A DNA stretch of 60,260 nucleotides from the NCBI GenBank assembly GCA_028687045.1, contig JAQUAW010000002.1, forward strand, positions 1 to 60,260, in the 5' to 3' direction. Positions 1 to 60,260 of this stretch are shown in pieces. Origin of the DNA: Patescibacteria group bacterium. Its GTDB lineage: Bacteria; Patescibacteriota; Patescibacteriia; Magasanikbacterales; UBA922. Position numbers and translations under genes: made by a program. Positions within the stretch are counted from its first letter, which is position 1. Every line of letters starts with the position of its first letter. Under the pieces are notes generated by a model that did not search any database, was not told the DNA's origin, and saw only the letters and a program-made list of their open reading frames with translations.

Positions 1-1
1 G

Positions 2-292
2 AGAGTTAAAGCATTGTGTGATATTGCTTTTGGTAATTTTGATCTTAGAAAATGGGAAAAAACTGAACATCCTGATAGTAGTTCTATGCAAAAATGGTAT
101 GATGGTTTATCTGACGAAGAAAAAGAAATGACACTTGTAGTTCCACCATTATTATTGGAAAGAATTCAAAAATCTGTTAAAGTATTGGTACATCAGCCAG
201 AAGGTATTACTGATATGGAAGTTATTGAAGGAAAGATTCCTGCTTCTGTAAGTGAAAGTAGTATATATACAACTTATAAATATAAAAATTAA
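2..292 (+). CDS. hypothetical protein, probably 5'-partial
   Basis: ORF track 14..292 starts at TTG. The frame has no stop back to nt 2, so the start may lie outside the window. No motif recognised. Confidence 0.35.
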   Translation, partial: RVKALCDIAFGNFDLRKWEKTEHPDSSSMQKWYDGLSDEEKEMTLVVPPLLLERIQKSVKVLVHQPEGITDMEVIEGKIPASVSESSIYTTYKYKN

Positions 293-304
293 TTATTTAG
301 TATT

Positions 305-406
305 ATGGAAAATACATTTACTTTAGGAAGTTTTCTTTGGACTTCTTTACCAATATTGTTGTTGGCAGGTGTTATATTATTTGTGGGTTTAAAGTATTTT
401 AAATAA
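305..406 (+). CDS. possible 33-aa single-pass membrane peptide (MENTFTLGSFLWTSLPILLLAGVILFVGLKYFK)
   Basis: ATG 305, TAA 404-406, hydrophobic core. Below the ORF-track size cutoff; no homology evidence. Confidence 0.25.
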   Translation: MENTFTLGSFLWTSLPILLLAGVILFVGLKYFK

Positions 407-413
407 AAATTAT

Positions 414-1904
414 ATGTTTGCTATCTTAAATGAAAATTTATCTAGAAAATTTCGTTTGATTTATCTAGCTTTTGCATTGCTAATAGCTTTGGCTTTTGAT
501 TTTTTCTTTTGGGATGTTCAAGTATTTGGTTTAGGTTTTTGTTTGTTTGTTTCTCTTTATACTTTAGGTTTTACACTTATTACTTTTTTGAGTAAACAAT
601 TGCACCAACCTAAGGCACTTTGGCTTTTGTTGCCAATATTTATTTTTTCTTTGGATGTTTTGTTATTAAACAATGAATTTGTGACGGGTTTGGTACCTTT
701 GTTAGTCGCTATTTTACTGTTAGTCTATCCTTTTCTTTTGACCTTGAGAAATCCTGAGAAATTGAAATTTGATTTTTTACGATTAAAGTTTTTGGCAAAT
801 TTTTCCAAAGCTTTTGGTAAATTTAGACAAATGTTCAATGATTTGGATTTTGCCCATAAAGATAAAAACAATGACCTTTACAAAAAAATATTAGTAGGTG
901 TCTTGGTTTCCGTACCTATACTTTTTGTTTTTTTAGCTCTCTTCCTTAGTGCTGATCCTATCTTTGCAGACAAAGTGCACAATTTGTTTGATTTCAATAT
1001 TGAACCAACTATTGTTATTAGAATTTTTCGTACTATTTTTATTACTTCTGTTTTGGCTGGATTTTTTTATGTATTGATTGATACTATTCATGAAATAAAA
1101 TATAGAAAAGAAAAATCTCTAAAAATAGACAAAACAATTTCAGCTGTAGTTCTAACTTTGATAAACGTTTTGTTTGCTAGTTTTGTTATCATTCAACTTC
1201 AATACCTTTTTGGTTCTACAAGTTTTGTGGTGAATAATAATATCAATTTTGCTGATTATGCTAGACAAGGTTTTTTTCAACTTGCTTGGGTGATTGTTTT
1301 GGCTTCTATTATTTTGATTATTTTTTATAAATCAGCTTCAGATCATGGTAGTCATGTACTTTTGAAATTACTCAAAATATTTTTGATTTTACAAGTAGCT
1401 GTGATTGCTATGTCAGCTTTGAAGAGAATGAATCTTTATCAAGATGCTTATGGTTTTACAACTATGCGTCTTTATGTTGAATGGTTTATTTATTTTTGTA
1501 TGGCCATTTTGACTTTCACTGCTGTTAGTTTATCTATTGATTTTGAATTTAGAAAATTTTTCAACGTGACTGTAGTATTAGGAATAGCTGCTCTTTGTGT
1601 GGTTAGTTCAATAAATGTAGACAGGATGATTGCTAGTAAAAATGTTGATAGATTTTTGAATGAAAATAAAGAAATAGATATGTATTATTTATCTGAGTTA
1701 TCAACTGATGCTTTGCCAGAAGTTCTAAAAGTAAATACGCCTTTTATTTTAGATAAAGTTAAAAACAGTGATACAAGTGGTGGAGTGAATCCTTTTTATG
1801 ATGCCAAAGATACTATAATTAATAGATGGAAAAAAGAATATAAAAATGATTCATGGAAAGAATTCAATTTTAGTGTAGACAAACTTTGGAAACTAAAAAA
1901 TTAA
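414..1904 (+). CDS. polytopic integral membrane protein, function unknown
   Basis: 496-aa ORF with many hydrophobic segments along its length; no catalytic motif recognised. Confidence 0.7.
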   Translation: MFAILNENLSRKFRLIYLAFALLIALAFDFFFWDVQVFGLGFCLFVSLYTLGFTLITFLSKQLHQPKALWLLLPIFIFSLDVLLLNNEFVTGLVPLLVAILLLVYPFLLTLRNPEKLKFDFLRLKFLANFSKAFGKFRQMFNDLDFAHKDKNNDLYKKILVGVLVSVPILFVFLALFLSADPIFADKVHNLFDFNIEPTIVIRIFRTIFITSVLAGFFYVLIDTIHEIKYRKEKSLKIDKTISAVVLTLINVLFASFVIIQLQYLFGSTSFVVNNNINFADYARQGFFQLAWVIVLASIILIIFYKSASDHGSHVLLKLLKIFLILQVAVIAMSALKRMNLYQDAYGFTTMRLYVEWFIYFCMAILTFTAVSLSIDFEFRKFFNVTVVLGIAALCVVSSINVDRMIASKNVDRFLNENKEIDMYYLSELSTDALPEVLKVNTPFILDKVKNSDTSGGVNPFYDAKDTIINRWKKEYKNDSWKEFNFSVDKLWKLKN

Positions 1905-2020
1905 ATCAAGAGGATTGACAAATTGAGTCTGTAAGAACGAAATTTGTTAGACATCTCTGCTTGGTAAATAAAGTATTATTAAAAAAATTATTAATTAAGA
2001 AATGTGCGCAGGGTCTACAG

Positions 2021-2051
2021 ATCCCTCCCCGCCGAATCGGCGGGTCAGGAT
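2021..2051 (+). promoter_or_regulatory. 5'-UTR GC-rich hairpin module, copy a (upstream of alaS)
   Basis: atccctccccgccgaatcggcgggtcaggat: outer ATCC/GGAT and inner CCCGCCG/CGGCGGG stems. Preceded by TTAAGAAA and ends 13 nt before ATG 2065. Confidence 0.6.
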
Positions 2052-2064
2052 TAATTATAAAAAT

Positions 2065-3999
2065 ATGCTAAACGCTCAAGAACTTAGAAAAAAATATTTA
2101 GAATTTTTTGAAAGCAAAGGTCATACTGTGATCAGTTCAGCTTCTTTGATGCCTGAAAATGATCCAACCACACTTTTTACTGGCTCTGGTATGCAACCTA
2201 TGGTGCCATATTTGCTTGGTGAAAAACATCCTTTGGGAACTCGTATTTCTGATTCACAAAAATGTTTTCGTGCCGTTGACATGGATGAAGTGGGGGATAA
2301 TCGTCACACTACATTTTTTGAAATGCTTGGTAATTGGTCTTTGGGTGATTATTTCAAAGACGAACAAATTGAATGGATGTTTGAATTTCTTTCAAAAGAA
2401 ATAAAATTGGACATGAATCGTGTTTTTGTTACATGTTTTCGTGGTGATGAAAATAATGGAATTCCCAAAGATACAGAAGCTGCTCAAAAATGGCAAACAC
2501 TTTTTAGATCTACTGGTATTGAAGCAGAAATCGCTGACATGCCAGAAGAAAAAGGTTTACAGAATGCTAGAATATTTTATTACAATGCCAAGAAAAATTG
2601 GTGGAGTCGTGCAGGTATTCCTGAAAAAATGCCAGATGGTGAACCTGGTGGACCAGATAGTGAAATGTTTTGGGATTTTGGTGAACATTTGAATTTACAT
2701 GAAAAATCAAAGTGGAAAGACGAACCTTGTCATGTTAATTGTGATTGTGGACGTTTTATGGAGATTGGTAACAACGTTTTCATGGAGTATATAAAAGTTG
2801 GTGACAAATTTGAAAAGTTGAAACAACAAAATGTAGATTTTGGTGGAGGTCTAGAACGTATGGCTGCAGCTTTGAATGATAATCAGGATATGTTTACTAT
2901 AGACTTATTTACCGGTGTCAGAAAAAAAATAGAAGAAGTATCTGGAAAAAAATACGGTGAGGATGAAAAAGAAACTTATGCATTTAGAGTGATTATGGAT
3001 CATTTACGTGCTGCTACTTTTTTGATTGATGATGGTGCTATACCTTCAAACAAAGATCAAGGATATTTTACACGTCGACTTATTCGTCGTGCGGTTCGTT
3101 ATGCCAATGATTTGGGCGTTACCGATATTTTTACACCAGAAGTTGCTGGTATTTATATAGAAGAATATAGTGAGCATTACCCATCACTTCAAAAAAATAA
3201 AGAATTAATTTTGAATGAGTTAAGGAAAGAAGAAACTAAATTTCGAGAAACTCTTGAACAAGGTATCAAAGAATTTGAAAAATTAACCAAAGGTTTTCAA
3301 ATGGCTTTAGAAAAAACTGGCCGTGCTATTACTGAAATAAGTGGTAAACAAGCTTTCAAACTTTATGATACTTTTGGTTTTCCAATTGAGATGACAGAAG
3401 AGCTTGCTAGTGAAAATAATCTGACAATTGACAAAGCTGGTTTTGATGAAGCTTTCTTGGCTCATCAAGAACTTTCTCGTCAAGGTGCTGAACAAAAATT
3501 CAAAGGTGGTATGGCTGATCATGGTGAAATGAGTGTGAAGTATCATACTGCTACTCATCTTCTTCATGCTGCTTTGCGCCAAGTCTTGGGGAATCATGTT
3601 GAACAAAAGGGAAGTAATATCACAGCTGAAAGAATGCGTTTTGATTTTTCTTACAATGATAAAATGACTCCGGAACAAATAAAAGAAGTAGAAGATTTGG
3701 TCAATTCTGCTATAAAAAATGATTATCCAGTAACTTTTTCTGAAATGAAAGTAGAGGAAGCTCGTACCAAAAATGCGATTGGTCTTTTTGGTGACAAATA
3801 TGGCGAAATGGTAAAAGTCTATACTGTCGGGGATCCAAACGAGATCTCAGCCAAAGCTAGTGAGAATAGTCTGACTTTTAGTCGCGAAATTTGTGGTGGT
3901 CCTCATGTGGAACATACTGGTGTGATGGGGAATTTCAAAATTGTCAAAGAAGAATCGAGTAGTGCGGGTATTCGTCGTATTAAAGCAATTTTAGAATAA
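2065..3999 (+). CDS. alaS: alanine--tRNA ligase (short form, no C-Ala domain)
   Basis: The N-terminus MLNAQELRKKYLEFFESKGH is typical of AlaRS. Editing-domain motifs HTATHLLH and CGGPHV are present. Start moved from track 2002 to ATG 2065 because 2002-2064 is a hairpin element. Confidence 0.95.
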   Translation: MLNAQELRKKYLEFFESKGHTVISSASLMPENDPTTLFTGSGMQPMVPYLLGEKHPLGTRISDSQKCFRAVDMDEVGDNRHTTFFEMLGNWSLGDYFKDEQIEWMFEFLSKEIKLDMNRVFVTCFRGDENNGIPKDTEAAQKWQTLFRSTGIEAEIADMPEEKGLQNARIFYYNAKKNWWSRAGIPEKMPDGEPGGPDSEMFWDFGEHLNLHEKSKWKDEPCHVNCDCGRFMEIGNNVFMEYIKVGDKFEKLKQQNVDFGGGLERMAAALNDNQDMFTIDLFTGVRKKIEEVSGKKYGEDEKETYAFRVIMDHLRAATFLIDDGAIPSNKDQGYFTRRLIRRAVRYANDLGVTDIFTPEVAGIYIEEYSEHYPSLQKNKELILNELRKEETKFRETLEQGIKEFEKLTKGFQMALEKTGRAITEISGKQAFKLYDTFGFPIEMTEELASENNLTIDKAGFDEAFLAHQELSRQGAEQKFKGGMADHGEMSVKYHTATHLLHAALRQVLGNHVEQKGSNITAERMRFDFSYNDKMTPEQIKEVEDLVNSAIKNDYPVTFSEMKVEEARTKNAIGLFGDKYGEMVKVYTVGDPNEISAKASENSLTFSREICGGPHVEHTGVMGNFKIVKEESSSAGIRRIKAILE

Positions 4000-4113
4000 T
4001 AAAAAGTTACAAGAAACAAGATACAAACAAATTATAAATTCTAAATTATAAAAAGTTTGTTATTTGTTTTTTGAGATTTGTTTGTTACTTGTAACTTGTA
4101 TCTTAATATACAA

Positions 4114-4542
4114 ATGATAAAAAAAATCTTACAATACGCTTTGTCAGTTCGTCACCAATTCACCAAATACTTTATCGTTGGTTTTTCTGGATTATTTTTG
4201 GATTTAGCTACTTTGATTTTTTTCAAAGAATTTTTTGGGTTAAATGCTACTATTGCTGTTATTTTGAATCAGATATTGATGCTTACTTACAATTTTCTCT
4301 TGAATAAATATTGGTCTTTCAAAAACAAAGAAATGCCACACAGACAAATTGTGCGTTATTTAGTTTTGGCAGGCTTCAACTATTTATTTTCTGTGGGTGT
4401 AATGTATCTATTCAATCATATTTTAGAATTTGATTATCGTCTGGTGCGTATTGCGACAATTGCGGTCATGGTAATGTGGAATTTCTTTTTATACAAATAT
4501 TGGGTGTATCGAGAGGAACGGGGAACGGGGAACGGGGAATGA
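4114..4542 (+). CDS. GtrA family membrane protein
   Basis: FTKYFIVGFSGLFLDLATL...NKYWSFK pattern with four TM segments. Start set at the internal ATG 4114 (MIKKILQY). Confidence 0.75.
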   Translation: MIKKILQYALSVRHQFTKYFIVGFSGLFLDLATLIFFKEFFGLNATIAVILNQILMLTYNFLLNKYWSFKNKEMPHRQIVRYLVLAGFNYLFSVGVMYLFNHILEFDYRLVRIATIAVMVMWNFFLYKYWVYREERGTGNGE

Positions 4543-4565
4543 GGAAAGATCCATATAATTTTTTA

Positions 4566-4750
4566 AAACAAAAACGCCACCCATCCGCCTGCACAATAAT
4601 TTTTTATAAAATCATTATGCAGGTTTCTGGTGGCGTCTTGTGTTCGCGGGGGTTGATTTGACGTCTCCGTCCACCTGCGATCCTTCTCTACTTGAGCAGG
4701 ATCTGGCAACGGTCGAAGGCGGGCACGATGTACTCATCTTCGAAACGGTA
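4566..4750 (-). ncRNA. candidate structured small RNA, identity unknown
   Basis: GC-rich island in an AT-rich spacer. On the minus strand there is a GACG-GAGA-CGUC GNRA hairpin (4660-4671) and a 16-bp helix with two G.U pairs that would be A.C on the plus strand. An outer CGCCACC/GGUGGCG stem is followed by UUUUUGUUUU. The 5' end and promoter are uncertain. Confidence 0.45.
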
Positions 4751-4900
4751 CGTATTGATTTGTCAATATCTCAAAGGACTTTTGACTTTATGAACTTTCG
4801 ACTATACTTATTTTCTTGCTAAATTAAGCTAATTCTGATATACTGTGTTACGTGGTATGTGTTTCGTGTTACGCGAGATACCTTATCCACTTATTAATCC

Positions 4901-4929
4901 TTGACATTATTTTGACTATGAGTTAAAAT
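4901..4929 (+). promoter_or_regulatory. sigma70-type promoter of the infA/r-protein operon
   Basis: TTGACA (4901-4906), 17-nt spacer, TAAAAT (4924-4929); 24 nt upstream of infA ATG. Confidence 0.7.
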
Positions 4930-4953
4930 AGGGTCGTTAATTTCAATTTATAC

Positions 4954-5172
4954 ATGGGTAACAAACAAGACGTAATTGAAGTGTGGGGTAAAGTAATAGA
5001 ACTTTTGCCTGGTGCCAAGTTTCGTGTCGTCCTTGAAAACGAACATGAATTGGTATGTCACTTAGCAGGTAAGCTTCGTATGAATAATATTAGGCTTAAT
5101 GTAGGTGATGAAATCAAGGTAGAGATTACTCCTTACGACTTATCAAAAGGACGTATAACCTATAGATTTTAA
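4954..5172 (+). CDS. infA: translation initiation factor IF-1
   Basis: 72 aa with the S1-like IF-1 pattern ([29 protein letters not shown]...GRITYRF). Confidence 0.95.
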
Positions 5173-5179
5173 AATAATC

Positions 5180-5240
5180 TCAATCAGTGCGGTGTAGCCT
5201 TTCGGGGTGTCGATATCGCGGCAGTGGTTGATGATTTTTT
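5180..5240 (+). terminator. GC-rich imperfect hairpin plus U-run between infA and rpmJ (terminator/attenuator candidate)
   Basis: TCAATCAGTGC...GCAGTGGTTGA outer stem (10 of 11 pairs, one G.U) encloses a GC-rich core and is followed by TTTTTT. Confidence 0.4.
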
Positions 5241-5289
5241 ATTAAAAATATTTATTTTTCGCCAAAAGCGAACAAATTGGTAATTTATT

Positions 5290-5427
5290 ATGAAAGTTCA
5301 TTCATCAGTCAAAACAAGATGCAAAGATTGTAAAATCGTCATTCGTCGTGGCGCTCGTTATGTTATTTGCAAAAATCCTCGTCACAAACAAAGACAAGGA
5401 GCTAAACAGCGTGTAAAAGCTGCTTAA
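5290..5427 (+). CDS. rpmJ: 50S ribosomal protein L36 (45 aa, C-terminally extended)
   Basis: Not in the ORF track (under 60 aa). [37 protein letters not shown] matches the L36 zinc-ribbon pattern, followed by an AKQRVKAA tail. Confidence 0.85.
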
Positions 5428-5455
5428 ATTTAATTAAAAGATTAGAATATAAGAT

Positions 5456-5842
5456 ATGCGTGTCTCTGGAGTAAATATACCAAATGAAAAAAGAGTTCTT
5501 GTAGCTCTTACTTATGTGTACGGTATTGGTTCAACAACTGCCAAGAAAATCTTGGAACAAGCTCAAGTACCACTAACTACACGTACTAAAGATCTTACTC
5601 AAGATCAAGAAGATAAAATTCGTAATTTAGTCGAAAAAGGACATAAAACAGAAGGTGACTTACGTCGTGAAGTTTCTTCAAATATCAAACGTTTGAAAGA
5701 TATTAAATCTTACCGTGGCACACGTCATGCTAAGAGATTACCATCACGTGGTCAAAGAACTAAGACTAACAGTCGTACTACTCGTGGTAATAAGAGAAAT
5801 GTGGCAACTAGTGGTAAAAAACCTACTGCCCAAAAGACCTAA
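5456..5842 (+). CDS. rpsM: 30S ribosomal protein S13
   Basis: [22 protein letters not shown]-terminus plus conserved operon position. Confidence 0.95.
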
Positions 5843-5876
5843 GTTGAATTACTAAAAAAACGAAAAATATTTTATT

Positions 5877-6269
5877 ATGGCTACTAAAAAAGTAAAAAAA
5901 GCTAAAAAGAAGAGTTTGCGTTCCGTATCACACGGTAAGGCTTACATTCAAGCTACATTCAATAATACTATTGTTTCAATCACTGATCAAAATGGTGATG
6001 TATTAGGTTGGTCTTCTGCTGGTAGAGTAGGATTCAAAGGACCAAAGAAATCTACACCTTATGCTGCTGGTGTTGTTGTAAAAGAAGTCGCTGAAGCTGT
6101 AAAAAGCTTTGGTATTAAAGAAGTAAATGTCTTTGTAAAAGGTATCGGTGGTGGTCGTGAAGGCGCTATTCGTGCTTTGAATTCCAACGGTATTCAAGTA
6201 TTATCTGTCAAAGATATCACACCTATTCCACACAATGGTTGTCGTCCACCAAAAAGAAGACGCGTATAA
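5877..6269 (+). CDS. rpsK: 30S ribosomal protein S11
   Basis: HGKAYIQATFNNTIVSITDQNGD...TPIPHNGCRPPKRRRV. Confidence 0.95.
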   Translation: MATKKVKKAKKKSLRSVSHGKAYIQATFNNTIVSITDQNGDVLGWSSAGRVGFKGPKKSTPYAAGVVVKEVAEAVKSFGIKEVNVFVKGIGGGREGAIRALNSNGIQVLSVKDITPIPHNGCRPPKRRRV

Positions 6270-6289
6270 CATAATTTGATTTTTATAAT

Positions 6290-6913
6290 ATGGGAAGAAA
6301 TATTGGACCAAAAAATAAAATTGCTAGACGTTTCAAAACTAATTTAGGTTTGAAAACTAATGCTGCAAAAGTTGCTCGTCGTCTTAATCAAGCTCCTGGT
6401 GTACATGGGCCTAATCAAAGACGTGTTTCTTTGTCATCATTTGGTAAGCAATTATTAGAAAAACAAAAAGCTAAAGTTGTTTACGGTATCCGTGAAAAAC
6501 AATTTCGTAAATATGTAGAAAAAGCTAGTGATATGACAGGTGACTCTGGTGTCAACTTGCAAGAATTGTTAGAAATGCGTATGGACAATGTTGTTTATCG
6601 TATGGGTTTTGCAACTACTCGTGCTCAAGCTAGACAATTTGTTAGTCATAGTATGTTTACTTTGAATGGCAAAAAAATGAATATCCCTTCACATATCGTA
6701 CGTGTTGGTGATATAATTGCTTTGAAAGAAAACAAACAAAAGAAACAAATTTTTGAAAATGTTAGTGATAGATTACAATCACAAGAAGTAGCATCTTGGA
6801 TTTTGGTAGATGCTGCAGCTAAATCTGGTAAAATTTTGACAAAACCTACTGAAAGAGATTTCGAAAAGGTTTTCGACGTTAAGCTTATCACTGAGTATTA
6901 CTCAACTAGATAA
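6290..6913 (+). CDS. rpsD: 30S ribosomal protein S4
   Basis: MGRNIGPK.. N-terminus, S4 domain (RMDNVVYRMGFATTRAQARQFVSH), operon position. Confidence 0.95.
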   Translation: MGRNIGPKNKIARRFKTNLGLKTNAAKVARRLNQAPGVHGPNQRRVSLSSFGKQLLEKQKAKVVYGIREKQFRKYVEKASDMTGDSGVNLQELLEMRMDNVVYRMGFATTRAQARQFVSHSMFTLNGKKMNIPSHIVRVGDIIALKENKQKKQIFENVSDRLQSQEVASWILVDAAAKSGKILTKPTERDFEKVFDVKLITEYYSTR

Positions 6914-6921
6914 TTTTTAAA

Positions 6922-7710
6922 ATGTCTGTTAACAAAAATCATATGGATTATATTCTTTTACCTTCAACAATCGAGTTCAAAGATACTGACAGAAAAAATG
7001 TTGCTGAACTTATAATTACACCTTGTCATCAAGGTTATGGTGTTACTGTTGGCAATGCTTTGCGTCGTGTTTTGTTATCTTCTATCGAAGGTGCAGCTGT
7101 AGAAGCTGTAAAAATAAATGGTATTCAACATGAATTTTCTGCAATTGAAGGTGTAATGGAAGATGTAATTGAAGTTTCTCAAAATTTGAAACAAATGGCT
7201 ATCATTTCTTATAGTGATACACCTGTGACTTTGACTTTAACCAAAAAAGGTAAAGGTGAAGTGACTGCTGCTGATTTTGAAAAAAATTCTGATATTGAAA
7301 TAATCAATCCTGATTTGAAAATTGCGACAATTACTGATGACAAAAAAGAATTAAGTTTAGAAATTATTATTGGAAAAGGTCTTGGTTATGTACCAGTTTC
7401 TGAAAAAGAAAGTAAGAATCTTGATTTGGGTACTATTCTTATCGACTCATTTTATTCCCCGGTAAAAGACGTCGGTTACGCAATAGAAAATACTCGTGTT
7501 GGAGATATTACTGACTACGAAAAGGTTACTTTGACTATTGAGACTAATGGTACTGTTAGTCCAAAAGAAACGGTAGAACGTGCTACCAAGATTTTGATGG
7601 ACCATTTCAGTTTAATTTTAGATTCTTCTAGTACTGTTACCAAAAAGACTAAAAAAGAATCCACTTCCACTAAAGTTAAGATGGACGAGGAAGTAAGTGC
7701 AGAAGAATAA
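6922..7710 (+). CDS. rpoA: DNA-directed RNA polymerase alpha subunit, N-terminal domain only
   Basis: Alpha-NTD pattern (GYGVTVGNALRRVLLSSIEGAAV, ...TIETNGTVSPKE). Only 262 aa, ending in a low-complexity tail with no CTD-like sequence. Confidence 0.9.
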   Translation: MSVNKNHMDYILLPSTIEFKDTDRKNVAELIITPCHQGYGVTVGNALRRVLLSSIEGAAVEAVKINGIQHEFSAIEGVMEDVIEVSQNLKQMAIISYSDTPVTLTLTKKGKGEVTAADFEKNSDIEIINPDLKIATITDDKKELSLEIIIGKGLGYVPVSEKESKNLDLGTILIDSFYSPVKDVGYAIENTRVGDITDYEKVTLTIETNGTVSPKETVERATKILMDHFSLILDSSSTVTKKTKKESTSTKVKMDEEVSAEE

Positions 7711-7736
7711 ATTAAAAAAAGAAATTTTATTTTAAT

Positions 7737-8087
7737 ATGAGACACCAAAAGAAAAATATAAAATTAGGTAGAACCAAAGCTCCTAGAAAAGCCTTACTTA
7801 GAAGTTTGGCTGAGAGTTTGATATTACATGATGCTATTGTTACTACCAAAGCAAAAGCAAAAGCTTTGCGTACTGTGGTAGAACCACTTGTTACCAAAGC
7901 TAAGAGAAATCGTCCAGTGGACAAAGAAATTATTAATTCAGTATTGTATACAGGTAAAGCTGTCAAAAAATTGGTTGAAACTATTGCTCCAAAATACAAA
8001 GACAGACAGGGTGGTTACACTCGTATTACTAAACTTGGTACTCGTCCAAATGACGGTGCTGAAAAAGTAAAAATAGAATTTGTCTAA
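7737..8087 (+). CDS. rplQ: 50S ribosomal protein L17
   Basis: MRHQKKNIKLGRTKAPRKALLRSLAESLI..; the GGYTRI motif. Confidence 0.95.
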   Translation: MRHQKKNIKLGRTKAPRKALLRSLAESLILHDAIVTTKAKAKALRTVVEPLVTKAKRNRPVDKEIINSVLYTGKAVKKLVETIAPKYKDRQGGYTRITKLGTRPNDGAEKVKIEFV

Positions 8088-8100
8088 AAAGATTTATAAT

Positions 8101-8460
8101 ATGCAAGAAATAAAACGTGAAAAAATAGAATTCGATGCCACAGATAAGGCTGTTGGTCGTGTAGCTACTCAAGCTGCTATGGCTCTTATGGGAAAAAATA
8201 AGCCTACCTTTGTGCGTCATATTGATACCGGTGATTTTGTAGTAGTAAATCATGCCAAATTGGTAAAATTTACTGGTAAAAAATTGGTACAAAAAGATTA
8301 TTATTTTCATTCAGGTCATCCAGGTGGATTGAAAATAACTTCAATGAAAAAAGTTTTTGATGCTGATCCAACTGACGTAATGCGTCGTGCTATTTATAGT
8401 ATGTTACCAAAAAACAAACTAAGAGATGGTATGATGAAACGTCTAATTATCAAAGCTTAA
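8101..8460 (+). CDS. rplM: 50S ribosomal protein L13
   Basis: LGRVATQAAMALMGKNKPTF..H.DTGDFVVVNHA pattern. Start set at ATG 8101 to avoid overlap with rplQ. Confidence 0.9.
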   Translation: MQEIKREKIEFDATDKAVGRVATQAAMALMGKNKPTFVRHIDTGDFVVVNHAKLVKFTGKKLVQKDYYFHSGHPGGLKITSMKKVFDADPTDVMRRAIYSMLPKNKLRDGMMKRLIIKA

Positions 8461-8481
8461 TAATAAATATTTTATATAATT

Positions 8482-8886
8482 ATGGTACAGAAATCTGATG
8501 ACAACAAAGCTCGAGCTGTAGGTAGAAGAAAAACTGCTGCTGCTCGTGTCCGTATTACACTTGGTAAAGGTAAAATTACTATCAATGATAAAGAATTGAC
8601 TACTTATTTTACTACCAAACTTTTACAAGATAGAGTAATTTTTCCGCTTGTTGTAGTTGGAAAAGAAAAAGACATGGATGTTTCTGTCAAAGTAGCTGGT
8701 GGTGGTATTCGTGGTCAATCTGATGCCGTTTGTCATGGTATTGCTCGTGCTCTTGTTGAATGGAATGAAGAATTAAAACCTGTTTTGAAAGCTAACAATC
8801 TTATGACTCGTGATTCTAGAGCCAAAGAAAGAAAGAAACCAGGTCTTCACAAAGCTCGTCGTGCTCACCAATGGAGAAAACGTTAG
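8482..8886 (+). CDS. rpsI: 30S ribosomal protein S9
   Basis: GRRKTAAARV...GGGIRGQSDAVCHGIARAL...KARRAHQWRKR. Confidence 0.95.
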   Translation: MVQKSDDNKARAVGRRKTAAARVRITLGKGKITINDKELTTYFTTKLLQDRVIFPLVVVGKEKDMDVSVKVAGGGIRGQSDAVCHGIARALVEWNEELKPVLKANNLMTRDSRAKERKKPGLHKARRAHQWRKR

Positions 8887-8961
8887 TTTGTTCAAGTTCA
8901 AATTACAAAGCTCAAATTTCAAAACTCTCGATTTTTCGGGGGTTTTTTGTTTTTTATTGAT

Positions 8962-9078
8962 GAAAACATTAAAGCATTAAAACACTTGTCCCGACTTTGT
9001 CGGTGATAAAAACACATTTTTGGTTGAGTATTCATTTTTTTGCAATTTGTTTTAATGCTTTAATGTTCTAGTGTTTTT
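8962..9078. repeat. CATTAAA-word inverted repeat pair enclosing a CCGAC/GTCGG hairpin
   Basis: Left arm gaaaacattaaagcattaaaacac (8962-8985) and right arm gttttaatgctttaatgttctagtgttttt (9049-9078) are near reverse complements. Confidence 0.8.
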
Positions 9079-9129
9079 ATGAAAAATAGTGTAAAATAGG
9101 GGAGTAATCAACTAATATTGTTTTAGTTA

Positions 9130-10563
9130 ATGAAGCCCAATTCAATCGCCAAAAATACCATGTTTATGACTGTGGCCTCTGTATTACAGAAGGTCATATC
9201 TTTTGTTTACTTTGCAATTGTTGCTCGTGAAGTGGGTGCTGTTGACACAGGTAAATATTTTTTTGCTTTGGCCTTTACCACTATTTTTGTAGTTTTTGTA
9301 GATTTGGGATTATCCAATGTCTTGGTGCGTGAGGGTTCCAAAATGAAAGAAAAAATTCAAGATTATTTTTCCAGTATTTTATTTGTAAAATTTTTCTTGA
9401 GCATCTTGAGTTATATCGCTGTGGTGGTAGTGATAAATTTGATGGGCTATGAAATTGAGACGAAACATTTGGTTTATGTTTCGTCTGTTACTATGCTTTT
9501 TGATTCTTTGCACTTGACTCTGTATAGCACACTTCGAGCTTTTGGCAATCTCAAATATGAAGCTATTGGCATTAGCATGAGTCAGGCTCTTACTTTCATA
9601 TTAGGCACTTACTTTTTGTTTGCCGGATTTCCGCTTATTTATCTCATGTATGCTTTCTTAATCCCAAGTATTTTAAATGTTTTGTTTGCGAGTGTTATCG
9701 TGTTATTTAAATATCATCTCAAATTCAAATTAAAGTACGACAAACAAATTTTAAAATACATTATTCCTATAGTTATTCCTTTTGCTTTAGCTGCAATCTT
9801 CGGACGTGTATATTCTTTTATTGATTCTATTTTACTTTCCAAAATAGCAGGGGATGAAGTCCTTGGTTGGTACAGTATCCCTTCCAAAATTGCTTATGCT
9901 TTGAATTTCGTACCAATGGCTTTGGTAGCAGCTCTTTATCCCAAGTTTAGTGAATATTTTGCTCACGACAAACAAAAATTAAATTTTGTTTTTCATCAAA
10001 GTATCAAATATCTGCTATTAGTTTCTTTGCCATTTATCGTGATTGTTTTGTTGTTGTCAGAAGATATTATTTTGGCTTTTTTTAGTGGTGAATATTTGAA
10101 TTCGGTTTTACCTCTCAAAATTCTTATGTTTGGGGTGATTTTTGCTTATCTCAATTTTATTTTTGGGGCCATACTCAATGCTTGTGATAGACAGAAAACG
10201 CAGACTAGTTTGATAGGTGTGATGATGATTTTAAATATTGGCTTGAATCTGTTATTTATACCTCGTTTTGGGGCTGTAGGAGCTTCTTTTGCTGCTCTTA
10301 TTGGTAATTTGGTATTATCCCTCTTTAGTTTGTATTTTATTGCCAAATTCAACAAATTTGACTTTGGATTTTTGAATAGAATGTTTGTCCAACTTTTGAT
10401 AACTATCTTAGTAATGTTTGTAGTAACTTTTTATATAGACAAATATTTTGGATTTATTGTCGCTTTCTTTGTTGGTTCTTTTGCTTATTTAATTATGTTA
10501 TTTGTGACTAGAACAATAACGAAGAAGCAGATTTTGGAGATGGTAATGTTGACTTCAAGATAA
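9130..10563 (+). CDS. oligosaccharide/polysaccharide flippase family protein (Wzx/MOP-like)
   Basis: 477 aa with about 14 TM segments and a general Wzx-like layout; recognised by pattern only. Confidence 0.6.
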   Translation: MKPNSIAKNTMFMTVASVLQKVISFVYFAIVAREVGAVDTGKYFFALAFTTIFVVFVDLGLSNVLVREGSKMKEKIQDYFSSILFVKFFLSILSYIAVVVVINLMGYEIETKHLVYVSSVTMLFDSLHLTLYSTLRAFGNLKYEAIGISMSQALTFILGTYFLFAGFPLIYLMYAFLIPSILNVLFASVIVLFKYHLKFKLKYDKQILKYIIPIVIPFALAAIFGRVYSFIDSILLSKIAGDEVLGWYSIPSKIAYALNFVPMALVAALYPKFSEYFAHDKQKLNFVFHQSIKYLLLVSLPFIVIVLLLSEDIILAFFSGEYLNSVLPLKILMFGVIFAYLNFIFGAILNACDRQKTQTSLIGVMMILNIGLNLLFIPRFGAVGASFAALIGNLVLSLFSLYFIAKFNKFDFGFLNRMFVQLLITILVMFVVTFYIDKYFGFIVAFFVGSFAYLIMLFVTRTITKKQILEMVMLTSR

Positions 10564-10579
10564 AATTTTAACCATTAAC

Positions 10580-10675
10580 GGATACGAAATACCTGCCTGC
10601 CGGCAGGCACGGCGAAAATTACGAACATACGAACTTAAAACTTTCGCACTTTCGTACGTTTCGTATTTCGTATCC
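10580..10675. repeat. ACGAA-word palindrome with central TGCCTGCCGGCAGGCA hairpin
   Basis: The outer arms ggatacgaaatac and gtatttcgtatcc are perfect reverse complements. The interior is built from degenerate ACGAA/TTCGT words. Confidence 0.85.
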
Positions 10676-10713
10676 TCTAAAAACTAGAACCTAAGTAATA
10701 TAAAACCTAACTT

Positions 10714-11862
10714 ATGAAAAAAACCCTAATAATCACCATGGAATTTCCACCACAAATTGGTGGTATTGCCACTTACGTCGATCAGTTTGCTTCAGCTTTG
10801 GAGCCTGAAAAAGTAGTAGTATTAGCACCATTGTATAAAGACAAAAAAATAGTAGAAAATTTTGATAAGCAAAGAAAATATAAAATAATTCGTAAAAAAT
10901 TATTGTTTCCTAAATTTATTTGGCCTCGTTGGTTGAAATTATATTTTCAAGTTCGCAAAATTGTCAAAGAAGAAAAAATAGAAATTATTCTTATCAATCA
11001 TGTTTTACCAGTTGGTTATATTGGTACCTTGATAAAAAGATTTTTGAAAGTTCCTTTTCTTATTCTGTCACATGGTACTGATGTTATTTATGCGACTAGA
11101 AATAAGTGGAAGACTAATAGATTAAAAAAAGTAATTTTGCAAGCTGAACAAGTAGTCTTTAATAGTGAGTCTTTGATGAGACGTTTTTTGATAAAATTAC
11201 CTGAGTTTAGTACTAAATCGATTGTAGTTTATCCTTGCCCTGATGCTGATTTTTTGATACCACCTCCAAAACAAGAAACAGATTTTTTGCGTGAAAAATT
11301 AGCTTTGCAAGGTAAAAAAGTGATTTTGACAGTAGCTCGTATGGAAGACGGCAAAGGATTTCCACATTTAGTTAGAACTTTACCAAAAATTTTGCAAAAA
11401 GAACCTCATGTTGTTTGGTTGATAGTAGGGGATGGACCAAAAAAAGAACAAGTTATGAAAGATATCCAAAAACATTCTTTACAAAATGTGGTTAGATATA
11501 TTGGGCAAGTTCCTCATAATGAAATAAAAAAATATTATTATTTGGCTGATTTGTTTGTTTTGTTTACACATCCTGATGAAGGTAGAGAAGAAGGTCTTGG
11601 TTTGGTATTTTTGGAAGCAGAAAGTTGTGGTCTACCAGTTTTGGCTGGTAAAAGTGGTGGTGTGGAAGAAGCTGTCTTGCATACTCAGACTGGTATTGTA
11701 ATTGATATTAGACAAAATGCTATGGCTATGGATGAGACAGTGGTAGAGATGTTGAAAAATGAAGAATATTCCAAATCTCTTGCTAAGAATGCCTTGGATA
11801 GGATAAAAACAGAATTTATTTGGGAGAGACAGTTGTCCAAATTAAAACAATGGTTGGTTTAG
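10714..11862 (+). CDS. glycosyltransferase family 4 (GT-B fold)
   Basis: GGIATYV N-terminal motif; C-terminal E..G(L/F)..LEA...G.PV.. motif (EGLGLVFLEAESCGLPVLAGKSGG). Confidence 0.8.
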   Translation: MKKTLIITMEFPPQIGGIATYVDQFASALEPEKVVVLAPLYKDKKIVENFDKQRKYKIIRKKLLFPKFIWPRWLKLYFQVRKIVKEEKIEIILINHVLPVGYIGTLIKRFLKVPFLILSHGTDVIYATRNKWKTNRLKKVILQAEQVVFNSESLMRRFLIKLPEFSTKSIVVYPCPDADFLIPPPKQETDFLREKLALQGKKVILTVARMEDGKGFPHLVRTLPKILQKEPHVVWLIVGDGPKKEQVMKDIQKHSLQNVVRYIGQVPHNEIKKYYYLADLFVLFTHPDEGREEGLGLVFLEAESCGLPVLAGKSGGVEEAVLHTQTGIVIDIRQNAMAMDETVVEMLKNEEYSKSLAKNALDRIKTEFIWERQLSKLKQWLV

Positions 11863-11884
11863 ATTTACTTAAGCAAAAAATAAT

Positions 11885-12493
11885 ATGGATATCAAATTAA
11901 AAGAGAAGGAAAAAATAGTATCAGAAGTTTTACAATACGGTCTTACCAAAATTTGGGGATATTTTTCAGGCTTTGCTTGTTTAGTTCTTGCCTCTTTTTT
12001 TATGTTTTGGTTTTTTGATCATGATTGGTGGGGAATAAGTTTGTTTTCTTTATTACTTTTTTGTGGTTTTTTTATCATTTTTAGAAATTATTATTTGTGG
12101 AAAAAAAATGTTTTTTATATTACAACGCATCGTTTGATAGATTCAGAACAACGTGGTTTTTTTGAGCGTATTGTATCAGAAATTCCTTATGATCAGATTG
12201 AAGATGTTCATGGCAAAATAAAAGGTTTTTTTGGTATAGTTTTACGTTTTGGAAATGTAACTATTCAAACTGGTAGTGGCAAAGTAAAAATTGTGTTAAG
12301 CAATATCAAAAGACCTTTACAATTACAACAACACATAAATGAAATGAGAGAAAGTTATTTGTCTAAGAATATTCACAATTTTAGTGGTGATATTGCAGAG
12401 GCTATTACTAACAAATTGTATGAATTAGAGTTACCTGATTTATATAAAGTTAAAAAAGTTTTAGATAGCAGGTTAAATAAGCTTAGTAAATAG
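11885..12493 (+). CDS. membrane protein with bacterial PH (YdbT/bPH_2-like) domain
   Basis: Two TM segments followed by YYITTHRLID...GNVTIQTG, typical of bPH domains. Confidence 0.55.
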   Translation: MDIKLKEKEKIVSEVLQYGLTKIWGYFSGFACLVLASFFMFWFFDHDWWGISLFSLLLFCGFFIIFRNYYLWKKNVFYITTHRLIDSEQRGFFERIVSEIPYDQIEDVHGKIKGFFGIVLRFGNVTIQTGSGKVKIVLSNIKRPLQLQQHINEMRESYLSKNIHNFSGDIAEAITNKLYELELPDLYKVKKVLDSRLNKLSK

Positions 12494-12612
12494 AATTTGA
12501 AATTTTTGTTAGATTAGTAACGTATTAATTATTAGTTATCATAATAAAGTTTAATATTACTCTAATCTGTGCTATAATGGTATAAATAGGTCTATCTTAA
12601 TTACTTATTTTC

Positions 12613-13041
12613 ATGGCTATAGACAACAAACAAAACGTCGATTTTAAAAAGCGGTTTTTTAGCTCGCGCTTGTTTTTGTTTATTATGTTGGGTATTGCTG
12701 TTGTTGTAGCTGTTGGTTATGCTAGAGCTTATTATCAAGATTACAAAATTAAGCAAGAAATAAAAAGTTTACAAGATGAAGTGTCTTCTTTGCAAAAGAA
12801 GAAAATACAAAGTTTGGATTTGTTGAAATATGTTTCTAGTACTGCTTATACAGAAGATCAAGCTAGAATAGAATTGAATATGAAAAAACCTGGTGAAAAT
12901 GTGGTTTTTGTAAATAATTCTGAAAATAGTGACAAACAAGCTGTGGATGTTTATCAAGAAGTGGATAGTGGACAATTTGTTTCAAATCATTTAAAATGGT
13001 TATATTATTTTATTCATAAACCTCTGATCCAAGAGGAATAA
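12613..13041 (+). CDS. septum formation initiator family protein (FtsB/DivIC-like)
   Basis: Single TM, coiled-coil segment (IKSLQDEVSSLQKKK), and ARIELNMKKPGENVV motif. Confidence 0.6.
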   Translation: MAIDNKQNVDFKKRFFSSRLFLFIMLGIAVVVAVGYARAYYQDYKIKQEIKSLQDEVSSLQKKKIQSLDLLKYVSSTAYTEDQARIELNMKKPGENVVFVNNSENSDKQAVDVYQEVDSGQFVSNHLKWLYYFIHKPLIQEE

Positions 13042-13050
13042 TTAAGAATT

Positions 13051-14163
13051 ATGTCAGAAGAACAAAACATGTCTCCAAAAATGGAGGAAAAATCTACAGA
13101 AATGACTCCTAGTCAGGAAGAGTCAAATATTTCAACAATCAAAAAACAAAGTCCACTTATGATGATTTTGGGTGGTTTTGTGGTAGCTTTGATTCTTGGT
13201 TTTGGTATTTTTTATGGTGTAACTTTGTCTCAAGTCAAAAATTTATCTAGAAGTAATTTTACTTTGAAATCTGCTTCATTGTTGAATTTGTCAATTGCTA
13301 GTATCAATGGCAAAAAGGTACTTTATAGTGAATATGTTGATAATATTCAAGCTATGGAAACATTTTATCAGACAGATGATTCTGGTCAGCAAGTACCTAC
13401 TGATGCTGAAAGATCAGATTTTGTTTTGAGTCGTTTACTTGTGAATAATTTGATAGCACAAGTTGCCAAAGATATGGATGTTAGTGTTACCAAAGCTGAT
13501 ATAGACAAAATAGCTGAAGAACAAATTGTTACCGGTTTCCCTAGTAGAGAAGATGCTGAAAAGGAAATTATGAATAGATATGGTTGGACTCTTGAGCATT
13601 TTTTGCAAGAAATAGTTTATTCAACAGAGCTTGAGAAAAAAGTTGCTGCCAAATATGCTGAGCAACATCCTGTTGATACTAATGCTGATGCTTCTGTTGA
13701 AGCACAAGCTATTGAAATTTTACAACAAATAAAAGATGGTGCTGATTTTGCTGAAATGGCTACACAATTTGGTTCAGATGGTACCAAAGATCAGGGTGGT
13801 GATTTAGGTTGGTTTAGTCGTGGTCAAATGGTTGCTGAATTTGAAGATGCTGCTTTCTCTTTAAACAAAGGTGAATTGAACCCTGAATTAGTAAAGACAC
13901 AATTTGGTTATCATATTTTGCAAGTAACTGATAAACGTACTACCAAAGATGATGCTGGTAAAGAAGTTGAAGAAGTACAAGCTCGTCATATCTTATTTCC
14001 ATTTCAAGAAAGTAATGATGATGCTTTCCGTCTATTTATGAATGAACAATTGAAAAATGCAAAAATTGATATAATTGCCAATGTTCATAATCCTTTTGAA
14101 GGTTTATTTGATGAAGAAACTGAACTTCCTGTTACTACAACTACAGATGAAGTTGTTCAATAA
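13051..14163 (+). CDS. peptidylprolyl isomerase, parvulin/PrsA-SurA-like, membrane anchored
   Basis: PpiC motif GGDLGWFSRGQMVAEFEDAAFSL...FGYHILQV; N-terminal TM segment. Confidence 0.85.
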   Translation: MSEEQNMSPKMEEKSTEMTPSQEESNISTIKKQSPLMMILGGFVVALILGFGIFYGVTLSQVKNLSRSNFTLKSASLLNLSIASINGKKVLYSEYVDNIQAMETFYQTDDSGQQVPTDAERSDFVLSRLLVNNLIAQVAKDMDVSVTKADIDKIAEEQIVTGFPSREDAEKEIMNRYGWTLEHFLQEIVYSTELEKKVAAKYAEQHPVDTNADASVEAQAIEILQQIKDGADFAEMATQFGSDGTKDQGGDLGWFSRGQMVAEFEDAAFSLNKGELNPELVKTQFGYHILQVTDKRTTKDDAGKEVEEVQARHILFPFQESNDDAFRLFMNEQLKNAKIDIIANVHNPFEGLFDEETELPVTTTTDEVVQ

Positions 14164-14198
14164 ATAATAATAGTTCCTATCTCAAGTGAGATAGGTAC

Positions 14199-14281
14199 GC
14201 GAATATCGTATAATGGTATTACGTTGATTATAAAGTACTACTTTGCAATCAAAAATGGGAGTTCGAATCTTCCTATTCGCA
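14199..14281 (+). tRNA. tRNA-like gene with canonical acceptor/D/T arms but a 29-nt anticodon arm
   Basis: 7-bp acceptor GCGAATA/TATTCGC with A73; U8, A14, G18G19. T arm is GGGAG-TTCGAAT-CTTCC. The anticodon region is ttgattataaa-GTACTAC-tttgcaatcaa (11-bp helix, 7-nt loop). Confidence 0.55.
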
Positions 14282-14430
14282 CAAAAAACACTGATTATCT
14301 TGATTCTTGAAGATTACATTGATAAATTTTAAGATTATTAGATTTTGATTTTTTCTATGTATAGATAATAGATCAAAATTTTTTCATTAAAAATAATTTC
14401 TACTGTGGTGAAGAATCTTGATATAGAAAT

Positions 14431-14503
14431 GCCATCCTAGCTCAGCTGGTAGAGCAATGGTATCGTAAACCATAGGTCACGAGTTCGATCCTCGTGGGTG
14501 GCT
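14431..14503 (+). tRNA. tRNA-Thr (anticodon CGU)
   Basis: Manual cloverleaf: GCCATCC/GGGTGGC acceptor, GCTC-AGCTGGTA-GAGC D arm, ATGGT-ATCGTAA-ACCAT, ACGAG-TTCGATC-CTCGT. Confidence 0.9.
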
Positions 14504-14561
14504 CTATTTTAAAATAAAAAATTATAGCACGAAAGTTTTTTTTGTGTTATAATATTTACAT

Positions 14562-15242
14562 ATGATTACTTTCAAAAGTGTTACAAAAAAATATACTGCA
14601 GATAGCATGGGTTTGAATGGCATTGATTTACATATAGAATCAGGAGAATTTGTTTCTATTGTTGGTCAGAGTGGAACTGGTAAAACAACCATGATCAAAT
14701 TACTTATTGCTGAAGAAAAAGTTACTTCTGGTATTATTGAAATAGGTGGTTGGGATATTACTAGACTTTCTGATTCTGATATTCCTTTGCTACGTCGTCA
14801 GATAGGTGTTATTTTTCAAGATTTCAAATTATTACCAAAGAAAACTGTAGCTGAAAATGTTTCATTTGCTTTGGAGGTCGCTGGAGAAAAACGCTTACGT
14901 ATCAAGCAAGTAGTACCTAGAGTATTAGATATTGTTGGTCTTAGTCATAAAGTAGATAGATATCCACACCAATTATCTGGAGGAGAACAACAACGTGTTG
15001 CTATGGCACGTTCTTTGGTTCATAGACCAAAAATTTTGTTGGCTGATGAACCTACTGGAAATTTGGATTCTATAAATACTCAAGAAATTATAGATATTTT
15101 GAAAAAAATAAATGAATTTGGTACTACTATTTTGCTTGTTACTCACAATAGGGAAGTGGTAAATCAACTAAAACGTCGCGTAGTAACTCTTCATGACGGT
15201 AAAATTATTTCCGATGAAGATAAAGGTAAATATCGTTTATAA
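14562..15242 (+). CDS. ftsE: cell division ATP-binding protein FtsE
   Basis: Walker A GQSGTGKTT, signature LSGGEQQRV, Walker B ILLADEPTGNLD; followed by ftsX. Confidence 0.9.
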   Translation: MITFKSVTKKYTADSMGLNGIDLHIESGEFVSIVGQSGTGKTTMIKLLIAEEKVTSGIIEIGGWDITRLSDSDIPLLRRQIGVIFQDFKLLPKKTVAENVSFALEVAGEKRLRIKQVVPRVLDIVGLSHKVDRYPHQLSGGEQQRVAMARSLVHRPKILLADEPTGNLDSINTQEIIDILKKINEFGTTILLVTHNREVVNQLKRRVVTLHDGKIISDEDKGKYRL

Positions 15243-15345
15243 ATACCGACCACGCCGATTCGACGGGCGGAACAAACAAATTTGTTTAGATGTATTCATT
15301 AGTTTCCACTATAAATTAATATAAACAAATTTAATTTTAAGAAAG

Positions 15346-15377
15346 ATCCCTCGTCGTGCTTTCGCCGACTTCGGGAT
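15346..15377 (+). promoter_or_regulatory. 5'-UTR GC-rich hairpin module, copy b (upstream of ftsX)
   Basis: TTAAGAAAG-ATCCC tc GTCG tgctttcgc CGAC ttc GGGAT; ends 14 nt before ATG 15392. Confidence 0.65.
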
Positions 15378-15391
15378 GACGTAAAAAAATT

Positions 15392-16303
15392 ATGCTATCT
15401 GGATTTTTTCGTATTATAAAATTTTCTTTTCAAGAAATAGTACGCAACATGAGTTTGTCTATTATGACAGTTCTTATTTTGATTTTGATGTTACTATCTA
15501 TAAATACTTTGATGGTTGTCAAAGTTTTGACAGATGAATCTATTATCGCTGTCAAAGATCAAATTGATGTTAGTATTTATTTCAATCCTGAGGCAACACC
15601 TGATGAGATTCAAGAAATTCGAGGATTTGTTAGTGCTTTTCCTGAAGTGGAAAAAGAAACTTTTTTGACTAGTGATGAAGTATTCAATAATTTCAAAAAA
15701 AATTATGCTGATAATCAAGATGTCCTTTCTTCATTAGATGAACTTGGACAAAATCCACTTGGTCCAACTTTGATAATCAAGACTCGTGATCCAAAAGATT
15801 ATGAAAAAATAATCAAAAATCTTAGTTTACCTGAATATGAAAATATAATTGAAGCTAAGACTTTTGCTGATACTCAGACTGCTATTGATAAAATTCATTC
15901 TATTACTACCAATGTCCAAAAATTTACTTATTTTTTGACAATTCTATTTGCTATTATTGCCTTTATAATCATTTTTAACACGATAAGAGTTGCTATCTAT
16001 ACACAAAGAGCTGAAATAGGTATCAAACGTCTTGTAGGGGCAACTAGCTGGTTTATAAGGGGTCCTTATTTGATAGAGTCTTTTATATTTAGTATTATTA
16101 GTGTAGTTATTACTTATTTCCTAGTAGACTTTTTATTGAAATTTTTAGATCCATATATAAGTGTTGTTTTTAACAAAAATGATCTTTTATCAAATTATCT
16201 ATCACAAAATTGGTTGATGGTGGTGGGGATTGAATTTGGAGTAGTATTTTTGCTTACTATTGTTTCTAGTGGTCTTGCGATGAGGAAGTATTTGAGGACG
16301 TAA
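15392..16303 (+). CDS. ftsX: cell division permease-like protein FtsX
   Basis: Four-TM FtsX topology with a large periplasmic loop, directly downstream of ftsE. Confidence 0.85.
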   Translation: MLSGFFRIIKFSFQEIVRNMSLSIMTVLILILMLLSINTLMVVKVLTDESIIAVKDQIDVSIYFNPEATPDEIQEIRGFVSAFPEVEKETFLTSDEVFNNFKKNYADNQDVLSSLDELGQNPLGPTLIIKTRDPKDYEKIIKNLSLPEYENIIEAKTFADTQTAIDKIHSITTNVQKFTYFLTILFAIIAFIIIFNTIRVAIYTQRAEIGIKRLVGATSWFIRGPYLIESFIFSIISVVITYFLVDFLLKFLDPYISVVFNKNDLLSNYLSQNWLMVVGIEFGVVFLLTIVSSGLAMRKYLRT

Positions 16304-16305
16304 CT

Positions 16306-16656
16306 CATAAAAACATTAAAGCATTAAAACATAAAAACACCCCGCTTTTCGTGAAAGACAGGGTGTTTTTTAAATTTGTTTTAAAACTGGGAGACTGCTG
16401 TATAAAAATGTGGCGGATAATTCCCCCTCCTATTAGGAGGGGTTAGGGGAGGTTTAGAGTATAACAAAACGTTTATCTCAAAGATGGACCCCCTCTAACT
16501 CCCCCTGCTAGGGGGAGGATCAATCTTTATTTTGTTATATTTTTTTATAAACAAAACACAAAGTTTCACACTTTTATGCAATAGTCCCTTTGTTTTCATG
16601 TTCTTGTGTTTTCATGTTTTAATGCTTTAATGTTTTTATGTTCTAGTGTTTTAATG
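16306..16656. repeat. CATTAAA-word inverted arms bracketing the whole ftsX/recQ convergent spacer
   Basis: The left arm cataaaaacattaaagcattaaaacataaaaacac (16306-16340) is mirrored by gttttcatgttttaatgctttaatgtttttatg... (16591-16656). The terminator hairpin ACACCC...GGGTGT at about 16335-16371 lies just inside. Confidence 0.8.
16419..16520. mobile_element. ~100-bp GC-rich palindromic doublet (MITE/REPIN-like), copy 1, inverted relative to copies 2 and 3
   Basis: ttccccctcctattaggaggggttagggga...ccccctctaactccccctgctagggggagg; its reverse complement aligns along the full length with 32487-32587. Confidence 0.85.
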
Positions 16657-16660
16657 AAAT

Positions 16661-18295
16661 CTACCACAACTTTATTTTTTGAATCTTCGCCATCACTAAT
16701 CTAATCTGTTCATAACTAATATTGTCTGGTAGTTTTGTTTTGATAGGGGAGAGCTTGGTATAATCTTCAGCTTCGCTCATGGCTTTTAGAATTTGTTTTT
16801 CTTCGTCAACTGTAACAAAATTTTCAATGTTTAGTTCGCCATCATCTTCTACATACCAGCGTATTAAATGTTGCAAAATGGTATTAACACCAAGTGAACG
16901 TATTTTGGCAATTTGTTCTAGTGTTTTTCCTTCTTGGTACATTTGAACACTTTCAAGAACAGTATTGGAAAGACTTTGAAAAACAGTTGGTGATTTTTTA
17001 GTATCTTTGGTTTTTATTTCTTCCCATTCAAAATTCAGACAAATATCACAATTGTTACAGCCACCATTTTGACGGATGCGACTGACATCAGGGTCAGAAA
17101 AATAGCTAAGGATTGTATCTCTACGACATTTATTATTTTCAACATAATTGGTAATAGCTTCCAATTTGTCATATTGAGCATTGGTAATTTTTTCTATCTC
17201 TGCTATATTTTTGCCTTGTTTTTGCATTTCTTCTCGGCTTTTGCGGATGAAAAAATGACGAAGTCCTACATCAGCTCCACTGTGCAAAAGAATACAATAA
17301 GCTTTTTCACCATCACGTCCAGCACGTCCAGCTTCTTGGTAATAACCTTCCATACTATTTGGCATGCCAGAGTGAATAACAAAGCGAATATCAGCTTTGT
17401 CCACGCCCATACCAAAAGCAACCGTTGCGACAATGACTTTGAATCTGTTTTCCATGAATTTTTCTTGGACTTTTTTTCTTTCGTCTGGTAAGAGTCCAGC
17501 ATGATAAGCTACAGCTTTGATATTTTCTGCATTCAAAAAGTTGGCAATTTTTTCGGTTTCTTTGCGACTAAGAGCATAGACAATACCAGAACCTTGCATA
17601 GATTTTATTAGTCGTAAGACTTCTTGTTCACGAGCTTTTTTCTTTAGATTTTTTCTGACAAAAAATTTCAGATTTGGTCTATCGAAACCACGTACAAAAA
17701 CCTGAGGTTTGATTAGTCCTAAATTTTTTATAATATCATCACGGACTTCTGGTGTGGCTGTGGCCGTAAAAGCGGTGACAGTAGGTCGTGTTGGTAGAGA
17801 GTCAATAAAGTTTTTGATAAGTCTATATTGTGGACGAAAATCATGTCCCCATTGTGACACACAATGAGCTTCATCAATAGCAATAATATCTATTTTTATT
17901 TTTTTTAGTAAATCTTGCAATAATTTGTTATTTAGTCCTTCTGGTGCTAGATAAACAATATGTGTTTTGCCATCGGCAATTTCTTTTAGATAGCTTTTTA
18001 TTTCTTGCAAATCCAATGAACTGTTGATAAGTACAGCATTGAGTCCCCGTGCTTTTAGACTATCTACTTGATCTTTCATCAGAGCAATAAGAGGGGAGAT
18101 TACGATTGTCATTTTTTGACTAGCCAAAGCAGGAAGTTGGTAACACAAAGATTTGCCACCACCAGTAGGCATGAGGGCTATGACATCTTGTCCATTTACA
18201 ATAGCTTGGACTATTTCTTCTTGACCAGGTCGAAAAGATTTGAAATTGAAGTATTGTTCTAGTTTTTTGGTGAGCACACTATATTTATTAAGCAA
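16661..18295 (-). CDS. recQ: ATP-dependent DNA helicase RecQ
   Basis: PTGGGKSLCYQLPA, IDEAHCVSQWGHDFRPQY, FGMGVDK, QE.GRAGRDG, and zinc-binding cysteines. Confidence 0.95.
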   Translation of the reverse strand: MLNKYSVLTKKLEQYFNFKSFRPGQEEIVQAIVNGQDVIALMPTGGGKSLCYQLPALASQKMTIVISPLIALMKDQVDSLKARGLNAVLINSSLDLQEIKSYLKEIADGKTHIVYLAPEGLNNKLLQDLLKKIKIDIIAIDEAHCVSQWGHDFRPQYRLIKNFIDSLPTRPTVTAFTATATPEVRDDIIKNLGLIKPQVFVRGFDRPNLKFFVRKNLKKKAREQEVLRLIKSMQGSGIVYALSRKETEKIANFLNAENIKAVAYHAGLLPDERKKVQEKFMENRFKVIVATVAFGMGVDKADIRFVIHSGMPNSMEGYYQEAGRAGRDGEKAYCILLHSGADVGLRHFFIRKSREEMQKQGKNIAEIEKITNAQYDKLEAITNYVENNKCRRDTILSYFSDPDVSRIRQNGGCNNCDICLNFEWEEIKTKDTKKSPTVFQSLSNTVLESVQMYQEGKTLEQIAKIRSLGVNTILQHLIRWYVEDDGELNIENFVTVDEEKQILKAMSEAEDYTKLSPIKTKLPDNISYEQIRLVMAKIQKIKLW

Positions 18296-18417
18296 ATTCA
18301 GTTTTATAACTATTGTATTTTACTATATTTTGGGGAGATGGGCAATTGTGGGTGATTTATGAAAATATGAAAACACACTGTCATTATGAAAGTGTGTTTT
18401 TTATAATATTTGTTTTT

Positions 18418-19425
18418 TTATGCGGTTTCCAAAAATCTATTTAAAATAGGTGCGATTCTTCTTTCAAATTCTTGCATTTCTAGACCTTTTTTGAGTTTAT
18501 TTCCTGCCACTTGTTCTTCATCATCAATTTTTTCTAATGGCGATGTATTATGAGCTCCAAAAGTAATAGAAGCTCTGTTATCATAATCAGTTAGTCCATG
18601 CCCCCAATTCATATTCAATCTATTCATAGCATCATGAAAAGGTTGTGGTGCAACTATATAAAAAACTGCTTTATTTGTCATTCTTTCATACCATAGGTCT
18701 TGCCATTGATGTATATCTTGTAGTAATAAAGCTGTTGCCAAAAGAAGTTTAGCGTCTTGTTCTGTGAATGTTGCATTGTCTGTTAAAAAATTTAATACTT
18801 CATTTAAATTTCCATTTTTTGCTGAAATTATTTTTGGTAATAATTTTTCCGCAAATTTCAATAAATTTTTACCAAATTCCGTCTCTTTTTTAGTGTACAA
18901 TCCTGCTTGTTCTTGTGTGGGGACTTGTTCCAATGTTTCTTCTGTAAATATTTTAGAATCTGTAAAACCTGTTAAAATTAGAGTACAAGCTTCATTTGGT
19001 TTTTGTAATGATGCAATAGAATCTACAATTCTTGCTTTTGCTACAAAAGAAGGTTTTAAATCGGGCATTAATTTATAAAAATCATCAATAGTTACAAAAA
19101 TAGGAGTAGTTTTTTCTTGTTTTATCTCTCCTCGTTCTTGAAAAAAATTTGCTATAAGACTCGCTGTTTTTTGTTCAGTTTTCCTATCATATTCAGCAGA
19201 TGAACTCAAATAACCAAAACCATTATTTCTTTCTGCCAAGATTATCATTATTTTTACTTTAGCGAAGAGGCCTGCTTCTTCAGGTGTGAACTTTCTTGCT
19301 TTTAATTCTTGTATAAATGGAACGTGGCTGGTTTCTGGTGTACCTTCTTTTAATAAATTTGCATATGCTTGCATTAGTTCATGTTGTATTTGTAATTCTG
19401 GATGTTGTCTTATTACGTCAGTCAT
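18418..19425 (-). CDS. hypothetical protein (335 aa)
   Basis: Long ORF with normal composition, divergent from greA; no motif recognised. Confidence 0.6.
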   Translation of the reverse strand: MTDVIRQHPELQIQHELMQAYANLLKEGTPETSHVPFIQELKARKFTPEEAGLFAKVKIMIILAERNNGFGYLSSSAEYDRKTEQKTASLIANFFQERGEIKQEKTTPIFVTIDDFYKLMPDLKPSFVAKARIVDSIASLQKPNEACTLILTGFTDSKIFTEETLEQVPTQEQAGLYTKKETEFGKNLLKFAEKLLPKIISAKNGNLNEVLNFLTDNATFTEQDAKLLLATALLLQDIHQWQDLWYERMTNKAVFYIVAPQPFHDAMNRLNMNWGHGLTDYDNRASITFGAHNTSPLEKIDDEEQVAGNKLKKGLEMQEFERRIAPILNRFLETA

Positions 19426-19486
19426 ATTATATTTGTATTAAAGTAAGTTTTTAGATATAATCTATTATATTATCTTTTAACTTACT

Positions 19487-19984
19487 ATGCAAACACCTTA
19501 CCGCAAGCCAGGCAAATATGCGCTTCAACCAAATGACCCTTATCTAAGTCAAGATAAGTTTTTGTCTTTGCAAAAAGATTTGGATAGATTATTGAAACAG
19601 CGTCCTTTTTTGGCATCAGAAGTCAGCAGATTGGCAGAGTTGGGTGATTTTTCGGAAAATGTAGAATATCAGCTTGCCAAAGGTAAATTGCGTGGCTTGA
19701 ACAGTGCTATTAGTAAAACAGAAAAACAATTGCGCAGTGCTATTGTTATAAATAACGAAGGTAACAAGCATTTTGTGGATTTGGGTAGTATTGTACTTGT
19801 AAGAGTAAATGGTAAAGAAAAAAAATATGAAATATTAGGTTCATCTGAAAGCGATCCAGACAAAGGTGTTATTTCTCACAATTCACCAATTGCCCAATTA
19901 CTTTTGGGAAAAAAAGTTGGTGATAAAGTGAATTTGAAATTGAAAGATAAAAATGTGGATTATGAAATTTTGGAGATAAATTAG
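19487..19984 (+). CDS. greA: transcription elongation factor GreA
   Basis: Coiled-coil N-domain with the ...GDFSENVEYQLAK motif, plus the C-terminal FKBP-like domain. Confidence 0.85.
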   Translation: MQTPYRKPGKYALQPNDPYLSQDKFLSLQKDLDRLLKQRPFLASEVSRLAELGDFSENVEYQLAKGKLRGLNSAISKTEKQLRSAIVINNEGNKHFVDLGSIVLVRVNGKEKKYEILGSSESDPDKGVISHNSPIAQLLLGKKVGDKVNLKLKDKNVDYEILEIN

Positions 19985-19989
19985 CCCAT

Positions 19990-20017
19990 AGCCAATAGCC
20001 AATAGCCAATAGCCAAA
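19990..20017. repeat. tandem 7-mer AGCCAAT x4 immediately after the greA stop
   Basis: agccaat agccaat agccaat agccaaa read directly. Confidence 0.9.
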
Positions 20018-20039
20018 AGTTCATAAGATTTAGAAAAAT

Positions 20040-20070
20040 AAAAAATCACCGTGTTAGCGGTGATTTTTTA
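20040..20070. terminator. bidirectional intrinsic terminator AAAAAATCACCG-tgtta-CGGTGATTTTTT, copy 1
   Basis: Stem flanked by an A-run and a T-run; lies between the convergent greA and DedA genes. Confidence 0.8.
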
Positions 20071-20071
20071 T

Positions 20072-20686
20072 TTAAATTTTTTTGTGAAAAAAAAGATATT
20101 TTATTAGATGATAAGAAAAATAGGTTAAAATAAGAATTAGTAAAAAAAATTCTGTACGGAAAATCCATTTTTCAATATTTGGTAATGATTGACCAAAAAA
20201 GTAAGCAGGCAAAACCAAAAGTATGCTCCAGCCAATTGCACCAAGTATATTCCAGATTGTAAATTGCAATCTTTTCATTTTTAGAGTACCTGCTATAAAT
20301 GGTGCGAATTCTTTCATACTTGGAATGAATCTTGCTAGAAAAATACTTTTTGAACCGTGAACTTCTATAAATGTTTTTGCTTTTGTAATATGACTTTCTT
20401 TTATAAACCAAAAACCTTTGGCGAATATTTTGTTACCAAATTTTCGTCCTAAATAATAATTTATGTTATCTCCTATAATAGCACCTAAAGTTGTAAAAAA
20501 AATAAGGTCACCAGGTTCGAGGTGTGTTTGGCTAGTCGTAGCAGCTATGAGTAATATTGCTGTGGATCCTGGAATAAAAAGACCTACTCCAATAGTAGTT
20601 TCAAACAAAGCAAAAAATAGGGCAATCCAATATCCCCAGAGATGTAAATTGCTTAGTGTTGGTACTAAATTATTTAAGATATCCAT
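20072..20686 (-). CDS. DedA family membrane protein
   Basis: FIPGSTAILLIAAT and LARFIP..KEFAPFIAG motifs typical of DedA/SNARE-associated proteins. Confidence 0.8.
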   Translation of the reverse strand: MDILNNLVPTLSNLHLWGYWIALFFALFETTIGVGLFIPGSTAILLIAATTSQTHLEPGDLIFFTTLGAIIGDNINYYLGRKFGNKIFAKGFWFIKESHITKAKTFIEVHGSKSIFLARFIPSMKEFAPFIAGTLKMKRLQFTIWNILGAIGWSILLVLPAYFFGQSLPNIEKWIFRTEFFLLILILTYFSYHLIKYLFFHKKI

Positions 20687-20726
20687 AGGATTCTATTATA
20701 GAATAATTTTTACTTTTTTACTATAT

Positions 20727-20757
20727 AAAAAAATCACCGTGTTAGCGGTGATTTTTT
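20727..20757. terminator. second, identical copy of the AAAAAATCACCGtgttaGCGGTGATTTTTT hairpin
   Basis: 31-nt core identical to 20040-20070. It sits between the DedA start and the stop of the 20770..21627 gene. Confidence 0.8.
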
Positions 20758-20769
20758 ATGAAAATGTTA

Positions 20770-21627
20770 CTAGTTAGTTTTTTTGAAACTTTCAGCAACC
20801 TTTTGCCATTCTGAACCATCTTCAGATGAGAAATAGCTTAGTACTACATATTTTTCACCAACTTTGTAGTAGCTGTAAGCCATTGCATTGTAATTTGTTT
20901 CATTTGTATATTCTTCCAAAGTATTCCAAATACTTACAGATGCACTATAAGATTGTGCGCCTGGCGCATCTTCTAGGAAAAGAACTACTGCATTTTTCCA
21001 ACCATAATTATCATAAACAGCTTTGTAAGTTGTTGGATATTTTATTTGAAAATTATAATCAGTGTTGGCATAGACTTTCCAATTTTCAGTTCCGTTTGTC
21101 AAATTTGCTACTGTGAAGCTGTCCATAATTGTACTAATTTCACGCCATCTAGCATCAAGAGATTCTATTTTGATATATTGAGATTGTCCACCATAATAAT
21201 AAACTTGTCCGTCAGTACCAAAATATCTCATATTTGGATGAGGATTCACTTCTGTTGGATGAATACTTATAGTAAACATCTCATCCCAACCAGCAAAACC
21301 AAACCATACTGTTTTACCACCTTCTGTATTTTCAGTTGTTTTAGTAGTATAACCTGTCCAAGTTGCTGGAAGAGTTAGACTAAAGTGGAATTCTGGATTA
21401 GTGTAAGTTATACTATTTGTTTGTGTCGTTGTTTCTACTGTTGTTGTTTCCACAACTGTAGTATTGTTAGTGTTTTCAGTCGCTGTGTTAGTTGTTGTCT
21501 CAGAAACTGGTACATTGTTGTTTGTCGCTGGAGGTGTTGTAGGTGTTTCGTTTATATTGATATTACAGCCCGCTCCGAGCAACACGACAGTTGCCAAAAC
21601 ACTTCCTAAAGATATGATCTTTTTCAT
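20770..21627 (-). CDS. lipoprotein, function unknown
   Basis: Signal peptide with lipobox LLGAGC, a Thr/Asn-rich linker, then a globular domain. Confidence 0.7.
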   Translation of the reverse strand: MKKIISLGSVLATVVLLGAGCNININETPTTPPATNNNVPVSETTTNTATENTNNTTVVETTTVETTTQTNSITYTNPEFHFSLTLPATWTGYTTKTTENTEGGKTVWFGFAGWDEMFTISIHPTEVNPHPNMRYFGTDGQVYYYGGQSQYIKIESLDARWREISTIMDSFTVANLTNGTENWKVYANTDYNFQIKYPTTYKAVYDNYGWKNAVVLFLEDAPGAQSYSASVSIWNTLEEYTNETNYNAMAYSYYKVGEKYVVLSYFSSEDGSEWQKVAESFKKTN

Positions 21628-21735
21628 AGATATTAGTTATTATTTAAATGAATTAATTATCAGCACTTTATCATAAAATAGCTAAAATATCAATAGTATT
21701 GTGTGCTTAACTTTTTTATATTTTTTTATTACAAT

Positions 21736-22044
21736 TTATTGATTTTTGTTATCATCATCTTTCTTTGGAAGCCCCCATTGCCAACGTGGTTTTTCGCCTT
21801 TTTTGTAAGCAATGAACATAAGTAAAAAAACAGCAACGGCTATTTTGGCAAAAAACCAATCAAGCTCTTCAATAGTAGCAGTTGGACTTAGCCTTTTACC
21901 TGTCCAGATAATAAAACCTACAAAAACTAGAATAACCAACCAACCTTGCCATTTGACAGGTGTCCAACCCCAACCAAAGAGTTTACGTTTGAACCACAAG
22001 CCTTTTGGATTATCTTTGAAATAATCTGTGTATTCTTTGAGCAT
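21736..22044 (-). CDS. small two-TM membrane protein
   Basis: 102 aa with two hydrophobic segments; no motif recognised. Confidence 0.5.
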   Translation of the reverse strand: MLKEYTDYFKDNPKGLWFKRKLFGWGWTPVKWQGWLVILVFVGFIIWTGKRLSPTATIEELDWFFAKIAVAVFLLMFIAYKKGEKPRWQWGLPKKDDDNKNQ

Positions 22045-22198
22045 AAAATTAAGTTTATTCCGTTTTGGACGGAAAATTTAATAATTAATAATGTTATTGT
22101 ACACCTCTAGAGTCTATTAGGTCAATATAAATTATTGACAAAAGCCCTAAAATATGAGATTATATGGCAGTTGACTTAAATTTTTTTATAAAATTATT

Positions 22199-23650
22199 AT
22201 GGCCGAAGAAGTAATCCTACGTTTTGACAATGTCTGTTTTGAATATGCAGAAAGAAAACCTGTTTTGGAAGAGGTTAGTTTTTCTGTGCGTAAAGGTGCA
22301 AAACTTACTTTAATGGGCCAAAATGGCGCTGGCAAAAGTACCCTTTTCAAGTTAATAAAAGGTGAAAGCAAAGCAAACTCTGGCAATGTTTTTTTGACCA
22401 ATGAAGCTAGTGTGGGTACTGCTGAACAGATGATTGCCAAGAGTGATTTGGTTTTGACTATTGAAGATTATTTTGGCAAAGCCTTTCATGAAGTTCCAGG
22501 TAATATCAAAAGTCAAATAAGTAAGGTAATGGACGCTGTCAATCTGACAGTACCGATTGATCGCAAAGTAGGAGATTTGTCTGGTGGACAACAAGCTAGA
22601 ATATTACTGGCTTACGCTCTTATCCAAAATCCAGATATTTTGCTTTTGGATGAACCTACTAACAATTTAGATAAAGATGGAATTGACCATCTTATCCAAT
22701 TTTTGGTGATGTATGATAAGACTGTGATTGTGATTTCTCATGATGCTGATTTTCTTAATTGCTTTACTGAAGGCGTGATTTATCTTGATGTCTTTACCAA
22801 AAAAGTTGAGACTTATGTGGGTGACTATTATTCAGTAGTTGACGAAATTCAAAATAGAATAGATAGAGAAATCAAGAAAAATGCTCAATTGAAAAAACAA
22901 ATTCAAGACAACAAAGACAAAGTAAACTTCTTTTCCAACAAAGGTGGTAAGATGCGTAAATTAGCCAGTAAATTGCGTGAAGAAATAGAAGAATTTGAAG
23001 AAAACAAAGTCGAAGTTCGTCGTGAAGATAAGACTATCAGAGAATTTGAAATTCCTGCACAAGGAATTATCGGTGACGTGGTGACAATCAAATCTATAAA
23101 AGTTATCAAAAATCATGAACCTATTGTCAAAGAAGTAGATATCGTTTTGCGTCAAAGAGATAGACTACTTATCGCCGGGCCAAACGGAGTGGGAAAAAGT
23201 ACTTTGCTTCGAACTTTAGTCAATGGTAGTAACGAAGGTGTGACTATCATGCCAGGCACTCGTCTTGGTTATTACAGTCAAGATTTTGCTACGTTGGATT
23301 ATGAGCAGACTGTTTTTGATTCTCTCAAAAGTGTAGTGCAAGAGGGGACTACTACTGAACAGATGCGAGCTGTAGCTGCAGGGTTTTTACTTTCTGGCGA
23401 AACTATGGGGCTCAAAATTTCTCACTTGTCAGAAGGTCAAAAAGGTCTTTTGTCTTTTGCTAGATTGGTTTTACTTCAACCTGGTTTACTAGTTTTGGAC
23501 GAACCTACCAATCATATCAATTTCCGTCATATTCCAGTTATTGCGGAAGCTATAAACAATTATCAAGGTACTGTCATCCTTATTAGTCATATGCCTGACT
23601 TTGTTGAGAAAATTAAATTTGATCAAGATTTGGATTTGGGAAGGTACTAA
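22199..23650 (+). CDS. ABC-F family ATPase (two ABC cassettes, no TMD)
   Basis: Walker A GQNGAGKST and GPNGVGKST, signatures LSGGQQ and LSEGQK, and a charged inter-domain linker. Confidence 0.9.
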   Translation: MAEEVILRFDNVCFEYAERKPVLEEVSFSVRKGAKLTLMGQNGAGKSTLFKLIKGESKANSGNVFLTNEASVGTAEQMIAKSDLVLTIEDYFGKAFHEVPGNIKSQISKVMDAVNLTVPIDRKVGDLSGGQQARILLAYALIQNPDILLLDEPTNNLDKDGIDHLIQFLVMYDKTVIVISHDADFLNCFTEGVIYLDVFTKKVETYVGDYYSVVDEIQNRIDREIKKNAQLKKQIQDNKDKVNFFSNKGGKMRKLASKLREEIEEFEENKVEVRREDKTIREFEIPAQGIIGDVVTIKSIKVIKNHEPIVKEVDIVLRQRDRLLIAGPNGVGKSTLLRTLVNGSNEGVTIMPGTRLGYYSQDFATLDYEQTVFDSLKSVVQEGTTTEQMRAVAAGFLLSGETMGLKISHLSEGQKGLLSFARLVLLQPGLLVLDEPTNHINFRHIPVIAEAINNYQGTVILISHMPDFVEKIKFDQDLDLGRY

Positions 23651-23836
23651 AAGGCTGGAAATGCTAGAAATGCTTGAAAGGCTCAAAAGGCCTTTTTTGT
23701 TTTGTAATACAATATATTTTTAAAAAAAGACTTTCGACTTTATAGACTTTAAGAACTTTTGACTCATGTATTGCTTACAATTAGCCATTTAAAGATGTTT
23801 CATTCCCCATTTCTCGTTCCACATTCCTCTTGTACC

Positions 23837-23865
23837 TTGACAAACACTCAAAATTCTGCTATAGT
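23837..23865 (+). promoter_or_regulatory. sigma70-type promoter
   Basis: TTGACA (23837-42), 17-nt spacer, TATAGT (23860-65). Confidence 0.65.
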
Positions 23866-23903
23866 AAGGGACAAATTACGTTTAAGTAATTGGAACATTT
23901 TAT

Positions 23904-24590
23904 ATGGGAAGTTTTAATCGTGACGGCAAGAGACCAAGTGGTGGTTTTAGTCGTGGAGGTTTTGGTGGCGGTAGACCTCAAAGTAGAGGTGGTTTTGGTG
24001 GTGGTAGAGATGGTGATAGACCAACTATGCACCCCGCTGTTTGTGAAGAATGTGGCAATGATTGCGAAGTGCCATTTAAGCCAACTGGTAGTAGACCAGT
24101 ATTCTGTAGCAATTGTTTTGGTAAACAACAAGGCGATTTCGCTCCAAAACGTAGAGAATTTGGTGGCGATAGACCAGAAAGACGTGATCGTGTAAGTTTT
24201 GACGATAGACAAATGCACGACGCTGTTTGCGATAAGTGTGGTGGTAATTGTCAAGTACCTTTTAGACCTACACCTGGTAAAGAAATATTTTGTGATAAAT
24301 GTTTTGGCAAAGGTGGAGATAGAGGCAATGATAGAAAATCATCTGGCTCAGGTTCTCCAGAACTTTTGGAAAAAATAAATATGCTAAATTCTAAAGTTGA
24401 CAAACTTATGGAATTATTAGGTGGCAAAACTGCTAAAGCAGTAGAAGAACCTACAGCAGACAAGAAAATTTCTAAAGCAAAAAAAGAAGTTGATTTTACT
24501 GAAAAAACAGTAAAAGAAGAAAAACCAAAAAAAGAAAAAACAGAAAAAAAAGTTGCTAAGAAAAAAGTAGCAACAAAAAAGAAAAAGTAA
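23904..24590 (+). CDS. CxxC-x17-CxxC domain protein with RGG-rich N-terminus and Lys-rich tail
   Basis: Two repeats, CEECGNDCEVPFKPTGSRPVFCSNCF and CDKCGGNCQVPFRPTPGKEIFCDKCF. There are GGF/RGG repeats and a KKEK-rich C-terminus. Confidence 0.8.
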   Translation: MGSFNRDGKRPSGGFSRGGFGGGRPQSRGGFGGGRDGDRPTMHPAVCEECGNDCEVPFKPTGSRPVFCSNCFGKQQGDFAPKRREFGGDRPERRDRVSFDDRQMHDAVCDKCGGNCQVPFRPTPGKEIFCDKCFGKGGDRGNDRKSSGSGSPELLEKINMLNSKVDKLMELLGGKTAKAVEEPTADKKISKAKKEVDFTEKTVKEEKPKKEKTEKKVAKKKVATKKKK

Positions 24591-24722
24591 ATATTTTCTA
24601 AAAAGCCTCGTCTGTAAAAAGCGAGGTTTTTTATTTGTAGGTTCCATTTTTTGTCTATTTGCTGTATAGTATAAGTATAGCCTTTGGTTTTTGAGAATGC
24701 GTTATTTTTAATTGAAATTGCT

Positions 24723-25598
24723 ATGATGAAAAAAAACTTCAAACTATTGGTATTACCTTCTGTAAAAAATATGCAACAGGTGATAAACAGATTTTCTTTT
24801 CCAATAGAATTGACAAAAGGTACTTTGAAAAATATCAAAATTGTTTTTAAAAAAAACAAAATTTTAGTTACACACAATGATATTGATTTGAAAAATTTTT
24901 CTTTGGTTTGGTTATCTTCTTCTTGGACTTCTCGTGATTTGGCTTATGCTATTCAACTTTATTTGGATGAAAAAAATGTACCAAGTACTTTTGTTGAAAA
25001 GGGGACTTCTAAGTTGACTGATCATATGATATTTTCTTTAAACAATATTTCTGCACCAGACACTTTGTTTGTGGATAGTAGTGTTTTGTCAAAAAGTTTG
25101 GCACAAATAAAAAGTATTATTGGTTATCCTTTGATAGTGAAAGATATTAGAGGTTCAAGAGGTACAAATTCTATGAAGATAAATAGTCAAAAAGAATTGT
25201 TGTCTAAAATGGAATTGTTTCCCAAACATCGTAAATATATTTTGCAACAGTATATTCCCAATGATTATGATTGGGGTATAATGGTTGCTAATGGGGTAGT
25301 AGTTTCTGGAGAAAAGAGTTATCACCAAGAAGGAGAATTTCTAAATCACGCTATTCATGGTGCAACAGAAGTCTTTGTAGATAAATCAAAAATACCTCAA
25401 AAAATAAAAGATATTGCAATCAAAGCTAGTAAAAAATTGGGTTTGATTTGGTCTAGAGCTGATATTATTATTAACAAAAATAATGGTAGACCATATTTAA
25501 TGGAAGTAAATAGACTACCAGGTATAACAGATAAAACTAGTGAAGTAGATGGCGCTTACAAATTTTTGGCTTCACAAATAAATTTAATGTCAAAATAA
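24723..25598 (+). CDS. ATP-grasp (RimK-like) ligase
   Basis: The ATP-grasp fold pattern is seen (YPLIVKDIRGSRGTN, ...LMEVNRLPG). Start set at ATG 24723 (MMKKNFKLL). Confidence 0.7.
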   Translation: MMKKNFKLLVLPSVKNMQQVINRFSFPIELTKGTLKNIKIVFKKNKILVTHNDIDLKNFSLVWLSSSWTSRDLAYAIQLYLDEKNVPSTFVEKGTSKLTDHMIFSLNNISAPDTLFVDSSVLSKSLAQIKSIIGYPLIVKDIRGSRGTNSMKINSQKELLSKMELFPKHRKYILQQYIPNDYDWGIMVANGVVVSGEKSYHQEGEFLNHAIHGATEVFVDKSKIPQKIKDIAIKASKKLGLIWSRADIIINKNNGRPYLMEVNRLPGITDKTSEVDGAYKFLASQINLMSK

Positions 25599-25636
25599 TG
25601 TAATATTTTACATATTTATTCTTAACCACCAATCAT

Positions 25637-25795
25637 ATGAGCCTATTTGCCGTCGATGGAGATTTTGATAGTGAGGAAACAAAGAAAAACAAAGAAAAAG
25701 AAAAAAAAGCAAAGGAGAAATTAGAAAAATATAAAAATTTTTTTAATATAGGTAAAAAAGCAGGAGAAAAAGCTGCTAGAGATAAAAAAGTATAG
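25637..25795 (+). CDS. possible 52-aa Lys/Glu/Asp-rich small protein
   Basis: ATG 25637, TAG 25793-95, 38 nt after the ATP-grasp stop and directly before the shared terminator. More plausible than the antisense track ORF 25633..25818. Confidence 0.35.
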   Translation: MSLFAVDGDFDSEETKKNKEKEKKAKEKLEKYKNFFNIGKKAGEKAARDKKV

Positions 25796-25805
25796 TTGTT
25801 AAAAC

Positions 25806-25841
25806 AAAAAAGACTCACTTGAAAATAGTGAGTCTTTTTTT
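25806..25841. terminator. bidirectional intrinsic terminator
   Basis: AAAAAAGACTCACT-tgaaaat-AGTGAGTCTTTTTTT. Confidence 0.85.
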
Positions 25842-25842
25842 A

Positions 25843-26469
25843 TTATAATTTTTCTATTTCACTTGCTGTCAAAATATCAAGTTCTTGTAATCTTTGTAAA
25901 AGACTTTCCATGTCAGTATAGAGAATTGGTTCAAAACCTATTTCGTGGGCCTTGTCCAAATTGTGTGGAGTATCATCTATATAAATCATTTCGGAAATAT
26001 CTACACCTAGTTTTTCGGCCAGTAAAAGGTAAGCTTCGGGATGAGATTTCATCACACCGACTTCGGCAGAAAAAAGAGTGACATCAAATAGATCATCTAC
26101 ACCAAATTCTCTAGCTTCTTTGGCACCAGCGGCAGTGTGATTACTAAATAGACCTAACTTATAATTTTTTGATTTTAGCAAAGTAAGTAGGAGGAGTATT
26201 TTCTCATTATATTTTCCTTTTGGTAAATTGTTTAGGGCTTCTATGAATTCATCTACTCTTGATTCATGTCCCAAATCTGTAAACACTATGGTCCAAAATT
26301 CTTTTGGGTCTGTATGCTTTGTATTTATAAGGTGGTTGTGTTGGTAATAAGAATCAGAAAATTTTTCTTTGGAAATATTTAGAAATTCAGGAACCATTTT
26401 ATTGTATTTTGTAGGATGAAAAAATACTACACCACTCCAATCAAAACCAATTGCTTTTATTTTTGGCAT
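25843..26469 (-). CDS. HAD superfamily hydrolase
   Basis: N-terminal GFDWSGV motif; a SN.. motif and a late YIDD motif consistent with HAD motifs I-IV. Confidence 0.7.
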   Translation of the reverse strand: MPKIKAIGFDWSGVVFFHPTKYNKMVPEFLNISKEKFSDSYYQHNHLINTKHTDPKEFWTIVFTDLGHESRVDEFIEALNNLPKGKYNEKILLLLTLLKSKNYKLGLFSNHTAAGAKEAREFGVDDLFDVTLFSAEVGVMKSHPEAYLLLAEKLGVDISEMIYIDDTPHNLDKAHEIGFEPILYTDMESLLQRLQELDILTASEIEKL

Positions 26470-26475
26470 ATTTTT

Positions 26476-26964
26476 TTAAAGTGTAACTTCTCTATGACTA
26501 TGGTCTAGTTTACCTATATTTACATCTCCTACTATTGCCCCTACTGCCATATTGATTATGTCATACTTAGCTATGAATTCTGCCATTTTGCCTTCAGAAA
26601 TATCAGTTTCATTTTTTAGCTTTTTCATTTTGGTAAATATAACTGTTCTATCTCTATGGGCAAGAGTTCTTTGTTCACGTATTGGTGTGCCTTTTGGACC
26701 CATCACGTCAATTGCTAATAATTCTGTAAGATTGTGTTTTGATTCAAATTCAGCAAACATTGTTTCAAGTTCGGCAACTTCTGGTTCGCAATCTCTTTTT
26801 GTTTCTGGTATCACAACAGCATGTCTTGTTTCAGCCTGTTCAACAAGTTCTCTAGCTTGTTTTTCTGTATAGTTAGGTATTCCTTCCGTATCTATTTTTG
26901 CTTCTTTTAATTTATCATTAGTTGGCTCTTCTGTAGGTTCTGGTCCTGGTTTATCTATTCCCAT
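26476..26964 (-). CDS. hypothetical protein (162 aa)
   Basis: ORF tightly packed (6-nt gap) with the HAD gene; no motif recognised. Confidence 0.5.
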   Translation of the reverse strand: MGIDKPGPEPTEEPTNDKLKEAKIDTEGIPNYTEKQARELVEQAETRHAVVIPETKRDCEPEVAELETMFAEFESKHNLTELLAIDVMGPKGTPIREQRTLAHRDRTVIFTKMKKLKNETDISEGKMAEFIAKYDIINMAVGAIVGDVNIGKLDHSHREVTL

Positions 26965-27021
26965 ATTATATTTTAGTTAATAATAACTTAGTTAGTATAG
27001 CACATTTTTTTAATGTGTATT

Positions 27022-27330
27022 TTAATCAATTTTTTCTACCAATATATCAGATTCATCCATGAATTTATCAATAGTCGCTGTGTCTATATATTCAGGTAAA
27101 TAATTTATAGTAATTTTAGAATTAAGTATTGTCCCATTTTTGTCTTCTTTGTCGTCTATAAGCATAACACCTTCTGGTGAGCGGGGGAGTTGTCGACCAG
27201 TCATGACTTCTTGTCCCCAAAAAGAAACGCTATTGTGAAATTGTTTTTTTGTTTCTTCATTTTTCCAGCCAAGGAATTTGTAGTGAATTTTTTTGTAAGG
27301 ATTTTTGAAAAATTTTATGAACTGTATCAT
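27022..27330 (-). CDS. hypothetical protein (102 aa)
   Basis: ORF in the same-strand run; no motif recognised. Confidence 0.45.
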   Translation of the reverse strand: MIQFIKFFKNPYKKIHYKFLGWKNEETKKQFHNSVSFWGQEVMTGRQLPRSPEGVMLIDDKEDKNGTILNSKITINYLPEYIDTATIDKFMDESDILVEKID

Positions 27331-27345
27331 AACATTTTTTTATTT

Positions 27346-28044
27346 TTAATTCACAACTTTATAAATCAATTGTAAATAAGAATTTTTTAGTTTATTTACT
27401 TTTTGCAAATTCAGAGCTTTGATATTTTGCAAGTCTTTGTCTGTTTTGAGAGATGCTCCATTGACTAATGTAGAAGTGTTTCTACCACCAACTAAACAAG
27501 GTGCGACAACGATAGAAACTCTGTCTATCAAACCATTTCGAATTAGTTCGGCATTCATCTCACCACCAGATTGGATAGTGATTCTTTTCATTCCATATTT
27601 TTCTTTTAGTTCTACAAAAAGATTTTCCAGGTTTATCTTTTTTGCTTGGTAGATTATTTCTAGATTTTCAATATTTTTCATTTTGAAAGCTGGATGATTT
27701 TTGTTGGTGGTAACTAAATATAATTTTTTCACCCAGTTGGTTAAGTAAATTACACCTTGTGTATTCAAATGTGGTTTGTTGTCTACGATTATGAAATTAC
27801 AAGATATTTTTTGTTTGGCATCTTTCCTAGTATTCACACCAATTTTTGCCATTACTCGTCCAGTATTGAAAGAATTGATGTCTGTAGTTTTTTCAAGTTC
27901 ATAATATTGATACAATCCTTCTTTGATACCTTTTATTTTTGGTAAATCTTGATCAAAGTCGCGACTGTCAGTATCACCACTAGATATTTTGCCGTCTAGT
28001 GAAGTAAGTAGATAAAGAGTTTTTTTTGGGATATTTTTTGGCAT
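27346..28044 (-). CDS. RibD C-terminal domain / dihydrofolate-reductase-like protein
   Basis: LLTSLDGKISSG N-terminal motif and ...GGEMNAELIRNGLIDRVSIVVAP typical of the RibD_C fold. Confidence 0.55.
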   Translation of the reverse strand: MPKNIPKKTLYLLTSLDGKISSGDTDSRDFDQDLPKIKGIKEGLYQYYELEKTTDINSFNTGRVMAKIGVNTRKDAKQKISCNFIIVDNKPHLNTQGVIYLTNWVKKLYLVTTNKNHPAFKMKNIENLEIIYQAKKINLENLFVELKEKYGMKRITIQSGGEMNAELIRNGLIDRVSIVVAPCLVGGRNTSTLVNGASLKTDKDLQNIKALNLQKVNKLKNSYLQLIYKVVN

Positions 28045-28109
28045 AGTGTTTGTTATTTGAATAATGTCTTTATTATGCTATTTATAATATATATGTCAAG
28101 TTTTTTATT

Positions 28110-29537
28110 TTACTTATTCAAATCCATAAACTTTTTCACTCTCTCATCTATAAAAATGTACTTAGCAAGTAGGGGAGTCGTGAGTGTCATGCCTTCGAGC
28201 GTACGACAGCGACTGAGCGCGACATAAGCTTGACCGTGGACAAAGGTACCATAACCAAAGTCAATATGAACCTTATCAAAAGTCTTGCCTTGGCCTTTGT
28301 GAATAGTCACTGCCCAAGAAAGTTTTATGGGAAGCTGAGTGAAACTGCCTGCGACTTCTGGTTGAATTTTACCACTTTCTTTGTCAAAGACAAAGCGGAT
28401 AGAATCGCGAGTAAAAGGGTTGATATCTTCAAAAGTGTTGTCGTCAAAAAGTACACGCACTGAATCTTTGTCAGTTTTGATAATTTTTACAATATCGCCA
28501 TTGACCCAGCGACTGAGTGGATCGTTGTTTAGAAGCATGACTTGAGAGCCGACTTTCAAAGTAAGACTTTTGTCAGTTGGCAAATCTTTTTCTCTGAATT
28601 CTCCCGAAATACTACCTTCGTAAGTCACTGGTTTGTCTTTTAGTTTCGTCATTTCTGTTCTATTGATAGCGTCGGCTGTGCTGTTGGTTGGGACGAGAGA
28701 CAAAACAAATTCTTTGTCTGGTTTTTTGTAATTTGGCACGAAGCGGGAATTGATTAGTTCGACATCTTTTTGGTTGAAAGTACAAGTGCGAATATTATCC
28801 AGAGCTTTGATAAAAGTGTTTTGTTTTTTGCTATCTTGTCTATACATTTTGGTCAATTCTTTTTTGACAAAATTGGCTTCAGCAAATACTCGGGAATCAA
28901 AGAAATAAGGACTTTCATAATTTATTTTGAAAAACATTTCTTCTTCGGAAGTGACAATAGGTGGTAGCTGAAACAAATCGCCAATTGCAAAAATCTGTAC
29001 ACCACCAAAAGGCAAGTCCCCACGTCTGCCGTTGAGGCGCATGAATTTGTCGACGAGGTCGAGCAGGTCGGCGCGGACCATAGATATTTCGTCAATGATA
29101 ATGATATCTATTTTTTGGTAAATATTGTCTTCGTCGTTGTGTAGGCGACGGATACTATCAAGAGTGGTTTGAGGGTGAAAGCGGAAGAAAGAGTGGATAG
29201 TCTGGCCTTGGACATTGATAGCGGCGACGCCGGTGAAAGCCAAAACCACGACATTTTTCTTAGTTGTCGCGCGGAAGTGTTTGAGGAAGTGAGATTTACC
29301 TGTGCCGGCTTTGCCAGTCAGGAAGATGTTTCTATCGCTATTTTCCAGCAGGTCGATTATTTCTCTTTTTTCTTTGTTTAAGTCAAAATCGTTTGGGGCT
29401 TCAATATTTGCAAACTTCTGGCTTTCACGTCGTTTTCTGGTGGCTTTCTTGAAAAAAGTTTTGAAATTTGATGATTCTTCTGGTTTTGTTTGTTTTGTTG
29501 TTCTTTTGATATGTTTTGGTTTAGATTTTAGGTTGCT
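28110..29537 (-). CDS. PIF1/RecD-family helicase; start codon unresolved
   Basis: Walker A FLTGKAGTGKSH (29322-29289), TGVAAINV.GQTIHSFF, Walker B IIIIDEISMV, GDLFQLPPI, AVTIHKGQGKTF, and AYVALSRCR. The frame is open to 29537, but the first ATG/GTG/TTG is GTG 29249, downstream of Walker A. Confidence 0.8.
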   Translation of the reverse strand, partial: SNLKSKPKHIKRTTKQTKPEESSNFKTFFKKATRKRRESQKFANIEAPNDFDLNKEKREIIDLLENSDRNIFLTGKAGTGKSHFLKHFRATTKKNVVVLAFTGVAAINVQGQTIHSFFRFHPQTTLDSIRRLHNDEDNIYQKIDIIIIDEISMVRADLLDLVDKFMRLNGRRGDLPFGGVQIFAIGDLFQLPPIVTSEEEMFFKINYESPYFFDSRVFAEANFVKKELTKMYRQDSKKQNTFIKALDNIRTCTFNQKDVELINSRFVPNYKKPDKEFVLSLVPTNSTADAINRTEMTKLKDKPVTYEGSISGEFREKDLPTDKSLTLKVGSQVMLLNNDPLSRWVNGDIVKIIKTDKDSVRVLFDDNTFEDINPFTRDSIRFVFDKESGKIQPEVAGSFTQLPIKLSWAVTIHKGQGKTFDKVHIDFGYGTFVHGQAYVALSRCRTLEGMTLTTPLLAKYIFIDERVKKFMDLNK

Positions 29538-29585
29538 TTATTATATCATAAAACTTGTTAGTTAGACTATTGTATTATGAAATAA

Positions 29586-29614
29586 TTGAAATATACAATT
29601 TATTGAAGTATAAT
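29586..29614 (+). promoter_or_regulatory. sigma70-type promoter of the DUF3800 gene
   Basis: TTGAAA (29586-91), 17-nt spacer, TATAAT (29609-14). Confidence 0.65.
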
Positions 29615-29638
29615 ATTATTGAATTTATAAATAAAATT

Positions 29639-30283
29639 ATGATTGTAATATATTTAGACGAATCTGGTGCTTTGAATAATATAAAAAGACAAAGATATTT
29701 TGTGATAGGTGCTTTAGTGATTGAGACAGAGAAAAATTGGAAAAAACTTAAAAATTTATATAGAAAGTTATATGTAAAACATTGTTTACCTAATAAAATA
29801 AATGAATTACATGCTAGTAAATTAGATTTACCTATTAAACAAGATATATTACAAAGTCTAAATAATCTTGCTTGTTTTCGGCTTGATTATATTGTTACAG
29901 ATAAAGTACATCTTAATCCAGAACTTTTTAAAGAAAAAAATATTTGTTATAACTATTTAGTCACTCAACTTGTAAAAAAAATTGTCAAGAATTATCAAGA
30001 ACCTGTAAAAGTTATATTAGATAATCATACTATAAAAGTCAAATCTTTGAATTCTTTAAGAGATCATATTCTAATAGAAGCTAGAACTAAATGGAATTTC
30101 AATCATAATATTGAAGTGGTTTTGATGGATTCAAAAAACTCTAAAGGAGTACAGTTGGTAGATGTTGTTGTAAATGCTATTTTTGCAAAATATAATTATA
30201 ACAAAGTACATCTTTATAATATAAATGATTCTAATTATAGGCATAGGATTAGATTTCCATATGCAAAATTTGGACAAATTTAA
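29639..30283 (+). CDS. DUF3800 domain protein
   Basis: N-terminal IYLDESG motif and C-terminal GVQLVDVVVNAI (Q..D) motif are characteristic of DUF3800. Start set at ATG 29639. Confidence 0.7.
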   Translation: MIVIYLDESGALNNIKRQRYFVIGALVIETEKNWKKLKNLYRKLYVKHCLPNKINELHASKLDLPIKQDILQSLNNLACFRLDYIVTDKVHLNPELFKEKNICYNYLVTQLVKKIVKNYQEPVKVILDNHTIKVKSLNSLRDHILIEARTKWNFNHNIEVVLMDSKNSKGVQLVDVVVNAIFAKYNYNKVHLYNINDSNYRHRIRFPYAKFGQI

Positions 30284-30304
30284 AATCACCCCTCAGGGTG
30301 ATTT
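30283..30304. terminator. bidirectional hairpin AAATCACCC-ctca-GGGTGATTT
   Basis: Perfect 9-bp stem between convergent genes. Confidence 0.75.
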
Positions 30305-30436
30305 ATGTCTGTCTATGGTTCGGTGCACTTAGAGTACACTTACTTATATTAAGCTCCCCATAGAACTTATGACATTATTAATATAACTTTTTTTTGGTGT
30401 TTTGTCAATATTGATAGTTATTTCTGTGGATATTTT

Positions 30437-30862
30437 TTATCCCATTATTGAAATTTCATGATCAACGTCTTTTTTGTAGTCGATTGATTCTTTTTCTGTA
30501 AGTCCACCAATACTTGTTAGTTCTGATAATGCTTTTTCAAAAATTTTATAAAAATAATCACCTTGGCTTTCTTTCTCGATTATTCCTGAATATACATGAT
30601 ATCTACCACTAGCTAATAATTCAGAACTCATGTCTACAATTAACCTGTAGATTATTTTTTTTGCTCCTAGTTTTTTAAAAGCCTTTTCATTTTCATTTGG
30701 ATCTCTATATATTGTTTCTTTAACATATTTTTTTATAAAATTGAATGAATATTCATAGGCTTCATTCGTTTCATAAGTTATAAAATTTTTTGTTTCTTTT
30801 TCTAAAGATTCTAAAAGTGTTTTTGTTGCGTCATTTGGAAGAATTTTGTTTAATAAAGACAT
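30437..30862 (-). CDS. hypothetical protein (141 aa)
   Basis: ORF between DUF3800 and the ParB-like gene; no motif recognised. Confidence 0.5.
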   Translation of the reverse strand: MSLLNKILPNDATKTLLESLEKETKNFITYETNEAYEYSFNFIKKYVKETIYRDPNENEKAFKKLGAKKIIYRLIVDMSSELLASGRYHVYSGIIEKESQGDYFYKIFEKALSELTSIGGLTEKESIDYKKDVDHEISIMG

Positions 30863-30957
30863 AATTAATCAATTAATCAATCAATTTCTCGTGGCTTTGC
30901 CACGGAGTAATTCATTGTGTGAATATATTTTATTGTTTGTTTTTCATATTTTTTAAA

Positions 30958-31488
30958 TTATTTATCCCAATAAAATGAATCTTCTTGGAAATTTTTTTCA
31001 GTTATCTTTTGTGGTTTACCTATAAATGTATTAATAACAAATTTATTAATGACATTTTCTTCTTGTAATATTGTGCAGGCTGTTAAACGATGGTTACCAT
31101 CTAGTATATCGTATCCATTTTTTGTTGTAATTAAAATCACTGGTTTTGGTAAAGAATTATATTTTTTTATATATTTAATTATATTTATAATTCTTTGATA
31201 TCCATTTTTTGTTTGCCCATCTTCTTTATTTTTGTAATAGTTTACCATATTAATAATATTATTTTTATATAAGGTTGAAAGTTTTATTTCGTCAAATAAA
31301 ACTTTTTGTTTTTTCCATTTTATTTTATTCCACCAATCAATTGATTTGTACATTAAAATAGGACCTAAAGTTTCGTGTTTAGGCGGCCAACCTTTTTCTT
31401 TTGCAAAAGGTAATAGCCAGTCTTTAATTACTTGATCTGGCATGTTAGGTAAATCTTTTTTTATTTTTTTTAATAAATTATTTATCAT
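30958..31488 (-). CDS. ParB/Srx-like nuclease domain protein
   Basis: YDILDGNHRL motif (DGxHR of the ParB N-terminal/sulfiredoxin fold). Confidence 0.55.
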   Translation of the reverse strand: MINNLLKKIKKDLPNMPDQVIKDWLLPFAKEKGWPPKHETLGPILMYKSIDWWNKIKWKKQKVLFDEIKLSTLYKNNIINMVNYYKNKEDGQTKNGYQRIINIIKYIKKYNSLPKPVILITTKNGYDILDGNHRLTACTILQEENVINKFVINTFIGKPQKITEKNFQEDSFYWDK

Positions 31489-31646
31489 TCATTTTTAATA
31501 AATTATATATTATATTTATACTACCCCTTTATTGTAATTATCGCAAATATATAAAAAATAGATATTTTTAAAAAAACTGAAAATAAAACTAAAAGTTATT
31601 CACATTATAATAACAAAAACAGCTAATTTAGCTGTTTTTTTCTTCG

Positions 31647-31717
31647 TTCGGGGATAGGGATTCGAACCCCAATAGTCAGGATCAAAACCTGAAGTCCTAC
31701 CATTAGACGATCCCCGA
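31647..31717 (-). tRNA. tRNA-Gln (anticodon UUG)
   Basis: Manual cloverleaf on the minus strand: U1-A72 acceptor TCGGGGA/TCCCCGA, TCAGG-TTTTGAT-CCTGA, TGGGG-TTCGAAT-CCCTA. Confidence 0.9.
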
Positions 31718-31789
31718 ATGTTTAAGCCTTAGCTTCACAGAAAACATAATATCACAATAAAGACTTGAAATCAAGTCTTTATGTGGACA

Positions 31790-32473
31790 TTATTTTATAT
31801 CAAACAACACTGGTATCTCTAGCGCTTCATCATACTCAGGCAAGCCAGATGGATTATCTTTCTTGAGTATTAGACTACCATTATTTTTGTAGGTCGGTGT
31901 TTGGAAAGTCAGTGTCGCTTCAAAGGGTACGAAATCTTCAGTCATCCAGTCACTCTTGGCTGTAGCAATACCTTGCGCGATGATGATTCCATCCCAATCA
32001 GTCAAGACGACAGGGAAACTTGCTTCGAAAAACCAAGTACCACGAGCTTTACCGGTGATAGTGAGAGGACTAGTGATTATTTGGTTTGGTCGAGGATTGT
32101 CTAGAATTATTTTGTCTTGTAGACTCAGTTCGTTGCCGATTTCTTCAGTGAAGTGTTGTCCATCTTTGGTATTGCACTGACGTGGATAACTTTCCATGAC
32201 TGGGTTGCCAGCTGAGACACAGTCGTCGAAATTTTCTATCTTGAAAGCATCTGCGAACTCAGGACAATATTCTTCCCACATTCTTTGACATTTTTCGTTG
32301 CTTGTACACCAACTATAACCAGCACCGACTAGACAACCATTGTCGTCCTTGTCACCGCCGATGATTATTGGAGCAGGGGAGTTGTTATTTTTTTGCCAGA
32401 AGTATTCACACAGTGCAAACAAACCAATTCCCAAGATTAGTAAACCGCTGAAGATGATGATTGATTTTTTCAT
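31790..32473 (-). CDS. membrane-anchored Gmad2 immunoglobulin-like domain protein
   Basis: N-terminal TM, Cys-rich segment, then ITSPLTITGKARGTWFFEASFPVVL...FEATLTF. Confidence 0.6.
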   Translation of the reverse strand: MKKSIIIFSGLLILGIGLFALCEYFWQKNNNSPAPIIIGGDKDDNGCLVGAGYSWCTSNEKCQRMWEEYCPEFADAFKIENFDDCVSAGNPVMESYPRQCNTKDGQHFTEEIGNELSLQDKIILDNPRPNQIITSPLTITGKARGTWFFEASFPVVLTDWDGIIIAQGIATAKSDWMTEDFVPFEATLTFQTPTYKNNGSLILKKDNPSGLPEYDEALEIPVLFDIK

Positions 32474-32486
32474 ATATTTCTTTTTA

Positions 32487-32587
32487 TTCTCCCCCTACTA
32501 GGGGGAGTTAGAGGGGGTCCATCTTTGAGCAAAACGTTTTATCTTGCTCCAGACCCCACCTAGCCTCCCCTAATAGGGGAGGAAATC
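32487..32587. mobile_element. ~100-bp GC-rich palindromic doublet, copy 2
   Basis: ttctccccctactagggggagttagagggggtcc...gaccccacctagcctcccctaataggggaggaaatc. Confidence 0.85.
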
Positions 32588-32602
32588 TCTAAATAATTTA
32601 AT

Positions 32603-33439
32603 TTATTGCACTGAAATCATTTTTTTATAAAGTGTTATTACTTCTTTGGCTTCTTTGACATCGTGCACTCGTAAGATTTGAGCATCTTTTGTTAGTCCCA
32701 AAGTATTTAGTACGGTCGTGCCGTTTAAGGCTTGCTCTGGAGTCGTGTTAATTACTTTGTTTATCATTGATTTTCGGGAGAAGCCAACTAATACAGGTAG
32801 TCCAAATTTTTGAAAGATTTGCAAATTATTCAAAAGTTCATAATTGTGTTCTACAGTCTTGCCAAAACCAAAACCAGGATCAATGATAATATTTTTTACA
32901 CCAAGTTTTTGGAGCTTGTTTATTTTTTCTGTAAAAAATTGTAATTCCTCTTCACAAATATTTTCATAACTTGGGTTGTCTTGCATGGTTTGTGGTGTAC
33001 CTTGCATATGCATCATGATATATGGTACTTGCAAGTCAGCGACAGTTGTAAACATTTTTTCGTCCATGTTGCCAGCAGAAATATCGTTGATAATACTAGC
33101 ACCAGCTTGGATAGCTTGTCGGGCTACATTACTATGAAAAGTATCAATGGAAATAATAATGTCTGGAAATTTGCTAACTAGTAAATTGATAACAGGAATA
33201 ACTCTGTTTAATTCTTCTTCTTCGCTCACATAGTCAGCACCTGGACGAGAGGAATAGCCTCCGATATCTACAAAAGTTGCGCCATCATCCATCATTGTTT
33301 GGACTTTTTTAATTATGGTTTCTTGGTCAGTATTTTTGCCACCATCATAAAAAGAATCTGGTGTGATATTCAAAACACCCATTACGTGAAGTTCAGCTAG
33401 GTTTATTTCTTTATTTTTTAGGGTAATAATATTTTGCAT
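32603..33439 (-). CDS. folP: dihydropteroate synthase
   Basis: GVLNITPDSFYDGG, DIGGYSSRPGA, IISIDT, INDISAG, DPGFGFGKT, and RVHDV motifs. Confidence 0.95.
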   Translation of the reverse strand: MQNIITLKNKEINLAELHVMGVLNITPDSFYDGGKNTDQETIIKKVQTMMDDGATFVDIGGYSSRPGADYVSEEEELNRVIPVINLLVSKFPDIIISIDTFHSNVARQAIQAGASIINDISAGNMDEKMFTTVADLQVPYIMMHMQGTPQTMQDNPSYENICEEELQFFTEKINKLQKLGVKNIIIDPGFGFGKTVEHNYELLNNLQIFQKFGLPVLVGFSRKSMINKVINTTPEQALNGTTVLNTLGLTKDAQILRVHDVKEAKEVITLYKKMISVQ

Positions 33440-33507
33440 AATTTGATATTTTTATATCTTTAGTATAGCTTGTTTTCCTGAAGTAGAGAAGTACTTATAC
33501 ACAGCTA

Positions 33508-33536
33508 TTGTACAATAATATTTTTTTGTGTATAAT
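33508..33536 (+). promoter_or_regulatory. sigma70-type promoter of csoR
   Basis: TTGTAC (33508-13), 17-nt spacer, TATAAT (33531-36). Confidence 0.55.
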
Positions 33537-33543
33537 AGACCTG

Positions 33544-33561
33544 TACCTATGGTGTAGGTTA
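33544..33561. promoter_or_regulatory. candidate CsoR operator palindrome
   Basis: TACCTA-tggtg-TAGGTT lies just downstream of the -10 box. It resembles TACCC..GGGTA-type CsoR operators, with weaker GC content. Confidence 0.4.
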
Positions 33562-33582
33562 TTTATAATTAAAATAAGATAT

Positions 33583-33867
33583 ATGCAAACAAATTTAAGT
33601 CCAAACAAACAAAAAGCTTTGCTCAATGCCAAAAAAGCTTATACCTCACTTGGTAAAATTATGAAAATGTTGGAAGAAAATAAATATTGTGTAGATATTA
33701 TGCAACAAAATTTGGCAGTAATAGGACTCTTAAAATCTGCCAATAATTTACTTTTGGAAGGTCATTTGAAATCTTGTTTCAAAAATGCGATTGTGAGTAA
33801 CGACGAAGCTAAACAAGAAGAAAAGATTCAGGAGATTATTAGAGTTACGAAGTTGTCACAGAAATAG
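33583..33867 (+). CDS. csoR: metal-sensing transcriptional repressor, CsoR/RcnR (DUF156) family
   Basis: 94 aa with helical-bundle pattern and C...H...C ligand set (YCVDI, GHLKSC). Start moved to ATG 33583. Confidence 0.8.
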   Translation: MQTNLSPNKQKALLNAKKAYTSLGKIMKMLEENKYCVDIMQQNLAVIGLLKSANNLLLEGHLKSCFKNAIVSNDEAKQEEKIQEIIRVTKLSQK

Positions 33868-33943
33868 TAATTAATTTTGATTATTATTTTAGACGTTTAT
33901 TTCGTCTAAAATAATTTGTTAAATAAGTATAATCTTAAGAAAG

Positions 33944-33971
33944 ATCCCTCGTCGTATTCTCGACTCGGGAT
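33944..33971 (+). promoter_or_regulatory. 5'-UTR GC-rich hairpin module, copy c
   Basis: TATAAT (33928-33) cTTAAGAAAG-ATCCC tc GTCG tattct CGAC tc GGGAT; ends 13 nt before ATG 33985. Confidence 0.65.
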
Positions 33972-33984
33972 GATATAAACTCTT

Positions 33985-35337
33985 ATGTCCCAATACAAAA
34001 AAATATATATAAGTGGTATGACTTGTGTGTCATGTGAGCATCTAATTTCTGAAGATGTAAAAAAAATACCAAACGTTGAGAAAGTAGAAGTCTCACACAA
34101 GACTCAAATCGCGCAAGTCTATTTTTCAAACGAAAAGCCGGATAGCCAAGAAATAATAAAGACGATTGAAAAGCTTGGTTATGAAGCTTCCGAAAATCCG
34201 ATTGAAAAAAACAAACAGAAAAAAACAAAAGCCACCGGAGCTCAGTGGGCTTGGTCTCTTTTTATTGTTTTTTGTATTTATCTAGTTTATAAATACTTTT
34301 CTTGGATCGGAGTTTTTGATTGGATCAAAATTGATTCCAAAAATATTGGTTATGGTGCTGCTTTTCTCATCGGTATTGTGGCTTCAATGTCTACTTGTCT
34401 GGCTGTTGTCGGAGCTGTGGTCATGTCTTTTGGTGCCAAATACAAAACTGTAGAAAATAAGTTTAGCAAAAATGCCAAACCACATTTACTTTTTCACGCT
34501 GGACGTATTGGTGGATTTTTCTTGTTGGGTGGATTGCTAGGAATTCTTGGTAACTTCGTCCAATTTTCAACAAGTGTACTTAGTATCTTCACTATTTTGA
34601 TTGCTCTTGTGCTTTTTTGGCTGGCCTTAAATATTTTGGGATTTTTGCCTTCAATGACAACTCTAGGAATTCACATGCCAAAAAAGAGTATGGGCGTTTG
34701 GAACAAATTGAAAGATTCTGAGCATTCTATGGCGCCAATTCTTTTGGGAGCTTTTACTTTCTTTTTGCCTTGTGGTTTCACTCAAAGTATGCAACTTTTT
34801 GCTGTCAGTTCGGGCAACTTTTGGGTCGGTGGTTTGACTTTGGCTATTTTTGCTCTTGGAACTAGTCCTTTATTATTTAGTATTGGGATGGCGAGTAGTA
34901 AAGCTAGTAGTAAGAAAAATGTAGTACTTCAAAAAGTTATTGGTTTCATTATTTTTATCTTTGCTTTTTATACTTTGTCATCGGGATTAGCTGTTCGTGG
35001 TATTGGTTTGACTGATTTTTTGAAAAATACAACTGCACAAAGTAATTCTGCAGTATCTGTCGTAAATTCAGAAGGTGTACAAGTGGTCAAAATGGCGGTG
35101 GAATATAGTGGTTACAATCCAGATGTGATCAAAATAAAAGCCGGTGTGCCAGTGCGTTGGGAAATAGATGGTAAACAAGTGTCTGGTTGTACTAGCGAAA
35201 TTGTAATTCCAGATTTGAATATTAAGAAAAAATTAAACACAGGTCTAAATGTTGTAGAATTCACAGCTACAGAAAAAGGAACTTTGAATTTTAGTTGTTG
35301 GATGGGAATGGTGCGAGGACGTTTTATTGTGGAATAG
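33985..35337 (+). CDS. fusion protein: HMA domain + TauE/SafE-like permease + C-terminal cupredoxin-like domain
   Basis: N-terminal GMTCVSCE HMA motif, six or more TM segments, and a C-terminal beta-rich segment with ...SGCTSEIVIP...FSCWMGM. Confidence 0.7.
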   Translation: MSQYKKIYISGMTCVSCEHLISEDVKKIPNVEKVEVSHKTQIAQVYFSNEKPDSQEIIKTIEKLGYEASENPIEKNKQKKTKATGAQWAWSLFIVFCIYLVYKYFSWIGVFDWIKIDSKNIGYGAAFLIGIVASMSTCLAVVGAVVMSFGAKYKTVENKFSKNAKPHLLFHAGRIGGFFLLGGLLGILGNFVQFSTSVLSIFTILIALVLFWLALNILGFLPSMTTLGIHMPKKSMGVWNKLKDSEHSMAPILLGAFTFFLPCGFTQSMQLFAVSSGNFWVGGLTLAIFALGTSPLLFSIGMASSKASSKKNVVLQKVIGFIIFIFAFYTLSSGLAVRGIGLTDFLKNTTAQSNSAVSVVNSEGVQVVKMAVEYSGYNPDVIKIKAGVPVRWEIDGKQVSGCTSEIVIPDLNIKKKLNTGLNVVEFTATEKGTLNFSCWMGMVRGRFIVE

Positions 35338-35348
35338 TCCTGACTTGG

Positions 35349-35450
35349 TTCTCCCCCTAGTAGGGGGAGTTAGAGGGGGTCTATCTTTGAGCTAAACGTT
35401 TTATCTTGCTAAAGACCCCTCCTAGCCTCCCCTAATAAGGGAGGAAATCG
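35349..35450. mobile_element. ~100-bp GC-rich palindromic doublet, copy 3
   Basis: ggttctccccctagtagggggagttagagggggtct...gacccctcctagcctcccctaataagggaggaaatc; same orientation as copy 2. Confidence 0.85.
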
Positions 35451-35483
35451 TTAAGTAAATTTAAAATTCTTTAACAAAGCTTT

Positions 35484-37622
35484 ATGAAGAAAGAAAACCT
35501 CTCAATTTCCGGTATGCACTGCGCCTCATGTGCGGTCAGTATTGAACGTAGTTTGCAAAAACAGCCTGGTATGAAAAGTGCTAGTGTTAATTATGCTTTA
35601 GCCCAAGCCTATCTTGAGTATGATGAAAAGCAAGTCAAAGATGAAGATGTTGCCAAAGCTGTAGAGAGTGCAGGGGATTACAAAGTCATGATTGCTGACG
35701 CCAAAGATAAAACAAAAAATAATACTAAAAAAAGTTTTCAAAAATTTGTTTGGTCACTTATTTTCACTTTGCCGATGCTCGTGGCAATGTTTTTTGATAT
35801 GGCGATGTGGTTCACTTGGGTTTCTCTTGTTTTGTCATTTGTGGTTGTCTTTGTGATTGGTTTTCAGTTTCATCGTGGTATGCTAAGTCAACTAAGACAT
35901 TTTCAAGCCAACATGGATACACTTGTGTCTGTTGGAACTTTGTCAGCTTTTTTTTATAGTGTGTATGCGATGTTTATTGATGGTCACTTATATTTCGAGA
36001 CTGCTGCTGTCATTGTGACTTTGATTTTGCTTGGCAAATATTTGGAAATCAAAAGCAAAGGACGAGCATCAGAAGCTATAAAAAAACTTTTTGCGCTTGG
36101 TGTGAAGAAAGCTCGTCTGCTAGAAAATAATAAAGAAAAAGAAGTTGCTGTCGAAGATTTGCAAGTTGGCGATATCTTGCTTGTCAAAGCAGGGGAGAAG
36201 ATTCCACTTGATGCTAAGATTATTGAAGGTAGTACTTCTATTGATGAATCAATGCTGACAGGTGAAAGTGTAGCTGTGGAAAAAAATATCGGAGACCAAG
36301 TTTTCGCTGCGACTATCAATGGCACTGGCGTTATCAAAATACAAGTAACTAAAATTGCCAGTGAAACTATGCTTTCCAAAATTATAAAATTGGTAGAGCA
36401 AGCTCAAAGTAGCAAAGCTCCAATGCAAAAGTTGGTGGACAAAGTTTCCAGTATTTTCGTGCCAAGTGTGATTGTGATTGCTTTAGTTACTTTTGCAATT
36501 TGGTATTTTGCTTTGGGTTATGGTTTTGAAGCGAGTATTATCAATGCTGTAGCTGTGCTTGTCATTGCTTGTCCTTGTGCTTTGGGTCTTGCAACTCCGA
36601 CAGCTATTATGGTCGGTAGTGGTAAGGGTGCAGAAAAAGGAATTTTGATCAAAGATTCTGAGAGTCTAGAAATAGCTCACAAAATTCAAGTAGTGATGTT
36701 TGATAAGACTGGTACTCTGACACAAGGCAAACCAGAGATTACCAATATTCATATTATCCAAAATAATTTAGAAAAAAAAGAAGCCATGATTTTGGCTTGT
36801 GCTCTTGAAAAACAAAGTGAACATTCACTTGCTTTGGCTTTTGCTAAATTTGCTACAGAAAAAAGTTTGACTATTCCCGAAGCTAAAAAAGTTCAAACAG
36901 TAAAAGGTAGAGGAATAAAAGGTGTAATAAATAATCAAGAAATATTTTTGGGCAACACCAAATTTGTTGCTGAGGAAAAAATAAAAATAAATAAAGACGC
37001 TGAAGAAATTTTTGAAAATTATGCAGAAAAAGGTAAAACACCAATTTATCTTTTTGACAAGAACGAAATCTTGGCTGTCATTGCTGTAGCTGATATTTTG
37101 CGCGGTACTGCCAAAGAAGCGGTACAGAAATTGCAAGACAAAAATATAGAAGTCTATATGATCACAGGTGATCATCGCAAAACTGCGCAGGCTATTGCCA
37201 AGGAACTGGGAATCAACAAATTCGTAGCTGAAGTCTTGCCACAAAATAAGGCAGAGGAAGTGAAGAAGTTACAAGCTCAAAACAAAGTCGTGGCGTTTGT
37301 CGGTGACGGTATCAACGATGCGCCTGCGCTCGCACAAGCCGATTTGGGGCTGGCAATGGGTGGTGGTAGTGATATTGCCCTAGAAACAGGAAATATCGTC
37401 CTAACCAACAGTAATCCCGTCAAAGTCTATGAAGCTATTACACTCTCCAAAAAGACTTTTGCGACTATCAAACAAAACTTGTTTTTTGCTTTTTTCTACA
37501 ATGTTGTGGCTATTCCTTTGGCAGCTCTAGGATTACTCAATCCGATGATTGCGGCTTTGGCTATGAGTCTGAGTAGTGTGTCAGTCGTGGTTAATAGTTT
37601 GCGGATTAGAGTAGGACACTGA
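35484..37622 (+). CDS. copA: copper-translocating P1B-type ATPase
   Basis: HMA GMHCASC, TGES, CPC (ACPCALG), DKTGTLT, and GDGINDAP motifs. Confidence 0.95.
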   Translation: MKKENLSISGMHCASCAVSIERSLQKQPGMKSASVNYALAQAYLEYDEKQVKDEDVAKAVESAGDYKVMIADAKDKTKNNTKKSFQKFVWSLIFTLPMLVAMFFDMAMWFTWVSLVLSFVVVFVIGFQFHRGMLSQLRHFQANMDTLVSVGTLSAFFYSVYAMFIDGHLYFETAAVIVTLILLGKYLEIKSKGRASEAIKKLFALGVKKARLLENNKEKEVAVEDLQVGDILLVKAGEKIPLDAKIIEGSTSIDESMLTGESVAVEKNIGDQVFAATINGTGVIKIQVTKIASETMLSKIIKLVEQAQSSKAPMQKLVDKVSSIFVPSVIVIALVTFAIWYFALGYGFEASIINAVAVLVIACPCALGLATPTAIMVGSGKGAEKGILIKDSESLEIAHKIQVVMFDKTGTLTQGKPEITNIHIIQNNLEKKEAMILACALEKQSEHSLALAFAKFATEKSLTIPEAKKVQTVKGRGIKGVINNQEIFLGNTKFVAEEKIKINKDAEEIFENYAEKGKTPIYLFDKNEILAVIAVADILRGTAKEAVQKLQDKNIEVYMITGDHRKTAQAIAKELGINKFVAEVLPQNKAEEVKKLQAQNKVVAFVGDGINDAPALAQADLGLAMGGGSDIALETGNIVLTNSNPVKVYEAITLSKKTFATIKQNLFFAFFYNVVAIPLAALGLLNPMIAALAMSLSSVSVVVNSLRIRVGH

Positions 37623-37721
37623 TTGCACTGATTATATTGGATTACACTGAGATAAAAAAAGAAGACACTTATGTGTCTTCTTTTAATCTGTGTAATCTTT
37701 TAAAAATCAGTGTAATCAGTG
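37617..37721. repeat. CACTGATTA-word palindromic element 1, arms around terminator GAAGACAC-ttat-GTGTCTTC
   Basis: 5' arm cactgattgcactgattatattggattacactga and 3' arm aatctgtgtaatcttttaaaaatcagtgtaatcagtg are near reverse complements. The element overlaps the copA stop. Confidence 0.85.
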
Positions 37722-37775
37722 TTTGTTTTAGATAGAACTATTGGCTAATATTAGCTAAGAAAGTCCTTTTTACTC

Positions 37776-37804
37776 TTGACAAAACTGCTTTTTTGTGTTA
37801 TACT
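37776..37804 (+). promoter_or_regulatory. sigma70-type promoter with extended -10
   Basis: TTGACA (37776-81), 17-nt spacer, TGt-TATACT (37799-804). Confidence 0.7.
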
Positions 37805-37838
37805 ATTTTATTATTCATAACAAATATCTACATATTTT

Positions 37839-39326
37839 ATGAAAAAATATTTACTTATTACTACAACTTATATTCTATATGTGCTTCTGTCTGTTTTTAT
37901 GAAGCCAGGTATGGTAGCGGCTGCTTCTTATCCAGTCGGTACTCTTATCAAAGTAGCTAATAAAGCTGATATCTATTATGTAGGTTCAGATTCTTATAAA
38001 TACAAAATTCCTGATGAAGCTACTTTTAGAAGTTGGTATAGTGATTTTTCTGGAGTAAAAAATGTTTCTCTTGCTGATTTCAATTTTTACAGAACTGCTA
38101 AATACAATGTTACTGTTGAACCTGTCAAACAATTGGTAAAATTTTCTAACAGTACTAAAGTATATTTAGTAGATTCTGGTGCAACTCTTAGATGGATCTC
38201 TGATGAAAAAACAGCTCAAACTTATTATGGTAGTGATTGGTACAAAAATATTTTGATATTGCCAAGTAAAGATTTCAATGATTATAAATTTGGTAGTGAT
38301 TTGAATATCAGTACTAAATTTTCTAAGACTTACGCAGCAGCTTTGAGTACTAGTATTGATGCTGAACTTAGAAATAGAGGTATTATAGCTTCCAAAGTTT
38401 CGAATGGTATGGTAGCTGCTGTTGAGCTTGAACCACTTTTGAGATCTCTTACTGAGAATCTTAGTGCAGGGTTACAACCATCGTTCAATAGTTCTAAAAA
38501 TAGTTATTTTATCAATGCTAAATTTACAGAAACTTCTTTTAGTCTTAAACCTTTGGCAACAGATACTGACTTGTATGTTTATGTAAATGGTACTCCTGTA
38601 GCTACTTATGCTAGTATAAATCTTGCTTTGGATATTGGTACAAATAATTATACTATCAAAGTAGTCAATCAAAATGGTACAGAAAATGTTTATATTTTGG
38701 AAGTATTACGTGAAGGTCCAAATGAAAATAATTATATTAGAAGTATCTCTGAAAACTTGCGTGATAATTTTACACCAGGTTTTAAAGCTGAAACTAGAAA
38801 ATATGATTTGGTAGCTCAGTATGATGAAAGTGTTTTGAATCTAAATATTTTAGCTGAAGATACTCTTACTAATATTTATGTAAATGATAAAAAGTTATCT
38901 AGTGGTTATAAAGGAACTGCTAGTATCTCACTAAATTATGGTGATAGCAAAGTAACTATTAGATCAGTATCACAAAATGGTGTTACTACATATTACGAAA
39001 TAGCCGTAAAACGTTATCAATATCCAAAATTAGGTGACAATGATTTAGCTTCTTTGAAAACGAACTTTGTTGGTGGTTTTTCTCCAGCTTTTGATTCAAA
39101 ACATAGTATCTACTTTATTAGTGCAGACGTAGATGTTGAAAGATTCTTAGTAACAGCTAAAGCTAAAAATAGTAAAGCTAGAGTGATTATCGATGGTACT
39201 CAAACTACTTCTAAATATGTAACTCTTGATTATGGTGAAAATAATATAAAAGTAGTAGTAGAAATACCAGATGCTCCTGAATTCAATAAAACTTATACTC
39301 TCAAAGTATATAGAGAATTGGAATAA
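37839..39326 (+). CDS. secreted protein with about four cadherin-like beta-sandwich repeats
   Basis: Signal peptide plus repeated L..L....G.L.P.F......Y...V modules (e.g. LRSLTENLSAGLQPSFNSSKNSYFINA). Confidence 0.65.
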   Translation: MKKYLLITTTYILYVLLSVFMKPGMVAAASYPVGTLIKVANKADIYYVGSDSYKYKIPDEATFRSWYSDFSGVKNVSLADFNFYRTAKYNVTVEPVKQLVKFSNSTKVYLVDSGATLRWISDEKTAQTYYGSDWYKNILILPSKDFNDYKFGSDLNISTKFSKTYAAALSTSIDAELRNRGIIASKVSNGMVAAVELEPLLRSLTENLSAGLQPSFNSSKNSYFINAKFTETSFSLKPLATDTDLYVYVNGTPVATYASINLALDIGTNNYTIKVVNQNGTENVYILEVLREGPNENNYIRSISENLRDNFTPGFKAETRKYDLVAQYDESVLNLNILAEDTLTNIYVNDKKLSSGYKGTASISLNYGDSKVTIRSVSQNGVTTYYEIAVKRYQYPKLGDNDLASLKTNFVGGFSPAFDSKHSIYFISADVDVERFLVTAKAKNSKARVIIDGTQTTSKYVTLDYGENNIKVVVEIPDAPEFNKTYTLKVYRELE

Positions 39327-39328
39327 AA

Positions 39329-39439
39329 CACTGATTACACAGATTATATTGGATTACACTGAATTACAAAAAAACGTAAACCTTACAAGGTTTACGTTTT
39401 TTAATCTGTGTAATCTTTTTTAAATCAATGTAATCAGTG
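39329..39439. repeat. CACTGATTA-word palindromic element 2, arms around terminator ACGTAAACC-ttaca-GGTTTACGT
   Basis: Arms match element 1 in most positions; the central hairpin is unrelated. It fills the whole spacer between the convergent stops at 39326 and 39442. Confidence 0.85.
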
Positions 39440-39441
39440 TT

Positions 39442-40470
39442 TTATTGTTTTTTATTTTTCAAAGCTAATTGTCCACAAGCTGCATTGATATCCTGACCAA
39501 AAGCGAAACGTTCAGAAACTTTGATACCTGCGCGCATTAAAATATTTTTGAATTTTTTGATATTTTGTGTTAGAGATGGTTTGAATTTTCCAGTTGGATT
39601 GTAGCGGATTAGATTGACCATATAAAGTGAAGTATCTTCTCCAAGTAAGCGTATCAATTGTCTAGCATGTTCTTCTTTGTCATTGATGCCATCCATCATA
39701 AGATATTCAAACATAATTTGGCGACCTCTATCATTTTTGTATTCTTCGACAGCAGCCATTACTTTTTCAATACCAAAACGTTTGTTGATAGGCATCAATT
39801 CTGAGCGTAGTGCATCATTTGGAGCATGCAGGGAAATAGCAAGATTTAGTTGCAGTGGTTCTTTGGCAAATTTTTTGATACCGGTTACGACGCCACTTGT
39901 AGAAACAGAAATATGTCTGGCACCAATATTGAAGGCATCTTTGTCATTTAATAATTTGATAGAAGCCATGACATTGTCATAGTTCATAAATGGTTCACCC
40001 ATACCCATGTAGACAATATTGGTAATGCGAGTATTTTCTTTGTAATTTTTTTTCAAGTATCTACCAAAGAATAAGACTTGTAAAACAATTTCACTAACAG
40101 TCAAATTACGACCAAGACCTAGAGTACCTGTGGCACAAAAAACACAACCAACGGGACAACCCACTTGTGAAGAAACACAGACAGTATTACGACCGTCTTT
40201 GTGCATCATAAGGACGGTCTCAATTTGAGAACCATCTTCAAGCAAAATAAGTGCCTTGGTAGTATCAGTTTTATTGGAATCAAAAGCAGTAGACTTAATT
40301 TCAAGAGGACATTCTTCTTTTAGTCTATCGCGAATAGCTTTTGGTAAAGTGGTATTTTCATCCCAATCTTCTATTAAATCAACAAAAACAGCTTGCCAAG
40401 CTTGTTTGTAACGAAAGCTTGGTTCACCTTTTAAAACTTCTTTTAATTTGTCTAAGTTCATAAAGTTCAT
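39442..40470 (-). CDS. rlmN: 23S rRNA/tRNA adenine-C2 methyltransferase RlmN (radical SAM)
   Basis: CPVGCVFCATG radical-SAM cluster, MGMGEP, and C-terminal AACGQL. Confidence 0.9.
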   Translation of the reverse strand: MNFMNLDKLKEVLKGEPSFRYKQAWQAVFVDLIEDWDENTTLPKAIRDRLKEECPLEIKSTAFDSNKTDTTKALILLEDGSQIETVLMMHKDGRNTVCVSSQVGCPVGCVFCATGTLGLGRNLTVSEIVLQVLFFGRYLKKNYKENTRITNIVYMGMGEPFMNYDNVMASIKLLNDKDAFNIGARHISVSTSGVVTGIKKFAKEPLQLNLAISLHAPNDALRSELMPINKRFGIEKVMAAVEEYKNDRGRQIMFEYLMMDGINDKEEHARQLIRLLGEDTSLYMVNLIRYNPTGKFKPSLTQNIKKFKNILMRAGIKVSERFAFGQDINAACGQLALKNKKQ

Positions 40471-40613
40471 TAATCCTGGATTAAGTTCAGGCTGACGAGA
40501 TCATCTTACCTTATTTTAGCTTTTTTTTCAAGGTCTTGCTAATTTATATCTTTTTGGTATAATATAAGTCTAATTTATTAAAGCCTAATTTAGGGCAAAT
40601 TAACTAATGTTAT

Positions 40614-41231
40614 ATGAAAAAGAATTTATTTTTTTTGGCACTAATTTTTTTATTAGTTGGTGCTGGTTGTGAAGAAGTAGGTAAATTAAGTAATAGTGAT
40701 AAGGAAGATCTGGAAAAAATCGTCATGGACAATGAATTGTTGGAAGATGAAAGGGGAGAGCAAAATGTAACAAATACAGAAAAAATTGACCTAGATGATT
40801 CTACAAAAGAAGAAATAAAAACAGCAGAAAAGAAATCATCAGAAAAAATGGAAAGTGAAGACGAAGATGAAGATAACGAATTTGAAGATGAAGATGGTGA
40901 AGATGATGATAAAACACCTACTAAAGTAACACCAGCACCTGTTACTCCAAAACCAACTACACCAACTAATCCAGCCACTCCTACTACTCCAACTGTAAAA
41001 TCTTACACTATGGCAGAAGTAAAAGCTGGTAATAGTGCTCAAAAATGTTGGACAACTGTAAGTGGTAAAGTATATGATCTTACTCCTGCTTTGACTCAAC
41101 ATCCTGGTGGAAAAGCGGCTATTATGTCACTTTGTGGAGTTGATGGCACTTCAGCTTTCACTAATCAACATGGTGGACAAAGTAATCCGATGAGTATGTT
41201 GAATGGTTTACAAATTGGTATTTTGAAATAA
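40614..41231 (+). CDS. lipoprotein with acidic linker and cytochrome b5-like heme-binding domain
   Basis: Lipobox LVGAGC, a D/E-rich low-complexity segment, then CWTTVSGKVYDLT...HPGG. Confidence 0.65.
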   Translation: MKKNLFFLALIFLLVGAGCEEVGKLSNSDKEDLEKIVMDNELLEDERGEQNVTNTEKIDLDDSTKEEIKTAEKKSSEKMESEDEDEDNEFEDEDGEDDDKTPTKVTPAPVTPKPTTPTNPATPTTPTVKSYTMAEVKAGNSAQKCWTTVSGKVYDLTPALTQHPGGKAAIMSLCGVDGTSAFTNQHGGQSNPMSMLNGLQIGILK

Positions 41232-41269
41232 AACGATAACTAAATTCAAATCAAATAAAAAACGTCCAA

Positions 41270-41689
41270 TTATTTTGGACGTTTTGTTTTTACTTTTAAT
41301 CTTTTGTCAGTAGATTTGTGAAAAGGTCTTATTCCTTTTAAAAGTTTATTAATTAACCTTGTTTTTTTATCTGCAGATTCTGTTTTAAAACATAAAAAAA
41401 TATATAGGTCTGGTGTGTCTATTTCTGTCAAAAGTGTAGTAAATATTGTTGCCTCATTTTTAGCAAAATTTGCAGCTAGAGAGTTTGCTTCATTAGTATC
41501 CATTCCTTCTGTTAGTATTTCTATGATACTGCGTTGTATAAATATATAATTACTCCAAAATTTTGCTATTTCTTTTTCATCTAATTTCAAGTCTTTTTTT
41601 AATCTATTAGATAGTAAGGTATTAGCCTCGGTTTCAGCAGGGATTGGTCTTTCTTGATCTATCGCAGTATGTTTTGTAAATTCAGACAT
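41270..41689 (-). CDS. hypothetical protein (139 aa)
   Basis: ORF only; no motif recognised. Confidence 0.45.
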   Translation of the reverse strand: MSEFTKHTAIDQERPIPAETEANTLLSNRLKKDLKLDEKEIAKFWSNYIFIQRSIIEILTEGMDTNEANSLAANFAKNEATIFTTLLTEIDTPDLYIFLCFKTESADKKTRLINKLLKGIRPFHKSTDKRLKVKTKRPK

Positions 41690-41774
41690 AATTAATTTGT
41701 TTAATTATTAGTATATTTACGTTATGTTAACTTTCGGCATATAAAATATATGGCATAAAAAGTTAATTTTGTAG

Positions 41775-41845
41775 TTCGGGACTAGGGATTCGAACCCCAA
41801 TACTCAGGACCAGAACCTGAAGTCCTACCATTAGACGAGTCCCGA
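41775..41845 (-). tRNA. tRNA-Gln (anticodon CUG)
   Basis: Manual cloverleaf: TCGGGAC/GTCCCGA acceptor (U1-A72), TCAGG-TTCTGGT-CCTGA, and the same T arm as the UUG isoacceptor. Confidence 0.9.
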
Positions 41846-41988
41846 ATGACGTAAAATTGGCTTACATCTATATACGACTGGTTTTATAATACTTGTAGTA
41901 TATGAATGTGAGTTAGTTTTACGTTGGCAATTAGATAATTTATGAATGTTTTCTCAAATCAGTGTTTAAATATTTATTAGCTTTGTTT

Positions 41989-42984
41989 TTAAGAATTTAA
42001 TACCAAACCTGTTGCTATTTGCTCTTCTAAGAAAATTGAATTAATAGTTTTTATATCAGACCATTTCCAGCCATGACCTAAAAATACTTTTTCTGAACTA
42101 ATAGCCCTTTTTTGTCCATTTTCTATCAGATAGATTACTGGATTATTATCATCTCCCTTTACCAATATTCCTTCTATGAGTTTTTCTTCAGATGTAGTAG
42201 GGGAATAACCATTTTTTACTTCTGCACCATCCATACGTCCATCCCCATCACTGTCTTTTGAGTCTAGCATAGTACCGTATTTAACTTCTTGTTCTTTGTT
42301 CAATCCATCTCCATCAATATCAATATTTTTGGAATTTACCAAATTTGGACTGGTAAATATAACCATTTGTTCTCCTTCTGGAGTTTTGTTATCTGGTAAG
42401 AAATCATGCATGGCATACATTATACTATCATAAGAATAATGTAAGTCAAGACCACGACGTGTTCCTGGGTCCTGAGTAATAAATTCTTGGGTTTCATCAT
42501 CATAACCACTTATCACTAGGACATGGTAGTCCAGACTTTTTGTACTATAGTAAGGGTTTGGTAAATAGGGTAGATATACTGGTATTATGACAGGATGACC
42601 AACATCTATTTCATGTTTTATTTGTTCTATTGTTGGGTTTTTCACTATTGTGGTTTCCCAAGAAAAATAATTATCTATAAGGTAAGCATTTTGATTTGAG
42701 TTGGTATCTTCGTTGAAGCCAAAGTATTTGTCTTCTATGTCTACTATTTTTAATATTGTAGGGGCGGCATCTTCAGCAACTATATTTCTTTCTGGATAAT
42801 TGTGATAAAAAGCATTGATCATGGTGATACTTGTTTCTTCGCAAGCATTATCCCAAGGTGGTATCCATTCTTTGTAAGGACTTTGTGTTGTGAAAGGAAC
42901 TTCTAGATTGGTTTCTGCTAGAGCTGTGTTTGCCATAAGGAAAAACAAAGCTATGGCAATAGTAGAGAATATTGTTTTTTTCAT
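41989..42984 (-). CDS. secreted C39-like cysteine peptidase domain protein with TSP3-type Asp-rich repeats
   Basis: Signal peptide, WDNACEETS putative catalytic Cys region, and DIDGDGLN / DSDGDGRMDG calcium-binding-like repeats. Confidence 0.5.
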   Translation of the reverse strand: MKKTIFSTIAIALFFLMANTALAETNLEVPFTTQSPYKEWIPPWDNACEETSITMINAFYHNYPERNIVAEDAAPTILKIVDIEDKYFGFNEDTNSNQNAYLIDNYFSWETTIVKNPTIEQIKHEIDVGHPVIIPVYLPYLPNPYYSTKSLDYHVLVISGYDDETQEFITQDPGTRRGLDLHYSYDSIMYAMHDFLPDNKTPEGEQMVIFTSPNLVNSKNIDIDGDGLNKEQEVKYGTMLDSKDSDGDGRMDGAEVKNGYSPTTSEEKLIEGILVKGDDNNPVIYLIENGQKRAISSEKVFLGHGWKWSDIKTINSIFLEEQIATGLVLNS

Positions 42985-42990
42985 AATTAT

Positions 42991-44628
42991 TTAGTTTAGT
43001 ATTTGTCCACCTAAAGCAGTAGCTAGATTGTTTAGTTGATTATTGTTTTCTTCTATTTTTTTTTCGCCAGTAACTTCTGTTATTTCTAGACGTACTTGGC
43101 TACCCAAAATAGTATTAAAAATATTTTCTATTTTTTGTTTGGTAACATTTTCTGATAATTTTTCTTTGTGAAAAGAATATTCTACAGATAATGTTATAAC
43201 ATTGTTTTGTACGTTTTGTATTTTGGCCATTTTTAATATAAAAGTCATAGAAGGAGCTTCTATTTCTAAGGCTTTTATAACATTTGACCAATTATTTTCT
43301 ACTTGTTCTTTGCTGACGGGTGCATTATTTACATGTGTATTTAAAACAGGTTCTATTATTTCTTTTTTTGTTTCAGTAACAGTTTCTGTCATTATTTCTA
43401 TATTTTCTTCTTTTTTAGGTTCAATAGTTTCTGTTTGTTGTATAGTATTTTCTACTACTAATTCTATTTTCTTAGGTTCAACTTGTTTATTTTCATTTTT
43501 TACTTGAACAAGACTTTCATCTTTGGTAGTTGTTTTATTATCTTGGTTACACCATTCTATTGCCAGCATTTCCAAAGGTAATTGTGGTAGTACAGAATTT
43601 TTTACTTCACTATCTCTTTTTATAGCTAAATCTAAAAGTTTTATAATTTCAATTTCTGATAGTAGTGTTTTCAATTCTTGAATTTTTTCTTTATTTTCTT
43701 TGTTTAGGTCTAATTCATGTTCTGCTAAGTCCATATCAACTCCAGCAATCATGAGAACTCTCAAAAATTCTATAAAATCATGAGAAAAGTAGATAATATT
43801 CAAACCTTCATTATCTAGTTTGTTCAAAAAGTTCAAAGCTTCTTTTTGTTGTTTGTTAGCTAGATATTTTGCGAACTCTAATTGTAGTTCAATACTGGCG
43901 CTTGGTAAAACTAAAGAAGCTATTTCTTCTGTTATTTTTTTTGCTCCACTAGCCATTAGTTGCTCAAGCAAACTAATACCATCACGTAAGCAACCTTCAC
44001 TTTTTCTGGCTACTCGAAGTAAAACATTTTCTTCAATTTTTACACCTTCTTTTTCGGCAATGTTTTTTAGACTTTGAGACATCTCTTTTGATGGTACTTT
44101 ACTAAAAGTATATCGTTGGCAACGAGAGATTATCGTAGCTGGCAATTTTTGAGGGTCAGTAGTTGCCAATATGAAGACTACATAATTAGGAGGTTCTTCA
44201 AGTGTTTTTAGCAAGGCGTTGAAAGCAGCTGTGGACAACATATGCACCTCATCTATGATGAAAATCTTGAGTTTTGAGGTAGTTGGTTTGAATTGAGAAT
44301 TCTCTATAATATTTTGTCTAACATTGTCTACGCCTGTATGACTAGCAGCATCTATTTCAATAACATCAATAGAGGTAGAGTTGGTTATTTCCTGACAAGA
44401 TTGGCAATTGTTACAAGGTTCGGCTGTGAACTCTTTTTTGTCTTTACAGTTCAAAGATTTGGCTAAAATACGGGCTGTTGTCGTTTTGCCAACACCGCGA
44501 GGTCCTGTAAAAAGGTAGGCATGAGAGACTTTGTCAGTTGTTATTTGGTTGATCAAAGTTTTTATAATATGTTCTTGATCTATTACCTCTGAGAAGGTCT
44601 GTGGTCTGTATTTGTGGTATAAAGCCAT
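42991..44628 (-). CDS. dnaX: DNA polymerase III subunit gamma/tau
   Basis: MALYHKYRPQTF, GPRGVGKTT, zinc module CNNCQSC, DEVHML, and SRCQ motifs. Confidence 0.95.
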   Translation of the reverse strand: MALYHKYRPQTFSEVIDQEHIIKTLINQITTDKVSHAYLFTGPRGVGKTTTARILAKSLNCKDKKEFTAEPCNNCQSCQEITNSTSIDVIEIDAASHTGVDNVRQNIIENSQFKPTTSKLKIFIIDEVHMLSTAAFNALLKTLEEPPNYVVFILATTDPQKLPATIISRCQRYTFSKVPSKEMSQSLKNIAEKEGVKIEENVLLRVARKSEGCLRDGISLLEQLMASGAKKITEEIASLVLPSASIELQLEFAKYLANKQQKEALNFLNKLDNEGLNIIYFSHDFIEFLRVLMIAGVDMDLAEHELDLNKENKEKIQELKTLLSEIEIIKLLDLAIKRDSEVKNSVLPQLPLEMLAIEWCNQDNKTTTKDESLVQVKNENKQVEPKKIELVVENTIQQTETIEPKKEENIEIMTETVTETKKEIIEPVLNTHVNNAPVSKEQVENNWSNVIKALEIEAPSMTFILKMAKIQNVQNNVITLSVEYSFHKEKLSENVTKQKIENIFNTILGSQVRLEITEVTGEKKIEENNNQLNNLATALGGQILN

Positions 44629-44725
44629 AGGTGCTTTTGGTTATTTTGGTGTGGATTATTTATTTTTTTAGTTAGTCTATTATAGCTTATTTTTTGTCTG
44701 CTGTAAATTTTTTTTAATCGGGGAC

Positions 44726-44754
44726 TTGCTTCCTTAGAAGGGAAGTGTTATAAT
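44726..44754 (+). promoter_or_regulatory. sigma70-type promoter with extended -10
   Basis: TTGCTT (44726-31), 17-nt spacer, TGt-TATAAT (44749-54). Confidence 0.65.
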
Positions 44755-44794
44755 GTACTACGTAATTAAGTAATTTATTATTAACATAAATATT

Positions 44795-45070
44795 ATGCCT
44801 AGGAAAGTAAACCCAGCATTGCTTAAACCACTTAACCTTTCTCCAGAATTGGAAGCAGTGGTCGGACCTGGTCCAATGCCTCGTTCACAAGTTGTAAAAA
44901 AACTTTGGGAATATATCAAAGAAAAAAATCTTCAAAATCCTGCTAACAAAAGAAACATCTTCGCTGATGATTTGTTAATGCCTTTGTTTGGTAAAAAAGA
45001 AGTAACTATGTTTGAAATGACAAAACTTGTTTCACCACATATTACTGATCCAGATAAAAAAGTAGCTTAA
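44795..45070 (+). CDS. SWIB/MDM2 domain protein
   Basis: LSPELEAVVG....R.QVVKKLWEYIKEKNLQNP.NKR.I..D..L pattern. Confidence 0.85.
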   Translation: MPRKVNPALLKPLNLSPELEAVVGPGPMPRSQVVKKLWEYIKEKNLQNPANKRNIFADDLLMPLFGKKEVTMFEMTKLVSPHITDPDKKVA

Positions 45071-45125
45071 ACATTTAAAATAAAAAGACATCCAGTAGTG
45101 GGTGTCTTTTATTTTTGTCTATTTT

Positions 45126-46205
45126 TTAAAGTATTTCGGGATTGGAGTTGTTTCTGGTACTTTTTAGTTTTAAATTGCTGATATATTTACGGAGTGGAGT
45201 TTCTAGATAGTGGTAACTTAGACCAGATAAGATGAGTAAGACAAACAAGGGAATATAAAAGTTTAGAGTGCTATTATTTATAGCAAAATGAGACATTATT
45301 TTTCGGGTAAATAAAAAAATAGGAATTTGAAGAATATAAATACCATAGCTAATATCACCTAAGAAAATAAGGCTTTTGTGATTAAATATTTTTTTTATCA
45401 GGCCAGTCGTCAACGAAATAAGTAAAATAAGTGGTATAAATATTATAGCAAGTAGTCCATTGTGATAATTGAGATTAAAAGGATAAAGAATAGCTAGATA
45501 AAGTACTATGGTTAAAATTAAGATATAAAAGTCATAATTTTTTTGTTTATTTATTAATTTTTTTACAAACCATAAACCTGCCAAGTTGCCAAGTAGAAAT
45601 TCGTTCAAGTGGAGTAAGGGGAAATAAAAAATAAATTCATGACTATTTGAAGGAAAGCCTGTATAAAATTTTGAATACAAAAACCAGTTTAAAAATATCT
45701 GACTAACTAACCATAAGGCTATAATTGGTAAGATTAGTTTTTTGTAGTTAACTTTTTGATATATTTTGTTATAAAGTAATGGGAATATTGAGTAAAAGAA
45801 TAACTCTATAACCAGTGTCCAAGCAGCTGCATTGAGCTCTGTAGCGTGTCCTGGTAGCCAGGCTTGCAATAGAAGTAGTGAAATGAATAAAGAAGGCCAA
45901 TTGATATATTTGTCTATAAAAACAAAATATACAAATGTAGCCATTATTGCTAAAAAATAAATAGGGTAAATACGGGCTAATCTTTTTTGGTAATAATGTA
46001 ATACATTGATTTCTTTTTCTTTGCTGTAAGCTATTATCATGATAAAACCAGACAATAAAAAGAAGTAGCTAACACCTATATCAGCTTGTTTGAAAAAAGA
46101 TAATAATGAAGAAAAATTGAAAGGAAAAACATCTTTGCCATAATGAAAAATCACTATAGATATAGCGGCGATAAATCTAGTAAAGGTAATCTGATTGAGT
46201 TTCAT
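45126..46205 (-). CDS. acyltransferase family 3 membrane protein
   Basis: FTRFIAAISIVIFHYG N-terminal motif and about 10 TM segments. Start set at ATG 46205. Confidence 0.75.
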   Translation of the reverse strand: MKLNQITFTRFIAAISIVIFHYGKDVFPFNFSSLLSFFKQADIGVSYFFLLSGFIMIIAYSKEKEINVLHYYQKRLARIYPIYFLAIMATFVYFVFIDKYINWPSLFISLLLLQAWLPGHATELNAAAWTLVIELFFYSIFPLLYNKIYQKVNYKKLILPIIALWLVSQIFLNWFLYSKFYTGFPSNSHEFIFYFPLLHLNEFLLGNLAGLWFVKKLINKQKNYDFYILILTIVLYLAILYPFNLNYHNGLLAIIFIPLILLISLTTGLIKKIFNHKSLIFLGDISYGIYILQIPIFLFTRKIMSHFAINNSTLNFYIPLFVLLILSGLSYHYLETPLRKYISNLKLKSTRNNSNPEIL

Positions 46206-46209
46206 TGTT

Positions 46210-46917
46210 TTATTTGCTAATAACGTTTTCCATAGCACACCAATCACAATCATTTTCTTGTGGGATAAGTACTACGGCTTCATCATTTGGTTTGCCTTTG
46301 TAAAAAGTGACAGAAGCTGTTAGAACTTTGTATTTTTTATTTTCATGAAGGACATTCCATAGTTGTCTTTCTTCATCAAATGATAAAATGCCAATGATTC
46401 TCTTACGAGAAATAGGACCTATTTGTTTGTAGATAAAGCGTCCATTTGGTGCAAAAGTAAGTTTCATGATATCACCTTCTACTAATTTGGATTTGCTAGC
46501 ATAATTTGGTGGAACAACGTATTCTTTGCTATCACTTCCAATCATTTTTTCACCATTGAAAACTCCTTCTAAAAAATTGTCAGGGGATTCTGTATTGGTA
46601 TCAATAAACATTGTATCAAAAACAAGAGGTTTTGATACTGAAATAGGGGATGATAATGTAATTTTTTTTGATATGATATTTTCTTCAAATAAAGACAAAA
46701 TATCATCAATTTGTTTTTTTAGACTGTTTAAGGAAATTTTTATATTTTCTATATCAAGATTTTTTTCAGTTGCTTTTAGTTCTTCTTGATGTTCTCCAAA
46801 GATATCATCTTCTTGTACAATTGGTCTTACAGGTGTAAGGTTATTTATTTTTGTGATTGAGTTATCATCAAAAAGATCAGACATGTGGGTTGTCATGATA
46901 TTGGAAAATTGGTCCAT
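46210..46917 (-). CDS. hypothetical protein (235 aa)
   Basis: ORF downstream of, and co-oriented with, the VirD4/HerA-like ATPase; no motif recognised. Confidence 0.55.
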   Translation of the reverse strand: MDQFSNIMTTHMSDLFDDNSITKINNLTPVRPIVQEDDIFGEHQEELKATEKNLDIENIKISLNSLKKQIDDILSLFEENIISKKITLSSPISVSKPLVFDTMFIDTNTESPDNFLEGVFNGEKMIGSDSKEYVVPPNYASKSKLVEGDIMKLTFAPNGRFIYKQIGPISRKRIIGILSFDEERQLWNVLHENKKYKVLTASVTFYKGKPNDEAVVLIPQENDCDWCAMENVISK

Positions 46918-47033
46918 AGGTTTGTTTTAGTCGAAAGTTCGTAAAGTTTATAAAGTCAAAAGTCTTTATATTTTATAAACTTTCTTTTTGTTATTTATTT
47001 TTGTTATTTGTTTGGATTTTGTAATTTGAAATT

Positions 47034-49610
47034 TTATAGTGTAGCTTCTATCATATCGTCTTTACTTTCACTTACACCTTGATCTAGTTTTGTTCTTTCC
47101 ATGATTTCTGCTTCAGCTATACTTCTTTCGCGACCATATTTGAGACGAGAAAGTTGTTTGATAGCTTCAGCCATTTTTAGGTTGCCATCTTTTGGTGGAT
47201 AGATGGACATATTGAAAGGTTTTGTTGGTTCATTATCAATGATTATCTTGGTGTTGGCTGTGAATTTTTCTACATTCATCAAGTCATAAGGTCCGAAAAC
47301 TGGGGCCATTTCTTTGGCTAGGATATCCGCGTCGTCAGGACCTATACGATATAGACACATACTACCGACGTTACCAAGTACTGCATCTTTGATCTCAGCC
47401 TTTCCTTTGTCGTCTACAAGCTGATTTAGGTATTGATGAGCAATAATCAAGTCTAGACGATATTTACGGGCCTCAGACAAGATTGTAGCGATAGAATCAG
47501 TAATAAAGTTTTGAAACTCATCGATGTATAGATAGAAATCTTTACGTTCACTTTCTGGTAAGTCAGCTCGACCCATGGCAGCCATCTGTAATTTGGAGAC
47601 GATTATCAAACCTATTAGTTTGGCATTGATTTCACCAGTCTTACCTTTGGCAAGATTCACTATCAATATTTTTTGTTTGTCCATTATATCACGAACATTG
47701 AAGCCAGATTTTTGTTGACCCATGATGTTGCGCATCATGTCATTTTCGACGAAACGTCCAACTTTGGAAATAAGATAACCAAGCATTTCTGATTTGTGAA
47801 AATCACTTGTCTTGGCCATTTCTTTTTCCCAAAAAGCACGAACTACTGGATCTTTCAATTTTTTCAAATATATTTTGACATAATCATCATCAGTAAACAT
47901 GCGAGGAATGTCAATAATTGTTCCAGGATTTTCGATATCAGCCATGAGTGTTAACATGACATTACGCATTTGATGCTCGAACATTGGACCAATCATTTCT
48001 GGTGGGAATAGTTTGTAGAAAATACTAATCATTTCTTGAACTACGAAATCTTTTTCATCTTCAGTACGAGCTTCCAGCATGTTGAGGCCGATTGGATATT
48101 CAAAATCGGAAGGATTGAAAACAACTACATCATCAGCACGTTCCTTTGGTATATGAGATAAGACATATTCAGCAAAGTCACCATGAGGATCGACAACAGC
48201 AACACCTTTACCATCTATAATGTCTTGTACTGCCATGTTTTCAATCAAAACAGATTTACCACTACCAGATTTACCAACAACATAAAGATGTCTACGTCTG
48301 TCAGCATCTTTTAGGCGAACTTGATAATCATTGCCTCTATATGGTATATGACCCATGAGAATACCTTCTTTTGGTAAATTTGGTGGAGGAGGTGCTTTTC
48401 TGGCGCCTAGCCATTTGATATTTGGTGTTTCTGTAGAATGAAGAGGTAAGTGCCAAAGACTAGCCATTTCTTCAGTATTGAGAAGAACTTGTTTATTATC
48501 GTTGAAAGAACGATGAATAAAATCTTTGATAATATTTTTTTGATTTCTTGGTATTTGTGCTTTAAAAGAATTGCCATAACGATAAAGATTGTATTGTCCA
48601 AATGAACCTATGATATTATCTAAATTCATTTTTGCGAGTTCTTGATTGTCAGAGCTACTAATAATTCTAATAGTAACATTCATGCCACCTTTGGATAGTT
48701 TTTCTTCAATACCTTTCATCATTTCTTCTTCCATTCCAGAAGCTTGATATCTATTTTCTAGTGTTTTGTCGGTTTTGGCTGATATTTGTTCACTAACACC
48801 TTTACCCACAAATTGAAAAAAATTTTTAAAATTATTTTGTCCCATTACATCTTCAAATTTTTTACCTTTTTTTACTTCACGGACAATGTATATACCTTTT
48901 TTGCGCCAACTTTTTCTAGCTGATCTTAAAATAAATTGAATACTGGCAGAACTGTTTTGTTCGTGAATTCTAGCTAAGACATTTAAAACAGCTGACATTG
49001 GGTCAGAATCCATTTTTTTGTATGTTTTTATAGGGAAAGATGGGGCATTGTCTCCTATAAGATAACCACCTATAATAGTACTTTTTTCAGAAAAAATATT
49101 ATAATCAGTTATTTCTTCGATATGTGCATAAGGATATTGTGCATTTATTTGTTGTTCCAAAAAAGATTTCAATTTTATAGGTACTGATACATAAAAATTT
49201 ATCAAATTGTTGTGTACCACTATTTCAAAAGAAAAATGGTCACTACGTCCTTTGAACCAACGCAAGATTCCTTTTTGGGCTTTTTGACTGGCTATAGTTG
49301 AAAAAATAGTTTCTGTGATACCTATTTCTTCTTTTATTTGTTCTAGTCTGTCTTCCTGAGCTGAATTTTGAGATCCTTCACTTCTTTTTTCTTTTGGTAC
49401 TATAATGTGAAGTAATGTATTTTCAAAAGTATAATGTATTTTGTAGATTGTCTTTGTAAAAGAACGTATAATAAAAAAAATGCCGATAATAAGAAATATA
49501 GAGCTTAAGATAATTACCAAAGTTAGTAGAAAAGAGTCATTATAAAAATTATTACTACTATTTATACTGGTATTATCAGTTACCAAAAATTGTAGGATTA
49601 ATGCGTACAT
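47034..49610 (-). CDS. membrane-anchored P-loop NTPase of the VirD4/TraG-HerA/FtsK type
   Basis: N-terminal TM, Walker A VVGKSGSGKS, Walker B FYLYIDEFQNF, and a downstream AHQYL motif. Confidence 0.65.
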   Translation of the reverse strand: MYALILQFLVTDNTSINSSNNFYNDSFLLTLVIILSSIFLIIGIFFIIRSFTKTIYKIHYTFENTLLHIIVPKEKRSEGSQNSAQEDRLEQIKEEIGITETIFSTIASQKAQKGILRWFKGRSDHFSFEIVVHNNLINFYVSVPIKLKSFLEQQINAQYPYAHIEEITDYNIFSEKSTIIGGYLIGDNAPSFPIKTYKKMDSDPMSAVLNVLARIHEQNSSASIQFILRSARKSWRKKGIYIVREVKKGKKFEDVMGQNNFKNFFQFVGKGVSEQISAKTDKTLENRYQASGMEEEMMKGIEEKLSKGGMNVTIRIISSSDNQELAKMNLDNIIGSFGQYNLYRYGNSFKAQIPRNQKNIIKDFIHRSFNDNKQVLLNTEEMASLWHLPLHSTETPNIKWLGARKAPPPPNLPKEGILMGHIPYRGNDYQVRLKDADRRRHLYVVGKSGSGKSVLIENMAVQDIIDGKGVAVVDPHGDFAEYVLSHIPKERADDVVVFNPSDFEYPIGLNMLEARTEDEKDFVVQEMISIFYKLFPPEMIGPMFEHQMRNVMLTLMADIENPGTIIDIPRMFTDDDYVKIYLKKLKDPVVRAFWEKEMAKTSDFHKSEMLGYLISKVGRFVENDMMRNIMGQQKSGFNVRDIMDKQKILIVNLAKGKTGEINAKLIGLIIVSKLQMAAMGRADLPESERKDFYLYIDEFQNFITDSIATILSEARKYRLDLIIAHQYLNQLVDDKGKAEIKDAVLGNVGSMCLYRIGPDDADILAKEMAPVFGPYDLMNVEKFTANTKIIIDNEPTKPFNMSIYPPKDGNLKMAEAIKQLSRLKYGRERSIAEAEIMERTKLDQGVSESKDDMIEATL

Positions 49611-49630
49611 AATTAATCTTTGATTTTTTA

Positions 49631-50224
49631 TTAATTATTATTAATTTTTTTGATACTTATTATTTTGTCAGCTTTTATCTTAGCTTCTTGTTCTAAGAAA
49701 AATTTGTTGACACCTGGTAGTAATCTCAACCATTCAAAAAGTAGTTTAAAAACTTCTTTTATTTTTACATGAGTTTTTTTGAGAACTTGGCGTATTTTCC
49801 AAGCAGTTTGTTCTCCTTTTATTTTGAATTCTTGTTGTTGTAGAGGAGTTAGTTCTTTGTAAGCATCTTCAAGGCCATCTTCCATGACTTTTTCAATACG
49901 TAAAGTCATTTCATCTTTAACAATAGGAATTTGGGTATTTTTCTTTTTACTTTGTTTTAGTTTCTTTTTTAAAGTTTGAATTCTGGTATCTAGGTTTTGT
50001 TCTATTTCTACATGAGTTTCTGGATTTTGTTTTGCTTGTTCTATATTTTTTTGTTCAGGTATTTGTTCGTTTATTTCCGTTTTTGTAGTCTCTGGTTGAA
50101 AACCAACATAGTCAGGTTGTGTTTCCTGACTTGAAATATTATTTTGAGATTCTTGTGTGTTATTTAAGAAGTTTGGTTTGAAATTTTTTTCTTCTAAAGA
50201 ATTTTTTTTGTTGTCTGGCGCCAT
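49631..50224 (-). CDS. hypothetical Gln/Lys/Glu-rich protein (197 aa)
   Basis: ORF directly upstream of the ATPase on the same strand; low-complexity N-terminal half. Confidence 0.45.
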   Translation of the reverse strand: MAPDNKKNSLEEKNFKPNFLNNTQESQNNISSQETQPDYVGFQPETTKTEINEQIPEQKNIEQAKQNPETHVEIEQNLDTRIQTLKKKLKQSKKKNTQIPIVKDEMTLRIEKVMEDGLEDAYKELTPLQQQEFKIKGEQTAWKIRQVLKKTHVKIKEVFKLLFEWLRLLPGVNKFFLEQEAKIKADKIISIKKINNN

Positions 50225-50322
50225 ATATAAATTTCCTAATTTTTTTTATGTAGATATTATAGCAAAAAAAACAAAAAAGAGCTATTAATAAAACAGCTCT
50301 TTTGTATAACTTGTGATTAACT

Positions 50323-51726
50323 TTAGATTTTATCCACTTTTTGTCCCTCAGCAGTATCCTCAAGTGTATAACCTAAGGCTTTTATAACATCACGAAGTCT
50401 GTCACTTTCTGACCAATTTTTGTTTTCACGAGCTTGTTGACGTTCATTTAGAAGTTTTTGAATATCATCTGAAACTTCAACTTTTTTTTCTTCAACTTTA
50501 TCTAAGTCTAATCCTAATACTTTGTCAAATTGCAAAATAGTTTCATAATCAATTTCTTCGTTTTTCAAAGTATCAAATATCAAGGCTACAGCACCTGGCG
50601 TATCCAAATCATTGTTTATTTTTTCTAAGAATTTTTCTTGTAATTTTGTAGTATCAATTTTTTTGCTTTCATTTTTCAATTTCAAAATTTTGCTTTTCAA
50701 ATTTTCTAAACCGTTCTGAGCTGCTTCAAGAGCTTCAAAAGAAAAGCCTAGTTGCTTGCGATAGTTAGTTTGAAGTAAGAAAAAACGATAGGCGAGTGGA
50801 TCAATGCCTTTTGCTATAAGAGTATCTAATGTCACAAAATTATCTCCAGATTTTGACATTTTTTCATTATTTTTGAGTACAATGAATTCATTGTGCATCC
50901 AATAATTGACCCAAGGATGTTCACCAAAAGCAGCTTCTGATTGGGCAATTTCATTGGTGTGATGTACTGGTATATGATCTATTCCACCACAGTGAATATC
51001 AAAATGTTGACCTAAATATTTGCTACTCATAGCACTACATTCTATATGCCAGCCTGGAAAACCCATTCTACCAAAAGCTTCCCATTCCATTTGTCTTTTT
51101 TGTTGAGGTTGAAAACCCTCCGGGTGTCCTTCACTACGTTCACTCCATTTCCACAAAGCAAAATCATGAGGATTTTTCTTTTCACCAATTTCTACTCTTG
51201 AACCAGCTTCTAATTCTTGATTTTGTAAATTTGCCATTTCACCATAAGTAGGGAATTTTGTAGTATCAAAATAAATACCATCACTTGTTTCGTAAGTAAA
51301 GCCTTTGTCTATCAGAGTTTGTACTAGTTCAATTTGTTCGGGAATATTGTCTGTTGCTTTGCACCAAGTGGTAGGGGATTCAATATTTAGTTTTTTTAGA
51401 TCATTTTGAAAAGCTTGTGTATAGAATTCAGCAATTTCCCAAGCAGTCTTGCCTTCGCGTTTTGATCCTTTTTCCATTTTGTCTTCGCCATTATCTCCAT
51501 CATCTGTCAGATGTCCGACATCAGTAATATTCATGACATGATTTACTTCATAATCATTGTATTGCAAAACACGTTTCAAAATATCTTCAAAAATATAACT
51601 ACGCAAATTACCAATATGAGCATAATGATAAACAGTTGGACCGCAAGTATAGAGACCAACTTTTTTGTCAGTAATAGGTTTGAATTCTTCGTTTTTGTGA
51701 GTGAGTGTGTTGTAGAGGTGTAACAT
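50323..51726 (-). CDS. cysS: cysteine--tRNA ligase
   Basis: HIGN (YAHIGNLRSY) and KMSKS motifs; WHIECS zinc-site region. Confidence 0.95.
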   Translation of the reverse strand: MLHLYNTLTHKNEEFKPITDKKVGLYTCGPTVYHYAHIGNLRSYIFEDILKRVLQYNDYEVNHVMNITDVGHLTDDGDNGEDKMEKGSKREGKTAWEIAEFYTQAFQNDLKKLNIESPTTWCKATDNIPEQIELVQTLIDKGFTYETSDGIYFDTTKFPTYGEMANLQNQELEAGSRVEIGEKKNPHDFALWKWSERSEGHPEGFQPQQKRQMEWEAFGRMGFPGWHIECSAMSSKYLGQHFDIHCGGIDHIPVHHTNEIAQSEAAFGEHPWVNYWMHNEFIVLKNNEKMSKSGDNFVTLDTLIAKGIDPLAYRFFLLQTNYRKQLGFSFEALEAAQNGLENLKSKILKLKNESKKIDTTKLQEKFLEKINNDLDTPGAVALIFDTLKNEEIDYETILQFDKVLGLDLDKVEEKKVEVSDDIQKLLNERQQARENKNWSESDRLRDVIKALGYTLEDTAEGQKVDKI

Positions 51727-51815
51727 AGGGCTTACGAGGCTTACGAGGCTTACAAGGCTCTAAACGAGCTCGGATGAGCTTACAAGGCTTTGGCAGTCTC
51801 TTTTTTGATTGTTTA

Positions 51816-51844
51816 ATTATAATCTAGGATTAGTTTTTTGTAAA
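51816..51844 (-). promoter_or_regulatory. sigma70-type promoter of cysS
   Basis: On the minus strand: TTTACA (51844-39), 17-nt spacer, TATAAT (51821-16). Confidence 0.6.
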
Positions 51845-51845
51845 T

Positions 51846-52001
51846 AAAAAAAACCTATTGTAGGTATTTTTGTATGAGAGAGATTGTGAGCGCGTGTGGT
51901 CGAGTCTCAAGACCACACGCGTTGGTGTGTTAGAATGAGCCGCCAGTAAAAGGGACCGGGGAGGTGGTCAACCTAATACTGGCGGCTCAGTAAGTACACA
52001 G
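51846..52001 (-). ncRNA. candidate small RNA A (paralogue of RNA B)
   Basis: Minus strand: TTGACA (52037-32), 17-nt spacer, TTTATT. There is a 12-bp perfect hairpin (51937-48/51977-88) and a conserved 11-bp hairpin with UUGAGACUC loop (51891-51921). A CACAAUCUCUC box follows, then terminator ACCUA-caa-UAGGU plus U8 (51846-65). Confidence 0.6.
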
Positions 52002-52056
52002 CACAAATAATAAATCACATTTTGGCTTATTTGTCAAGTATTTGGCTGTATATAAC

Positions 52057-52224
52057 AAAAAAATCTCTTTTTTGAGAGATTGTGGGTGCGTTTGGTCGAG
52101 TCTCAGTTTTCCCGAAGGAAAAGAGTCTCAAGACCAAACGCTTTTGTGTAAGTAAAGACTAACGATTTTTTTCAACAGCCTACCCTTCTCACGAGGCGGA
52201 GTCGATAGAAAAGGTTAGTCTTAT
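52057..52224 (-). ncRNA. candidate small RNA B (paralogue of RNA A)
   Basis: Minus strand: TTGACA (52259-54), 17-nt spacer, TTCATT. There is a 9-bp hairpin (52155-63/52214-22). The conserved hairpin GCGUUUGGUC/GACCAAACGC carries an inserted cUUCGg-capped stem. A CACAAUCUCUC box follows, then terminator AUCUCU/AGAGAU plus U7. Confidence 0.6.
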
Positions 52225-52516
52225 GTATTAAATGAACCATATATTAGTTGTGTTGTCAATTTTTTATTGACTTTTTTTTATAATTTGATATACCTTATAT
52301 TGTCTCAGACATTCTTGGTGTTTTTCACATCTCCCAATGTGAAAACTCTAGATGTTTTTTCATGGACTTGAAAAAGTTAATGAAAAGTCACTATGTGTGG
52401 GGGTGATTGAGACGTCTTATCTTGAGGGGTGCTGTCAATGACACACCCCTGGCTTCCTTATATTTGATTCTATTATGTTTTTGAGTTATAATTGAATAAA
52501 TAATAATCAAAAAAAT

Positions 52517-52861
52517 ATGAAAATACTTTTACGTTGGTTTCTCAACGCAGGATCTCTTTTACTCATTGCCAATTATTTACCAGGTATGGCTTTGGGTGGA
52601 ATTTATTCAGCTTTGATTACAGTTTTGGTTTTGGGTCTGGTCAATGCACTTATTAGACCAATTATTTTTATAATTTCTTTGCCTGTAAATATCTTGACCC
52701 TGGGACTTTTTACTTTTGTTATCAATGCTCTTATGTTTTGGTTTGCTTCTAGTATTGTCAAAGGTTTTAGTATAGAAAATTTTAGTACCGCACTATTTGC
52801 TTCTATTTTATTTTCAATATTGAGTTTTGCCGTTAGTTTACTACTTAAAAAAGAAAATTAA
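52517..52861 (+). CDS. phage holin family IV / DUF360-like four-TM membrane protein
   Basis: 114 aa with the LNA.SL.L.A.....G pattern and four TM segments. Confidence 0.65.
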   Translation: MKILLRWFLNAGSLLLIANYLPGMALGGIYSALITVLVLGLVNALIRPIIFIISLPVNILTLGLFTFVINALMFWFASSIVKGFSIENFSTALFASILFSILSFAVSLLLKKEN

Positions 52862-52869
52862 TTCTTCGT

Positions 52870-53360
52870 GCAACTCACCCCTAACCCCTCTCTTGTAAAG
52901 AGAGGGGAAATTGTGTAAAAAATTTTTGTTATGGATTCGCAATTACAAGAAATAAAAAAGAGATGTAGGATATTGCGAATTAATCAGACTAGGTGTGAAA
53001 GTATATTGTGGAATTGTTTGCGTAATCGAAGATTTTATAATTTGAAGTTTTATCGTCAGTATCCTATAAAATTTATTTTTGATAAGAAAATAAATTATTT
53101 TATTGCAGATTTCTATTGTCACGAGAGAAAATTGATTATAGAAGTTGATGGTAAGGTTCATGAATTTCAAAAAGACTATGACAATATGAGGGAGAATGTT
53201 TTGAAAGAGATGGGGATCAAAATTATAAGATTTACTAATGAAGAAATAGAAGAAAATATAAATAAGGTTTTATTACTTTTGAAAAATATAATTTAAATAA
53301 AAAAACTTCACTATTAGTTTCCCCTCCCTTTTTAAGGGAGGGGCTAGGGGAGAGTTTAGC
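52870..53360 (+). mobile_element. DUF559 gene unit bracketed by ~41-nt inverted hairpin modules
   Basis: Left module is at 52870-52910. The reverse complement of the right module (53318-53360) aligns with it: gcaactcacccctaacccctctcttgtaaagagaggggaaa versus gctaaactctcccctagcccctcccttaaaaagggaggggaaa. Confidence 0.75.
52931..53296 (+). CDS. DUF559 (Vsr-like endonuclease fold) domain protein
   Basis: R.LR.NQT..E..LW..LRNRRF...KF.RQ.PI..fIaDFYC...KLIIEVDG..H....yD..R...L...GI.IIRF.N.EI. Confidence 0.85.
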   Translation: MDSQLQEIKKRCRILRINQTRCESILWNCLRNRRFYNLKFYRQYPIKFIFDKKINYFIADFYCHERKLIIEVDGKVHEFQKDYDNMRENVLKEMGIKIIRFTNEEIEENINKVLLLLKNII

Positions 53361-53367
53361 TTAATTT

Positions 53368-54057
53368 ATGAAAAATAACCTAAAAATAATTTCAGTCGGT
53401 GGTTCAATTGTTATTCCAAAAACTGGTTTTGATATTAATTTTCTCAAAAAATTTCGTCAGATGATTTTGGCTGAAGTGAAGAAAGGTCAAAAATTTATTT
53501 TGATTATTGGAGGAGGAAGTACGGCTCGGATTTATCAATCTGCTTTGCAAGAAACTGTTAAAATAAAAGAAGAAAATTTGGATTGGATGGGAATTGGAGC
53601 GACGATTATCAATGCTAATTTTGTAAGATTAATGTTTGGTGAAGTAGCTTACAAAGATGTGGTAACTAATCCAACAAAAAAAATAAAAACTAACAAAGCT
53701 ATTATTGTGGCTGCTGGCTACAAACCTGGATGCAGTACAGATTATGATGCTGTTCTATTTGCTAAGACTTATGGTGCTAAGGAAATGTTGAATTTATCAA
53801 ATATTGAATATGTTTATGACAAAGATCCTAGAAAGTTTCCTGATGCAAAAATAATTGAAAATATTGATTGGAAAACATTTCGCAAAGAAATAGTAGGGGA
53901 TATTTGGCAACCTGGCAAAAGTGCACCTTTTGATCCTGTAGCAAGTAAAGCTGCTGAGAAGCTGAAGCTAAAAGTAAGTATTTTACAAGGGACGAATTTG
54001 GAGGAAGTAAAAAATGCTTTGGGAGGAAAGAAATTCAAGGGGACAGTGATTGAATAA
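53368..54057 (+). CDS. pyrH: UMP kinase (archaeal-type amino-acid-kinase fold)
   Basis: KIISVGGSIV, IIGGGSTAR, and GYKPGCSTDYDAV motifs. Confidence 0.65.
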   Translation: MKNNLKIISVGGSIVIPKTGFDINFLKKFRQMILAEVKKGQKFILIIGGGSTARIYQSALQETVKIKEENLDWMGIGATIINANFVRLMFGEVAYKDVVTNPTKKIKTNKAIIVAAGYKPGCSTDYDAVLFAKTYGAKEMLNLSNIEYVYDKDPRKFPDAKIIENIDWKTFRKEIVGDIWQPGKSAPFDPVASKAAEKLKLKVSILQGTNLEEVKNALGGKKFKGTVIE

Positions 54058-54096
54058 TTTTTGAATGACACGAATTTTAGACTAATAACACTAATG

Positions 54097-54130
54097 AAAA
54101 ACAGCTTATAGATTTATAAGCTGTTTTTGT
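54097..54130. terminator. bidirectional intrinsic terminator
   Basis: AAAAACAGCTTATA-gatt-TATAAGCTGTTTTTG. Confidence 0.85.
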
Positions 54131-54132
54131 TT

Positions 54133-54738
54133 TTAAATTTTAGATTTATGTTCCGTAACTTTGGCAAGTGTTTCTTCTTCAGATAAGGCACCTTCTTTTT
54201 TTAAATATTCTGCTAGTTCTTTTTTTTCTCTTGTTGGTTTAAATTTGCATAAAGATTCTTCTTGATCATATTTTCTACATTCAAATACCCTTTCCCCATC
54301 AGTAAATGGATTGCTATCTTCAGTTTTTTCACCATAAATCAATAACTTACCTAAAGATTCACATAAAATTATACTGTGTAATCTATGTGGCCCTTCTGGT
54401 ATTTCTCTTCTTAATCCGTGACGAACAGTGGTATAAAGATATGTCCAGCGTTCTTCTGGTTTAGGTGTCTTTGAAGGTAAAGTTCTTCTAAAGAAAAGAA
54501 CATAATTAGGATCAAAATCTTGTTCTTCATTTTCATATTTTGAACTATTTATTAAATATTTTTTTTGTTTTTCTCTGTCTGGTACGGCCTGTATGAATGG
54601 TTCTACAAAATCAGGATCACCACAAAATTTTTTTACATCAAATCCTAGCTTATTATCTGGAATTTCTCTCATTACTTCTGTTAGAATTGTAATTTTTGGT
54701 TGATCTATAAGTCCTTTGAATCCTGGTATTTGTTCCAT
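54133..54738 (-). CDS. hypothetical protein (201 aa)
   Basis: ORF only; no motif recognised. Confidence 0.5.
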   Translation of the reverse strand: MEQIPGFKGLIDQPKITILTEVMREIPDNKLGFDVKKFCGDPDFVEPFIQAVPDREKQKKYLINSSKYENEEQDFDPNYVLFFRRTLPSKTPKPEERWTYLYTTVRHGLRREIPEGPHRLHSIILCESLGKLLIYGEKTEDSNPFTDGERVFECRKYDQEESLCKFKPTREKKELAEYLKKEGALSEEETLAKVTEHKSKI

Positions 54739-54918
54739 AAATTTTTATTATATTTATTATAATCATTATACTTTAAAAATTCATAATTTTCTAGTCGAGA
54801 TAATAAACTTGATTTTTCTCTCAAAATGGCTTAAGATTAGTTTGTAAGTGACTTGTTTAGACGGAATTTAGAATCAATTGTGAGTTTTGTTAGTTAAATA
54901 AGTTTAAATTTAAGAAAG

Positions 54919-54947
54919 ACCCCTCCCGTGCTTCGCCGGTTCAGGGT
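54919..54947 (+). promoter_or_regulatory. 5'-UTR GC-rich hairpin module, copy d (upstream of dnaG)
   Basis: TTAAGAAAG-ACCCC tc CCG tgcttcgc CGG ttca GGGT; ends 12 nt before ATG 54960. Confidence 0.6.
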
Positions 54948-54959
54948 GTTGTACGTTCT

Positions 54960-56762
54960 ATGTCCGATATAAACCTAATCAAAGAAAAAATAGACGTGGT
55001 GGACCTCATAGGTGAATATGTTCAGCTGAAACCGGCTGGCATCAATCACAAAGGACTATGTCCTTTTCACCATGAAAAAAGTCCATCCTTTATGGTCAAT
55101 CGCGAACGACAAAGTTGGCATTGTTTTGGTTGTGCCAAGGGTGGTGACATCTTTACTTTTGTGCAAGAAATAGAAGGTATGGAATTTCGAGAAGCTCTTA
55201 AATATTTGGCTGACAAAGCTGGAGTACAATTGACTAATACTTTTCAAAATCAAGCAGAAACAAGTCAAAAAAATAGATTGAAAGAAATAAATAAAGATGC
55301 TGCTCATTTTTTCTATAATTTTTTATTAAAAATGCCAGCTTCAAAAGATGCCCGTGATTATTTGCAAAACAGGGGATTGACTCAAGAAACAATTGATAAT
55401 TGGCAAATTGGTTTTGTACCAGAACAATGGGATTTGCTGACACAATATTTATTGAAAAAAGGTCATAGTATTGATGATCTTGTTGTTTCAGGTTTGACAA
55501 TCAAACGTGACAATGCCAATGCCCAAACTTATCAAGGTTTTTATGACAGATTCCGTGGTCGTATTATGTTTCCGATTTGGGATGTACACGATGGAGTAGT
55601 TGGTTTTACGGGGCGTGTTTTGGTAGAGACAGAGAAGAGTGGTGGCAAATATGTCAATACTCCACAAACTCCACTTTTTGATAAATCTCGTGTTGTTTTT
55701 GCTCTTAATAAAGCTAAAAAAGAGATTAAGGTCAAAGATTTGGTTGTACTTGTTGAAGGACAAATGGATGTGATAGCTTGTCATCAAGCTGGTATGACTA
55801 ATGTGGTTGCTACTAGTGGTACAGCTTTGACAAGTGAACAAATAAAACTTTTGAAAAGATATAGCAACAATATTAGTATGGCTTTTGATGCAGACAATGC
55901 TGGCGAAAAAGCGGCCCGTCGTGGTATTGAACTTGCGATTGCTCAAGGTATCAATGTAAAAATCATTCAAATTCCTGAAGGTGCTGGCAAAGATCCAGAC
56001 GAGTGTATCAAAAAAAATAAAGAAGTCTGGTTTGAAGCTGTCAAAAATGCCAATGAGGTGATGGATTGGTATTTTGAAAGGGCTTTTTTGAAAAAAGATA
56101 TTCATAATCCTAAAGACAAACAAGATATATCTTTTGAATTATTAAATATAATTAAGCACATACCTTATCCAGTAGTATTGGATCATTGGTTACAAGAACT
56201 TAGTCATCGTCTTTTAACAGATATTGATGTATTACGTAAGGAATTAGATCGTATTAGAAATGAAGAAAAAAAGTCTTCAGATATTAGGACAAAGACTGAA
56301 AAAACAGATAAACATGAAGTAACATTACCACCAACCAGGTTAGAAAGTTTGGTAGAAAGATTCTTATCTTTGTATTTGCGTTTTTCAGCGGATGTACAAG
56401 GTATTAGTAATCTTTTTTCAATAGATTTATCGCTATCCACAGGTAAATATTCTGCTCTTTACGAAAAGCTAAAAACCATGTATAATAGCAACAATAATGA
56501 CATCACACATGTCAGAGAAATTTTTTCAACTGAAAATCAAGAAAATATCGTAGATGTTCTTCTTATGCAAGGCGAGAAGGATTTTTTTGGCTTTACAGGA
56601 GTTGAAGGTAAAAAAGATTTACAAGATTTGTCAAAAATTGTTAGAGAAGAGTGGCTTAAACAAGAAAGAAACAGAATTCAAAATGAGATGTCTCAAGCGG
56701 AAAGTAAGGGTGATATTGAAAGGGTGAATGAATTAATGCAAGATTTTCAGAAACTAATATAG
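54960..56762 (+). CDS. dnaG: DNA primase
   Basis: Zinc ribbon CPFHHEKSPSF...HCFGC, RNAP domain, and TOPRIM (VEGQMDV, DAD.AG). Confidence 0.95.
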   Translation: MSDINLIKEKIDVVDLIGEYVQLKPAGINHKGLCPFHHEKSPSFMVNRERQSWHCFGCAKGGDIFTFVQEIEGMEFREALKYLADKAGVQLTNTFQNQAETSQKNRLKEINKDAAHFFYNFLLKMPASKDARDYLQNRGLTQETIDNWQIGFVPEQWDLLTQYLLKKGHSIDDLVVSGLTIKRDNANAQTYQGFYDRFRGRIMFPIWDVHDGVVGFTGRVLVETEKSGGKYVNTPQTPLFDKSRVVFALNKAKKEIKVKDLVVLVEGQMDVIACHQAGMTNVVATSGTALTSEQIKLLKRYSNNISMAFDADNAGEKAARRGIELAIAQGINVKIIQIPEGAGKDPDECIKKNKEVWFEAVKNANEVMDWYFERAFLKKDIHNPKDKQDISFELLNIIKHIPYPVVLDHWLQELSHRLLTDIDVLRKELDRIRNEEKKSSDIRTKTEKTDKHEVTLPPTRLESLVERFLSLYLRFSADVQGISNLFSIDLSLSTGKYSALYEKLKTMYNSNNNDITHVREIFSTENQENIVDVLLMQGEKDFFGFTGVEGKKDLQDLSKIVREEWLKQERNRIQNEMSQAESKGDIERVNELMQDFQKLI

Positions 56763-56886
56763 TTTTGAATTTAGAAATTTAGGAATTTAAAATTAAGAAA
56801 TTCTGAAATTGTTTTAAAATTTAAAATTTTTAAATTGAAAATTATTTACCGTTCTTACTTTTTTAAGTAGAACTAATTTAAATCCC

Positions 56887-58320
56887 ATGCCACGCGGCAA
56901 AAAGAGTACAATTAAATTAGCAAAAACCAAAGTAAGTAAAAAGGTTGTTGCGACCATCAAAAAAACTGTTAAAAAAACAGTTCCCAAATTAGCTAAAAAA
57001 ACCACAGCTAAGGCTAAGGTTTTCAAAGCAAATACAATTACCCGAAAAAATACTACTAAGCGGGTTACAAAAAATACACAAATAGTTAAGTCAAAAAAAA
57101 CAAGTTCAAAACCGTTTAAACCGACTCACCAAAATGTGAGACGACCGTCTGATCATCTTAAAAAACCTAGCGTCAAACTTGACAAATCACAATTTGACAA
57201 GAATTTTGACATACCTACAGAAGATCAAATCTCTAAACTTGTGAAAAAAGGACGTGAAAGAGGATTTTTGACAGAACATGAAATCCTTATACTTTTTTCT
57301 AGACTTGAGCAATACTTAGATGTTTATGAATCTTTCTTAGATTTGGTAGACAAAAATAGTGTTTCTGTTATAGAAGTACAACAAGGTGGTTTGTTGGGAA
57401 AGACTTACAATGATCAACGTGACGATGTCATGACAGGTCTTCAAGGTGATCAGCCTGATGTAGCTTCTGGTTTGTCTTTTGATTTGGGAAATATTTCTCA
57501 AGATTCTATCCAAATGTATTTGCGTGAAATTGGTAAGGTACCACTTCTTACAGCTGATGAAGAAGTCAGTCTGGCCAAACGTCGTGAAAGAGGGGATAAA
57601 AATGCTGAACGAAAAATGATTGAAGCTAACTTGCGTCTAGTTGTTTCTATTGCTAAGAAATTCGTGGGTAAATCATTGTCAATGCTTGATCTGATTCAAG
57701 AAGGAAATATTGGTTTGTTCCGTGCGGTGAAAAAATTTGATTATCGCAAAGGTTACAAATTTTCTACTTATGCTACTTGGTGGATAAGACAAGCTATCAC
57801 TCGTGCTTTGGCTGACCATTCTCGTACCATTCGTATTCCTGTTCACATGGTCGAGACAATCAACAGATTGCAACAAGTTTCTCGTCATTTGCTTCAAGAT
57901 TTGGGTCGTGATCCAACTCCAGAAGAAATTGCCGCTGAAATGGGTGAGGAAGTAGAAAAAGTAAAACATATTATCAAAATTTCTCAAGACACTGTTTCAC
58001 TTGAAACTTCAGTCGGTGACGATGATGACGATGACACATCTTTGGCAGATTTTATCAAAGATGTAAAAAGTGTCAGTCCATCTCAAGCGGCTGGTGTGGA
58101 ACTTCTCAAAGATTATATCAAAGAGGCAGTCAAAGATCTTTCTCCTCGTGAGAAAAAAATCTTGGAAATGCGTTTTGGTCTAGACGATGGTGTCACTCAT
58201 ACTTTGGAAGAAGTGGGCAAAGAATTTGGTGTGACTCGTGAACGTATTCGTCAGATTGAATCAAAAGCACTTGATAAGATTAAAGATTTTGATGTGATTA
58301 AGAAGCTTAGAGACTATTAA
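56887..58320 (+). CDS. rpoD: RNA polymerase sigma factor RpoD with Lys-rich N-terminal extension
   Basis: Regions 2 to 4 are recognisable ([49 protein letters not shown]). The first ~100 aa are K/T-rich low complexity. Confidence 0.95.
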
Positions 58321-58341
58321 AACATAAAAACATTAAAACAT

Positions 58342-58374
58342 AAAAACAACCGTGAGAAAAAGCGGTTGTTTTTG
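58342..58374 (+). terminator. intrinsic terminator after rpoD
   Basis: ACAACCG-tgagaaaaag-CGGTTGT followed by TTTTTG; preceded by CATAAAAACATTAAAACATAAAAAC words. Confidence 0.8.
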
Positions 58375-58396
58375 TATTATTTATTTGAACAAAAAA

Positions 58397-58915
58397 TTAT
58401 TTGCTGAAAACAGATACGAATCTTCCTTCGTAGAGACGTTTGACTACTTCTGCTGGATTGAATATTTTGCCATTCATACAAACATAAATACCTGGTTTTA
58501 GCTCATGAATTTTTGCAATAGAATAACCTAGATTAAATGGAGCATCAGATGGTGAAAAACCAAGAAGTGGAATCATACTGCCTGTAAAAATAATAATTTT
58601 ATCATGTTTACCAAGATTTGCATCTAAATAGCGTGCTGTGTCTGGCATGGTATAGGTTCCGTGGGTCACAATAAATTTTTTGTGAGGACTTTTTTTAATT
58701 TCTTTCAATACGTTTGCAAGATCACTTTTTTTCAAAGCTCTACTATCTTTCATACAAATGGTTGTAAACTCTGTTTTTTCGTGAAGTTTAAGGCTTTTTA
58801 TATAGGCTGGTATTGATGATTCTTTCAAAGTGTCTACTGTATCTTTTACACCATTATAAAAAGAATCTATGGTACCACCAGTTATAATGAAATGGATTGT
58901 ATTTTTTTGTGTCAT
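58397..58915 (-). CDS. asparaginase/glutaminase N-terminal-domain protein
   Basis: ITGGTIDS (TGGTI) motif and HGT..M pattern; only 172 aa. Confidence 0.55.
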   Translation of the reverse strand: MTQKNTIHFIITGGTIDSFYNGVKDTVDTLKESSIPAYIKSLKLHEKTEFTTICMKDSRALKKSDLANVLKEIKKSPHKKFIVTHGTYTMPDTARYLDANLGKHDKIIIFTGSMIPLLGFSPSDAPFNLGYSIAKIHELKPGIYVCMNGKIFNPAEVVKRLYEGRFVSVFSK

Positions 58916-59091
58916 AATATTTAAAACAATTATAAATTCATATTACAATCATATCAAAAAAACAGTGACTTTTCAATCCCGACCTAGTCGGGACGAGAAA
59001 TTTTGATTTTTTATAACTTGCTATGAAGATGTTCTTTTTTATATTTTGTTAGTTTATTGTAAAATAATTAGTTACGCTGTTTTTGTATTAC

Positions 59092-59391
59092 TTATTTAAA
59101 ATATTTTTTGGCGCTTGGTCGGCGATGAGGACAACCTGGCCAACAGCAAGGTCGACGTTTACCGGCTAGAAGATCGGTACACAAGCGTTCTAAATGTTCT
59201 TTTCTGGTTTCTGCTTTTTTTACAATGGTAACCCAACATATCCACTCGTTTCGGGCGAGGGAAGTGATGCTGTTCCATTTTTCAAGTACTTCTGGATTGG
59301 AAGCTAAGGTTTCTTTCAAATCAGCTGGTATTTTGTGGAGTGTAGAAGGGGTGATTTGTTTTTTTGGCATATGTTTATTAGTTGTCGGCAA
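59092..59391 (-). CDS. YdeI/OmpD-associated family protein
   Basis: ...ARNEWICWV....K..ETR..R... pattern with a Cys-rich C-terminus. Confidence 0.55.
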   Translation of the reverse strand: MPTTNKHMPKKQITPSTLHKIPADLKETLASNPEVLEKWNSITSLARNEWICWVTIVKKAETRKEHLERLCTDLLAGKRRPCCWPGCPHRRPSAKKYFK

Positions 59392-59477
59392 AATAATGTC
59401 GCCTAACGTATCGCAATATTCGACGTCCGCCTTAGCGGATATTGTGTGTTAGCTGATGTATTAAAAATTTATTTTTT

Positions 59478-60140
59478 TTATTTTTTAACCGCATTAAGAA
59501 GTATAAAATTGGAAGTAAATATATATTCCTTGTCATTAAGTTTAACTTTTTCTGGTTCAACTTTGTCTGTGGTGATAATTACCTCATAATCTTTAAACAT
59601 TTCTTTCAAAAAAACGATGGCTTCTTCAAGGGTATAATTTGGTTCGGTTTTAACGATCCAAAGACTGCCGTCTGGGTAAGTTCTTTTAATATCAGTGGCG
59701 AAATCAATAATTATTCGTCCGCCCGATTTTAATACTCTTCCCATTTCATCCAATATACCTTTAAAAACAAGTTTTGGAAAAAGATGTAAGGTGCCGACAC
59801 AGAATATTCCATCAAACAAATCATTCTCAAAAGGAAGTGGCCTTACAACATTTGCCGTTTTTATAGTAAGCTTTTTCCTTAATGCGTCTGGAGTAATGCG
59901 AACAATCTTTTGCAATGCACTTTCGTTAATATCAACGGCAATTATTTCATTAGCTTTTTCCAACAACAGGTTGTTAAACCTGCCGTCACCGGCGCAAAAA
60001 TTGAGCCACTTACCAGCGATATTGGTTTTTTTTAATAAATCAGCTGTGGCCTCATCTTCCGTCCCCCACACAGAATCATCTGGCGTATTAGCATAATCCA
60101 CATCACCGGTATATATATTTTCTTGCTCGTTTGATTGCAT
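59478..60140 (-). CDS. class I SAM-dependent methyltransferase
   Basis: Motif I WLNFCAGDGRF and a post-I acidic residue (AVDIN). Start set at ATG 60140. Confidence 0.7.
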   Translation of the reverse strand: MQSNEQENIYTGDVDYANTPDDSVWGTEDEATADLLKKTNIAGKWLNFCAGDGRFNNLLLEKANEIIAVDINESALQKIVRITPDALRKKLTIKTANVVRPLPFENDLFDGIFCVGTLHLFPKLVFKGILDEMGRVLKSGGRIIIDFATDIKRTYPDGSLWIVKTEPNYTLEEAIVFLKEMFKDYEVIITTDKVEPEKVKLNDKEYIFTSNFILLNAVKK

Positions 60141-60260
60141 AAAAAATAAAAAAATAAATTTGCCACGATTAAATGCTCGATAGGGCTGAAAAGGAATTTT
60201 TAATATTTCAGCTAACATTTGTTATACGAACTTCCCAAAATAATCGCTAAATTACGCTAT

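What the first reader, a model, noticed from the sequence alone, without database searches (positions are those of the whole stretch)
14199..14281. tRNA-like gene with canonical acceptor, D and T arms but an 11-bp anticodon helix
Most of the 83-nt sequence folds as a textbook tRNA.
- The acceptor is a 7-bp perfect GCGAATA/TATTCGC stem with A73.
- U8, A14 and G18G19 are in place.
- The T arm is GGGAG-TTCGAAT-CTTCC with G53, T54, T55, C56, A58 and C61.

The anticodon arm is the exception. In place of 17 nt it has 29 nt, ttgattataaa-GTACTAC-tttgcaatcaa. This forms a continuous 11-bp helix (one A.C, one U.G) capped by a 7-nt loop. The loop keeps U33 and A37 and would present ACU as the anticodon.

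The alternative reading is a 12-nt insert giving loop CUUUGCA (UUG). That reading needs a non-canonical intron site and a pyrimidine at position 37. The window already has normal tRNA-Gln(UUG) and tRNA-Gln(CUG) genes with U1-A72.

Bacterial tRNA introns are normally group I introns of 200 nt or more, so a 12-nt extension is unusual. The gene sits 150 nt upstream of a normal tRNA-Thr.
Basis: seen in the sequence. Interest (0 to 1): 0.65.

Follow-up and report, generated by a model that had tools for sequence, protein, structure and literature searches.

The report
Retired glycine tRNA kept as tRNA-shaped RNA
In four related uncultivated Magasanikbacteria, the gene for a rarely needed glycine tRNA has lost its anticodon loop to a long hairpin yet has been kept in tRNA shape by selection, so it is a non-decoding tRNA-like RNA, not a working tRNA, an intron-bearing tRNA or plain junk.

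Summary
Window 14199-14281(+) scores as a tRNA (Rfam 49.7 bits) with canonical acceptor, D and T arms and a 29-nt anticodon arm.

- The same slot (PpiC-type PPIase gene, this gene, tRNA-Thr(CGU), ftsE, ftsX) holds an ordinary 72-nt tRNA-Gly(CCC) with U73 in three congeners and in other genera of the family.
- Four species that form one clade on an RpoB+RpoC tree carry the extended form, and none has another tRNA-Gly(CCC).
- Their apical loops differ (ACU, AAU, AUU, a pure A/U run), so there is no conserved anticodon.
- The genome has no splicing endonuclease gene, and its one real tRNA intron is a 476-nt group I ribozyme.

The gene is not decaying neutrally. Orthologues are 81-84% identical while flanking spacers are at random level (56%). 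95% of pair cells stay paired, with compensatory changes in three helices. G1-C72, C2-G71, G3-C70, A73 and C74 are invariant.

Best reading: a tRNA-Gly(CCC) gene retired from decoding and retained as a tRNA-shaped RNA, probably as an RNase P/CCA substrate that punctuates the PPIase-tRNA-Thr transcript. The function is inferred. The scan has noted anticodon-less tRNA-like RNAs before, but only in phages.

The parts
14199..14281 (+). tRNA-like gene (G1 to A73), descended from tRNA-Gly(CCC)
   Evidence: Rfam RF00005 at 49.7 bits. Cloverleaf fold, z -3.36. Orthologues in G001, G002 and G005. The same slot holds tRNA-Gly(CCC) in G003, G004, G006 and in other genera.
14199..14205 (+). Acceptor stem 5' strand, pairing with 14274-14280
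   Evidence: 7/7 pairs in all orthologues. The first three pairs (GCG/CGC) are invariant. Pair 4-69 switches A-U to G-C.
14208..14222 (+). D arm (GTAT-AATGGTA-TTAC) with A14 and G18G19
   Evidence: Sequence read directly. Conserved in all orthologues.
14224..14252 (+). Extended anticodon arm: an 11-13 bp AU-rich helix in place of the 17-nt anticodon stem-loop
   Evidence: Fold. RNAalifold gives 13 pairs. Compensatory A-U/U-A at alignment columns 29/53, U.G to C-G at 33/49, and covariation at the apical pairs. The loop sequence is not conserved. The arm is unique in the genome.
14257..14273 (+). T arm GGGAG-TTCGAAT-CTTCC
   Evidence: 5/5 pairs in all orthologues. Pair 49-65 appears as G-C, A-U or G.U, and pair 51-63 as G-C, G.U or A-U.
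14281..14282 (+). Discriminator A73 and encoded C74
   Evidence: A73 in all four extended orthologues, against U73 in tRNA-Gly(CCC). C74 is encoded in 40 of the genome's 41 tRNA genes and in every extended orthologue.
14173..14198 (+). Hairpin abutting the 5' end of the tRNA-like gene, 10 nt after the PPIase stop codon
   Evidence: Hairpin CCTATCTCA-AG-TGAGATAGG. A hairpin 0-8 nt upstream of the tRNA or tRNA-like gene is present in nearly every family member checked, with a different sequence each time. It carries a U-tract in several other genera but not in this genus.
13051..14163 (+). Upstream gene: SurA-N/PpiC-type peptidyl-prolyl isomerase
   Evidence: Pfam Rotamase_3 1.8e-27, plus SurA_N_2. 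Syntenic in all loci.
14282..14430 (+). 149-nt AT-rich spacer to tRNA-Thr
   Evidence: No plus-strand sigma-70-like site reached the scan threshold here. Between species the spacer is at random-level identity.
14431..14503 (+). tRNA-Thr(CGU), the conserved downstream neighbour
   Evidence: ARAGORN. Rfam 61.4 bits. 92-95% identical among the extended-form species.
14562..15242 (+). ftsE-like ABC ATPase, followed by ftsX (15392-16303)
   Evidence: Pfam ABC_tran, FtsX and FtsX_ECD. Synteny.

Best explanation
The gene is the orthologue of tRNA-Gly(CCC). In the common ancestor of four Magasanikbacteria species its anticodon stem-loop was replaced by a long AU-rich hairpin, and its discriminator changed from U73 to A73. 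It can no longer read a codon. GGG, a rare codon here, is left to tRNA-Gly(UCC).

Selection has nevertheless kept everything that makes an RNA look like a tRNA to the end-processing machinery:
- the 7-bp acceptor stem and the T arm;
- the D/T-loop elbow;
- the discriminator and the encoded C74;
- a stably closed fourth arm.

Most likely mechanism (inferred, not shown). The RNA is transcribed by read-through from the PPIase gene. RNase P then cuts at G1, directly after the hairpin that ends the PPIase message. The 3' end is trimmed and CCA is added. In this way the tRNA shape serves as a processing mark that releases a hairpin-capped PPIase mRNA and the downstream tRNA-Thr precursor. This resembles the mascRNA element at the MALAT1 3' end, or mitochondrial tRNA punctuation.

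The confidence of 0.7 is for the core claim: a selected, non-decoding derivative of tRNA-Gly(CCC). The punctuation role on its own I put at about 0.35.
For: Descent and single origin
- The gene order PPIase, this gene, tRNA-Thr(CGU), ftsE, ftsX is conserved. The slot holds a 72-nt tRNA-Gly(CCC) in G003, G004, G006 and in many other genera.
- Outside the anticodon arm, the G005 extended form is 84% identical to G003 tRNA-Gly(CCC).
- G000 has tRNA-Gly(GCC) and tRNA-Gly(UCC) but no CCC. The covariance-model search found no tRNA-Gly(CCC)-like second hit in G001, G002 or G005.
- The extended-form species are one clade on 2475 RpoB+RpoC columns, with support 80/79.

No decoding
- Apical loops differ between species.
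- The arm is 11-14 bp, whereas known natural tRNAs reach 6 bp at most (review PMC7609411).

Selection
- Orthologues are 81-84% identical. Shuffled sequences give 60+/-3%, and the flanking spacers 56%.
- 95.4% of pair cells are paired, against 42-57% when partners are slid. Double changes occur in the acceptor, anticodon-arm and T helices.
- C74 is kept, as in 40 of the genome's 41 tRNA genes.

Dispensability of the decoder
- GGG makes up 5.9% of glycine codons, 3.7 per 1000 codons, in a 32.7% GC genome.

Processing context
- A hairpin abuts the 5' end and lacks a U-tract in this genus.
- The scan found no strong promoter between the PPIase gene and tRNA-Thr.
- RNase P RNA and a CCA-adding-enzyme homologue are present.
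Against:
- Only three deep lineages plus one variant carry the form, so covariation statistics are thin (12 of 500 shuffles reach the observed score).
- Clade support is only 80/79, and a PPIase-only tree placed G005 outside. Monophyly is nevertheless not rejected (p-AU 0.49).
- Promoter scans in 33% GC DNA are unreliable, so co-transcription is not shown.
- A pure RNase P signal would not obviously require an invariant A73 or an invariant GCG/CGC stem top. These could instead point to a synthetase.
- At 34% GC, against 47-66% for the genome's tRNAs, the gene shows relaxed constraint. It evolves 2-3 times faster than tRNA-Thr.
Confidence: 0.7

Rival explanations
1. A dedicated non-ribosomal aminoacyl carrier. 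The RNA is still charged, by the alpha2-type GlyRS or another synthetase that reads only the acceptor end. It hands its amino acid to FemAB-type peptidoglycan bridge transferases, or to another aminoacyl-tRNA-dependent enzyme. Having lost its anticodon, it cannot compete in translation.
For: - The GlyRS acceptor-stem identity pairs G1-C72, C2-G71 and G3-C70 are invariant, while pairs 4, 5 and 7 changed.
- A73 and C74 are fixed in all orthologues.
- The genome has only the dimeric alpha2 GlyRS. From my own knowledge of the Thermus enzyme, this type tolerates both A73 and U73.
- Two tandem FemAB-family genes are present.
- Staphylococcus aureus keeps non-proteinogenic tRNA-Gly species for FemXAB (established knowledge).
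Against: - C35 and C36, major GlyRS identity elements, are gone.
- G3-C70 excludes AlaRS, and the absence of a long variable arm excludes SerRS.
- FemAB genes are present in all seven congeners, including the three that keep normal tRNA-Gly(CCC). There is therefore no association with the extended form.
Confidence: 0.13
2. A slowly decaying tRNA-Gly(CCC) pseudogene with no function of its own.
For: - It has lost its anticodon.
- It is AT-enriched: 34% GC against 47-66% for real tRNAs.
- It evolves faster than the neighbouring tRNA-Thr.
- Congeners keep the normal gene.
- The codon it served is rare.
Against: - The flanking spacers between the same species are at random-level identity, while the gene is 81-84% identical.
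- All four helices stay paired, with compensatory double changes arising after the remodelling.
- A 1.15-Mb streamlined genome would be expected to delete dead DNA.
Confidence: 0.1
3. An intron-containing tRNA. A 12-14-nt intervening sequence is removed at position 31/32 to give a tRNA with loop YUUUGYA and anticodon UUG.
For: - ARAGORN in intron mode makes this call.
- The string UUUGYA next to the basal 5-bp stem is present in all four orthologues.
- A73 and the T-loop sequence TTCGAAT match the genome's own tRNA-Gln genes.
Against: - No tRNA splicing endonuclease gene was found in a 95.6%-complete genome.
- The helix is continuous, with no bulge-helix-bulge motif.
- The insert is far too short for a group I ribozyme. 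The genome's one real tRNA intron is 476 nt and matches Rfam Intron_gpI.
- Position 37 would be a pyrimidine.
- G1-C72 does not fit the U1-A72 of the genome's tRNA-Gln genes.
- Two normal tRNA-Gln genes already exist.
- The UUUGYA conservation is explained by pairing with the conserved 5' strand.
Confidence: 0.04
4. A decoding tRNA with an elongated anticodon arm that presents ACU.
For: In this copy the 7-nt cap GUACUAC has U33 and A37.
Against: - The cap is GUAAUAC, GUAUUAU or a pure A/U run in the orthologues, and its closing bases pair.
- An arm 6-8 bp too long cannot span the distance between the decoding and peptidyl-transferase centres (established ribosome geometry).
- The genome already has tRNA-Ser(GCU) and a tRNA-Ser(ACU).
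Confidence: 0.02

Closest known systems
tRNA-Gly(CCC) of the same bacterial family (the ancestral gene)
   Same: - Same genomic slot between the PPIase gene and tRNA-Thr(CGU).
- Up to 84% identity outside the anticodon arm.
- Same GCG/CGC top of the acceptor stem.
- Same small D loop carrying G18G19.
   Different: - The anticodon stem-loop is replaced by an 11-14-bp hairpin, so there is no C35 or C36.
- A73 instead of U73.
- T loop TTCGAAT instead of TTCGATT.
- D loop one base shorter.
- 34% GC.
mascRNA at the MALAT1 3' end, and mitochondrial tRNA punctuation (tRNA shapes used as RNase P/Z processing marks)
   Same: - A tRNA-like cloverleaf with a non-conserved anticodon loop.
- It lies directly 3' of a transcript whose end carries a protective structure.
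- The features kept are those that RNase P and the CCA-adding enzyme read.
   Different: - Those systems are eukaryotic or organellar.
- Cleavage is not shown here.
- This RNA descends from a bona fide bacterial tRNA gene and keeps a full D arm and elbow.
Non-proteinogenic tRNA-Gly isoacceptors of Staphylococcus aureus (donors for FemXAB)
   Same: - A glycine-tRNA lineage diverted from translation.
- FemAB-family genes are present in the genome.
   Different: - The staphylococcal species keep a normal anticodon arm and are charged by GlyRS.
- Here the anticodon is absent, and charging is untested.
[quoted passage not shown]
   Same: An anticodon stem longer than 5 bp on an otherwise L-shaped tRNA.
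   Different: - Those stems have 6 bp and a conserved 7-nt anticodon loop, and the tRNAs decode.
- This arm has 11-14 bp and no conserved loop.
Anticodon-less tRNA-like RNAs of phages noted earlier in this scan (e1-4090694, e1-3599581, e1-2912700, e1-3689090)
   Same: A tRNA scaffold conserved as an RNA, with the anticodon loop replaced by a closed helix or an insert.
   Different: - Those are phage genes, mostly Leu-type class II scaffolds, in phage modules.
- This one is chromosomal, in a core cell-division neighbourhood.
- Its ancestor gene and time of origin can be named.

Membership tests
Canonical tRNA (Rfam RF00005) | Cloverleaf with 7-bp acceptor stem, D arm and T arm, and tertiary-interaction bases (U8, A14, G18G19, T54-A58, C56) | tested here: met
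   Rfam 49.7 bits against a gathering score of 29. Confirmed by folds.
Canonical tRNA (Rfam RF00005) | 5-bp anticodon stem with a 7-nt loop (U33, purine 37) | tested here: not met
   The arm is 29-31 nt, and Rfam shows an 18-nt insert. RNAalifold gives a 13-bp helix with a 3-nt cap.
Canonical tRNA (Rfam RF00005) | Anticodon conserved among orthologues | tested here: not met
   Apical triplets are ACU, AAU, AUU and an A/U run.
Canonical tRNA (Rfam RF00005) | Expressed, CCA-tailed and aminoacylated | not testable with these tools
tRNA-Gly (bacterial identity set) | G1-C72, C2-G71, G3-C70 | tested here: met
   Invariant in all extended orthologues.
tRNA-Gly (bacterial identity set) | C35, C36 and U73 | tested here: not met
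   There is no CC in a loop. The discriminator is A73 in all four species, whereas syntenic tRNA-Gly(CCC) genes have U73.
Intron-containing tRNA (archaeal/eukaryal type) | Bulge-helix-bulge motif at the splice sites, and a splicing endonuclease in the genome | tested here: not met
   The helix is continuous, without 3-nt bulges. PF01974 was not found in the 95.6%-complete genome, while the control genomes scored.
Intron-containing tRNA (bacterial group I type) | A self-splicing ribozyme core of roughly 200 nt or more in the anticodon loop | tested here: not met
   The insert is 12-14 nt. The genome's genuine case (C15:31412-31962) has a 476-nt insert that matches Intron_gpI at 67 bits.
tRNA pseudogene | Neutral decay: divergence like flanking DNA, and stem-breaking substitutions | tested here: not met
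   81-84% identity against 56% for the spacers, which is random level. 95% of pair cells are paired, with compensatory changes.
tRNA-like processing element (mascRNA-type punctuation) | tRNA-like fold directly 3' of a structured transcript end | tested here: met
   The hairpin at 14173-14198 ends at position -1 of the tRNA-like gene. The arrangement is conserved across the family.
tRNA-like processing element (mascRNA-type punctuation) | Cleavage by RNase P at the 5' end, and co-transcription with the upstream gene | not testable with these tools
   RNase P RNA is present, but there are no transcript data.
Non-proteinogenic tRNA for Fem transferases | Fem-family transferase present and associated with the special tRNA | tested here: inconclusive
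   FemAB genes are present, but in all seven congeners whichever tRNA form they carry.

The most novel reading that the evidence does not exclude
The RNA is still aminoacylated through its invariant acceptor end (GCG/CGC, A73, CCA). It would then act as a dedicated, anticodon-less amino-acid carrier for non-ribosomal chemistry, such as FemAB-type peptidoglycan bridge synthesis. That would make it the first case of a tRNA lineage fully retired from the ribosome yet kept as a charged cofactor.
Probability: 0.12. Interest if true: 0.85.

Novelty: new variant of a known kind. Interest (0 to 1): 0.5.

Why it matters
- **A dated case of tRNA exaptation.** The ancestor (tRNA-Gly(CCC)), the event (loss of the anticodon loop, U73 to A73) and the outcome (continued purifying selection on the tRNA shape) can all be read from sister genomes. 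This happens in a bacterial chromosome of only 1.15 Mb.
- **An opening to non-decoding roles.** It offers a way to ask what non-decoding jobs a tRNA scaffold can hold in bacteria.
- **A warning for annotation.** Default tRNA finders miss the gene, and intron modes mislabel it as tRNA-Gln, tRNA-Tyr or tRNA-Lys.
- **A correction to the tRNA inventory.** These genomes decode GGG without a CCC isoacceptor.

Tried and rejected
- **Repeat or mobile-element origin of the arm.** The 29-nt arm has no other copy in the genome.
- **More members elsewhere.**
  - The covariance-model search of 107 family genomes found only the four known copies above 100 bits. All other long hits were class II tRNA-Leu or tRNA-Ser.
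  - Pattern scans of GTDB and JGI metagenomes returned only the same three sequence types plus one T-stem variant.
- **FemAB association.** FemAB genes are present in all congeners, so the result is uninformative.
- **Literature.** Four searches for extended or long anticodon stems, tRNA-like RNAs in CPR/Patescibacteria and anticodon-less tRNAs found no description of this RNA. The Lak-phage 'enigmatic introns' (PMC6784885) are a different thing.
- **PPIase-only tree.** It suggested the extended forms might be paraphyletic. An AU test and the larger RpoB+RpoC tree did not bear this out.

Full report
**1. The observation**

Window 14199-14281(+) reads GCGAATA-TC-GTAT-AATGGTA-TTAC-G-[TTGATTATAAAGTACTACTTTGCAATCAA]-AAAT-GGGAG-TTCGAAT-CTTCC-TATTCGC-A.
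- Rfam's tRNA model matches it end to end at 49.7 bits (gathering score 29), with an 18-nt insertion in the anticodon loop.
- The minimum-free-energy fold is a cloverleaf with a long fourth arm, z = -3.36 against shuffles.
- ARAGORN in default mode does not report it. With introns allowed it calls tRNA-Gln(UUG) with a 12-nt intron at 31/32.

**2. What the gene descends from**

The genome is a 1.15-Mb, 32.7% GC assembly. Its congeners are deposited as Candidatus Magasanikbacteria MAGs.

BLAST and a covariance model built from the first hits found the same extended gene in three congeners, G001, G002 and G005. In every case it lies between a SurA-N/PpiC-type PPIase gene and tRNA-Thr(CGU), followed by ftsE and ftsX.

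In the other three congeners (G003, G004, G006), and in many other genera of the family, exactly that slot holds an ordinary 72-nt tRNA-Gly(CCC) with U73.
- Outside the anticodon arm, the G005 extended gene is 84% identical to the G003 tRNA-Gly(CCC). That is more than to any tRNA of the window's own genome.
- G000 has tRNA-Gly(GCC) and tRNA-Gly(UCC) but no CCC.
- The model search found no second Gly-like hit in G001, G002 or G005.

The gene is therefore the orthologue of tRNA-Gly(CCC).

**3. One origin**

A PPIase-only tree left the question open, and an AU test did not reject monophyly (p 0.49). A tree on 2475 RpoB+RpoC columns places the four extended-form species in one clade (support 80/79), sister to G003+G004 (99/94).

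The extended forms also share several derived states:
- A73;
- A7-U66;
- a D loop one base shorter;
- C25;
- T loop TTCGAAT;
- the AU-rich arm.

**4. It does not decode**

The cap of the arm is GUACUAC here. It is GUAAUAC in G002, GUAUUAU in G001 and a pure A/U run in G005.

RNAalifold closes the arm to 13 pairs with a 3-nt cap, and the two apical pairs covary. Known natural tRNAs have anticodon stems of 6 bp at most (review PMC7609411).

The intron reading fails on several counts.
- The helix is continuous, without a bulge-helix-bulge motif.
- No splicing endonuclease gene was found in a 95.6%-complete genome.
- 12-14 nt cannot hold a ribozyme.
- The product would have a pyrimidine at position 37 and G1-C72, unlike the genome's own tRNA-Gln genes.
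- The genome's one genuine tRNA intron is a 476-nt group I ribozyme.

**5. It is under selection**

Between species whose PPIase proteins are only 59-67% identical, the extended genes are 81-84% identical. The spacers on either side sit at the level of shuffled sequence: 56% observed against 59+/-2%.

Of 108 pair cells, 95.4% form standard pairs, against 42-57% when partners are slid. Double, pair-preserving changes occur in three helices:
- the acceptor stem (4-69, A-U/G-C);
- the long arm (A-U/U-A);
- the T stem (49-65, G-C/A-U).

The only mismatch is the A.C in this copy. An extra metagenome variant changes the T stem and still pairs.

G1-C72, C2-G71, G3-C70, A73 and C74 are invariant. C74 is encoded in 40 of the genome's 41 tRNA genes.

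Constraint is nonetheless relaxed. The gene has 34% GC against 47-66% for the genome's tRNAs, and it changes two to three times faster than tRNA-Thr.

**6. Why the decoder could be lost**

GGG makes up 5.9% of glycine codons, 3.7 per 1000 codons. tRNA-Gly(UCC) can read it by wobble (established knowledge).

**7. How it most likely works (inferred)**

What selection has kept is what RNase P, 3' trimming and the CCA-adding enzyme recognise: the acceptor/T minihelix, the D/T elbow and the discriminator plus C74. What has drifted is what the ribosome and the anticodon-binding domains read.

The gene starts directly after a strong hairpin that follows the PPIase stop codon.
- Nearly every family member checked has such a hairpin 0-8 nt upstream, each with a different sequence.
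- In several other genera the hairpin carries a U-tract, and so looks like an intrinsic terminator. In this genus it does not.
- No sigma-70-like site above threshold lies between the PPIase gene and tRNA-Thr. A good one lies upstream of the PPIase gene at 12969-12997.
- RNase P RNA and a CCA-adding-enzyme homologue are present.

I therefore favour a processing-mark role. Read-through transcripts would be cut at G1, leaving a hairpin-capped PPIase mRNA and freeing the tRNA-Thr precursor. None of these steps is shown.

**8. Main alternative**

The invariant GCG/CGC top and A73 would also suit a synthetase.
- The only GlyRS is the alpha2 type.
- Two FemAB-family genes are present.

An anticodon-less, still-charged carrier is therefore not excluded. 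Against it, C35 and C36 are missing, and FemAB genes occur in all congeners whichever tRNA form they carry.

**9. Distribution and prior knowledge**

The form was found in four GTDB species and a handful of metagenome contigs, and nowhere else. The searches covered 107 family genomes and two pattern scans.

Literature searches found no description of it. Earlier notes of this scan describe anticodon-less tRNA-like RNAs in phages. Those notes are leads, not support. This case differs in being chromosomal and in having an identifiable ancestor gene.

**10. Verdict**

This is a real and conserved feature of modest scope. It is a new variant of the tRNA-like RNA theme, and its function is unresolved.

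Noticed in passing
G000 contig C15:31412-31962 (locus L160), outside the window: A tRNA gene of the same genome is interrupted in its anticodon loop by a 476-nt insert that matches Rfam Intron_gpI at 67 bits. A related genome (G066, L025:115-418) has a tRNA-Phe with a 231-nt insert.
   Followed up: partly
G000 contig C7:32716-33147 (locus L161), outside the window: Three tandem tRNA-Ser genes are called by ARAGORN as UGA, GCU and ACU. An A34 serine anticodon is unusual in bacteria. Rfam confirms all three as tRNAs.
   Followed up: partly
G000 contig C25:6026-6265, outside the window: A tandem pair of tRNA-Tyr(GUA) genes. The second is 93 nt, with an enlarged variable arm and a broken 3' acceptor end, and it is the only tRNA call in the genome without C74. 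It is probably a decaying duplicate.
   Followed up: no
whole genome G000: Of 41 tRNA genes, 9 encode the full CCA and 31 encode only C74 after the discriminator. A single templated C thus seems to be a genome-wide rule.
   Followed up: partly
L003 (G001), L014 (G003) and L015 (G004), within 60 nt downstream of tRNA-Thr(CGU): Partial repeats of the tRNA-Thr 3' half lie just downstream of the gene (for example ...GAGTTTGACTCTCGTGAGTGGCTC in G001). They look like scars or att sites of elements integrated at tRNA-Thr. The tRNA-Thr of G003 and G006 is also much more divergent (79-84% identity).
   Followed up: no
L003:1585-1715 (G001) and L005 (G005), the spacer between the tRNA-like gene and tRNA-Thr: The spacers begin and end with 13-14-nt inverted repeats (AAAAATTACAATT ... 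AATTGTAATTTTT), which fold the whole spacer into one long hairpin (G001 z = -3.7). G000 has a weaker equivalent (TTATCTTGATTCTT ... GAAGAATCTTGATA). This could be a processing stem or a MITE-like insertion.
   Followed up: partly
window 14540-14564: TGTTATAAT, an extended -10 element, lies about 10 nt before the ftsE ATG at 14562 and is conserved in G005 and G006. ftsE may therefore be transcribed with a very short leader or none.
   Followed up: no
metagenome loci L048, L068, L089, L092 (about 7175-7254 in L048) and L035:428-516: Other tRNA-like genes share the same D arm but have enlarged anticodon regions: a 13-nt loop containing GTACGTAC inside a 15-tRNA, phage-like array, and a separate gene with a 16-nt insert on an 8-bp stem. 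They are unrelated to the present locus.
   Followed up: no

Follow-up and report, generated by a model that had tools for sequence, protein, structure and literature searches.

The cysS gene of a Candidatus Magasanikbacteria (CPR) genome is preceded by an intergenic spacer that holds two GC-rich units in tandem, which raises the question of whether these are genes for small RNAs and, if so, whether such RNAs act on the adjacent aminoacyl-tRNA synthetase gene or elsewhere. CPR/Patescibacteria have small genomes with few classical regulators and, to our knowledge, almost nothing is known of their regulatory RNAs. An initial annotation had read the units as two tandem, paralogous, structured small RNA genes on the minus strand upstream of cysS, a reading that is now supported by 13 units in nine genomes, by covariation and by conserved promoters.

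The window (the whole 60,260-nt stretch of DNA analysed here) belongs to a low-GC genome (~30%), and among sequencing runs the stretch turned up in DNA metagenomes from landfill and groundwater and in no RNA run. The spacer runs from the cysS ATG at 51726 (minus strand) to the start at 52517 of a divergent gene encoding a holin-like membrane protein (PF04020); at 790 nt it has the size first given, it contains no open reading frame of 40 or more amino acids on either strand, and the GC content over the RNA units, already described as GC-rich, is 0.43-0.49 versus ~0.30 in the surroundings. Nothing unusual marks the other genes nearby (a VirD4-like ATPase, an acyltransferase, pyrH, a DUF559 protein and a primase), and the top named matches of the cysteinyl-tRNA synthetase (CysRS) of the window are 79% identical to it, with unnamed metagenome proteins reaching 92%. 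The genome also carries GC-rich palindromic intergenic repeats, with one element of ~100 nt present in three copies.

Both units lie directly upstream of cysS, at 51846-52259 on the minus strand, and share one layout (Table 1): a TTGACA-N14-TGn-(-10) promoter, a long hairpin P1 on the 5' side, a hairpin P2 containing UGAGACUC, the CACAAUCUCUC box and, as predicted terminator, a hairpin followed by U7-8, so that the promoter, two hairpins, shared box and terminator are all found where the initial annotation had placed them. In unit A, P1 has a perfect base of 12-13 bp and the apex CCACCUCCCC at 51967-51958, P2 is an 11-bp stem with the 9-nt loop UUGAGACUC, and the terminator consists of an A-tract, CCUAcaaUAGG and U8, with its last base at 51846; the cysS promoter begins one base past this U-run, in keeping with the earlier remark that the terminator of A abuts the -35 of that promoter. 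Unit B has a P1 basal stem of 9 bp (AGACUAACC/CGUUAGUCU) and a terminator that reads AAUCUCUC-A6-GAGAUU, then U7 with its last base at 52057, the box doubling as its 5' arm. P2 of unit B starts at its base with an outer stem of 10 bp and a UU bulge. Next comes the GAGACUC/GAGACUC helix, which has an A.A mismatch at its centre, then a CU bulge in the opposite strand, and finally an inner stem of 6 bp capped by a UUCG loop. The 5' leader pairs with the CACAC linker and so lengthens the base of P1, and P2 is flanked by G-free unpaired segments, namely the CUYACAC linker and the CACAAUCUCUC box. The cysS leader itself is G+C-richer than other leaders, and its AAGCCUU motif also occurs in the cysS leaders of five of the relatives described below (L001, L002, L003, L081 and L083).

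Table 1. Features of the cysS spacer in window coordinates. L numbers denote related cysS loci (see text), and the suffix _A an A unit.
Feature	Coordinates	Strand	Description	Basis
cysS (cysteine--tRNA ligase, 467 aa)	50323..51726	-		top named matches Candidatus Magasanikbacteria
cysS leader, ~83 nt	51727..51809	-	AAGCCUY repeats; 9-nt tandem GCCUCGUAA at 51758-51728	
cysS promoter	51844-51816	-	TTTACA-17-TATAAT	consensus scan 11/12; kept in L001, L002, L003, L009, L083, L099
Unit A RNA, ~157 nt, 5' end predicted	51846..52003	-		fold, covariation; P1 common to L001_A, L009_A, L081
Unit A terminator	51871-51846	-		
Unit A box	51888-51878	-		
Unit A P2	51921-51891	-		
Unit A linker	51935-51922	-		
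Unit A P1	51989-51936	-		
Unit A promoter	52009..52037	-	TTGACA 52037-52032, 14 nt, TGa, TTTATT 52014-52009; extended -10 TGaTTTATT at 52017-52009; spacer AAATWAGCCAAAATATG kept in L001, L009, L081	sequence, conservation
Unit B RNA, ~168 nt, 5' end predicted	52057..52224	-		fold, orthologues
Unit B terminator	52081-52057	-		
Unit B box	52084-52074	-		
Unit B P2, ~25-bp rod	52088..52141	-		fold; matched changes in L004, L002
Unit B linker	52155-52142	-		
Unit B P1	52221-52156	-		
Unit B promoter	52231..52259	-	TTGACA 52259-52254, 14 nt, TGg, TTCATT 52236-52231; extended -10 TGgTTCATT at 52239-52231	sequence; kept in L001, L009

Compared with dinucleotide shuffles, the folds are strong for both unit A (z = -9.4) and unit B (z = -5.6), with none of 200 shuffles as good. 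Blocks of 32 nt and 27 nt are common to the two units, with 89-91% identity, and P2 has arms that form perfect inverted repeats; the G>U on one arm and C>A on the other by which P2 of A and B had been said to covary proved real in a repeat analysis. Further copies of GGTCTTGAGACTC or of the box are absent from the 60-kb window, and GAGACTC likewise occurs nowhere else in it. The loop of B had been taken to be duplicated around an inserted stem; the two UGAGACUC copies in fact pair with one another in a 7-bp helix with an A.A mismatch, and this middle helix of P2 carries matched changes in relatives (AAGACUC/GAGACUU in L004 and GAGCUC/GAGCUC in L002).

Relatives were taken from cysS loci, one genome per species, together with contigs encoding close CysRS relatives. 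Beyond the window, eight genomes whose CysRS is 72-94% identical to that of the window carry one to three tandem units, and across all 13 units in the nine genomes the layout, the strand (that of cysS) and the spacer (between the holin-like gene and cysS) are kept. L001 (CysRS 94%) has three complete units, one of B type, one of a third type that we term 'M' and one of A type, and L009 (92%) has a B and an A unit. Single units are found in L081/L082 (85%), in L002 and L003 (both 79%), in L004 (75%), where the unit is fused to cysS, in L083 (72%), where it has P1 only and no P2, and in L099 (72%). At CysRS identities of 68% or less no units were seen by eye in the loci inspected (L005-L017, L100 and L101). 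A covariance model of the B-type P2 (R1) scored 68-95 bits for the orthologues in L001, L009, L003, L004, L081 and L099 and 47 bits for unit A, and found nothing credible in the other cysS loci searched (70-odd to 80). A metagenome-wide pattern scan for the B-type P2 returned 15 matches, five of them true, all in this spacer and from genomes already seen, and the other ten chance matches inside coding DNA; two scans of viral contigs gave chance matches only, and a phage origin was rejected. The family is thus narrow and clade-restricted, so far seen only next to cysS and always co-directional with it.

Within this clade the B-type P2 is nearly invariant, with 38 invariant columns over seven genomes whose CysRS are only 72-94% identical, and it is conserved far beyond the adjacent intergenic DNA; its outer stem measures 10-12 bp across relatives, and the loops there are UUUUG, UUUG or UUUUUG instead of UUCG. 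The C-rich apex of P1 reads CCUCCCC in unit A of the window, the A unit of L001, L081 and L003, with the variants CCUCCCU in the A unit of L009, CUCCUUCCC in L004 and UUCCCCC in L083. B-type RNAs contain the UGAGACUC motif twice, as does the A unit of L001. In contigs from other samples the unit-A slot (~51871-52019) is replaced by 177 or 412 other letters and B is kept, which marks the A slot as the fast-changing part.

Conservation also bears on the expression signals. TTGACA-N14-TGn-(-10) precedes each unit in the window, L001, L009, L002, L081, L083 and L099, with close variants in L003 and L004. The TTGACA-N14-TGn pattern has only seven sites in the 60 kb, and the same architecture is seen at three protein-gene promoters of the window (22135, 23837 and 37776). 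A hairpin with U6-8 ends 12 of the 13 units, L004 being the exception, and the stem sequences differ between units; the tandem copies, too, each have a promoter and a terminator of their own. Owing to weak -10 boxes and AT-rich terminator stems, a simple consensus scan flags neither the RNA promoters nor the RNA terminators, and it is from conservation that support for these putative signals comes. Past the last terminator, cysS has its own TTTACA-17-TATAAT in eight of the nine genomes, again with the exception of L004. This conserved promoter argues that the RNAs are separate genes and that in those eight genomes cysS would be independent of read-through.

The structure that RNAalifold predicted for five full units comprises P1, P2 and the terminator; both sides have changed in 16 of its 41 pairs, and this covariation supports the initial reading. 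In this five-unit structure 86% of cells are paired and none of 500 shuffles reaches any of four measures (35-50% of cells are paired in a control in which the partners were slid by 1-3 columns), figures to be read in light of small alignments (5-12 sequences) that mix orthologues and paralogues and of a tested structure derived from the same alignment. The outer stems of P2 occur in at least six different sequences (GCGUGUGGUC, GCGUUUGGUC, ACGUUUGGUC, CACCUGGG, GGUGACCGAAU and GGGGUAGGCUUG), each exactly complemented; among B-type orthologues alone covariation was not above chance, the sequences hardly varying. Folding energy and G-U counts show no strand preference, the antisense folding as well as the sense, and only the promoters and U-runs indicate the probable strand. 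Of the two strand arguments made initially, that from the U-runs (together with the promoters) holds, and that from the UUCG tetraloop falls, the loop not being conserved. From these features we infer that both units are probably transcribed.

The relatives suggest how the two units came about. In L081 and L003 an A-type P1 and a B-type P2 stand on one RNA, the P1 of L081 reading GAGCCGCC...GGCGGCUC. In the window, L001 and L009, which have the tandem duplication, copy A keeps P1 and has P2 reduced to an 11-bp stem with the 9-nt UUGAGACUC loop, and copy B has the full P2 and a different P1. The units of the window are, on this pattern, paralogues between which tandem duplication partitioned the modules, P1 going to copy A and P2 to copy B, and in L083 P2 has been lost altogether.

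The features generally looked for in a small RNA gene are found here, namely its own conserved sigma-70-type promoter, its own intrinsic terminator and a structure with compensatory changes, and we asked which known RNA the units resemble. At gathering scores the window's only matches in Rfam 15 were tRNAs; when the threshold for the spacer was relaxed to E = 10, chance matches alone appeared, with viral pseudoknots and snoRNAs on top, and in seven related loci no family was found. The initial annotation could match neither unit to T-box, SRP, 6S, tmRNA or RNase P, and Rfam 15 gave no match to these either. For 6S RNA, moreover, the folds are two separate hairpins plus a terminator, and ARAGORN finds no tmRNA. 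CsrB/RsmY-type sponges were rejected for want of an array of GGA loops in the folds, the repeated motif here being UGAGACUC, present once or twice. A K-turn is excluded by the absence of its bulge and GA/AG pattern, a hammerhead-like GAUGAG occurs in only some copies and has no Rfam match, and interdigitated T-loops (UGAGA occurs twice; compare T-box stem I and RNase P) are excluded by the pairing of the two GAGACUC copies, with its changes in L004 and L002. The P2 of L081 is one that we take to resemble the acceptor stem of E. coli tRNA-Cys; mimicry of that acceptor was rejected, the tails after P2 reading A-CCC-A, G-CCC-A, G-CCA-A or G-CUC-A and never U-CCA. A search of the literature turned up no paper on an RNA of this sort from Magasanikbacteria or CPR bacteria, and the units are, as predicted genes, a clade-specific small RNA family not yet described.

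Given the position of the units, the T-box deserves closer comparison. As in T-box leaders, a structured RNA with a terminator stands directly upstream of an aminoacyl-tRNA synthetase gene, but here every copy carries a promoter of its own, and cysS is served by another. The T-box model (RF00230) finds no match in the spacer at E up to 10 or in the seven related loci at E up to 0.5. P1 lacks an internal loop that could present a conserved Cys codon (UGC/UGU) as specifier, no AAUUAGGGUGGNACC-like sequence is present, and a UGGN bulge is missing, the UGGU of P2 being fully paired with ACCA. Nor do the units sit in a 5' UTR of cysS as a T-box would, given the conserved promoter between the last terminator and cysS everywhere except in L004.

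Adjacent, co-directional small RNA genes that arose by tandem duplication are known from OmrA/OmrB in E. coli and PrrF1/PrrF2 in Pseudomonas aeruginosa. Like these, the units each have their own promoter and intrinsic terminator and share conserved blocks, the rest having diverged. They differ in having no sequence or Rfam similarity to either pair, in the partition of modules (P1 in A, P2 in B) and in the CPR host. A second likeness is with the RsaE/RoxS-type small RNAs of Firmicutes, which have C-rich loops and whose usual targets are Shine-Dalgarno sequences: here too a C-rich motif (CCUCCCC or CUCCCC) stands at the apex of a stable hairpin and is conserved in relatives, but each RNA has a single motif of this kind, Rfam gives no match, and this genome has hardly any Shine-Dalgarno sequences.

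The explanation that we favour, at a probability of roughly 0.55, is that the units are two independent genes for stable small RNAs that belong to a new family and act in trans. P2 would serve as a handle for protein and the C/A-rich unpaired segments as contact sites, with some read-through into cysS. An ancestral single gene, still present in relatives, would have produced one RNA with a CCUCCCC-tipped P1, a P2 rod of ~25 bp, G-free CA/CU-rich segments and an intrinsic terminator. In the lineage of the window, tandem duplication would then have split the modules, leaving A with P1 and a stripped-down P2, and B with the full P2 and the C-rich apex lost. The RNAs would act in trans with P2 as a sequence-specific recognition handle: both of its arms are conserved in sequence despite the divergence of CysRS, which argues for such recognition and not for a mere stability element. 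Its pseudo-twofold bulge-helix-bulge would suggest a dimeric protein partner, and the unpaired C-rich and CA-rich segments may make contact with RNA or with proteins. Leaky termination would, in addition, let transcription pass into cysS, since the promoter of that gene lies right against the last terminator. Action in trans and the identity of the partner are both points that we infer.

Base-pairing targets were sought within the window. In a duplex scan of seven RNA segments against its 52 gene starts nothing rose above shuffled controls, so that the complementary targets anticipated for the C-rich motif did not emerge among them. These 52 starts have almost no Shine-Dalgarno sequences, nearly all are preceded by AT-rich DNA, often with TATAAT a few bases before the ATG, and most G-rich complements of CCUCCCC fall in the arms of palindromes between genes. 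The motif, described initially as anti-SD-like, is conserved in relatives and in that respect stands; the anti-SD role read into it is doubtful, being weakened by a genome that hardly uses Shine-Dalgarno sites.

The main rival to action in trans is a role in cis on cysS, and it is so owing to the leader fusion in L004. In this single assembly there is neither a terminator nor a cysS promoter, and the RNA reaches the cysS ATG 25 nt past the box. The fusion shows that the putative RNA promoter can drive an essential gene; it supports the promoter and the strand of the RNA, and it also keeps a role in cis in play. The units would then be leaders or attenuators of cysS, T-box-, riboswitch- or UpsM-like, in which a signal sensed by P1 or P2 (a protein, a tRNA or a small molecule) overrides the terminators and lets transcription from the strong RNA promoters continue into cysS, the short RNAs being by-products. 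The L004 unit is the only visible leader and promoter of its cysS, and throughout the nine genomes the units stand directly upstream of cysS and co-directional with it, the metagenome pattern scan placing the B-type P2 nowhere else; that position is, however, explained by synteny alone, the order of the holin-like gene and cysS being kept clade-wide. Terminator stems that are short, AT-rich and unflagged by a simple scan make read-through plausible, but the conserved promoter that cysS has of its own in eight of nine genomes speaks against any dependence on it, and a full promoter and terminator on each tandem copy would be needless in a leader. The conserved box forms the 5' arm of the unit B terminator. 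No conserved antiterminator pairing was found, the UUGAGA/UCUCAA pairing being lost in the B units of L001 and L009, where the box reads CACAAUCACAC, nor any pairing between the RNA and the cysS leader that is conserved between genomes, and the T-box model fails to match even at E = 10. A precedent for a terminated leader that also acts as a small RNA is UpsM of the Rhodobacteraceae, which is produced when transcription of the dcw cluster terminates inside its long 5' leader (PMC5089854). Like UpsM, the units are structured RNAs of a restricted clade whose Rho-independent terminator lies immediately before a conserved housekeeping gene, with read-through possible, and in L004 the RNA is the cysS leader; unlike UpsM, the units come in tandem copies, and cysS has its own promoter past the terminator in all genomes but that one. 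Weighing these points, we regard a role in cis as unlikely, though a serious contender.

Distinctly unlikely, in our judgement, is that the units are abundant housekeeping or RNP RNAs, of a 6S-like polymerase-binding or a protein-sequestering kind, with UGAGACUC as a repeated protein-binding motif. A perfect -35 with an extended -10, as at strong promoters, would suit abundance, and the conservation of P2 on both helix arms is typical of an RNA recognised by protein; the motif occurs twice in B-type RNAs and in the A unit of L001, and GAGACTC is confined to the units within the window. The 6S closing stem and central bubble and the CsrB array of GGA loops are nevertheless missing, as is any Rfam match, the narrow clade (with nothing at CysRS identities of 68% or below) would be odd for a housekeeping RNA, and L083 has no P2 at all. 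It is a slim prospect that the family is a novel type of riboregulator tied to an aminoacyl-tRNA synthetase gene in bacteria without T-boxes, with P2 recognised by CysRS itself or by another factor in the supply of Cys-tRNA; the RNA would then work both in cis, by conditional read-through of the kind fixed in the L004 fusion, and in trans, as a terminated small RNA, and the tandem copies would split these tasks. Very improbable, finally, is that the units are non-functional, as DNA palindromes (operators or REP/MITE-type repeats) or decaying duplicates that fold by chance: the genome does carry GC-rich palindromic intergenic repeats, the antisense strand folds equally well and the content of the unit-A slot differs between strains, but the stems vary yet stay complementary, which is not how DNA palindromes that bind protein behave, every unit is framed by a conserved promoter and U-run that specify its strand, P2 is much better conserved than the intergenic DNA next to it, and the units are not dispersed, each genome having one locus, with no further copies in the rest of the window, among 80 other cysS loci or on viral contigs.

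The locus thus offers a clean comparative case of a CPR small RNA gene family with putative promoters, terminators and covarying helices, and one with a visible history of tandem duplication, module partition, changes of copy number between strains and one fusion to an essential neighbouring gene. It also illustrates the strong promoters and terminators of this lineage. Should the tie to cysS prove functional, an RNA and an aminoacyl-tRNA synthetase gene would be linked here independently of a T-box; otherwise the locus would still be a useful seed for a new Rfam family.

In the spacer upstream of cysS, the interval that separates the RNA array from the holin-like gene holds a third conserved non-coding element, 'U'. 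The window and two cysS loci of relatives, L001 and L009, have almost the same U sequence, and the other loci have divergent ones. At its junction with the array the -35 boxes stand back-to-back (TTGTCAA..TTGACAA). Opposite-strand TTGACA-N14-TGn promoters in L003, L083, L004 and L099 (further cysS loci of relatives) suggest that U is a candidate RNA, divergently transcribed, of ~170-250 nt with its 3' end in a GC hairpin (AGGGGUG..CACCCCU). The folding z of the element was -3.45, and its alignment across loci was poor and does not settle the structure. No Rfam match to U was obtained in a relaxed scan of the window spacer or in scans of the related loci. A long perfect hairpin upstream of U in L083 gave Rfam matches below threshold on both strands (AaHKsRNA41, 37 bits where the cut-off is 97), which are probably chance matches to a palindrome.

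The array itself varies on its A side. Related strains in other samples, from landfill and groundwater (metagenome runs X3 and X4), have contigs in which the unit-A slot (window 51871-52019) is replaced by 412 or 177 other letters and unit B and element U remain alignable, which fits a turnover of A-side units in copy number and sequence, as in L001 and L009. In L004 (3788-4003, on a contig shared with L092) the RNA unit lacks its terminator and the cysS promoter downstream of it, and therefore forms the 5' leader of cysS by fusion; this arrangement is seen in one assembly and may reflect an assembly error.

Elsewhere in the window, three copies of a ~100-nt repeat each occupy an entire gene spacer, with a mean column identity of 82%. 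Each copy comprises a central hairpin and the terminal hairpins CUCCCCCUAGUAGGGGGAG and CCUCCCCUAAUAGGGGAGG, and the third carries a compensatory variant, CCCCUCC..GGAGGGG, in the 3' hairpin. The window scan gave no Rfam match to the repeat, for which the two readings are a REP/MITE-like element and a further RNA family. Hairpins of a similar kind (CCCCUCCC/GGGAGGGG) also occur at window 52880-52910 and 53318-53345. A tRNA called by Rfam is, unlike in that search, not reported by ARAGORN; by eye its acceptor and T arms are normal and its anticodon loop is ~19 nt long, including UUUGCA, and the call may represent an interrupted or an atypical tRNA.

Coordinates of the non-coding features in the window and in the cysS loci of relatives
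Feature	Sequence	Positions	Strand	Remark
Element U	window	52267-52465	+	conserved non-coding
Element U	L001	2995-3180
Element U	L009	3220-3400
Element U	L003	3535-3715
Element U	L004	3505-3775
Element U	L083	2490-2735
Element U	L099	1785-1995
Long perfect hairpin	L083	2283-2402		upstream of element U
Repeat copy	window	32480-32600	+
Repeat copy	window	35344-35465	+
Repeat copy	window	16415-16535	-
tRNA call	window	14199-14281	+	Rfam, 49.7 bits
cysS leader	window	51727-51809	-	~83 nt, AAGCCUY repeats
cysS leader	L001	3940-4000
cysS leader	L002	3930-4000
cysS leader	L003	3965-4000
cysS leader	L081	815-880
cysS leader	L083	2945-3000

The cysS leader is atypical for this genome in its length and in a GC content above that of other leaders. 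It contains AAGCCUY repeats, with a 9-nt unit, GCCUCGUAA, in tandem in the window and in L081; the AAGCCUY motif is present in most relatives and missing from L099. The leader has no Shine-Dalgarno sequence, and a search for conserved pairing between the leader and the small RNAs found none. Across the 52 gene starts of the whole window, Shine-Dalgarno sequences are nearly absent and upstream regions are AT-rich; TATAAT lies 5-10 nt 5' of many of the ATGs, a pattern suggestive of mRNAs that would be leaderless or carry very short leaders.

Follow-up and report, generated by a model that had tools for sequence, protein, structure and literature searches.

Predicted DUF559 nuclease genes paired with hairpin palindromes: what looks like an undescribed kind of selfish DNA element

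Introduction

The 23S rRNA intervening sequences are stem-forming inverted repeats with an optional small open reading frame (ORF) mid-way, and the GC clusters of yeast and the double-hairpin elements of Allomyces are mobile G+C-rich hairpins that occur in spacers and genes of AT-rich mitochondrial genomes. For these mitochondrial hairpin clusters an association with mobile endonuclease ORFs has been suspected. According to two accounts (PMC3116915, PMC3337134), RAYTs, the enzymes that accompany REP and REPIN sequences, occur in single copy and are passed on vertically. VSR, DUF559 and the homing endonuclease I-Bth0305I form one PD-(D/E)XK group (PMC3424549). A Caulobacter DUF559 protein has the behaviour of a Vsr-like repair enzyme (PMC12907096). 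I-Bth0305I works as a homodimer on a pseudopalindrome, which it cuts and whose centre adjoins its own insertion site (PMC3239194), and the "fractured gene" arrangement goes back to Dassa et al. 2009, as that article cites it. A 2024 review of MITEs mentions no nuclease-linked or homing-linked MITE.

Here we describe a discrete insertion, at positions 52870-53360 of a Candidatus Magasanikbacteria (CPR) genome, in which the two arms of a split palindrome enclose a DUF559 gene; the window is the whole stretch of 60,260 nucleotides that was analysed. A first-pass annotation of this DNA had supposed that such a pairing was undescribed, and in the literature on DUF559, on Vsr and on MITEs we likewise found no description of it (a search by motif string returned human and viral primer noise only). 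DUF559 and its hairpins together look like a selfish DNA element of a kind that has apparently not been described before.

Results

The insertion consists of two modules of ~41 nt in inverted orientation, each built of a CTCACCCC box and a 10-bp C-arm/G-arm hairpin that is perfect in both, and of a 121-aa gene for a predicted Vsr-like PD-(D/E)XK nuclease between them (52931..53296, plus strand). In the left module (52870..52910, plus strand) the gcaaCTCACCCC box is followed by a TAA linker, the hairpin CCCCTCTCTT-gta-AAGAGAGGGG (52885-52907) and AAA, and the right module (53318..53360, minus strand) reads hairpin CCCCTCCCTT-ttt-AAGGGAGGGG (53321-53343), CTA and then GGGGAGAGTttagc. Sequences and coordinates were as first annotated, and the left module agrees with the reverse complement of the right one at 34/41 positions with one 2-nt indel, which gives the element terminal inverted repeats. 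The gene does fill the spacer between two genes, a Phage_holin_4_2-family gene (52517-52861) and an AA_kinase gene (53368-54057); the whole spacer, 52862..53367, differs between occupied and empty alleles, and the insertion unit of ~490 bp lies inside it. DUF559 is the sole ORF of the element, which is devoid of a recognised transposase, and the only DUF559 gene of the window.

Folded as DNA, the left module reaches -11.1 kcal/mol (z = -4.9), and it is 41/41 identical in L002, an 84% relative, despite a dS of 0.4-0.66 in the flanking genes; the right module is less conserved there. A search for perfect stems of at least 6 bp with a pure-pyrimidine, C-rich arm returned eight C/G hairpins in the window, against a shuffle expectation of 0.03 and a maximum of 1 (60 Markov shuffles). 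These are exactly the eight module copies that had been counted before, all of them intergenic, and the same search found no G-arm-first hairpin in the window. An HMM made of modules from other phyla only recovered the left module at E = 1.7e-7 and the right one at E = 5e-5, and all of its window matches at E <= 10 (16/16) fell within the eight modules. A reading as integron attC sites was rejected: the outer ends of the element, gtGCAAC / GTTTAGC, do not match the attC core sites (RYYYAAC ... GTTRRRY), neither an array nor an integrase is present, and the window copies are single and placed between housekeeping genes (the outer-box consensus across phyla is CCTCACCCC).

The DUF559/Vsr-like nature of the protein, proposed at first from its sequence pattern, was corroborated by a profile check against Pfam PF04480 (98.6 bits with a cut-off of 20.6, E = 2.4e-28); NCBIfam PRK09767 scored 64.8 against a cut-off of 218, so the protein is not that equivalog. 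Its sequence match in the PDB is 3hrl (E = 5e-12), and its AF2 model (pLDDT 89.5) retrieved in Foldseek 3hrl, then 3r3p, the homing endonuclease I-Bth0305I (probability 1.0, TM 0.52/0.63), and then PvuRts1I/AbaSI. D60, E71, D73, H77 and D84 are invariant among 25 homologues, and the local motif, a candidate for the composite EDxHD motif with its invariant E, D, H and D, reads E-x-D-x3-H. According to the model, the protein has a restriction-endonuclease-like fold with a conserved acidic/His core, in ~120 aa that lack a separate DNA-binding domain of the I-Bth0305I kind. Pfam, NCBIfam and Foldseek gave matches of the DUF559 type only, which agrees with the earlier statement that the enzyme is PD-(D/E)XK and not a Y1 transposase, and PADLOC gave only weak partial matches, to the nuclease domains of DpdF and mREase. 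Compared with L002 the gene has a dN/dS of 0.20, with a dS similar to that of neighbouring genes, and is under purifying selection.

The three palindromes of ~100 bp that the first-pass annotation had listed are real, and we place them at 16420-16523, 32483-32586 and 35345-35448. The first of these gene-less doublets runs from a hairpin and a TTAGGGGAGG box through the centre ..AACAAAAC|GTTTATC.. to a CCCCCTCTAAC box and a second hairpin, and is itself enclosed by inverted octamer-repeat arms (16306-16340 and 16606-16640); the second lies in the opposite orientation and folds as DNA into three hairpins (z = -4.2). The doublets, of ~104 nt, share 80-90% pairwise identity and are all intergenic, one of them between convergent genes. 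It had been claimed that both halves of the doublets align with the flanks of the gene, and this held strongly beyond shuffled controls for only one half per doublet (scores of 15-23 against a null maximum of 14-15 in 2000 shuffles), the likeness of the other halves being more in architecture than in sequence.

The view that one unit is joined in two ways, tail-to-tail around the gene and head-to-head in the doublets, gave way to one of two subfamilies. The relatives L083 and L226 carry a 47%-identical DUF559 paralogue exactly at the dyad of the head-to-head (type-B) doublet, where gene and ribosome-binding site together interrupt ..AAAAC^GT(C/T)T.., the midpoint of the gene-less form, and the doublet at 16420 is an almost base-for-base match to both flanks of that gene. 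The tail-to-tail type of the window gene also occurs gene-less, in L012, L014 and L030. By sequence comparison the head-to-head doublets are gene-less copies of a sister subfamily and not as the unit of the window gene rejoined. The gene is single-copy within the window, as first annotated, but the MAG of the 84% relative has a second paralogue (L083), so that two DUF559 paralogues occur in one MAG, each inside its own palindrome type. Gene-carrying and gene-less forms of the type-B palindrome were found at different loci, and at no single site did we find one doublet that has the gene in one allele and lacks it in another. At the Wzy_C|Gmd locus, compared in five lineages, the slot holds DUF559, holds 23S_rRNA_IVP or is empty, and never holds a gene-less doublet.

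Comparison with close relatives revealed that the element comes and goes as a whole. The window and the L002/L100 lineage have the module-gene-module unit; at the same holin|AA_kinase junction the unit is absent, together with both modules, from L097 (whose AA_kinase is 93% identical), L098 and L101-L104. In these empty alleles the spacer measures ~60 nt and has neither a DUF559 gene nor a C/G hairpin, but a hairpin of the ordinary terminator-like sort; the occupied site is without that ordinary hairpin. The whole unit is thus gained or lost together among relatives of 82-93% identity. Doublets vary as well: L222, a 95% relative, has no doublet at the gene junction of 32483 and has one at that of 35345, which is empty in L223 and L225 (84-85%), and L002 has a doublet after a sigma-70 gene where the window has none. 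Neither a clean insertion junction nor a target-site duplication was seen at the two polymorphic sites compared closely, where occupied and empty spacers differ wholly and are unalignable; a possible direct repeat of 13-18 nt surrounds the gene in L083 only.

The proposed check of whether DUF559 homologues elsewhere are flanked by such hairpins gave a positive answer. Across 80 loci from many phyla, hairpin density was 3.7 per kb within 200 nt of a DUF559 gene and 0.072 per kb elsewhere, a ~50-fold enrichment, and among the 75 loci with both flanks available the hairpins stood on both sides in 39 and on one side in 14. The pairing of nuclease gene and hairpin unit is specific, as had been supposed, and broader than the window. 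The module consensus is kept from CPR to Bacteroidota, Cyanobacteria, Ignavibacteria and Chloroflexi, in sequence and not in structure alone, with a strict C-arm-first polarity (a MAFFT alignment of 100 modules misplaced the 3' arm, and an nhmmer profile with the explicit hairpin search replaced a covariance model). DUF559 homologues of 40-55% identity occur in unrelated phyla in a patchy distribution. Phages do not seem to be the main carrier: only two (L181, L182) of 41 DUF559 loci in viral contigs have flanking modules, and these viral loci are mostly distant (28-41% identity). The outer/outer box arrangement of the window is found at 12 loci only, while at others each side carries solo units or full doublets, and a strict picture of a gene within its own target fits this variability poorly.

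In relatives, the slots of the DUF559 element may be occupied by 23S_rRNA_IVP cassettes, whose arms are unrelated tandem octamers. No C/G hairpin was found within 200 nt of such a cassette (0/10), and since these neighbouring cassettes use different arms the hairpin pairing is specific to DUF559. The octamer arms also occur gene-less. The same design of arms with or without a gene, in this case for a protein not known as a nuclease, indicates that a palindrome with a central ORF may arise without a nuclease. This parallel lends some weight to an account that we consider unlikely overall, in which the modules would be autonomous MITE-like or hairpin elements moved by something else, such as host replication and repair or some transposase, and DUF559 a passenger in the fragile palindrome centre or a co-travelling repair or defence nuclease. 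The 23S_rRNA_IVP protein would then be non-nuclease cargo in its own arms, and the account would accommodate the variable arrangement of modules round DUF559, the CPR loci that have modules or doublets and no DUF559 nearby (11 of the 13 AA_kinase-anchored loci with hairpins), the Vsr-like repair behaviour of the Caulobacter protein (PMC12907096) and the weak resemblance, in PADLOC, to the nuclease domains of proteins of defence systems. The ~50-fold enrichment and the conservation of the modules across phyla would, however, be hard to obtain by chance hitch-hiking, the cassettes in the same slots never have C/G hairpins, and the gene is kept by purifying selection while the unit comes and goes. 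No transposase lies consistently near the modules either, and the single IS1595 element that we saw had inserted, with its own inverted ends, into a doublet hairpin.

In 14 of the 80 DUF559 loci the gene and its modules lie in frame within host genes, among them those for LeuRS, MetH, HsdR, HsdM, MmeI-type enzymes and a DNA methylase, and modules and doublets also occur within ORFs in several lineages. Neither Rfam, run on the window, nor Pfam, run on the host ORFs, gave an intein or intron signal, and from the sequences the residence is to be regarded as intein-like without an intein domain. The label "leucyl-tRNA synthetase" that JGI gives to small DUF559 proteins was set aside, as P0039 lies between a lexA-like gene and imuB-dnaE2 and not in LeuRS; the label probably stems from LeuRS genes that carry the insert.

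Such residence in frame is one of several observations that make it highly improbable that the modules serve as cis-regulatory hairpins of RNA or DNA (as terminators, insulators or stem-loops that stabilise RNA) accompanying a horizontally acquired gene, with the doublets as bidirectional terminators. The stable hairpins, the intergenic position of all eight window copies, one doublet of which separates convergent genes, and the loss from the occupied site of the terminator hairpin of empty alleles are what one would expect of such a function. A scan for promoter-like and terminator-like sites gave none of either kind at the modules, and their GC stems are not followed by the T-tract of an intrinsic terminator. 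Rfam at gathering thresholds found tRNAs only in the whole window, and a permissive scan of 52800-53420 had a best E of 0.4, which is noise. The same modules occur in frame within ORFs of other lineages, their sequence is conserved across phyla with strict polarity, and insertion polymorphism is already observed, all of which argues against this function.

The first-pass annotation had likened the locus to the REP/REPIN plus RAYT arrangement, and this was correct for the anatomy and for dispersed doublets outnumbering the gene. It did not hold for domestication, given that the unit is an indel with paralogues, a patchy spread and in-frame inserts. A domesticated system of this kind, in which a DUF559 gene kept by the host would disperse or maintain non-autonomous doublets and the repeats flanking the gene would be an ancestral relic, seems to us rather improbable. 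It is compatible with an anatomy like that of a RAYT with flanking REPs and dispersed inverted doublets (PMC3116915, PMC3337134), with gene-less units outnumbering genes (six halves in the window against one gene, and 0.07 hairpins per kb away from DUF559), with each DUF559 subfamily having its own unit type, and with a gene dS that, from the window to L002, is close to that of its neighbours, as would suit joint vertical inheritance over this span. Against this stand an enzyme that falls outside the HUH/Y1 transposases and for which no strand-transfer chemistry is known, the presence and absence of gene and modules among 82-93% relatives, at least two paralogues in one MAG, 40-55% identical homologues scattered over unrelated phyla, and in-frame insertion in host genes.

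Discussion

Polymorphism, paralogues, patchy spread and in-frame insertion bring the behaviour of the element closer to that of a homing-endonuclease gene, or of a MITE with its parent element. We hypothesise that nuclease and palindrome form one selfish element, which spreads through copying akin to homing, a reading to which we give a probability of about one half. By analogy with I-Bth0305I, the predicted nuclease would recognise its cognate palindrome as a dimer, and we infer that it would cut the DNA at or near the centre of symmetry of the palindrome, or at extruded hairpins. Repair templated by a gene-bearing copy would then bring the gene into gene-less palindromes (homing), and breaks with templated copying, or allelic replacement via the flanking genes, could carry palindromes with or without the gene to new sites. 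Within an element the hairpins can also be viewed as direct repeats, between which recombination or slippage may remove the gene, with solo or doublet remnants left behind; this would account for gene-less copies outnumbering genes. With modules that are open in frame and would code for Pro/Gly-rich linkers, the element could sit within coding genes without an intron or intein.

A wider proposal, which we put forward tentatively, is that of an unrecognised class of bacterial mobile elements with DUF559 (~120-aa PD-(D/E)XK) as sole enzyme, which would copy themselves and their gene-less palindromes by nuclease-triggered templated copying and enter essential genes such as those for LeuRS and MetH in frame via Pro/Gly-linker arms; a class of palindromes with a central ORF would then take in, as its second member, the 23S_rRNA_IVP cassettes with their octamer arms and possibly also the intervening sequences of rRNA. 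DUF559 is among the most widespread nuclease domains of "unknown function", and its own flanking palindrome is here a candidate substrate. The pairing also hints at an origin for a GC-rich hairpin repeat that extends from CPR to Cyanobacteria and Bacteroidota and adds PSPLPL..RGEG-type peptides to many annotated proteins. In-frame palindromic linkers are suggested as a third lodging for a selfish nuclease gene in essential genes, besides introns and inteins, and hot-spot spacers in streamlined CPR genomes would be accounted for. If the nuclease were specific for a palindrome of ~40-100 bp, it could be a compact new tool enzyme.

Among known systems, the mitochondrial GC clusters resemble the element in being GC-rich double hairpins of an AT-rich genome, and differ in being organellar, of other sequence and without an established DUF559 partner. 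The 23S rRNA intervening sequences with 23S_rRNA_IVP, a four-helix-bundle protein, share the inverted repeat with an optional central ORF; the 23S_rRNA_IVP cassettes differ by their octamer arms and a protein that is unrelated and not known as a nuclease. With the very-short-patch repair endonuclease Vsr the window protein shares the fold superfamily and the conserved acidic/histidine core, but its gene comes and goes with a mobile indel, unlike a housekeeping repair gene. The Rickettsia palindromic elements are likewise short palindromes that lie in frame in unrelated coding genes and add a peptide (PMC10969869); they have no associated enzyme gene and are confined to a single genus, whereas a subset of the hairpin elements carries DUF559 and these elements span many phyla.

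A MITE with its parent IS offers terminal inverted repeats round a gene, short gene-less versions made of the two ends, and insertion polymorphism between relatives. The DUF559 element lacks a DDE, HUH, serine or tyrosine transposase, showed no target-site duplication at the compared junction, and has a gene-less form that is a near-perfect palindrome through its centre and not an arbitrary internal deletion. With REPIN-RAYT systems (PMC3116915, PMC3337134) the likeness lies in an enzyme gene flanked by inverted hairpin units, in doublets of the same kind that outnumber it, and in each enzyme subfamily being matched to its own unit type. The enzyme of the DUF559 element, however, is a PD-(D/E)XK/Vsr-like hydrolase and not an HUH/Y1 transposase, its gene is central in the doublet, and the unit is gained and lost, exists in multiple copies, has a patchy spread over phyla and also sits in frame within genes. 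I-Bth0305I, a homing endonuclease of the Vsr-like "EDxHD" kind, has the same nuclease fold (Foldseek 3r3p, probability 1.0), a gene that lies centrally in a (pseudo)palindromic site (PMC3239194) and the habit of interrupting conserved host genes; I-Bth0305I is multidomain, whereas DUF559 is a single domain of ~120 aa, which travels without intron or intein in a hairpin palindrome open in frame, and whose putative target is a dispersed repeat family and not one conserved gene site.

Results

The DUF559 gene and its hairpin modules

The window is AT-rich (27-37% G+C), and the MAGs closest to it belong to Candidatus Magasanikbacteria, within the CPR/Patescibacteria. The ORF at 52931-53296 encodes a 121-aa protein matching Pfam DUF559 (E = 2.4e-28) and the DUF559 crystal structure 3hrl; its neighbours are a Phage_holin_4_2-family gene on one side and an AA_kinase gene on the other. 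The first-pass annotation had described an inverted ~41-nt module on each side of this ORF, and both the arrangement and the two quoted sequences were borne out: in each flank a 3-nt linker (TAA/CTA) joins an outer box (left gcaaCTCACCCC, right GGGGAGAGTttagc) to a perfect 10-bp hairpin with only pyrimidines in its 5' arm, and the two arms, with one of them inverted, agree at 34/41 positions.

A search for perfectly paired hairpins (stem 6 bp or longer, loop 3-8 nt, one arm made up of C/T alone and containing 4 C or more) found exactly eight sites in the 60-kb window, the eight modules of the first-pass count, while 60 Markov shuffles gave a chance expectation of 0.03 on average; none of the eight was a G-arm-first hairpin. 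The three palindromes noticed earlier are real, being ~104 nt long, all intergenic (16420, 32483 and 35345) and 80-90% alike. When the gene flanks were aligned with these doublets and compared with shuffled controls, the better half of each doublet scored 15-23 against a null maximum of 14-15, so that the proposed kinship is clear for one half per doublet and passes weakly for the other.

Other features of the window include a conserved ~43-nt motif (TAAAyAArTwTAAwyTTAAGAAAGAyCCCTCs...; 15322-15364, 33920-33962, 54895-54937) found 25-70 nt upstream of three plus-strand genes (starts 15392, 33985, 54960), possibly as a common promoter or leader element. Terminator-like hairpins of almost the same sequence (AAAAATCACCGTGTTAGCGGTGATTTTTTAT; 20029-20080 and 20717-20768) stand on either side of gene 20072-20686, and two tRNA-Gln genes (31634-31720, TTG; 41762-41848, CTG) are 86% identical across an 87-nt stretch that takes in short flanks.

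Pairing of DUF559 and hairpins across phyla

With 25 aligned DUF559 proteins as query, a pattern/tblastn search that took one genome from each species returned 80 loci, distributed over Bacteroidota, Cyanobacteria, Ignavibacteria, Margulisiibacteriota, Cloacimonadota, Chloroflexi, CPR and some Proteobacteria. In these loci C-arm/G-arm hairpins reached a density of 3.7 per kb up to 200 nt from the DUF559 gene versus 0.072 per kb elsewhere, and by a strict criterion they occurred on both sides in 39 and on one side in 14 of the 75 loci with both flanks available. Not only the shape but also the sequence of the module is kept across phyla, with the consensus nnC(C/A)CTCA(C/T)CCC(C), 2-5 nt, CCCCTCTC(C/T), loop, GAGAGGGG. 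A profile of 100 modules, built with the window's lineage excluded, matched the two gene-flanking modules (E = 1.7e-7 and 5e-5) and, at E <= 10, made no further window hit beyond the eight modules. The pairing is shown to be specific and to extend across phyla. Module arrangement beside the gene varies among phyla, the commonest single one being that of the window, with the box outside on both sides (12 loci); frequent alternatives are full doublets and solo units (box-hairpin-box). Because every hairpin is palindromic in its own right, the pair belonging to one element doubles as a direct repeat, and deletion between its members would yield solo units.

In 14/80 of the loci the DUF559 frame remains open for more than 80 codons past the domain. 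Pfam searches identified LeuRS, MetH, HsdR, HsdM, MmeI/Eco57I-type enzymes and an N6/N4 methylase among the host ORFs, with DUF559 as an internal domain; relative to Thermus LeuRS, the LeuRS insert, 140 aa long, falls between residues 236 and 238, immediately ahead of the editing domain. The modules translate into Pro/Gly-rich peptides, and no intein or intron signal was detected. These ORFs show that the element can reside in frame within host genes. Two Bacteroidia LeuRS ORFs (L054 5041-8424, L086 5080-8577) carry, besides the 140-aa module-DUF559-module insert, two or three extra single in-frame modules, reading for example ..PPSPLEKGPGDE.. and ..TPLLWRGARGEA.., which align to Thermus LeuRS with no net length change, as if surface loops had been replaced.

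Gene-less doublets and neighbouring repeat families

The MAG of the 84% relative holds a second DUF559 gene (locus L083; 117 aa, 47% identical to the window protein), with the left half (hairpin, G-box) and the right half (C-box, hairpin) of a head-to-head doublet as its flanks; these match window 16420-16523 nearly base for base (right half, 46-49 of 53-55 positions). In locus L226 a DUF559 gene, together with its ribosome-binding site, interrupts the dyad of the gene-less doublet, ..AAAAC^GT(C/T)T... From the flank match of both loci it follows that all three doublets of the window are gene-less and belong to a sister subfamily (type B), whose cognate gene is not in the window. The difference in joining that the first-pass annotation described is not a single unit put to two uses; the doublets belong with another DUF559 paralogue. 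The tail-to-tail type of the window's own gene (box outside) likewise occurs gene-less, just upstream of the DUF559 gene in L012, on both sides of it in L014, and in L030. Gene-less forms thus exist, and the gene sits at the dyad. In the left arm at L083, a 31-nt insert (5904-5934; ttccacccaaggcggatcagtcctttggctga) parts the hairpin from the G-box; it is missing from the otherwise identical arm of L226 and from the window doublets.

Across five Magasanikbacteria lineages we compared two slots of the Wzy_C|Gmd|epimerase locus. The first is filled by DUF559 within a type-B doublet in L083 and L226-228 and by a 23S_rRNA_IVP gene in L229-232, and is vacant in L233. In the second, L083 and L229 have a gene-less type-B doublet, L226 an IVP gene, L233 gene-less IVP arms and L231 neither doublet nor IVP. 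Inverted tandem-octamer arms bracket the IVP genes, of which 0/10 have a C/G hairpin within 200 nt, so each small gene comes with arms of its own. This favours functional coupling over a generic cassette boundary. The IVP case also shows that a palindrome with a central ORF is not a design unique to a nuclease. That the hairpins are independent elements with DUF559 as a passenger we consider rather improbable.

Octamer arms (units CATAAAAA, CATTAAAG, CATTAAAA and others) also occur in the window, at 8960-8995/9048-9084, at 58316-58351 and at 16306-16340/16606-16640, the last pair being 97% complementary and enclosing the 16420 doublet. Like arms surround IVP genes in L226 (~4590-4625/4985-5055) and L229 (~3005-3045/3400-3495) and are gene-less in L233 (4595-4680); they may be a second family of palindromes with or without a small ORF. 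A further spacer-filling family, AT-rich inverted repeats of aattttaaatttt-type units, fills relatives' slots that have no C/G doublets (L223 9900-10090, L225 11320-11510, L231 4590-4715, L233 3340-3500). Two near-identical inverted-arm pairs of CACTGATTA/TGTAATC-type short repeats (37605-37724 and 39317-39442; repeat families D9, D12, D15, D17) flank the window gene 37839-39326.

Gain, loss and constraint among relatives

Among 80 metagenomic loci retrieved via the neighbouring AA_kinase gene, the holin|AA_kinase junction is occupied, by DUF559 and both modules, only in the window and the L002/L100 lineage. It is empty in L097 (AA_kinase 93% identical), L098 and L101-L104 (82-87% identical), where the ~60-nt gap lacks any C/G hairpin and contains one of ordinary terminator-like form. 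The module-gene-module unit is thus a whole-unit indel; because occupied and empty spacers cannot be aligned, no clean junction or target duplication is definable. Doublets also come and go: the one at 32483 is absent from the matching junction of a 95% identical relative (L222, located on one 474-kb contig with L097), the one at 35345 is present there and absent in 84-85% relatives, and L002 has one downstream of a sigma-70 gene where the window has none. Other CPR relatives carry single modules and doublets inside apparent coding regions. That the hairpins are regulatory seems to us very improbable. In L002 an IS1595-family element (DDE_Tnp_IS1595, 14862-15625; ends cggtagtgcataca.../...tgtacactaccg) sits in the loop of one of the two hairpins of the sigma-70-downstream type-B doublet; the syntenic window site (58320-58400) has neither.

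Between the window and L002 the DUF559 gene has dN/dS = 0.20 and dS = 0.43 (neighbour genes, dS 0.5-0.66), the left module is identical at 41/41 positions, its spacer to the ATG differs by one 1-nt indel alone, and the right side agrees at 57/71. These values point to vertical inheritance over this interval and to constraint on both protein and left arm, and they show selection on the protein. We consider a RAYT-like domesticated system rather improbable.

The AF2 model (mean pLDDT 89.5) matched, in order, 3hrl, the I-Bth0305I catalytic domain (3r3p, probability 1.0) and PvuRts1I/AbaSI. VSR, DUF559 and 3r3p have been placed in one group (PMC3424549), and I-Bth0305I, a homodimer, cleaves a 14-bp pseudopalindrome centred beside its own insertion site (PMC3239194). 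A Caulobacter DUF559 protein acts as a Vsr-like repair nuclease (PMC12907096), so the wider family has other roles. In L177-L180 (gene at L177 5001-5363), a DUF559 gene that JGI annotates as 'leucyl-tRNA synthetase' has a lexA-like repressor gene on one side and an imuB-dnaE2 mutagenesis cassette on the other, which suggests SOS-linked expression in that lineage.

Discussion

We give roughly even odds (about 0.5) to DUF559 and its modules being a homing-like selfish nuclease/palindrome element, in which the nuclease would cut its own cognate palindrome and repair would copy the element. This model is weakened by the lack of a clean insertion junction and of a same-site allelic pair, by the variable module arrangement, and by the IVP system as a parallel without a nuclease.

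The first-pass annotation knew of no description of such a pairing, and in open-access full text we likewise found no paper tying DUF559/Vsr-like genes to flanking hairpins, MITEs or dispersed palindromes, an absence that is not proof of novelty; a 2024 MITE review does not mention a nuclease-linked case. That the element forms a class of its own is a genuine if less likely possibility; we place it as a variation on known kinds, namely the homing-endonuclease gene, the MITE with its parent element, and REPIN/RAYT.
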